32,000 bases of DNA, taken from the NCBI RefSeq assembly GCF_000829235.1, contig NZ_AP012549.1:2490001-2522000 (forward strand), written 5' to 3'. The notes below the pieces were generated by a model that was not told where the DNA came from, did not search any database, and worked only from the letters and a program-made list of their open reading frames with translations. The translations under genes and the position numbers were made by a program. Below are positions 1 through 32,000 of this stretch, piece by piece (the stretch's first letter is position 1; the number at the start of each line of letters is the position of its first letter). This stretch comes from a cyanobacterium endosymbiont of Epithemia turgida isolate EtSB Lake Yunoko. Lineage in GTDB: Bacteria; Cyanobacteriota; Cyanobacteriia; Cyanobacteriales; Microcystaceae.

Positions 1-666
1 TCCTAGGACAATCTTAATGGCTTCAGTGGCTTGGATTGTTCCAATAATACCACAAAGTACGCCTAAAACTCCCCCTTCTGCACAAGAAGGAACCATTCCA
101 GGAGGTGGAGGTTCGGGATATAAGTCACGGTAGTTAGGACCTCCTTGGTAGTTAAAGACCGTTGCTTGTCCTTCGAAGCGAAAGATCGACCCATAGATAT
201 TGGGTTTATTAAGTAAAACGCAAGCATCATTAGTCAAATACCGAGTTGGGAAATTATCCGTCCCATCAATAACAACATCATAGGACTTAAGAATTTCTAG
301 CGCATTTTCCGAAGATAAGTGAGTTTCATATAAATTTACTTGGCAGTAGGGGTTAATCTGTAAAATTCGGTCTTTTGCGGATTGAATTTTTGGTTTTCCT
401 ATCCAAGATATCCCATGAATGATTTGACGTTGTAAGTTAGAACTATCAACAATATCAAAGTCAACAATTCCAATACATCCAATTCCTGCGGCCGCTAAGT
501 ACAGGAGTAAAGGAGATCCAAGTCCCCCTGTCCCTATACACAGAACACTGGCTGCCTTGAGGCGTTTTTGTCCATCTAGTCCTACTTCTGGAAGAATAAT
601 GTGACGAGAGTATCTTTGAAACTCTTCTTTATCGAGTTCGATTTCTTGTAAATTGGGATTTAGCAT
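1..666 (-). CDS. moeB: MoeB/ThiF-family adenylyltransferase (E1-like sulfur-carrier activating enzyme). N-terminal ~222 codons only; the 3' part runs off the window edge.
   Basis: My own minus-strand translation from the ATG at 666..664 reads MLNPNLQEIELDKEEFQRYSRHIILPEVGLDGQKRLKAASVLCIGTGGLGSPLLLYLAAAGIG...DGTDNFPTRYLTNDACV...PSCAEGGVLG. It shows the GxGxxG nucleotide loop and ThiF/MoeB core blocks, and the N-terminus is typical of cyanobacterial MoeB. It is absent from the ORF track because it is open at the window edge. Confidence 0.9.
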   Translation of the reverse strand, partial: MLNPNLQEIELDKEEFQRYSRHIILPEVGLDGQKRLKAASVLCIGTGGLGSPLLLYLAAAGIGCIGIVDFDIVDSSNLQRQIIHGISWIGKPKIQSAKDRILQINPYCQVNLYETHLSSENALEILKSYDVVIDGTDNFPTRYLTNDACVLLNKPNIYGSIFRFEGQATVFNYQGGPNYRDLYPEPPPPGMVPSCAEGGVLGVLCGIIGTIQATEAIKIVLG

Positions 667-859
667 AGGCGTCGCCTGACTAATTAAGTGTCACGTTAGT
701 TTCTTGATAAGCACTCAACCAGTTATTGTAGCAGATCTCTTTTAACTGAATATCTACATATAGAAAAACCTTAGCTTATACTCCTGCTGTATTAACTTTA
801 ATTGACATTTCTTTTATCAACTATTTAAAAGTAAATTATTTACCCAATCTATAATTAGC

Positions 860-2097
860 GATGATTTTAATATAAATTAAATTTTAAGTTTATTAAAAAT
901 TACTCATATTTAGTTAAATAAAAATTAACCTACTATATATTTTTTTATAAAATTAAATAATTAAGCGTATATTTTTTTAGTAAAATTTTAATTTTATTTT
1001 TTCTATTTTTATTTACCAATGTAGCTGGTTTAAGTGCTGGTTTGGCGGGATTAATGATGTTGGTAGGTAAAGTATCAAATAGGATTAATGTTCCAGTCAT
1101 TGATTAGTTGAGCGATCATACTTATTTTTATTGGAAAAGATGCTATCCTTGGATGTTATTTAGAGCAGTTCATTTGGGAATAACTTCTATTTTATCATGA
1201 GGAGTTAGTCTTACTAGTAATTATATATTTTTATCTATTATAAAGTGGCTTATTGATTATTTAATAAATATTAAATATCAGGTTTTTACCCTATTAAAAT
1301 TGATCTATTTAGTTAAATATGATAGAATATATATAAAATTTATTAATTTTTAATCTTACTATCAGAATTTTTTTATAGCCTTTCCACAAATAATTTTTGC
1401 AAAGATTCATAATACAAAACAACAGTATTTGTTAATGAAATTAATTTTTTCTTTACTCGCAATACTGATAAAAAGGAATGAAAATTATACTTTATCTTTT
1501 ACAAAATAATTATGTTTGGTATTTAATAATTGTTATTTGTTGAGTATTTAAATAATTAAATTAATTATTTTTTTATATAACTTATTATATTAAATCACGA
1601 ACAATTTGCGTTATGTAAATTGCTATTATACCTAAAAGTACAGTATTATTTATACTACTTTTTTTAAGGGTATACCTTCTATAATTTGTGTAGGATTAGG
1701 ACTATTTTTTTTTACAATCAGGACAAGTAGTATTATTGCATTTTTTGCTGTTATGGCTGGTATTGGAATTGCAACTGCTTATATTGTTCCCTGGTCAATG
1801 TTGCTGGATGTAATAGATTGAGATGAGTTAAATACTGGATAAAGACGAGAAGGTATTTTTTTTTTAGTAGTGGAATAGTCATAAAAAATAGAAGTTGCTT
1901 TAGCCTTGTTTTTTATAAGTAAAATCTTAGATTGGTCAGGGTATATTGGTTCCGGTGGAAGAGTACAAGCAGAGTCAACTTTATGGGTAATTTTGATTAT
2001 TGTCAGCCCTATTTATACAGGGACTTTATTCATTGGATTAGTTTTAGGCTATTTTTGTCTAATTACTCGACAAGTTCACTGGGAAATATTACTTTGA
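860..2097 (+). pseudogene. Decayed GPH-family (glycoside-pentoside-hexuronide / MFS) sugar:cation symporter.
   Basis: 1018-1170 translates NVAGLSAGLAGLMMLVGKVSNRINVPVID*LSDHTYFYWKRCYPWMLFRAVHLGI, against the remembered family block DAINDP.IGWLSDRT.SRWGRR.PWML. 1747-1860 translates AVMAGIGIATAYIVPWSMLLDVID*DELNTG*RREGIFF, against the family block PW.MLPDVIDYDEL.TGQRREG. In-frame stops lie at 1105, 1819 and 1840. The middle (about 1200-1650) is unreadable AT-rich sequence. The last 63 codons are track ORF 1906..2097. The 5' boundary is approximate. Confidence 0.7.
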
Positions 2098-2239
2098 CTT
2101 AGTTCTCATCATGCCTATTTAAAATAGTCTTAAAAAGAGATTAACTGACTTCAATTACGTCCTAATGCAGCACAAGATAACATATACTGTCGTTAGATAA
2201 TTTAGAATTGACTCACTTTAAATGGACAATAGCTTAGTT

Positions 2240-2716
2240 CTAATCAACTCTTATGATTTTTATATCTTCATGTTTAAAATTTTTTGTATCATCTAACTGC
2301 CAACTTGTAACCCTATTAACTTGATTTGAAGTAGTTGAAACAATAATATATGAATATTCAGCCCAAGCGATTGCCCGATCAAATTCTGAGGGAACGGCTA
2401 TATGATTAGGATGGGAATGGTAAATACCAATAATCTGCAATTGACGATTACGGGCTTCTTTTTGTATTTTTACAAGTATTGACGGGGCAATACTAAAACG
2501 GTTATGCTTGCCTAAATATTGGTCGACATTATCAATAATATTGGGTAATATCTTATTTTCTTCGAGAGTCCAATTATTTTTTGTTGGAAAAACTTCAATT
2601 ATTTGTTTTTGATTGTTTTTAAGCACACCAAGAAGCAAACCACAACATTCTTCTGGATAAATTGTCAAGGCGTGGTTATAAATCTGATTTAGGTGCTTTA
2701 AAGTAATAAAAATCAC
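2240..2716 (-). CDS. JAMM/MPN+ (Mov34/PAD-1 family) metalloprotease, 158 aa.
   Basis: This is a track ORF. It has the upstream Glu in YPEECCG and an intact JAMM motif HSHPNHIAVPSEFD (H-x-H-x7-S-x2-D). Length matches stand-alone prokaryotic JAB proteins. Confidence 0.85.
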   Translation of the reverse strand: MIFITLKHLNQIYNHALTIYPEECCGLLLGVLKNNQKQIIEVFPTKNNWTLEENKILPNIIDNVDQYLGKHNRFSIAPSILVKIQKEARNRQLQIIGIYHSHPNHIAVPSEFDRAIAWAEYSYIIVSTTSNQVNRVTSWQLDDTKNFKHEDIKIIRVD

Positions 2717-2856
2717 AACGTTCAGTTTTAAGTTAAATTAAAATTATTGTAATGTAAATCTAAGCAAAATACAGTCTTGACTCCTAAACTAATTATCAGT
2801 TTATTATTCATCTTGAGGTACTTCACCTAAACTTAATCCTCAACGGAGAGGTCAAG

Positions 2857-2884
2857 TTGTCAAAGATTTTGGTATGGTTATAAT
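2857..2884 (+). promoter_or_regulatory. Candidate sigma70-type promoter for the 2948 gene.
   Basis: TTGTCA at 2857-2862, a 16-nt spacer, then TATAAT at 2879-2884, about 60 nt upstream of the ATG at 2948. This is a hexamer match only. Confidence 0.35.
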
Positions 2885-2947
2885 CAATGAGTCTTTTGGC
2901 TATCAATTAGGAGTACGGGAGCATGATTTTAGAGGTAATGAAAATTC

Positions 2948-3271
2948 ATGGATAGTAGTGACTGGATGAAACAGTTATTGTTAGTAGGAATCGGTACAAC
3001 CTCACTAGTTGCCGAAAAAATCAAAGAGGTAAGTGATCAGTGGGTTAAAGATGGCCGAATCGATTCGAAAGAAGCTCAAAGATTTGTTGAGGATGTAATG
3101 CAACAGATTAAAGTAGGACAAGGTAACTTTGAAAGTACGATGGAACGTCAATTGCAAAACATGCTACAAGATTTAGGCGTTTCTCGTCAGTCCGAAATGG
3201 ATGAATTGCGTGGGCGTATTGATCGTTTAGAACGTCAGATTAGAGATCTAGAAAACAAAATGTGGCGTTAG
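2948..3271 (+). CDS. Small coiled-coil protein of the phasin family (COG3937-like), 107 aa.
   Basis: This is a track ORF. The N-terminal block LLLVGIGTTSLVAEKIKEVSDQWVKDG resembles the phasin/PHA-granule-regulator family signature. The C-terminus is a charged heptad-like helix (ELRGRIDRLERQIRDLENK). Family assignment is from memory. Confidence 0.55.
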   Translation: MDSSDWMKQLLLVGIGTTSLVAEKIKEVSDQWVKDGRIDSKEAQRFVEDVMQQIKVGQGNFESTMERQLQNMLQDLGVSRQSEMDELRGRIDRLERQIRDLENKMWR

Positions 3272-3737
3272 GTCAAGCAAGTAAAGTTAAAAAAAATAAT
3301 TATGCTGTAGATTTATATTAGTTTTGGGATTATTACCGCTTTTAGCTTGCTTATTATTCTTGGTGAGATTTTTGTTTAACACGCCAAACAAAATACAGGC
3401 AATCACCGAAGGTAAGCTTTCAATGATTGCTTCTCTAACGAATAGAGAATTATTACAAATAGCCTTAAACACTTTAAATCAAGGGAATCAACAAAATGGA
3501 GCCCCAAAATACTGTTGAAACTGATTGTGGACTTTAATACGTCAAAATTAAAGAAGGGATAAAAGATTTTCTAAGTAAAAGCCAGACACTGACGGCACAC
3601 CATACGGAAATCCTAGAGAATGGGAAAAAAATTTAACAGTTTTTGTTATTGTAGCCGACTCTTCTCCTTCAGAATCGCTGTGGGACAAGTAATTAAAGTG
3701 TAGGACGGAGGAGTAATAAGTATGAAAGTAGGAAGCT

Positions 3738-3772
3738 GCCGTACCCTAATTTTACTGAAATTAGGGTACGGC
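3738..3772. repeat. Perfect 15-bp stem / 5-nt loop hairpin inside a locally GC-richer island.
   Basis: gccgtaccctaattt (3738-3752), tactg loop, aaattagggtacggc (3758-3772), exact reverse complements. It is followed by ggggtagagggggcg. There is no adjacent ORF and no U-run on either strand. Confidence 0.6.
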
Positions 3773-4375
3773 GCAAGGGGTAGAGGGGGCGTTATTCCTC
3801 CCAATGCTACCTCAGGTTTTAATTTAGGATTGTTAGGAATAAAATTAATTTTTCCTATTTAAATATAAATTTAAAATGTCTAATAACTTAGACTATTAAT
3901 CGATCTTTTCAAAGCTGAAAATAAATCCTGGTAATGTCTCTTCATTAATCCGGATAGAATATAAAATTTCTCTGAATTTATTAAAAATGTATTCCTCTAT
4001 CATTGACATTTTGTACATAAGTATTAGGATAAGATTTTTTTGACGTGGAATAACTATTTTGTTAAAGCTACAATCCTTATCTCTAGCTTAAAATTAGGTA
4101 GGTTCTCCGCGACGTTATATCTGCCGGCTAGACGTGATCAAAGTACTAAAATTAAAATCAACTAAACCCCTATGCACTAAAGGCAATGTAAAAAAACTGT
4201 CTCAAACTTTTATAAGCAACCTGGGCCTTTGTTTGAAGTCTGGTATATTTTTCAGGGTCTTGTTGAGATAGAAGGGGAGGTAGATTTTGATTAAAAGATC
4301 TAGGCATTAGAGGACTATAGTGAGAGTTATTGCTATTTGGTCCCATCATTTGCGATATACTGAGTAGTTGGCAGT

Positions 4376-4447
4376 GCCGATGTAGCTCAGTGGTAGAGCA
4401 TTCGATTCGTAATCGAACGGTCGGCGGTTCAAGTCCGCTCATCGGCT
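4376..4447 (+). tRNA. tRNA-Thr (anticodon CGU).
   Basis: A manual cloverleaf fits. Acceptor GCCGATG/CATCGGC, D stem GCTC/GAGC, anticodon stem TTCGA/TCGAA with loop TTCGTAA (anticodon CGT), T arm GGCGG-TTCAAGT-CCGCT. Length 72 nt, with no encoded CCA. Confidence 0.93.
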
Positions 4448-5274
4448 TTAAGAGAGAATAAAGACTTTATTAGTTTGTTACCATGAAATTGAGAACCAAG
4501 TGACTCTCTCAATAGAGTATATCTTTTAAAAAAAAATAGAGAGATAAATTCAGGTCGTAGAAGTAAAAATCAGTAAATAAACAATCTTTCAGTCAGCAGC
4601 TAAGTAAGAATCATAGGCAAAGTTTTCATCATGGAAAGTTAGTTGATTTCTTTGGGATGGAGTCCTCTCGCTCACAGCATCTCCAATCCAAAATTTTTGT
4701 CAAATTTTTTGGGAAGAGATAATGGTCAAGCAAAACTTTCTACAATGAGCTCTATAAGACAATCCCAAGGCTAGTTAAAATTATAAAATATTAATTTGAA
4801 AACATAGAGAAACTTCAGTATGTTGTAATTTAAAAACTTAGCTTCAATAAAAGACTATCTAGTTAAGATTATATTCATGTGTAGTTATTAGAAAAAAAAG
4901 ACAACATTAATTGAATATAAAAGAGCTAAATTGAGTATTTTTCATGCATTGAAGATATGGAATAGATAGTCTCTATAAGAGGTCTGATACTCATTAGTTC
5001 TCTGAAATAAAGAATTACTGACACCCTTGTGTCGCTAATATTAGTATCTTTTTCTTAGTCTTCAGTTATTTAGTAGGTTCTCTATTTATGCCAAACATAA
5101 CTTTTGGTTTATAACGATGTTTAGAATGGCAGAAATATACTTTATTACTCTGACAAACTACAGATTTTAATTACTTTTTAAAAGTATAGATAAATTAAGT
5201 TATATAAAACTCCAAAACTGATTTATATTTTTAAATCCCAAAATATACAGGGAAAACAAATTTTCTAGTTTAAA

Positions 5275-6013
5275 ATGGATACAATAAACATAATATTCTT
5301 AATATTGCTATTCATAATTTTTTTATGTCGGAATTATTATAAAAGCTTGATAGCTTGGGAAGGTTTATTTTTACACCTAATGTAGATCATTCAATAAAAT
5401 TATGCACTGCTCCTGAACTACAAGAGGCTTATCGACAGTCTAACTACTAAGTGTGCGACAGCACAATTGTTCAACACGCCTCTAAATTTTTTGGAACTCC
5501 TCTTATAGAAAAATTTTCTGGCTTGGACTTATTTCCTGCTTTTGATAAAAAATAGAAATAATTCAAGTATATAGAAATAATTCAAGTATTAAGATATATT
5601 TACTAGGGTCTAGAAAAGATATTGCCCAACAAGCTCAAAATAAAATCAATCAAAAACTGAGGCGTGAAATTATTGTTGATTGTTATTCTCCTGTTTTTGA
5701 GAAAGATGATAAGGAATACGAGAATATCCTAGAAAAAATTCGCACCTCAGTAGCAACAGTTCTAGTTGTCGTTTTAGGGGCTCTTACACAGGAAAAGTGG
5801 ATTAGCAAATACAAAAAACAACTATCCAATGTTATAATTTTTCTAGCAATTGCAGCAACTATTGATTTTAAAATAGTTTATGAACTCCGTTCACCAAAAT
5901 GGATTAGTGAGGTGCTACTAGTATTAGTATACCGTCTTCTTTCTGAACCTAGACGTTTTTAAAAGTGGTATTTAGTTGAATCTATTCCTTTCTTTTGATT
6001 AATTTTTAAATAA
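5275..6013 (+). pseudogene. Decayed WecG/TagA/CpsF-family glycosyltransferase.
   Basis: 5364-5450 translates FIFTPNVDHSIKLCTAPELQEAYRQSNY*, continuing VCDSTIVQHASKFFGTPLIEKFSGLDLFPAFDKK*. 5594-5962 translates IYLLGSRKDIAQQAQNKINQKL..VVLGALTQEKWISKY..AATIDFKIVYELRSPKWISEVLLVLVYRLLSEPRRF*, then KWYLVESIPFF*LIFK*. These match remembered family blocks TPNVDH, GAPKQEKWI, GATIDF..G...RAP.W, GLEWLYRLL.EP.R.WKRY. The N- and C-terminal halves are in different frames with several in-frame stops. Confidence 0.8.
5552..5589 (+). repeat. Perfect 19-bp tandem duplication (2 copies) inside the glycosyltransferase pseudogene.
   Basis: atagaaataattcaagtat occurs at 5552-5570 and again at 5571-5589. Confidence 0.95.
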
Positions 6014-6102
6014 ACACTACGATCTATTAAGAAAACTTCTTTCTGTGAGATTTGTAGAAGTGTTTTATCCTGAACTTTCAAGTCTCGAAATACTAGCTTA
6101 TT

Positions 6103-6147
6103 AGATTAATAATAAGGGTTGGCATTGCCAACCCTTATTATTAATCT
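6103..6147 (-). terminator. Long palindromic hairpin directly after icd, a likely intrinsic terminator.
   Basis: agattaataataagggttggca (6103-6124), t, tgccaacccttattattaatct (6126-6147). The 22-bp arms are exact reverse complements. The right arm overlaps the icd stop codon (6146-6148) by 2 nt. The GC-rich core is GGGTTGGCA/TGCCAACCC. Confidence 0.55.
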
Positions 6148-7573
6148 AATCCACAAAATGATCAATAATTGCCTGAGCAAACTCTGAACATTTTAAAGGA
6201 GAATCAACAGGAGGTTCCATTAACCTGGCTAAATCATAAGTTACTTCGCGGTTAACAATCGCGTTTCCAACGCCTTTTTTAATCAAATCTGCCGCTTCTT
6301 GCCATCCCAGGTATTCTAACATCATTACCCCAGATAAAATCACTGAACCAGGATTAATTCTATCTAAACCTGCATGTTTGGGTGCAGTTCCGTGAGTAGC
6401 TTCAAAAATAGCACACGTATCCCCAAGATTAGCACCAGGACCCATGCCTAAACCCCCAACCACAGCAGCAGCAGCATCAGAGAGATAGTCCCCGTTTAGG
6501 TTCATAGTTGCAAGGATAGAATATTCATCGGGACGGGTTTGAATTTGTTGAAAAATACTGTCAGCAATACGGTCGTTGACCATGATCTTATTATTCCATT
6601 TTCTATCCCCGTGACTATCCCAAATTGACTCTAAAACCGATGCAATTTCAGTACATACTTCTTTTTTCTTTTCAGAGGGCAAAGAATCGTAACCAGGTTC
6701 GACTTTACGCGCATTATCTTCAATACTAATACTAGGATGACCTTCTTTATTGCTTAAAATCCAAGATTCTCGTTCTGTAACGCAGACATTGCGAAATTCT
6801 GTCGTAGCTAGTTCATAACCCCAGTCACGAAAAGCCCCTTCGGTATACTTCATTATATTTCCTTTATGGACTAAGGTAACCATTTGTTTGGTTTTAGGTA
6901 GACATAATGCGTGCTCCACGGCACGGCGAACTAGTCGTTGAGAACCTGTTTTACTAATGGGTTTAATCCCAATTCCCGCGTCAGGGGGAATACGTTTTTT
7001 CCTATGTTCAGGAGTTAGAGGAATTAATTCATCATTGAGATATTTAATCAAATTTTGCGCAATTTCTGTGCCCTCACGCCATTCAATTCCTAAATAAATA
7101 TCTTCGGTATTTTCTCTGTAAACAATAATGTCAAGTTTTTCGGGTGATTTGTGGGGAGAAGGAGTCCCATGATAGTAACGACAGGGACGAACACACGCAT
7201 AGAGGGTAAAAATTTGCCGTAATGCAACGTTGAGTGAACGAATCCCCCCACCGACGGGAGTAGTTAAGGGTCCTTTAATAGCGATACCATATTCTCTAAT
7301 AGCTTTAAGAGTATCATCGGGCAAATATTGATAGGTTCCATACAGGTTGCACGCTTCATCTCCTGCATAGACTTTAAACCAGTTCACTTGGCGTTTGTCT
7401 CCATACGCAGTGGCAATCGCAGCATCGATTACCCTTTTGGTAGCAGGCCAAATGTCCACACCTATTCCATCGCCTCGAATGAAAGGAATAATTGGATCAT
7501 CTGGAACAATAGGCTTACCGCCTTCATAAATTATTTTAGAACCAGTGGTTGGGGGTATTAGTTTCTCGTACAT
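6146..7573 (-). CDS. icd: NADP-dependent isocitrate dehydrogenase, 475 aa.
   Basis: This is a track ORF. It aligns in my memory full-length with bacterial/cyanobacterial Icd ([40 protein letters not shown] blocks). Length is as in cyanobacterial Icd. Confidence 0.95.
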
Positions 7574-7714
7574 AGAATTATTTTATACTTAATGTCATCT
7601 TTCAATTACACTCCCTCAATGAATCAATTTCTTCATCTCTTAAGGAAATTTATGTAAGTTAGGGAGAGTAACTATTCTTTTATAAACTTAGTATGTTAGG
7701 ATAATATCCTGTAC

Positions 7715-7788
7715 GGACGTATAGCTCAGCTGGTTAGAGTACATCGTTGACATCGATGGGGTCACTGGTTCGATTCCAGTTACGTCCA
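7715..7788 (+). tRNA. tRNA-Val (anticodon GAC).
   Basis: A manual cloverleaf fits. Acceptor GGACGTA/TACGTCC, D arm GCTC-AGCTGGTTA-GAGT, anticodon stem CATCG/CGATG with loop TTGACAT, T arm ACTGG-TTCGATT-CCAGT. Length 74 nt, with no encoded CCA. Confidence 0.93.
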
Positions 7789-8009
7789 TATCTAATGGAA
7801 AGAATTTGTATAAAAAAATATTAAATTCCCTGCAGGAATGACATCTTTTGGACAAGATTCAATGGTACTGTGTGAAAAAGCATGTTAAGTTGATATGTAC
7901 TGTATTGCTCATGCTAGATCATAAATTTGAACTTCTACAAACCGTATATTAGGCTAATAAAGATTTAAACTATTAAGATATAGTCCCACTAACGGCATAC
8001 TGAAAAACA

Positions 8010-10271
8010 ATGGAATGGGATCGGCGGACTTTTCTAAAGACCTTGCTCACCTGGGGAATTAGTCAAGCAGGGCTTGAATGGTTCTCTAGGCAACCAAAAA
8101 TTAAACGTTACTATCAAACCTTAGCTACGCCAACCCCCCGTAAACTGGCATTGTTGGTAGGTATTGATGACTATGGTAGTCATTACAAGTTGAAAGGATG
8201 TGTTACTGATGTTGAGCGACAAAGAGAATTACTAATTTATCGCTTTGGGTTTGCCCCTAAAGATATCTTAACCTTAACGGAACAACAGGGAACTCGTGAA
8301 AGAATAGAACGGGCTTTCACCGAACATCTAATTCAACAGGCCAAAGCAGGTGATGTAGTGCTGTTTCACTTTAGTGGCTATGGCAATTATGTCAAGGAAA
8401 ATATTCATGATGTTTTCCCTCTCTCGTCGTCAACGCGAAAACGGGGTCTAGTTCCCAAAGATGGAATTTTATTAACTAAAGACACTCCTACAACCAACGA
8501 TTTTCTTGAAGAAACGCTCCTACTGTTAGGTCAATCTTTAGCCACTGATAAACTAACCATGGTCTTGGATACCAGTCATCAGTATTTAGGGAGAGAACTC
8601 GAAGGAAATCTACAAGGACGTTCCTTTCCATATGAGGCTCAACAACCTAGTCCAGAAGAAATGACCTTTCAAACTCAATTAAAAGAAACGCTCAAAGCTA
8701 AAAATGTCCAAGCTAAACCGTCACAAATAGTTGGCACTCTGCTAAGGGCTGCTCAACACCAGCAAGTAGCCACTGAAATCATGGGTAATGGCTTTAGTAC
8801 CGGTTTATTCACCTATCTCTTAACCCAATATCTCTGGCAAGCAACCCCCACTAGTAAAACTATAGTTTTACTAGAAAATTCCAGTGAACATATGTTTTCC
8901 ATCAGGGGACAACAACAACAACCTCAACTCCAAGCGAACCAAAAACAGCCTCTTTTTACCTACTATCTACTTCCAGTTACCCCCCAAGGAGCTGAGGGGG
9001 TAATTATACAAGTAGAAGAAAAAACTACCGCCACCATCAAACTAACTGGACTGCCTCTATCGGCCATGCAACACTACGAACTTAATTCTTGCTTTAAAGT
9101 GGTTGGCTCCCAATCCTTACACCCCATTATTGTCCAATTGTATTTCCGTGACGGACTAACTGGTAAGGTTCGACTGCTCGAGATACCACAAGACCAAACT
9201 GACATATCTCCCCTACAAAAGGGACAATTGCTTCAAGAAACCTTGCGTGTGATTCCCAAAACTCTAGGACTTACTGTTGCCCTCGATAAAAACTTAGAGA
9301 GAATTGAAAGGGTTGATGCGACGAGTGCTTTTGCTTCAATGAAAATCGTCTCGTCAGTCATTACAGCAGGAGAATCAGGAGCTGATTGCGTCTTAGGACG
9401 ACAACAAAAGACATTAATTCTTGATGAGAGAGATTCATCTAAATTAGAAACAGAAGGAGGCTATGGACTCTTTTTACAAGGGGGTATCCCCGTTCCTAAT
9501 ACCTTCGGTCAATCAGGAGAAGCCATTAAATCGGCTGTCGAAAGGCTTCAACCCGCCTTGAAAAAACTCTTGGCTATCAAATGGTGGCGGCTTACTATTA
9601 ATGAAGGTTCTTCGGGATTGGGGCTAGGGGTAACCCTCAAAAATCTTGATCAAGATCCTTCCCTAATGCTACGACGACAAACTCTACGCAAACTATCGTC
9701 GTTGAAAACATCTTTACCCCTAACTCAGGCTGATTTCTTACCGTCGACAAGTTTTTCTCCCAATTCTCTACAACTCCAGTATTTACCCCAACTACCCCAA
9801 GGAAGTCGTTTCCAATGTCAATTGGAAAATCGAGGTGATTGTCATATCTATTACCTAATTTTAGGAGTAGATGCCAGTGGGCAAACCACCGCCTATTTAC
9901 CTCCTCAACAAAAAAATCAAACTCAACAGACAGCCCACTTATCCCCAGGAGAAAGCCGACTTGTTCCATTCTCTTCTCGAGGACTTGACTGGACATTAGC
10001 TAGTAGTCAGGGATGGGGACAAATGATGATTGTCGGTTCTAAATTCCCTTTTATAAAAACTTTAGAAACCCTAGCAGAGTTTCCAGGATTTAAACTTGAC
10101 CAGGGGCAAATATTTACTCTAGAGGAGCCACTCAAGATCACACAATCACTCTTAGGAGACTTAAATACTTCTAGAGCTTTTTCAACTGAATTAGCTGCAA
10201 CACTCACCGATAGCTATGCTCTTGATAGCAGTACTTGGAGCACTTTAAGTATTGTTTATCAAGTTATTTAG
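8010..10271 (+). CDS. Caspase-fold (peptidase C14, orthocaspase-like) protein with a substituted catalytic dyad (pseudo-orthocaspase), 753 aa. It has an N-terminal twin-arginine-like motif and a long C-terminal region.
   Basis: This is a track ORF. The p20-like block reads LALLVGIDDYGSHYKLKGCVTDVERQRELLIYRFGF...GDVVLFHFSGYGNYV...LTMVLDTSHQY. The canonical HFSGHG His is Tyr124 (tat 8379-8381). The canonical D-x-C-H Cys is Ser189 (agt 8574-8576). Residues 4-10 DRRTFLK match the Tat consensus (S/T)RRxFLK. The C-terminal stretch GDCHIYYLILGVDASGQTTAYLPP resembles a DUF4384-type domain (from memory). Confidence 0.8.
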   Translation: MEWDRRTFLKTLLTWGISQAGLEWFSRQPKIKRYYQTLATPTPRKLALLVGIDDYGSHYKLKGCVTDVERQRELLIYRFGFAPKDILTLTEQQGTRERIERAFTEHLIQQAKAGDVVLFHFSGYGNYVKENIHDVFPLSSSTRKRGLVPKDGILLTKDTPTTNDFLEETLLLLGQSLATDKLTMVLDTSHQYLGRELEGNLQGRSFPYEAQQPSPEEMTFQTQLKETLKAKNVQAKPSQIVGTLLRAAQHQQVATEIMGNGFSTGLFTYLLTQYLWQATPTSKTIVLLENSSEHMFSIRGQQQQPQLQANQKQPLFTYYLLPVTPQGAEGVIIQVEEKTTATIKLTGLPLSAMQHYELNSCFKVVGSQSLHPIIVQLYFRDGLTGKVRLLEIPQDQTDISPLQKGQLLQETLRVIPKTLGLTVALDKNLERIERVDATSAFASMKIVSSVITAGESGADCVLGRQQKTLILDERDSSKLETEGGYGLFLQGGIPVPNTFGQSGEAIKSAVERLQPALKKLLAIKWWRLTINEGSSGLGLGVTLKNLDQDPSLMLRRQTLRKLSSLKTSLPLTQADFLPSTSFSPNSLQLQYLPQLPQGSRFQCQLENRGDCHIYYLILGVDASGQTTAYLPPQQKNQTQQTAHLSPGESRLVPFSSRGLDWTLASSQGWGQMMIVGSKFPFIKTLETLAEFPGFKLDQGQIFTLEEPLKITQSLLGDLNTSRAFSTELAATLTDSYALDSSTWSTLSIVYQVI

Positions 10272-10787
10272 GAAATGACTTAAATTTCAGATAAAATAGT
10301 TAATTAAACTTACAACAATCTAGGAATCGCTATTGATTTTATGCCCGATTACCATTAATTGATTAACTTTTTCAAAGTTTTAAAACGGCAAACAATACTC
10401 ACTTTCCTAGGTATCGAAATGATGAGGTAAGAGAGATTATAATTTATATTTTAAATTTACTGAGAAATAAATATTTTTGAAACAATAAATATTAGGAAGA
10501 ATTAATGCTGACAATATATTTAATTTTATCTATCTTTAAAAGAGTAGTCATAGAAAAAAAATTATTTTTTTCCATTCTCAGCTTATTGTTTAGAACAGGC
10601 GGTTCACATTGAAGACTGAGAGAAATAGCTATTCCCCGACTGACCATTTACCGATAATATAGAAAATGCTCACTCCAATTAATTAATGTTAATTAGTGAC
10701 ACAGACCTTAGGAAATGTATTATCCGCCTCATTTCCTCCCCATGACGACACCCTCGGAAGGGGTACCTAGCGGTAAATTAAGGATTC

Positions 10788-11036
10788 ATGAACCAAGAAA
10801 TCTTTGAAAAAGTTAAAAGTATCGTTATTGAACAACTTGAAGTTGATCCAGCAACGGTAACACCAGAATCAAGTTTTGCTAATGACTTAGGAGCAGATTC
10901 CCTAGATACTGTTGAGCTGGTTATGGCATTAGAAGAAGCATTTGATATTGAAATTCCTGACGAAGTAGCCGAGCAAATTGACACAGTGAGCAAAGCTGTC
11001 GAACACATCAGCAAAAAAATTGCAGCAACCACTTAA
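10788..11036 (+). CDS. acpP: Acyl carrier protein, 82 aa.
   Basis: This is a track ORF. It has the phosphopantetheine attachment motif [17 protein letters not shown] and typical length. Confidence 0.97.
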
Positions 11037-11127
11037 CCTCACTTGTTGGGAGAGATTGCTGTCTCCATCCCTTACTCTCCCTATAATATACGGGGCAGAG
11101 TTAGCCTAATATCTTTAAGCGAAGATC

Positions 11128-12378
11128 ATGACCAATTCAGAATTAAAGCGCGTTGTCGTAACAGGACTAGGTGCAATAACCCCCATTGGCAATAACCTGA
11201 TGGAATATTGGGACGGATTAGTTAGTGGCCGCAATGGGATTGGTTTAATTACTCATTTCGATGCCGCCCAGCATACCTGCCGTTTTGCCGGAGAAGTCAA
11301 GGGATTTGACCCCCACGATTACTTAGACCGGAAAGAAGCTAAACGGATGGACCGTTTTGCACAATTTGGGGTAGCAGCGAGTTTACAAACCTTAGCTGAT
11401 TCTCAGTTAGTGATTAATCAGCTTAACGCAGACCAAGTAGGAGTCATGATTGGGACGGGAATTGGCGGTCTAAAGGTACTCGAGGATCAACAAAAAATCT
11501 ACCTTGACCGTGGCCCCAGTCGTTGTAGTCCCTTCATGATTCCCATGATGATTGCCAATATGGCTGCTGGATTAACAGCAATCCATACAGGAGCTAAAGG
11601 ACCAAATAGCTGTACTGTAACTGCTTGTGCTGCTGGTTCCAATGCTGTGGGAGACGCTTTTCGCCTAGTGCAACGAGGTTATGCCAAAGCGATGATTTGT
11701 GGGGGGACCGAAGCTGCTATTACGCCTTTGGGAATAGGCGGATTTGCGGCAGCTCGAGCTTTGTCAACTCGCAATGATTCTCCAGCAATGGCCTGTCGTC
11801 CTTTTGATCGTGATCGCGATGGCTTTGTGATGGGTGAAGGGGTGGGAATCCTAATCCTTGAAGAACTCGAACACGCTCTTGATCGTGAGGCTAAAATCTA
11901 TGCCGAAATCGTCGGCTATGGGATGACTTGTGATGCTTATCATATGACATCTCCCGTTCCTGATGGTTGCGGCGCAACACGAGCTATGGAACTGGCGTTA
12001 GCCGATGCGGGACTGATTCCAGAACAAGTAAGTTACATTAATGCTCACGGAACCAGTACTGTAGCTAATGATGTCACGGAAACTAAAGCTATTAAAAAAG
12101 CTTTAGGAAAACACGCTTACGAAATTCTCATTAGTTCTACAAAGTCGATGACAGGCCATTTATTAGGGGGGTCTGGAGGCATAGAAGCAGTAGCTACTGC
12201 CATGGCGATTGCTAACGGAAGAGTTCCTCCTACAATTAATTTAGATAATCTTGATCCTGAGTGTGATCTTAATTATGTACCTCATGAAAGTCGCTATTGT
12301 AATATCAAAGTTGCCCTATCTAATTCCTTTGGATTTGGTGGACATAATGTCACTTTAGCTTTTAAGAAATATCAGTAA
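11128..12378 (+). CDS. fabF: 3-oxoacyl-ACP synthase II (KAS II), 416 aa.
   Basis: This is a track ORF. It has the active-site Cys context (SCTVTACAAGSNA), His blocks (YINAHGTST, KSMTGHLLG) and the C-terminal NSFGFGGHN. It sits immediately downstream of acpP, as is usual. Confidence 0.95.
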   Translation: MTNSELKRVVVTGLGAITPIGNNLMEYWDGLVSGRNGIGLITHFDAAQHTCRFAGEVKGFDPHDYLDRKEAKRMDRFAQFGVAASLQTLADSQLVINQLNADQVGVMIGTGIGGLKVLEDQQKIYLDRGPSRCSPFMIPMMIANMAAGLTAIHTGAKGPNSCTVTACAAGSNAVGDAFRLVQRGYAKAMICGGTEAAITPLGIGGFAAARALSTRNDSPAMACRPFDRDRDGFVMGEGVGILILEELEHALDREAKIYAEIVGYGMTCDAYHMTSPVPDGCGATRAMELALADAGLIPEQVSYINAHGTSTVANDVTETKAIKKALGKHAYEILISSTKSMTGHLLGGSGGIEAVATAMAIANGRVPPTINLDNLDPECDLNYVPHESRYCNIKVALSNSFGFGGHNVTLAFKKYQ

Positions 12379-12397
12379 ACAAGAAAGATAAATTATG

Positions 12398-12424
12398 AAT
12401 CTCCTTACTGTTAGTAAGGAGATT
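12398..12424 (+). terminator. Hairpin 20 nt after the fabF stop.
   Basis: aatctccttact (12398-12409), gtt loop, agtaaggagatt (12413-12424), a perfect 12-bp stem. No strong U-run follows, so termination efficiency is uncertain. Confidence 0.5.
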
Positions 12425-13756
12425 GTCAATTATCAAGTCGACCAATCAAACTAAAAAATATGACTTTTATAGAATAACTGTGACAAAAGTTTAATAAACA
12501 AAAGCTAAAAGTTTTGCTTCCAAATATAAATTAAACCAGACTTAAAATACAGTTGTTATCTTAAATGTTTTAAGTTTAAAGACGAGTTTGACAAGTATCT
12601 AAAGTAGTAACTGTAAAAGTCAAAATTAAAATTATTGTTTAAAAATAACAATAGACAAGGCCGATTAACCTTTATTTTCAACTCCCATAGAATTTTTTAG
12701 TACAGATTAAGTAGAAGAAATTAGTCAAGTAAAAAAGTCATAAATTTTTTTGTGGCTAGATGCTTAGTAAAGTGTTTAGGGTTTTTTCATAAAATCCAGC
12801 TAAACTAGACTGAGAGTGATGAAACTAACGATACACTACTAATTCCATCAGAGTTTTTACTCTGATCACAATGCTTAGTAAAAGTATCAATCCTTTAATT
12901 TACTTCTAGTATTAAAAATAAATTAGTAGAGCAGGTAAATCAATCTTTTAGGGAAATCCTCTCCAAAAACTAAATTATGATTTACAAACATTCCCAGTTT
13001 GTAATTAAGGTCAAAACAAAAAATTGTCAATCAGAAGACTCGACACTGCTGATCTCACAGCCTTTATAGACTTTTTTCTAGTTAATTCTTTTCTCCATTG
13101 AGAATTTAGGATATTCAGTTAAACGTCAAACGATAATTCTTCAAAACTTATTGAAGCTTGTCTGCAAATAACTGCTCATTTTTCTCAGTATTTCTACGTA
13201 AAAATAAAGCTTTTTCTCAAAAGTTAAACATCTTTTTAAGTCTTTAATCTAACAAAATACCAAGACATCCTATCTAGTAAATATTGATTTTTCTTCTCAT
13301 TTAATGACTTTTTCTTGATTTTAGGTCAATATTTGGCGTTTATTAATATATTTTTAAAATTATTACTAATTTATAGTAGTTCTGATTTGCTTGATCTTTT
13401 TCGACTATTTTAATTATTTTTGTTAGATAATTCTTACCCAATTAGCTAACAATTTTGGACGCAATTGGAATATGGCTCAGGAAAAACAACAGATTTATTT
13501 ATCTCTGTAACTTTTAACTTCATTCTTTGAAGTTAACATTTTTTAATTCTTCAAATATAGGAATTCTTTATAATTTAAAATTTTTGTCTACTTTTTCCAC
13601 GTTGGTAGATGATCTAATTCATACCCTCCATTTCCAGCTGGCTACTAATAAGTATATTTTTAACAGGTCTAAATATAGCTGATATTTAGACCCTTGATCC
13701 TTAATAAGGGTGTTTATCTTCACTATACCTAAATTCGTAGATTTTTTTAAAGTCTT

Positions 13757-14290
13757 CTAGGATGTGATGACATGTTGAGAAACCGCTGATGTCACTTCTC
13801 GCTTGGGTGAACAATTGATAGGCTTTAAAAAATGTTCTAACAATGACGTATCTATCTGAGGAATGGTCCCTATATATATCAATAATTCGGAAATAATCTC
13901 CACAAAGGTCATCTTTTACTTTTTTATCTCCTATTTTCTATCCTGTTCTTCTTTCTAGGCTTCTTTAAAGCTCTTATACTCATTTTTTAGGGGATAAATT
14001 CTACGGTTAGTTTCACTCACAACATAAGTCAATAAAGATATCGTTAGTTCCCCCTAACTTAATCCTTTACGATTGCCATGGGTTTATCAGAGATGATTGT
14101 TTATTATTAATACAACTTTGATTTATTTCGAGCCATCAATAATTGAGAGAAGATTATCTATTCATTCTAACTGTATCTAAGACACATTTTTAAAACTGAT
14201 TATTGTCCAACATTTGAGTAGACAACGACCCCAACCTTTCTATCCCACTCTACCTTTTTAATACTAAGCGAGGGGTTAATTAAATAATTG
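13757..14290 (-). pseudogene. Possible relic of an SGNH/GDSL-type hydrolase (tentative).
   Basis: Minus-strand translation gives IKLGGTNDIF (GGTNDI encoded by 14054..14037), which looks like SGNH block III. About 62 codons upstream is RLGSLSTQ (near 14215-14235), a possible degraded block I GDS(L)T. About 70 codons downstream is LLEHF..P, ending at a stop at 13759..13757. The spacing resembles the Ser-Asn-His spacing of small SGNH hydrolases. The region is full of stops, and the call rests on motif and spacing only. Confidence 0.3.
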
Positions 14291-14668
14291 AATAGTTGTT
14301 GATCATTATCGAATTTTTTATTCTTTTTTAAAAATTATTCAAAAAATATAACACTTTTTTTCTAAGTTTTCTCCCCTTCACTTCTCAGAAAATCCTCAAA
14401 TCTTTCTCTTCTTTGAAGAATACAGAGAAATTACTCTCCGATTTAGATAGGAATATAGATTCAACACAATCTGCAATTTCTTTAACTTTTTATTCTTTTG
14501 TATTTAAATGCAAAACTCCTGATCTTGTTCTCGTTCTGAAGAGAATTTCAACAGAAGCAGAGTTAGAAGGGCAGGTTGGCATTTAGCGATCACTTTTTTT
14601 CAACTCCTTTGCCATTTTACACTTATCTAAACTAACCTACCTATTTAGTTAAGAAAGAGCCCAAAATA

Positions 14669-16030
14669 CTAACTTGACCAAAAAATTCGAGCAAATAAAC
14701 AAGCAGATAAAATTCCTGAAGTATCTGCTAACAAAGCAGCTACTAATCCATGGCGAATATTCGTAATCCCAATTGCTCCAAAATAAACCGCTAACACATA
14801 AAAAGTAGTTTCTGTACTACCCATAATAATTGAAGAAACAAAGGCACTGTAGGAATTGGGATCGCGTTCTATCGCCTCAGTCATTAAGGCAAATGCACCA
14901 TTTCCAGACAAGGGACGTAATAAAGCCATCGGTAATACATCTACTGGAAGACCAATCCAGTTGGTATAGGGACTCAAAACATGAATAACTTTATCCATTG
15001 CCCCCGATGCACGAAACATGCCAATGGCTACTAAAATTGTTACTAAAAAGGGGATGATTCGAATGGCAATATCAAACCCTTGTTTAGCTCCTTCAGTGAC
15101 TGCCTCATAAACTTTAACTCCCCGTCCGATACCATAGACAACAATTAATAAAATTAACGCAGGAAGTAACCAATGAGAGATAAATTCTTGGCGGATAAAT
15201 TCTCCTAAATTACTGCTATTGGTTGCCCGATAAAGAATAGCTCCTAAAAATGCTCCAAAACATCCCCAGGAAAAAAAGCGAGATAATAAACCAGGGGAAT
15301 ACAAAAGATGCTCAAAATTGGAGTTTCTTTCTGTTTCTATTAGGCTATTTATTTTAATGGATTTCTCTTTTATCTCAGATGTCTGCAGAAAAGGTTGAAA
15401 AGACAATTTAGCATAATTTTGATCTCTTTGTCCCAACCAAGCTGAAACCGAGATTCCTAACACTGTCGAAACCGTTGTTGCTAAGAAAGTGGGTATCCAA
15501 ATAGCAGCAGGAAGGGTACTTCCTGCTGCTGCCCGCACCCCAATGACTCCCAGGGGGAATAGTGCAACACTAGAAGTATTGATCACTAAAAATAGGCACA
15601 TAGCATTAGTAGCTGTTCCTGGAAGGGGATTGAGCTTATCGAGTTCTGCCATCGCCTTCAGCCCAAACGGGGTAGCGGCATTTCCTAGTCCTAACATATT
15701 GGCAGAGATGTTTAACAACATTGCCCCCATCGCGGGATGACTGGGAGGAACATCAGGAAATAACTGAATCATCAAAGGTTTAAGCCATTCTGCTAGGGTT
15801 AACATTAATCCTCCAGCTTCTAACACGCGGATTAATCCTAACCACAGTGCCATAATTCCAATTAACCCAACGGCTAATTCAACAGCACTTTTCGCTGAGT
15901 CTACACTAGCTTGGGTTATGGCTTCCATCCCGCCTGTATACGCTGCTAAGAGGATAGAAATGGACATTAGGCTGACAAAAACAAGGTCAATTGCGCTGGG
16001 CCGTCCAGCCTGAGAACGCAGAAAGGGCAT
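14669..16030 (-). CDS. Polytopic membrane protein with nucleoside-recognition (Gate) domains, fused SpmA/SpmB-like, 453 aa.
   Basis: This is a track ORF. It is highly hydrophobic throughout. The N-terminal half resembles SpmA and the C-terminal half SpmB (LRPLSGNGAFALM, GSTETTFYVLAVYFG blocks), as in proteins annotated as cyanobacterial nucleoside recognition domain proteins. Confidence 0.7.
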   Translation of the reverse strand: MPFLRSQAGRPSAIDLVFVSLMSISILLAAYTGGMEAITQASVDSAKSAVELAVGLIGIMALWLGLIRVLEAGGLMLTLAEWLKPLMIQLFPDVPPSHPAMGAMLLNISANMLGLGNAATPFGLKAMAELDKLNPLPGTATNAMCLFLVINTSSVALFPLGVIGVRAAAGSTLPAAIWIPTFLATTVSTVLGISVSAWLGQRDQNYAKLSFQPFLQTSEIKEKSIKINSLIETERNSNFEHLLYSPGLLSRFFSWGCFGAFLGAILYRATNSSNLGEFIRQEFISHWLLPALILLIVVYGIGRGVKVYEAVTEGAKQGFDIAIRIIPFLVTILVAIGMFRASGAMDKVIHVLSPYTNWIGLPVDVLPMALLRPLSGNGAFALMTEAIERDPNSYSAFVSSIIMGSTETTFYVLAVYFGAIGITNIRHGLVAALLADTSGILSACLFARIFWSS

Positions 16031-16229
16031 AAACTATTAGAGTAAGAGTTAAGAGTTAACATTCGTGTAAGTCTGTGTCTAAAACATTATCCCCGATTTT
16101 AGTTCTGCGTCAAATAATTTGAATCTAAGACTTGAATTATAAATTTTAAAAAATAAGGCTAGTTTTTAAAATTTATACGAAGTCCAAAATATGTTTTAAA
16201 ACAACTTTAAATTTTAGCCAAGAAGTTAC

Positions 16230-17383
16230 TGCCTAATTACTGATGATCACGGTACAATAGCAGTTACTCTATATCTTAATTTATTTATTCGGTCATTGAT
16301 AATTAGGGATCAACTCTTCGCTATCAGTGATTACATTGTTTTTCTAACCTCATCAGCCATCTATGGTATCTTTTTTTGTACTAAAGTTGAACCTATAATG
16401 GGGTTTACAGGACTTACCAACTTCGGAACAGTGGCATTTATGACCTTGAGATCTTAGACCACAGCTCTCTTAAGTATTAAAGGCTTTCCTATTATTCCTG
16501 CTGTCTTAATTGGGGTGATTTTTCAGCAATTCTAGAGTTAGGAATTTTTCTATCGACACTGTCTTTAGGAGAAAACTATTTAGCAATTGTTACTATTGGC
16601 ACATCTGAATTAATTTGTCTAAATTGCTAATCATGAAGAATGGCTGATGGATTGGATTTTGATGTTAAAACCTATCCCATTGCCTTAGATTTTAAAGCAA
16701 ATTTATTTACTAATTTTATTTTGCTCATTGTGTTAAAGTTATTAACGATGGCGACAACATAAATAAATATAATAAAAAAGTATTAAACATAAAAAAACTA
16801 TGAGTTTGATTATCTCGGGAGTTCTAACTATATCATTGATTATTTTAGTTTATATTCCTAAGACTGTTGCTATTTCCAACTAGACGTACAAAGCTGGATT
16901 GATGGTGTTAACTTTATTGACATTAGCCATTGTTTATACAGGATTTTTTAGTTCATCCCCCTTGGGTACGCATTTTAAAAACAATTAGAGAGGATGAAAA
17001 CATTGCCTAAACGTTAGGAAAGAATATCTTATTGTATAAATTGGAATCATTCATGTTAAAGAAGTGATTTTAAGGATTTTTCTTTGCTTAGCAATTAGCC
17101 ACTATTTTTCTAAACAATTCCGAACTATTATTAACTTTTAATACTTGGAATATTGTTGTTTGAGGAGCTACAATTAAGTAACGCAGTAGTAATTTCCGTG
17201 TAAACTATTTTGTGTACTTATGATTCTATAACTAGTTTTAGTTTACCTCAATTAACAATGTTTATTCAGAGTCAGGTGGGGACATTTAATGTCATGTTTA
17301 CTAGCTTAATTTTAATGATATTAATAGTCTTGTAACCTCAAGTAATTTCGGGAAAAAAAGAAGAACTTCTTCTAGAAAAATGA
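16230..17383 (+). pseudogene. Decayed LivM/NatD/UrtC-type ABC transporter permease (branched-chain amino acid or urea family).
   Basis: 16362-16457 translates YGIFFCTKVEPIMGFTGLTNFGTVAFMTLRS*, then TTALLSIKGFPIIPAVLIGVIF (family block: GLNL..G.TGL.NFGH.AFM.LGAYTTALL). About 16966-17070 translates VRILKTIREDENIA*TLGKNILLYKLESFMLKK* (family block: GR.L.AIREDE.AA.ALG.N...YKL..F). 17282-17383 translates TFNVMFTSLILMILIVL*PQVISGKKEELLLEK* (family C-terminus ..RPQG..G). There are multiple stops and at least one frameshift. Overall length is close to an intact gene. Confidence 0.75.
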
Positions 17384-17562
17384 TTTCTAGAAGAATAAAG
17401 ATTGTGGAATTTATAGAATACAGTAAGAAAAAATTAGGAAGTTATTAGCTACTAATTTATCATACTCAGTCTATAAGAGTTGTGAAATATAATTTTCATA
17501 AATTTTTTGTACATTTGCAATTATCAATTACTCAAGCGAAAATACTAAAATAGATGAGAAGA

Positions 17563-17579
17563 GGTGGGACCTTCCCACC
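17563..17579 (-). terminator. GC-rich hairpin about 28 nt downstream of sufS.
   Basis: ggtggga (17563-17569), cct loop, tcccacc (17573-17579). On the minus strand it is followed by TCTTCTCATCTATTTT. Confidence 0.45.
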
Positions 17580-17606
17580 CCAAAAAACGCAGACTGTTCT
17601 TTATTA

Positions 17607-18866
17607 TCACATTATTTCAGTGAAAAAATCAATTGTTTCTTTTAAAGCTAAAATAAACTTGTCAATTTCCTCAAAGGTATTATAAAAATATAAACTAACT
17701 CTGGCACTTCCTGAGGCATTAAATAGGCGATGTAAGGGTTGAGTACAATGGTCTCCTGACCGAATGGAAATTCCTTCATTATCTAATAAAGTTGATAAGT
17801 CACTCCCATGAATTCCTTCGACATTAAAAGAAGCTAATGCTGCTCTTCTTTTACCGTCTAAATTGGATATAGAGCCATAAATCCGTACCTTAGGAATTTC
17901 TGTTAAGTTTTTAAATAAATAGGTAGTCAATTCCTCTTCATAAAGATGGATTTTATCCAATCCAATAGTTGTTAAATAATCTACCGCTGCTCCTAAGGCT
18001 ATCACTTCACCAACAGCAGGGGTTCCTGCTTCAAATTTGTGGGGTAGTTTTCCATAGGTAAATCTCTCAAGAAATACCTCTCCTATCATTTCTCCTCCAC
18101 CAAGAAAGGGAGGCATCTCTTCCAAAACTTTTTTCTTACCATAAAGAAACCCAATTCCCGTCGGAGCACACATTTTATGTCCACTAGCCACCAACCAATC
18201 ACAGCCAATTTGCTGTACATCAATAGATAAATGAGGCACACTTTGACAAGCATCAATTAACACCTTTGCTCCCACTTGATGGGCTGCAGAAGTAATTTCT
18301 TTTACTGGGTTAATACAGCCCAACGTATTGGAAACATGGACGATAGCTACTAATTTTGTCTTACGCGATAACAAGGATTGAAAATGATCTAAATCCAATT
18401 CTTCTTGCTCAGTTAAAAAGACATATTTGATTACTGCCCCTGTTTTTTTAGCTATTATTTGCCAGGGAACAATATTACTATGGTGTTCCATGACGGAAAT
18501 AATAATTTCATCTCCCGGTTTTAAGTTGCTTAAACCCCAACTATAAGCGACTAAATTAATAGCTTCTGTAGCATTACGAGTAAAAATAAGCTCTTGAGAT
18601 GATTGGGAATTAATGAATTTTGCCACCTTGTCCCTCGCCCCTTCATATGCTTCTGTTGCCCGCACACTTAAACTATGCGCTCCTCGATGAACATTGGCGT
18701 TATCTTTTTCATAGTAATGACGCAGAGTATCAAGGACAATCAAAGGTTTTTGGGAAGTAGCAGCACTGTCGAGATAAATTAAGGACTTTCCGTTAATTTT
18801 TTGATGTAAGATTGGAAAATCAGAACGAACTTTAGCAGCAAGAGTTTTTTCTTTTACAGAAATCAT
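17607..18866 (-). CDS. sufS: Cysteine desulfurase SufS (class V aminotransferase, group II), 419 aa.
   Basis: This is a track ORF. It has the PLP-lysine context [12 protein letters not shown] and the catalytic Cys loop RSGDHCTQP. It is last in a sufBCDS arrangement. Confidence 0.95.
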
Positions 18867-18953
18867 GACAAATTCAAACGTTAGAAGTTAGTTGGAGGCT
18901 TGAACATCTTGAAATGTTTCTACTATAAGTTATTAAGGTAATTAATAATTTAT

Positions 18954-20321
18954 TTAGGATGCTAAGGTACGACAGGCGACACATTGAGTGAGTCTTTGAC
19001 GTAGAGACTTAAGAGGAAGTCGATCCAAGATTTCGGTGGCGAAGGCGTCAATTAAGAGGTTACGGGCGTCATTTTGACTTAACCCACGACTTTGTAAATA
19101 AAAAAGTTCATCAGATTTTAATTGACTAATAGTTGCCCCGTGAGAACATTTAACATTGTCTGCAGTAATTTGCAATTCGGGTTTAGTATTAACACGGGCC
19201 TTTGAAGACAGCAACAAATTCCGATTTAATTGGGTTGCATTGGTTAATTGTGCTGGTTTTGGAACGAATATTTTACCGTTAAATATACCATGGCCATAAT
19301 CATCAATGATATATTTGTGTAATTGATGGATTGTTCCATAGGGACAGTTAAGATAGACTGCACTGTGAGTATCCGAAATCTGTAAACTTCCGACCATTGT
19401 TAAACTACTCAGGTGAGTTTCAGCTTGCTTTCCTTGTTGAAAAACCTTGAGAGTGTGGCGAGAGAGTTTTGCACCTAGACTAATATCATTACAAATATAA
19501 CGACTTTCTTTATTTTGGATAATCGCGGTTTTTCCAATGTGAAAGCTATCTCCTAATTCTCGTTGAATTCGACTATGATTAATGTGGGCATTGTCTTCCA
19601 GAAATATCTCTGTTACCCCATTCACTAAATAAGGTTTGTTCTCTACAATATCAGAGCATTCTTGGGTAGTAGCCGTATAGTTCTCTACCAAAGTAATATT
19701 TGAATTTGTTTCGGCTACAATTAAAACACGAGGTTGAATTAAATTATAAGAATCTGTAGGAACAGATATAAAGAGTAAATTAACAGGAATATCGACAACA
19801 ATGTTTGGATCGACCCAAATGATGGCAACATCATGAAAATATGCCGTATTTATCAAGGCAAAAAAGTCTTTTTCCCCATTATTTTGGGAAAAATAATGAA
19901 TAACCTTGGCTTTCTTAGATTCGGGAAGTCCCATTAAATCTCCTACATATACCCCTTCAGGTAAAGCAGATAAATTTGATAATTCAGGGACATACTCTCC
20001 ATTAACAAAAATAAGCCGACTCTCTTGGGTTTCGGGTAAGATAAAAGAGGAAAAATCATCTAGATTAATGGTATCAGCAGATTTAGCTGGTTTAAACTGA
20101 ATATTGGACAATTCAGACAAGTCGGTAAATCTCCAATCTTCATCCTGTTTTGTCGGGAAGTTCAATGTCCTTGACTCAGATATTGCATCCTCCCGCAATT
20201 TTGATAAAAATTGCAGCTCGCCCACTGCTTCCTGGGGCTGACATTTCTCTGATAATCCCAACAGAATATTCTCCCAAATTTGGTTGATACGTACACTTTT
20301 TTTTATGGTCGATGTTGTCAT
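18954..20321 (-). CDS. sufD: Fe-S cluster assembly protein SufD, 455 aa.
   Basis: This is a track ORF. The C-terminal SufB/SufD beta-helix blocks are present (NTKPELQITADNVKCSHGATISQL, ELFYLQSRGL). It lies between sufC and sufS. Confidence 0.92.
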   Translation of the reverse strand: MTTSTIKKSVRINQIWENILLGLSEKCQPQEAVGELQFLSKLREDAISESRTLNFPTKQDEDWRFTDLSELSNIQFKPAKSADTINLDDFSSFILPETQESRLIFVNGEYVPELSNLSALPEGVYVGDLMGLPESKKAKVIHYFSQNNGEKDFFALINTAYFHDVAIIWVDPNIVVDIPVNLLFISVPTDSYNLIQPRVLIVAETNSNITLVENYTATTQECSDIVENKPYLVNGVTEIFLEDNAHINHSRIQRELGDSFHIGKTAIIQNKESRYICNDISLGAKLSRHTLKVFQQGKQAETHLSSLTMVGSLQISDTHSAVYLNCPYGTIHQLHKYIIDDYGHGIFNGKIFVPKPAQLTNATQLNRNLLLSSKARVNTKPELQITADNVKCSHGATISQLKSDELFYLQSRGLSQNDARNLLIDAFATEILDRLPLKSLRQRLTQCVACRTLAS

Positions 20322-20385
20322 ATAATCACTTCCCTTATGAAAGATTCAGATATGGGATAACTTATTAAGTTGTTGAGGGATACTT

Positions 20386-21156
20386 CTAAGCGTTAGTCAA
20401 CAGGGTTTCTTCGACAAAGTCATAACCGCTTTCTTCAAGTTCAAGGGCTAAGTCTTTTCCCCCCGTCGTCACAATTCGTCCATTGTGCATTACGTGGATA
20501 TACTGAGGTTCGATGTAGTTGAGTAACCTTTGGTAGTGGGTAATCAACAAAAAAGCGTTCTCATCAGTGGCTAATTTATTGACACCATTAGCAACAATTC
20601 TTAATGCATCGATATCCAGTCCAGAATCAATCTCATCTAAAATACCTAGGGTAGGTTCTAACAAAGCCATCTGTAAAATTTCATTGCGTTTTTTTTCTCC
20701 CCCAGAAAACCCTTCGTTTAAACTTCTCTCCAAAAAGCTAGGGTTCATCTTGACAACATCTAACTTTTTTTCTACTAAGTCTTCAAAATCAAAGGTGTCA
20801 ATTTCCTCTAGCCCTTGATATTTTCGATGGGCATTGTAAGCCACCCTCAGGAAATTTAAATTACTTACCCCTGGAATTTCTAAAGGATACTGAAAAGCCA
20901 GAAAAATTCCCATATTCGCCCGTTCAGTTGGACTTTTACCGATAATTTCTTCCCCTTTATAAATTATATTTCCACCAGTTATTTCATAATCAGGATGTCC
21001 CGCTAACACTTTTGATAGAGTACTTTTGCCAGACCCATTTCTTCCCATAATCGCATGTATTTCTCCTGCTTTTATTTCTAGGCTAACACCTTTTAGAATA
21101 GGATTTCCTTCAACATTAACTGTTAAATTTTGAACTGATAAGATAACTTTACTCAT
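20386..21156 (-). CDS. sufC: Fe-S cluster assembly ATPase SufC, 256 aa.
   Basis: This is a track ORF. It has Walker [13 protein letters not shown] signature FSGGEKKR, Walker [13 protein letters not shown] and the H-loop ITHY. Confidence 0.97.
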
Positions 21157-21232
21157 TGATTTTTGTAATAATTAACAACTAGACTTTATGTGTTCTGAAC
21201 TTGAATTAAGGTGGAGATTGTCTATCCTAAGC

Positions 21233-22699
21233 TTAGCCGACAGTTTTTTCTAATTTCAGACCTAGAAGTCTATCAGCCTCGGCAGCGAATTCCATCGGCA
21301 ACTTACTCAAGACATCTTGGCAAAAACCACTCACTAACATAGAGACAGCATCTTCTTCAGAAATCCCTCGTTGAGCAAAGTAGAATAATTGGTCTTGTCC
21401 AATTTTAGAGGTTGAAGCTTCATGTTCTATCGTAGAAGTATTGTTATTTGCCTGAATGTAAGGAAAGGTATTAGCTTCAGCATTATCTCCAATTAACATT
21501 GAATCACATTGGGAGTAATTTCTTGAGCCTGTAGCTTTTCGTCCCATTTTTACTAATCCACGGTAACTATTTTTAGAACCTCCTGCAGAAATACCCTTAG
21601 AAATAATGGTACTACGAGTATTTTTGCCAATATGGAGCATTTTCGTTCCTGTATCTGCCTGCTGTTTATTATTAGTGAGGGCAATGGAATAAAATTCTCC
21701 AACCGAATTATCACCCACTAAGAGACAACTTGGATATTTCCAAGTAATAGCAGAACCTGTTTCTACCTGAGTCCAAGAAATCTTAGAATTAACCCCTTTA
21801 CATAAACCTCGCTTAGTGACGAAGTTATAGATTCCTCCTTGACCATTTTCATTCCCTGCGTACCAATTTTGGACAGTAGAATATTTAATATCAGCATTAT
21901 CTAAAGCCACTAACTCTACCACAGCTGCATGAAGTTGATTGTTGTCATACATCGGTGCCGTACACCCTTCCAGATAGCTAACAGAAGCTTCTTCTTCAGC
22001 TACAATTAATGTCCGCTCAAACTGCCCCGTATCTCCGCTGTTAATCCGAAAATAAGTAGATAGTTCCATAGGGCATTTAACCCCTTTGGGAATAAACACA
22101 AAGGACCCATCACTAAAAACTGCTGCATTGAGAGCAGCAAAGAAATTATCATTAGCTGGAACTACTGAGCCGATATATTTTAGAACCAAATCGGGATGTT
22201 CTTGTAAAGCTTCTGAAATAGAACAAAAAATAACCCCAGATTCAGCTAATTTTTCTTTAAAAGTTGTTGCTACAGAAACGCTATCAAAAATAGCATCCAC
22301 TGCTACGTTTCCTAATCGTTTTTGTTCAGATAGAGGAATACCTAACTTCTCAAAAGTTTCAAGTAAAGTCGGGTCAACTTCATCAAGACTGCCTAATTTT
22401 TTTTTCTTTTGTTTAGGGGCAGAATAACAAATAATATTCTGATAGTCAATAGGCGGATAAGTGACATGAGACCAAGTTGGTTCTGTCATCTTTTGCCATT
22501 GTCTATAAGCTTTTAGGCGAAAAGATAACATAAAGTTCGGTTCTTTTTTTTTCGCAGAAATCAGGCGAATAACATCCTCATTAATACCATGAGGGATCTT
22601 CTCGGACTCTATATCGGTAACAAACCCATATTTATAGGGTTGATTGACCAGAAGCTTAACTGATGTATCATTCATAAGTTGTGTGTTCTTCGTTTCCAT
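21233..22699 (-). CDS. sufB: Fe-S cluster assembly scaffold SufB, 488 aa.
   Basis: This is a track ORF. It has conserved SufB blocks ([49 protein letters not shown]). Confidence 0.97.
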
Positions 22700-22932
22700 T
22701 TAATTTAATAATTTCTCTTAGTATATCTAAAGAGTTGCCAGCTTCAAGTGTTGATAAACTTACCTCACTTGGAAGCAGATGTTTTAGGTCTCTCAATTCA
22801 TATCGTCAAAAGCGCGCTTTAATTACATGTGGTCGATAGCAACGAGTTTAGATAGAGAAGTTCTCTCTCAAAAGTCTTTAGGTTCATTAAAACAATTTTT
22901 ATATTGGTCAACTCTATTCTACAATAGAATAG

Positions 22933-22946
22933 CAACGTGATTGTTG
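22933..22946. promoter_or_regulatory. SufR-type operator box CAAC-N6-GTTG.
   Basis: caac gtgatt gttg at 22933-22946 in the sufB/sufR divergent region. The motif form is as I recall it for the cyanobacterial SufR repressor. It lies between a minus-strand TTGACA (22950..22945) and a minus-strand TATTGT (22926..22921, 18-nt spacer). A related half-site, atagcaacg, also occurs at 22836-22844 and 22929-22937. Confidence 0.6.
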
Positions 22947-22994
22947 TCAAAGTCACATTCAAACAAAATTTGAATGTGACTTTGACAACAATCA
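22938..22994. repeat. Perfect 57-bp palindrome (26-bp arms, 5-nt spacer caaaa) in the sufB/sufR intergenic region.
   Basis: I checked it base by base: tgattgttgtcaaagtcacattcaaa (22938-22963) is the exact reverse complement of tttgaatgtgactttgacaacaatca (22969-22994). Each arm carries a consensus -35 hexamer TTGACA facing outward: 22982-22987 on plus toward sufR, 22950..22945 on minus toward sufB. A smaller dyad, ctattcta-caa-tagaatag, sits just upstream at 22914-22932. Confidence 0.9.
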
Positions 22995-23085
22995 TCAGGA
23001 ATAAAACCATAATGATTAAGATATTCCTAGTGTTTCTATACCACTGCTTATCTCAGTCACACTTAATAAGCCAGTAACCGCAACG

Positions 23086-23742
23086 ATGACTATTATTGAG
23101 CCCTCTTCAACTAAAGAAGATATTCTGAACTATTTGCTTAGATATGGTAAAGCCAAGGCTTTTGAATTAGCCCAAGTTTTGAAAATCACACCTCAAGCAA
23201 CTCGCCGTCATCTTAAAGACTTGGAAACTGAGGACTTAATTGAACATCAATCTCAACAAGTTGGGTTAGGAAGGCCTCAATATATATATCATCTTAGTAA
23301 ACAAGGACGTGATCACTTCCCTAATCGCTATGGAGAATTTGCGGTTTCTTTCCTCAAGACTCTCACTGAAACGGTAGGGGAACAAAAGGTAGGAGAAGTT
23401 TTACGCAAACAATGGAAACGTAAAGCTCAAGACTATCGCCAGCGCATTGGCAATGGAACCCTTGATGAAAGAATGAATAAATTAGTTAAATTACGGCAAG
23501 AAGAAGGTTATATGGCAGAAATACACTTATTTAATCCTAAAAATAGTTCTCAATCCTTAAAAGAAGAGTATATTTTAGCAGAGCATCATTGTGCAATTTC
23601 TGAAGTAGCTGAATCTTACCCCACAGTTTGCGGTTACGAACTAGAAATGTTTACCGAAATTTTACCTGATTGTACTGTTGAAAGAACTCACTCGATTAAT
23701 GAAGGAGAACACAATTGTAAATATTTAATTAAAGCTAACTAA
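23086..23742 (+). CDS. sufR: SufR, iron-sulfur cluster biosynthesis transcriptional repressor (DeoR/ArsR-like wHTH plus [4Fe-4S] binding C-terminus), 218 aa.
   Basis: This is a track ORF, divergent from sufBCDS. It has an N-terminal wHTH (ELAQVLKITPQATRRHLKDLE). The C-terminal Cys spacing C-x12-C-x13-C-x14-C is intact (HHCAISEVAESYPTVCGYELEMFTEILPDCTVERTHSINEGEHNC). Confidence 0.92.
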   Translation: MTIIEPSSTKEDILNYLLRYGKAKAFELAQVLKITPQATRRHLKDLETEDLIEHQSQQVGLGRPQYIYHLSKQGRDHFPNRYGEFAVSFLKTLTETVGEQKVGEVLRKQWKRKAQDYRQRIGNGTLDERMNKLVKLRQEEGYMAEIHLFNPKNSSQSLKEEYILAEHHCAISEVAESYPTVCGYELEMFTEILPDCTVERTHSINEGEHNCKYLIKAN

Positions 23743-24011
23743 TTAATTATTACTTGTCAATTACTATCTACCTTGATATTAAGAAATAATTACAATTATT
23801 AACTTAATTTATAACTTTTACAAAATATGTACATGCTCATAAAGTATTGCTTTTATCCTCAAAAAATTAAATAATTTGTAAAAAATATAATTTTCTATTT
23901 TTATTATATGGATTGCATTTTCAAAAATTCGTAAAATTAAATTTATCTATTTTATCTATTAAAAGGTATAAAAATCTAGCTTTAAATCATTAATAGCTCT
24001 CCAATCTTTAA

Positions 24012-24068
24012 TGATTATAACTCAATCTAAATATTATCGACGATAATATTTAGATTGAGTTATAATCA
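24012..24068. repeat. Perfect 57-bp palindrome (28-bp arms around a single central base) 33 nt upstream of atx1.
   Basis: I checked it base by base around centre 24040: tgattataactcaatctaaatattatcg (24012-24039), a, cgataatatttagattgagttataatca (24041-24068). The right arm contains TATAAT at 24061-24066, and its mirror gives a minus-strand TATAAT at 24019..24014. Confidence 0.9.
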
Positions 24069-24100
24069 AGATAATCTCAAATATATGACTCAATTGTGCT

Positions 24101-24298
24101 ATGAATTTTACATTAAAAGTCCCTAGTATTGCCTGTGAAGCTTGCGCCAGTACTATTACTAAAGCAGTTAAAAATGAAAAGCCGGAAACTATCATATCTA
24201 TTGATGTTTCTACAAAAATTGTTACTGTTAAAACGACAGCTTCTGAAGAAACTATTAGAAAAATTATTGAAGGAATAGGCCATACTGTTGAAGATTAA
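24101..24298 (+). CDS. atx1: Atx1-type copper metallochaperone (HMA domain), 65 aa.
   Basis: This is a track ORF. MNFTLKVPSIACEACASTITKAVKNE...GIGHTVED closely parallels the Synechocystis Atx1 I remember (..LTVPTIACEACAEAVTKAVQNE...AGHEVE). This includes the CxxC metal site and the C-terminal His. Confidence 0.88.
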   Translation: MNFTLKVPSIACEACASTITKAVKNEKPETIISIDVSTKIVTVKTTASEETIRKIIEGIGHTVED

Positions 24299-25444
24299 TT
24301 TCGGTTCCGTTGCCAAAAGGTTTGAAAGTGACAATTATAATATGCCAATCAAACTTTTTGAAGTGTTAGTTATTTTATTAACTTTTTCATTAGCCTGTTA
24401 TTTTCGACTATTTATACCAATTTCCTGAAGTTTAGTTGCATATTATCTGTAGAAGTCAATGACCATTGATTCCTACAAGATTAGCATCTTTAGTCCAGGT
24501 TGATAAGAATGCAATTAGATGTTCTGCTTGTATTAATCAACTATCCTTATTCAGGATTTTTTTCTTTTTAAATTTTAAAAATAGATCGGATATAAGCCTT
24601 ATTTTGATATTGGTTAATTACTTTAGATTGCTTATTATGCTCACGGTTAATGAAATTTCTTACAAGGTCTTTTAGCCACTTGTACCGGTTTTCTAGCACT
24701 TAGCATGAATTATCAAGTATCTCCTCTACCATAAACGGACTAATATTAAGTACTTATATTCTTACTTAGAGCTTAGTATAAGGTGAGTTCAACTTCCAAA
24801 GAGATAGATTTTTCTTGTCCTCAATTATTAAACAAGCAAAGATAAACTCTCGTTGCAGGTTTAAAAGAAATAGCAAAATTAGTTCCTTTTTCATCCTAAC
24901 TTGCTCATAAAGTATAGTAATTTTTGGGCAAAAATTTGATGTTTTTTGGTAAGTTTGTCTCGATTTCAATAAAAACTTGCTCAGTTCTGGTATGAGTTAA
25001 ACTTTAGAAAGTAGAAAAGTTAAAGACTTAACGATTTTTTATAATTACAATATGACATCTTGGAATATCAGTTGTTTATTTTTTAAATTAGCATTAAAAT
25101 CCTTTCCTAAACTTTCTGAACATTCTATTTTTCCAATAAAGCGACGGAAAAATGGTATAAGACTCTCTCAAAATATGAGGTATATACTAGAAAAATATAG
25201 TAATTGCTAATCATTTATTGCCGCGACTTGCATAAGTGACTTAAGTGAAGATATTTTCACACTAGCTGTTTCATAGGCTAGGTATTTTTATTAACTAAAT
25301 GGATTAGAAAATAAGAAACAACGATGATTGCGGTGATGTTAGCTTGATGTCTAGAAAAAATAACTAGATTCTCTCGATATTATCTGATTATTTTTAGGGG
25401 AATGTAATTTTTTTTCGAAAGATAGATAAGTTTTATTTATTAAT

Positions 25445-25479
25445 TACTAATAATATAAATCAAATTTATATTATTAGTA
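25445..25479. repeat. AT-only 16-bp inverted repeat with 3-nt spacer in the gene-free tract.
   Basis: tactaataatataaat (25445-25460), caa, atttatattattagta (25464-25479), exact reverse complements. Confidence 0.85.
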
Positions 25480-26912
25480 GTGCAGTCAATGTTATTTTTA
25501 AATTAAATTTTTTTAAACTAAACAGTTTAACTTATATTATAAAGTGCTCAACTAAATTTAATATTAATGAATAATATTCTAAATAGAGCAAGACTGACTA
25601 TCAGTCATTATTAGATTTTCAATAAAATAAGAAAAGTTTAATTCGGCAATAAATAGACACAATAGCAGCTGATATTTATTGTAGTCTAATTAATAGAAAA
25701 CTTTATTAAAATAATGAATTAACCATTACAAATATTCCTTAAGCATAAAAAACTGTCTATTCCAAAATAAATTTTTGTCAAATCAGATACAATAAATTTA
25801 AGAATATATTTACAGTTTTTAGTATTAAAGTTATTGTAATTAAAAACATAATTGTATCATTATACCATTTTAAGCTGTTGTATTTTTTGGGTTAATTTAT
25901 TAATTTTTAAAACCCGCTTAAAACTGGATTAATTCGTTTATAATTAACGATACAATAACCTATTTTAACCACGAAAAAGATGAATATAGATAGTTAAAAT
26001 TTATAGTTGATTGAGATAATAAATTCTTTTGTTTACTTTGTTAAAATTAAAAATTATTTAATTTGAGTCCATGGGTATAAATTGTAATATTTATTTTTTA
26101 ATTTAATCAAATTTATTTATATTCTATCTATAAAAAAAATAAACTATAAGTGTTTTTAAAATGAAAACACTTAATTAGTGTTAACTAAATACTTTAAATT
26201 AAAACTATAATGATGTATTTTAGCAAGTATTGTGTGCAAATCTTATCAAGATTATTTTCTATTATTATGTTTACTTTGATTGAATTGATATTAATCAAAA
26301 ATATATATTATCCTATAATTTAAATTTATTTTTTAAAAAATATAAATATTTTTTAAAATTTTATGTTTTTTCTATAGAAAATAAAGTACAGAAAAATATA
26401 CTTAATTGTATTAGTTAACACTTAACATAGTTTTTTATAAATCCTAAGATTATGTTAATCTTAGCTATATTTTACTAATTCAAATATAGGGTTATTGACG
26501 TTAATCATAAAAATTTTTTATTAATAAACACTAAAATAGTGACATAAATAAATAAATGAGTTTGAAAAAAATTAGCTAAGATAAATTATTCTAATTACAC
26601 TAATAAAAGTGTTTATAAAATTACTTATTTTATGGTTTATATTATGTGTGTAAAGTAATTTAAATTATCATCTTATTAGGTATTCATACCATAATCTCCT
26701 AATTGTTTAGAATAAATCACCTAGCTCACTTTTTGCTATCAAATAAAAAGGACAGTTAATTTATACAAATAAGTTATAACTCTTAAGAATATAAAAGTAA
26801 CCGGCTCCCCCTATTTCATCAATTGATGTGCTGGAACTTCCCTAGTATAGAATAGGTCGTCTTTAGTCTAAAAGTATAATTGCTGTTTGTAAAGATTCAA
26901 GGAGTATAGTCG

Positions 26913-27968
26913 ATGGTCAAATTACGGGTAGGGTTATTGTTCGGGGGACGATCAGGAGAACATGAAGTTTCTATCAAGTCTGCAAAGGCAATCGCAACTG
27001 CCTTAAAGACTGCAGAAAACTACCAAAAATACGAGGTATTTCCTGTATATATTCAAAAAAATGGAGTTTGGCGAGCAGGAAATACCGCACAACAGATACT
27101 CGATCAAGAAACTCCCTTACGCTGTAAAGATGCAACCACACAACAATTATGGCAATTTCCACCCCAAGTGAGTGAAGTAGATGTTTGGTTTCCCATTCTT
27201 CACGGACCAAATGGCGAAGACGGTACGATACAAGGGTTATTGACCTTAATGCAAACTCCTTTTGTAGGGAGCGGGGTTTTAGGATCATCCGTAGGCATGG
27301 ATAAGATTGCCATGAAAATGATCTTCGCTCAGGTAGGATTACCCCAAGTTGAATATATTGCGCTAGACCGAGCTGATATCTGGTCTAATCCCTCTGTTTT
27401 TCCCAAACTTTGTGACAAAATTGAAAAAGCTATAACTTATCCTTGTTTTGTAAAGCCTGCTAACCTAGGGTCATCTGTAGGAATTGCTAAAGTGCGATCA
27501 CGTTCAGAACTTAAAGCCGCCTTGGATGATGCAGCAGGTTATGACAGACGCATTGTGGTTGAAACAGGAGTAACAGCTAGAGAAGTTGAATGTGCGGTTT
27601 TTGGCAATGAAAACCCCAAAGCGTCGGTGATTGGGGAAATTACTTATAATAGTGATTTTTACGATTATGAGGCGAAATATACAGGTGGTAAGGCGCAATT
27701 ATGTATTCCTGCTCAACTTCCTGACTCCATTACTATTCAAATTCAAGAAATGGCTGTGCTTGCGTTTGCTGCAGTAGATGGGGCAGGATTAGCTCGGGTA
27801 GACTTTTTTTATATAGAAGATAGCCAAGAAGTGTTTGTCAATGAAATTAACACCCTTCCAGGGTTTACTATTTTTAGTATGTATCCCCAACTGTGGAAAG
27901 CAACTGGAGTTTCTTTCCCTGAATTAGTCGATCAATTAATTCAATTAGCATTAGGAAAAAATAATTGA
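26913..27968 (+). CDS. ddl: D-alanine--D-alanine ligase, 351 aa.
   Basis: This is a track ORF. The N-terminus [19 protein letters not shown], the ATP-grasp blocks ([22 protein letters not shown]) and the length are typical of Ddl. AAGGAG at 26899-26904 lies 8 nt before the ATG. Confidence 0.95.
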
Positions 27969-28618
27969 GAGACTACTTATCAAAAAACATCAAGTAAGAT
28001 ACATTAGACAAACTCTTGTTATGACGAGATAAAGTAGACTGTAACTTTTATTATACTGTAATGTAGTACACATAAAATTTTAGTGCATTGTGATGGACTA
28101 ATAAGTCCCACAGCTATCTTAAGATTTACTTTATAAACAGTCTCTGATACTTTCACTTAAGAGGCAATTAGAAGAAAAAATTTATAACATTGACTATTAT
28201 TGAATTAACTTTCGATGAATATCCTAGATAATATTTTGAGGAAAAAAGAAAATTTTAATTAATTAAAGATTTTTAAAGATGGGGTAATCAAAGTGCCCAA
28301 AAATGTTCCTGTATTTTTAGCTACAGTATTTAATAAAAAAAATAAATATCTATAATTAGATTATGTATATTAGTAATATTTTTGATAAAAATATTACCTA
28401 AGTAGGGAAGGAAAAGGTTATATTTCCAGTGTCAGTTTAGTAATTAGAGAGTCACATTTGACTACATTATAAATTATTGATGCCTTCGGAATTAAGAAGT
28501 TGAATTGACAATAATTATTTTATCTTTATTTAATTTCAATATTCAATCTTCATAAATAAAAACACAGCTACAAAATATTGTCCCATTATGCTTTATTTTC
28601 TATATTTTGTGGCTATAA

Positions 28619-29257
28619 TTAGCTTATTATAATCTTTCTAATTTTGTCAACCCAATAATTAATCTGATCGCAATTCAGGCGATAATTTAGGGGGTGAGCA
28701 ATTAAATGGGCAGTACTTTCAAACAATGTATCAATTTCTACCAAGCCATTTTGTTTTAATGTTTTTCCGGTAGAAACTAAGTCTACAATTGCTTCTGACA
28801 TTCCGGTTATAGGTCCTAATTCAACTGATCCATAAAGGGTGATAATTTCTATGGGTAAATTTAAATTATGAAAATAGTTTTTAGCACAATTAACGAACTT
28901 AGAAGCTACTTTTCCATGAGGAGGAAGATCTACAGGACGTTTATAAGGACTGGACTGAGAGACTGCAACAGACATTCGACAATGTCCAAAAGTTAAATCT
29001 GCTAAATCAGCTACTACGGGATTTTTTTCTAATAATAAATCATAGCCAACAATACCTAGTTGTGCTTGTCCGTATTCAACATAAACTGGAACATCAGTTG
29101 CTCGCACTAATAATGCTTTAGCAGTGTTAGTAGAGTCTATAATTTGCAATTGACGATTTTGAGGGTCGAGAAAAGCACCAAAATCAAATCCAATCTCTTG
29201 AAAGAGTTTAATACTGTCGGACAAAAGTGCACCTTTGGGAATGGCAACAGTTAACAT
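28619..29257 (-). CDS. hisG: ATP phosphoribosyltransferase, short form (HisG-S), 212 aa.
   Basis: This is a track [22 protein letters not shown].., DVPVYVEYG and [14 protein letters not shown] blocks are present. At 212 aa it lacks the C-terminal regulatory domain of long HisG. Confidence 0.93.
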
Positions 29258-29385
29258 AGACTATTAATTATAATTAATAGCCGAATTGTCTCATATATTT
29301 TTTGAGTTTAGGATACTTTTTTATAGAAAATTTAATGATCTATTACTGGTTAAGGAGACAAAATGGATGAAATAATAGGAACAGA

Positions 29386-29406
29386 GTTAACTTCGTTTAA
29401 GTTAAC
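29386..29406 (-). terminator. Hairpin about 22 nt downstream of the DUF364 gene.
   Basis: gttaactt (29386-29393), cgttt loop, aagttaac (29399-29406). On the minus strand a T-rich run follows (tctgttcctattatttc). Confidence 0.35.
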
Positions 29407-29428
29407 AAATTTTATAAACACAAAATAA

Positions 29429-30202
29429 TCAGGAAAAATCATACAATTGGTACTGAACTCCTGTTTCAAAAATCCTAACTCCACCCCCTTCAGCAACAGT
29501 CTGTCGTAAAACCTTGGGATCAACAACGGTCACTCCTGCAAGATAATCTATCCCAAATTCAGCTAACTCTGCTAACCAAGGAACTGTCGGTCCCATTAAT
29601 ACCAATTTTGCATTCCTAGAAAGTTCTACTAAGCGAGGAAAGGTTTTATTAGGGATAGAAGTCCCCGTTAGAAATACCCAGTCAGACTCGGGTAATAAGT
29701 ATTCTGATGCAGGTGCGGGAAAGTCGCCAGGACTTGGTTTAAGTTCAATTATATTAATTTGCATTTCAGTTTCGTAACGGTTTAACCCTGGGTAGTGTCC
29801 AATAACTGAAACCCGTTTTCCTCGCAATTGGGGAAGAAAATGCTCAAAGACTGCTAAATTGGCTGGACCAGATGAAAAAACGGGCTGGCTTGTTTCTAAG
29901 AGGTTAGACTGAGAATTGATCACAGCATTAATTGCAGCCATTCCAATCGTTGCTTGATAAGCATCCCAGGATCGCAACCAGGGGGCTACATCTGCTATGG
30001 TTTGATTGACTAGGGTTCCTGACCAGGAAAGGGTACGTGTTGGAATAGTCGGACTCATACACAGTCCAATCTTTTTCCCACGACAAATAGTCCAGGTCAA
30101 ACCGATAATAACCTCTTGAATGAGTGTAGTGTCGGTACCATAATCTAGGAGTAAATCGTAAATTGCTTGAGGATTGATCATTTCAAAATGAGTAGGGGGC
30201 AT
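29429..30202 (-). CDS. Conserved hypothetical protein, DUF4213/DUF364-like (Rossmann-like, putative metal-chelation fold), 257 aa.
   Basis: This is a track ORF with coding-like composition, divergent from pdhB. The pattern (IGLTWT.., VSVIGHYPGL, LVLMGPTVP) resembles the DUF364 family as I remember it. The function is unknown. Confidence 0.6.
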   Translation of the reverse strand: MPPTHFEMINPQAIYDLLLDYGTDTTLIQEVIIGLTWTICRGKKIGLCMSPTIPTRTLSWSGTLVNQTIADVAPWLRSWDAYQATIGMAAINAVINSQSNLLETSQPVFSSGPANLAVFEHFLPQLRGKRVSVIGHYPGLNRYETEMQINIIELKPSPGDFPAPASEYLLPESDWVFLTGTSIPNKTFPRLVELSRNAKLVLMGPTVPWLAELAEFGIDYLAGVTVVDPKVLRQTVAEGGGVRIFETGVQYQLYDFS

Positions 30203-30306
30203 TTACAGAATAATCTAAAAAATACTTCATGGTTACGATGCCTCTCAAAAAAATTAAAATGTGAAGTTTCAATGATAGGATGACAAGTGCGCTAGCTGGT
30301 GAATGT

Positions 30307-31290
30307 ATGGCAGAAACTTTATTATTTAATGCACTCCGTCAAGCTATTGATGAAGAAATGGCATATGACAAAACGGTCTTTGTTTTAGGAGAAGATGTAG
30401 GCCACTATGGCGGTTCCTACAAGGTAACAAAAGATCTCTACAAAAAGTATGGAGATCTAAGAGTTCTCGATACTCCAATCGCTGAAAATAGCTTTACAGG
30501 AATGGCTGTTGGTGCTGCTATGACAGGGTTACGTCCCATTATCGAAGGGATGAACATGGGTTTTTTACTCCTAGCTTTTAATCAAATTTCTAACAATGCA
30601 GGGATGTTGCGATATACCTCTGGAGGAAACTTTAAAATTCCAATGGTCATTCGTGGTCCAGGGGGCGTAGGACGGCAGTTAGGAGCTGAACACTCTCAAC
30701 GCCTTGAAGCCTATTTTCATGCAGTTCCTGGGCTTAAAATTGTTGCTTGTTCTACGCCTTATAATGCCAAGGGACTTCTTAAAGCAGCCATCCGAGATGA
30801 CAATCCTGTTCTGTTTTTTGAACACGTTCTTCTCTATAATCTCAAAGAAAAACTTCCCGATACAGAATATACGGTGCCCTTGGATAAGGCTGAAATCGTC
30901 CGATCTGGGAAAGATGTCACTATATTAACTTACTCTAGAATGCGTCATCATTGTCTTCAAGCGTTGAAAAAATTAGAACCAGAAGGGTATGACCCCGAAA
31001 TTATTGACTTGATTTCCCTCAAACCCTTTGACTTAGAAACCATTGGGAATTCTATTAGTAAAACTCATCGGGTGATTATTGTGGAAGAATGCATGAAAAC
31101 AGGAGGAATTGCCGCTGAATTAATTGCTCTAATTAATGAGAATTTTTTTGACGAATTGGATGCCCCTGTCATTCGCTTATCATCCCAAGATATCCCTACC
31201 CCCTACAACGGCAAGCTAGAAAATCTAACTATTGTTCAACCTCATAAAATTGTTGAAGCAGTGCAGAAAATAATTGCATTGCAAATTTAA
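30307..31290 (+). CDS. pdhB: Pyruvate dehydrogenase E1 component beta subunit, 327 aa.
   Basis: The track ORF is 30280..31290. I place the start at the internal ATG 30307 ([18 protein letters not shown]) because cyanobacterial PdhB proteins I recall begin MAETL.FNALR and are about 327 aa. The upstream ATG at 30280 would add 9 residues (MTSALAGEC). Confidence 0.93.
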
Positions 31291-31360
31291 ATGTAAGGGA
31301 AAGACTGGGGGTCATCTTTTGTGGTCTGTCTCTCTTCCCTAACTTCATAAAGGAATCATC

Positions 31361-32000
31361 ATGCAACAACAGCGTTTAGTCCTTGGTTTGATCACCGTCC
31401 TAGCTATTGGAGCAATCGCCATTTTAGTAGCTATTCCCCTACAATTAGGGTTGGACCTTAAAGGAGGGGCGCAGTTAACCATTCAAGTTAAACCCACCGA
31501 CAAGATTCAAAATATCAGTCCAGAAGACTTGGAAGCACAGAAAGTTGTATTAGGGAATAGAGTTAATGCTTTGGGGGTAGCTGAACCCATTGTGCAAACC
31601 TTGGGACAAGATAAAATTGTTATCCAGTTACCAGGGGTTACTGATTCTCAACAGGCAGAGCGAGTGTTAGGAGGAACCGCTCAATTGGAGTTTAAAGAAC
31701 AAAAACAGGGAACTGAAGGTAAGTTTCAAGCAGAATTTACAATTAAACGACAATTAGAAGTAGAATTAGCAGTTCTAAGACGGGATGACACATTAGATGA
31801 AAATACCGAACGTGTTGTGGAACTGACTCAATCTATTAAACAATCGAACCTTGCCATCTTAGATTTGTTTAAATCGGTCGGTTTAACCGGAAAAAATCTT
31901 AACAATGCTCGTCCTAGTCCCACCCAAGCAGGAACTAGTTGGGAGGTAGCTATCGAATTTGATAATGACGGGGGCAAAAAATTCGCCGAACTTACGAAAA
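31361..32000 (+). CDS. secD: Protein translocase subunit SecD. N-terminal 213 codons only; it continues past the window end.
   Basis: My own translation from the ATG at 31361 reads MQQQRLVLGLITVLAIGAIAILVAIPLQLGLDLKGGAQLTIQVKPTD...VNALGVAEPIVQTLGQDKIVIQLPGVTDSQQAERVLGGTAQLEF. This is the canonical SecD N-terminal TM helix plus periplasmic P1 head start. It is not in the track because it is open at the window edge. Confidence 0.9.
   Translation, partial: MQQQRLVLGLITVLAIGAIAILVAIPLQLGLDLKGGAQLTIQVKPTDKIQNISPEDLEAQKVVLGNRVNALGVAEPIVQTLGQDKIVIQLPGVTDSQQAERVLGGTAQLEFKEQKQGTEGKFQAEFTIKRQLEVELAVLRRDDTLDENTERVVELTQSIKQSNLAILDLFKSVGLTGKNLNNARPSPTQAGTSWEVAIEFDNDGGKKFAELTK

Follow-up and report, generated by a model that had tools for sequence, protein, structure and literature searches.

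The window, by which we mean the whole 32-kb stretch of DNA that was analysed, contains at positions 8010..10271 of the plus strand an open reading frame that starts with ATG and encodes 753 amino acids followed by a stop codon. It has no internal stops and is the longest in the window ORF list (the runner-up has 488 amino acids), in agreement with the initial annotation, which had singled it out as intact. We identify it as the coding sequence of a pseudo-orthocaspase, an orthologue of SyOC/sll0148. In the endosymbionts the gene lies in the order icd, caspase, acpP, fabF; in free-living relatives the order is sat, caspase, DUF6930/DUF7309, hypothetical, Trx-TPR.

By using tblastn with orthologues from related genomes, we found at least five pseudogenes or gene remnants within the window. 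Four of them are riddled with stops: an MFS/GPH transporter (922-2142), an FKBP (3311-3844), a WecG (5600-5983), and an ABC permease (16200-17353). A fifth is what remains of a thioredoxin-TPR gene (10409..10519, plus strand; a match with two stops). The earlier claim that neighbouring accessory genes are dead is thus borne out. The last of these remnants marks the site at which three downstream genes present in free-living relatives have been lost: judging from the gene order there, an sll0149-like DUF6930/DUF7309 gene, a gene for a hypothetical protein, and the Trx-TPR gene. The same three are marked "No-RE" in the available portion of the published table (PMC12903740). Since the only conserved partner, the sll0149-like gene, is lost here, the gene context yields no function. 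A scan for promoters and terminators around the gene returned nothing above the shuffled background.

The full-length homologues, at 41%-91% identity, come from cyanobacteria and bear the name "caspase family proteins." Identity differs with the source: 82%-91% for endosymbionts of Rhopalodia and Epithemia, 54% for Rippkaea, 49% for Crocosphaera, and 43% for UCYN-A. The orthologue table of PMC12903740, in its available part, holds two 753-aa spheroid-body proteins (ETSB-1738 and KPI85-03305) in one row with sll0148 (SyOC) and records the sll0148 orthologue for UCYN-A and for every rhopalodian endosymbiont. ETSB-1738 and KPI85-03305 sit between icd and acpP, the same flanks as in the window. 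The orthology to sll0148 is based on full-length similarity to the counterparts in Rippkaea, Crocosphaera, and UCYN-A, together with the row of that table, as far as available, that lists them with sll0148; on these grounds the YS pseudo-orthocaspase family, to which the initial annotation had pointed, is the correct one. In NCBIfam the sole match for the whole protein is caspase_w_EACC1, which at 22 bits against a cutoff of 140 is sub-threshold, and we rejected membership of that family.

The YS pseudo-orthocaspases, their Tat-like N-terminus with twin arginines (RR) and an AxA motif, and their association with DUF4384 were published in 2019-2021 (PMC6426788, PMC8283722, PMC7475262), and the protein described here is not new in kind. 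It has its domain order, length, and invariant pocket Asp in common with the YS pseudo-orthocaspases (PMC6426788), SyOC (PMC7889975), and SYNPCC7002_A0101. As in the YS pseudo-orthocaspases, the dyad positions carry Tyr and Ser (SyOC itself has Tyr/Gly), an N-terminal extension of ~40 residues bears RR and an AxA-like motif, and DUF4384 lies toward the C-terminus. It differs from the SyOC group in having a host without photosystems or chlorophyll and in the loss of the sll0149-like (DUF6930/DUF7309) downstream neighbour. A further difference belongs to the clade of Crocosphaera, Rippkaea, endosymbiont, and UCYN-A proteins, in which the signal has a shorter hydrophobic part and the Tat models are no longer matched; the AxA motif reads T-L-A here.

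Residues 44-311 (8139..8942, plus strand) form a caspase/hemoglobinase-fold domain. They match PF00656 (Peptidase_C14) with E = 1.8e-18 and 67.6 bits against a cutoff of 21.4, over positions 1-228 of the 233 in the profile. The pLDDT is mostly >85 across the domain in an AlphaFold2 model of the whole protein (pLDDT 81, pTM 0.84). Foldseek matches this model to metacaspases 9 and 4 (E = 2e-13; TM-score on target 0.62) and also to MALT1, Yca1, and caspase-9, with E-values from 2e-13 to 1e-4 when AtMC9 and AtMC4 are included. The structural alignments cover ~330 columns with metacaspases that have both p20 and p10, while orthocaspases are defined by having no p10 domain; in sequence, the alignment of residues 241-277 with the p10 region of AtMC9 falls short of significance.

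The caspase fold is complete, and its catalytic His and Cys are replaced by Tyr and Ser. In HMMER alignments to solved metacaspases, Tyr124 (codon 8379..8381, plus strand; HFSGYG) falls under the catalytic His of the HYSGHG block in AtMC4 and AtMC9, and also in TbMCA2. Ser189 (8574..8576, plus strand; LDTSHQ) falls under position 213 of TbMCA2 ("vFDCAH" vs. "vlDtSy"), where entry 4afr has Ala for the wild-type Cys. The second metacaspase block reads DSCH or DCCH, against LDTSH here. Both replacements proposed in the initial annotation are thereby placed exactly at the metacaspase catalytic positions.

We counted the residues at these two positions in an alignment of 231 family representatives. 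Position 124 is Tyr in 209 of them and Leu, Phe, Cys, His, or Met in the remainder; position 189 is Ser in 209, Gly in 17, Cys in three, and Ala in two; among the 121 closest homologues, it is Ser without exception. The YS pair occurs in 190 of the 231 representatives, and this alignment-based count gives no representative with a His-Cys dyad. With Tyr124 and Ser189 aligned to the catalytic His and Cys of a C14 peptidase, the protein is, judged by its sequence, a member of the C14 fold family and not an active C14 peptidase.

Two acidic residues are invariant. Asp67 in GCVTDV (8208..8210, plus strand) aligns to the GC(V/I)NDV motif of AtMC4 and AtMC9 and is present in 230 of 230 representatives; Asp187 in LDTS (8568..8570, plus strand) aligns to Asp211 of TbMCA2 and is present in 231 of 231. 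By the assignment given in PMC6426788, both are putative residues of the S1 pocket for basic residues, and it is thus both of the Asp residues predicted to line this metacaspase pocket that show no variation in the family. Active orthocaspases and metacaspases (MaOC1; AtMC4, AtMC9, Yca1, and TbMCA2; PF00656) share the fold and these acidic residues, but the YS family lacks their catalytic pair and has a putative export signal and a large C-terminal module of its own.

This family-specific module of ~440 residues (312-753; the initial annotation had put it at about 500 uncharacterised residues) is always attached to the caspase domain. We find it in 521 representatives, nearly all of 650-870 amino acids, with the module starting at about residue 300-340. 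Its first part is a small beta-rich domain (residues ~325-416; 8982..9257, plus strand), the strands of which are seen in both AlphaFold2 models; it has no Pfam match, and its Foldseek matches, to the beta-barrel at the N-terminus of F1-ATPase subunits, are weak (E ~2e-3). An alpha/beta domain follows (residues ~421-560; 9270..9689, plus strand), with invariant columns that include the motif IERVDATSAF (432-441), around which pLDDT is >90; a Pfam scan and Foldseek found no Pfam or PDB relative for it. Residues 561-594 (9690..9791, plus strand) are probably a disordered linker (pLDDT 33-42), poorly conserved (column conservation 0.15) and with a dN/dS of 0.26, the second highest of any domain after the short N-terminal segment. 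The DUF4384-like segment suspected in the initial annotation is confirmed, at threshold, as a beta-sandwich at residues 595-678 (9792..10043, plus strand): PF14326 scores a borderline 27.0 bits on the whole protein, equal to its cutoff of 27, and 29.7 bits on the fragment 564-753 alone, and Foldseek gives weak matches to the Ig-like fold of RhoGDI (E = 7e-3). The C-terminal alpha/beta segment (residues 679-753; 10044..10268, plus strand) is conserved (0.6-0.77), has pLDDT mostly >85, and ends in a conserved SxVYQV.

Pfam scans of C-terminal sub-fragments found DUF4384 alone. Modelled by itself, the C-terminal stretch of 436 residues reaches a pLDDT of 82, but its Foldseek matches in the PDB are weak, to generic beta-barrels and Ig-like folds (best E = 1.8e-3), and this search gave no functional lead and no informative structural relative. 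The paracaspase MALT1 (caspase-Ig3) likewise has a caspase domain directly followed by a beta-sandwich domain, and Foldseek aligns 360-447 columns (E = 1e-10); at 15%-19% identity, the likeness to this active eukaryotic Cys protease is architectural only.

Purifying selection acts on the gene in several independent lineages of endosymbionts, amid the decay of the rest of their genomes. The dN/dS ratio is 0.12-0.20 (bootstrap limits 0.09-0.25), both in comparisons within a set of five endosymbiont lineages and in those with free-living relatives, and dS among the endosymbionts is 0.3-0.7, far from saturation. These values are close to those of neighbouring genes: icd (0.08-0.16), fabF (0.05-0.11), and a transporter (0.08-0.19). 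No domain of the protein exceeds 0.31, and not one of the 69 residues that are invariant in the family has changed. Intact copies are present in the six rhopalodian endosymbionts that the published table covers, as far as that is available, as well as in UCYN-A and in the further endosymbiont genomes that we examined. The initial annotation had proposed selection on a non-proteolytic function, and both parts hold up: dN/dS against orthologues is not near 1, and no family member has the His-Cys dyad. We regard it as nearly certain, taking the two together, that the spheroid body (diazoplast) carries in this gene an orthologue of the cyanobacterial YS pseudo-orthocaspases, the SyOC/sll0148 family, and that selection maintains it.

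The N-terminal extension (residues 1-43; 8010..8138, plus strand) is a putative Tat signal. It begins M-E-W-D-R-R-T-F-L-K, and DRRTFLK (residues 4-10) fits S/T-R-R-x-F-L-K at six of seven positions. The twin arginines, Arg5-Arg6 (8022..8027, plus strand), are found in all 213 representatives that have an N-terminus; R5, R6, and L9 are invariant, and RR, F, and L are conserved family-wide. An uncharged stretch of 12 residues, TLLTWGISQAGL, follows, in which the best 12-residue hydropathy window has a mean of 0.88, as compared with 1.2-1.4 in distant family members. Immediately ahead of the caspase domain, residues 37-39 read T-L-A, and most family members carry either A-L-A or T-L-A at this site; the extension thus has both RR and the C-terminal AxA described in PMC6426788. 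This site is ~15 residues past the uncharged stretch, which is far for a signal peptidase. Residues 1-43 have pLDDT <50. The N-termini of our protein and of its Crocosphaera and UCYN-A homologues do not match the Tat-signal models TIGR01409 or PF10518, while distant family members pass TIGR01409 (17.7-19.8 against a cutoff of 16.7); because these profiles are very short, the miss is weak evidence. The Tat-like motif pointed out in the initial annotation stands, and it is conserved in the family, but the Tat models do not recognise this particular N-terminus.

Evidence for the compartment comes from relatives. In Synechococcus PCC 7002, the sll0148 homologue A0101 shows an enrichment of 7.64 with lumenal PsbU-APEX2 and is absent from the cytoplasmic APEX2 samples, and sll0148 itself has been found in thylakoid fractions. 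The lumenal labelling concerns a distant homologue and is proximity labelling only. According to the available part of PMC12903740, all rhopalodian endosymbionts retain a TatA/E gene (ETSB-1011, KPI85-09015), as well as LepB1 and PetC1, a Rieske protein that depends on Tat. In the diazoplast papers and supplements covered, we found no expression, proteome, localisation, or binding evidence for the protein.

The protein might instead be cytoplasmic, or associated with the cytoplasmic side of a membrane, the RR segment in this clade being a conserved helix that lies against the caspase domain or binds a partner. The failure to match either Tat model, the short and weakly hydrophobic uncharged stretch, and its distance from the AxA-like site would all fit, as would the 2019 study (PMC6426788), in which motif-prediction software did not recognise the region and it was modelled as a helix behind p20. 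We nevertheless regard this reading as improbable, given the labelling of the PCC 7002 homologue in the lumen with no cytoplasmic-control signal, the family-wide conservation of RR, F, and L at the same positions that form a model-passing Tat signal in other members, and the near identity of the 43 N-terminal residues among the endosymbionts.

The window derives from a spheroid body (diazoplast) of a rhopalodiacean diatom. That this host cell does not photosynthesise, which the initial annotation had not recognised, is the informative part of the case. The endosymbiont has thylakoids but neither photosystem genes nor chlorophyll fluorescence, so the question raised by the initial annotation, whether photosystem genes are retained, is answered in the negative. 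Its lineage no longer has either photosystem, the synthesis of chlorophyll, or RuBisCO, and hundreds of further genes are being lost from it. The main published hypothesis links the pseudo-orthocaspases to photosynthesis or to thylakoid biogenesis. An intact gene held under selection in a cell that does not photosynthesise argues against the published idea of a family role in photosynthesis. Conversely, Prochlorococcus, Cyanobium, and Gloeobacter are photosynthetic and have no pseudo-orthocaspase (PMC6426788).

The explanation that we favour, with a probability of roughly 65% for the whole, is that of a SyOC-type orthologue under selection, exported by the Tat pathway as a non-catalytic binder in the thylakoid lumen, with a role tied to thylakoids and not to the photosystems. 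The N-terminal twin-arginine signal would direct export of the folded protein into the thylakoid lumen, like its PCC 7002 homologue. There it may bind, without proteolysis, an Arg- or Lys-bearing segment of a protein or peptide through the retained pocket; the C-terminal beta-rich domains could make further contacts, and the whole might act as a scaffold, an assembly factor, or a substrate trap. It would need neither the sll0149-like neighbour nor the help of any active orthocaspase encoded close by. For the mechanism by itself, binding in the lumen without catalysis, we hold the odds to be only somewhat better than even. The thylakoids of the host house a respiratory chain together with cytochrome b6f, and photosystems and chlorophyll are absent; the function would therefore be tied to the thylakoid lumen or membrane generally and not to photosystem I or II. 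A possible though tentative specification, which we consider less likely than not, is a general lumenal factor unrelated to the photosystems, for example, one that holds Arg/Lys segments of exported proteins while the respiratory and cytochrome b6f machinery is assembled or undergoes quality control.

There are precedents for pseudo-caspases that act without proteolysis. TbMCA4 of Trypanosoma brucei has the same Tyr/Ser replacement (cited in PMC6426788), and cFLIP(L) is another. TbMCA4 is processed by TbMCA3 and cFLIP(L) forms a dimer with caspase-8, whereas no active partner is evident here; our protein probably resides elsewhere in the cell, in the lumen, and has no close sequence kinship with either beyond the fold.

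The gene may alternatively be a pro-death or stress-response regulator, as has been proposed for SyOC, kept for lowering tolerance to oxidative stress or for culling of the population. In Synechocystis, deletion of the gene leaves growth normal and raises tolerance to H2O2, a phenotype that gives no hint of a role in assembly; exposure to H2O2 also lowers its expression. This is, however, a single phenotype in one distant species, with no mechanism, and a gene whose loss improves survival under stress should vanish fast from a decaying genome instead of holding a dN/dS of ~0.15. We consider such a role unlikely, although it concerns physiology and so is compatible with lumenal binding rather than exclusive of it.

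It is very improbable that the protein has kept an enzymatic activity, as a serine hydrolase or transferase on a caspase fold in which Ser189 would be the nucleophile, aided by Tyr124, His190, or His120. The YS pair and the Ser of the closest homologues are much more conserved than expected for mere dyad replacements, and the substrate pocket is intact. Against this, 19 representatives have Gly or Ala at position 189 (17 and two, respectively, including the SyOC type, YG), 18 have Leu, Phe, or Met at position 124, and position 190 is mostly Tyr or Phe. These substitutes and the lack of any His-Cys among the 231 make a shared replacement chemistry unlikely, and since the variants show the same conservation over the remainder of the protein, the function of the family cannot depend on a Ser nucleophile; we therefore rejected the idea. 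A pseudogene in waiting, with function lost and a stop or frameshift yet to come, fits a decaying genome with at least five remnants in 32 kb and an orthologue that is dispensable in Synechocystis cultures, but it is refuted by dN/dS values whose upper bootstrap limits do not exceed 0.25 in any of the five-lineage comparisons, at a dS well below saturation, by the 69 of 69 intact invariant residues, and by the intact copies in the other endosymbionts covered above, and we give it almost no credence.

The tentative reading as a general thylakoid-lumenal factor unrelated to the photosystems would, if true, place this protein in a small set of proteins of unknown function that no nitrogen-fixing cyanobacterial endosymbiont can do without, UCYN-A (the nitroplast) included. 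Presence without photosynthesis here and absence from photosynthetic Prochlorococcus, Cyanobium, and Gloeobacter would then separate it from photosynthesis in both directions. The endosymbionts provide a natural experiment, in which a lineage free of photosynthesis holds a 753-aa protein at a dN/dS of ~0.15 and drops its conserved neighbour. This narrows the search to roles that outlive photosynthesis, in the thylakoid lumen or membrane itself, in respiration, or in stress control, for which neither the sll0149-like partner nor the catalytic dyad is needed. It is not a new kind of system but a useful constraint for a small field.

The pseudo-orthocaspase gene, at 8010..10271 on the plus strand, starts with ATG and encodes an intact protein of 753 aa, the longest among the window ORFs; the coordinates in the initial annotation for the ORF and for its Tyr and Ser codons are exact. 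Pfam places a caspase domain (PF00656, E = 1.8e-18) at residues 44-311 and DUF4384 (PF14326) at residues 595-678. The latter match just equals the threshold, at 27.0 bits, and reaches 29.7 bits in a scan of the fragment by itself, in line with the DUF4384-like segment suspected earlier. In the translated ORF, Tyr124 (HFSGYG, codon 8379-8381) and Ser189 (LDTSHQ, codon 8574-8576) occupy the positions of the catalytic dyad, as had been claimed. With phmmer and the family profile, HFSG-Y-G lies under HYSG-H-G of Arabidopsis metacaspases 4 and 9 (AtMC4 and AtMC9), and a profile of residues 112-315 sets the family "vlDtSy" under "vFDCAH" of Trypanosoma brucei MCA2 (TbMCA2, entry 4afr). After applying the 20-residue tag offset of the 4afr chain, the positions under the family motif are Asp211, Cys212, residue 213, and His214, and the His of SGHG is His158; residue 213 is Ala in 4afr and the catalytic Cys in wild-type TbMCA2. 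No other His or Cys falls in catalytic register in the alignments to AtMC4, AtMC9, and TbMCA2. An AlphaFold2 model of the protein with 59 homologues as input (pLDDT 81, pTM 0.84) matches solved metacaspases, MALT1, and caspase-9 (Foldseek; best E = 2e-13, TM-score 0.62 on target). Two antisense ORFs lie within the gene on the minus strand (9637-9996, 119 aa; 10007-10207, 66 aa); we found no support for them and take them as chance ORFs.

Identity is highest to "caspase family proteins" from the cyanobacterial endosymbionts of Rhopalodia musculus (91%) and R. sterrenbergii (90%) and from Cyanobacterium sp. uoEpiScrs1 (82%); next come Rippkaea orientalis PCC 8801 (54%), Crocosphaera (∼49%), and UCYN-A (43%). 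The order icd - caspase - acpP - fabF is common to the window and those endosymbiont genomes. In the rows taken from the orthologue table of PMC12903740, ETSB-1738 of Epithemia turgida has 753 aa and lies between icd (ETSB-1737) and acpP (ETSB-1739); only E. adnata KPI85-03305 shares this length, and the row also holds ucynA-08070 and sll0148 (SyOC) of Synechocystis. Since one row unites ETSB-1738, KPI85-03305, and sll0148, the window protein is the SyOC orthologue, and homologues and table agree with the family named in the initial annotation. They also place the window in a spheroid body (diazoplast), with E. turgida or E. adnata as its most likely host.

The family, its Tyr/Ser dyad, the Tat-like N-terminus, and the DUF4384 link are already published. 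Almost all cyanobacteria carry YS pseudo-orthocaspases, but Gloeobacter, Prochlorococcus, and Cyanobium do not; the acidic specificity pocket of these proteins is conserved, their N-terminal extension carries RR and AxA, "characteristic for a TAT signal," and they have been proposed to act in photosynthesis or in the biogenesis of thylakoids (Klemencic et al. 2019, PMC6426788). DUF4384 has been described in pseudo-orthocaspases (PMC8283722, PMC7475262), and a Synechocystis sll0148 knock-out shows normal growth and improved tolerance of H2O2 (PMC7889975). UCYN-A and spheroid bodies are absent from these papers, we found no literature pairing "orthocaspase" with "UCYN-A," and caspases are not mentioned in the main text of the spheroid-body (diazoplast) papers examined. 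The initial observation is correct and its interpretation essentially right.

Among 231 full-length representatives, all with the C-terminal module, positions 124/189 are Tyr/Ser in 190; the others have Tyr/Gly (14), Leu/Ser or Phe/Ser (seven each), Leu/Gly or Tyr/Cys (three each), Cys/Ser, His/Ser, or Tyr/Ala (two each), and Met/Ser (one), and a His/Cys pair is found in none of the 231. Ser-based chemistry common to the family appears unlikely, because some members that are conserved in other respects have Gly or Ala at 189, or Leu, Phe, or Met at 124. Invariant among the representatives are Asp67 (230/230), Asp187 (231/231), His120, and Ser122. The Asp pair has been identified as the pocket for basic residues (PMC6426788), and the simplest reading of the sequences is a putative role in binding without cleavage, via the invariant Asp67/Asp187 pocket.

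We calculated dN/dS (Nei-Gojobori) from the coding DNA of the window gene and six orthologues: endosymbiont genomes L002, L003, L005, and L006, Rippkaea PCC 8801 (L004), and the draft genome GCA_002110465.1 (L007). Over all 21 pairs, values for the caspase gene are 0.12-0.20, near those of icd (0.08-0.16), fabF (0.05-0.11), and a Gate-family transporter (0.08-0.19), which upholds the proposed selection on the gene. Its dS between endosymbionts is unsaturated (0.3-0.7), and bootstrap 95% limits on dN/dS for four pairs are 0.09-0.25. By region, omega is 0.15 in the caspase domain, 0.13 in residues 312-560, 0.26 in the linker, 0.17 in DUF4384 and the C-terminus, and 0.31 in the 43 N-terminal codons, where dN and dS are both very low. 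The window protein and every orthologue retain all 69 family-invariant positions of a 59-sequence alignment. These ratios, their bootstrap limits, and the 69 retained positions refute the alternative of a pseudogene not yet disrupted. Across five endosymbiont lineages, synonymous divergence is 0.11 in the first 43 codons (8010-8138) versus 0.45-0.58 elsewhere in the gene; this might reflect constraint at the mRNA 5′ end, or merely a small sample.

Tat-like export, as first suggested, is supported in part. The protein begins MEWDRRTFLK, in which DRRTFLK agrees with the Tat consensus; RR is present in all 213 representatives with an N-terminus, and the N-termini of distant members, e.g., MGLNRRTFLQKAGLGLLALGAS, score above the TIGR01409 threshold (17.7-19.8 versus 16.7). 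The PCC 7002 homologue of sll0148, A0101, was labeled by lumenal PsbU-APEX2 (rank 11, enrichment 7.64) and never detected with cytoplasmic APEX2, and sll0148 was earlier detected in thylakoid fractions (PMC7880944). Export of the family is likely. However, neither TIGR01409 nor PF10518 matches the window protein or those of Crocosphaera, Rippkaea, the endosymbionts, and UCYN-A. The uncharged N-terminal stretch of the window protein is only TLLTWGISQAGL, its best 12-residue hydropathy window is 0.88 versus 1.2-1.4 in distant members, and T-L-A follows ∼15 residues beyond that stretch. In favor of export, all rhopalodian endosymbionts in the table rows used retain a TatA/E gene, LepB1, and PetC1, the Rieske protein (PMC12903740). 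Export of the window protein itself is probable but unproven.

The C-terminal ∼440 residues are conserved family-wide, e.g., the invariant IERVDATSAF (residues 432-441). AlphaFold2 predicts four confidently folded parts: a small beta domain (∼325-416), an alpha/beta domain (∼421-560), the DUF4384 beta-sandwich (595-678), which is preceded by a disordered linker, and a last alpha/beta piece. Foldseek matches of the C-terminal part are weak and uninformative, with no E below 1.8e-3; they are to N-terminal barrels of F1-ATPase and to the fold of RhoGDI. Searched alone against 1.84 billion cluster representatives, the C-terminal part identifies 521 proteins with the module (212 at E ≤ 1e-30). Nearly all of them have a length of 650-870 aa, and their module begins around residue 300-340, so that it seems confined to proteins with this caspase domain in front.

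Searching the window by tblastn with proteins from less reduced relatives confirmed dead neighboring genes. Four clear pseudogenes, all intact in those relatives, are an MFS/GPH sugar transporter (922-2142, 13 stops), an FKBP isomerase (3311-3844, eight stops), WecG (5600-5983, one stop), and an ABC permease (16200-17353, >15 stops); a thioredoxin-TPR remnant of 37 residues lies at 10409-10519. For the sugar transporter, the table rows used mark GlcH as broken in EtSB and EaSB (PMC12903740). Two stretches of 22%-25% G+C without an ORF of at least 100 aa (25001-27000 and 1001-2000; intact genes, 38%-48%) are probably far-decayed former genes. The remaining intact genes have housekeeping roles: icd, acpP, fabF, sufBCDS, ddl, hisG, and one for a transketolase-like subunit. 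The region 17607-23742 holds an intact sufS-sufD-sufC-sufB cluster on the minus strand and a divergent winged-helix regulator (ArsR-type, SufR-like; 23086-23742); iron-sulfur cluster assembly is kept in full, as expected of a nitrogen fixer.

In Rippkaea, L007, and the endosymbiont genome L006 (∼3.1 Mb), an intact gene for a ∼540-aa DUF6930/DUF7309 protein lies 3′ of the caspase gene after 42 to ∼220 bp (L004 12179-13819; L006 12452-14071; L007 12453-14099), closely spaced on the same strand in free-living relatives; L005 has a 62-aa remnant (12626-12814). The protein corresponds to Cyan8802-0575, cce_4656, and sll0149 in the rows used (PMC12903740). Gene order and orthologue row thus indicate an sll0148-sll0149 pair conserved from Synechocystis to Crocosphaera, and the caspase and sll0149-like genes look like a conserved pair. 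In the window the partner is deleted (interval 10272-10787), and according to those rows neither UCYN-A nor any of the six rhopalodian endosymbionts tabulated has an sll0149 orthologue (PMC12903740). L007 (contig NEED01000069.1) carries a caspase orthologue 70% identical, a DDE transposase, and intact FKBP, sat, DUF6930/7309, Trx-TPR, and methyltransferase neighbors; its gene order and intact neighbors match Rippkaea, and among the genomes in our data it is possibly the nearest free-living relative that the endosymbionts have.

[quoted passage not shown] A protein with a proposed role in photosynthesis is nonetheless kept under purifying selection in all of these endosymbionts. Its retention in non-photosynthetic endosymbionts, together with its absence from photosynthetic Prochlorococcus, Cyanobium, and Gloeobacter (PMC6426788), sets the pseudo-orthocaspase apart from the photosystems, whereas the "thylakoid" part of the hypothesis proposed for the family still stands. 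It also shows that the sll0149-like neighbor is not required by the pseudo-orthocaspase. The added value is modest: The endosymbiont gene provides a natural test of the function proposed for the family.
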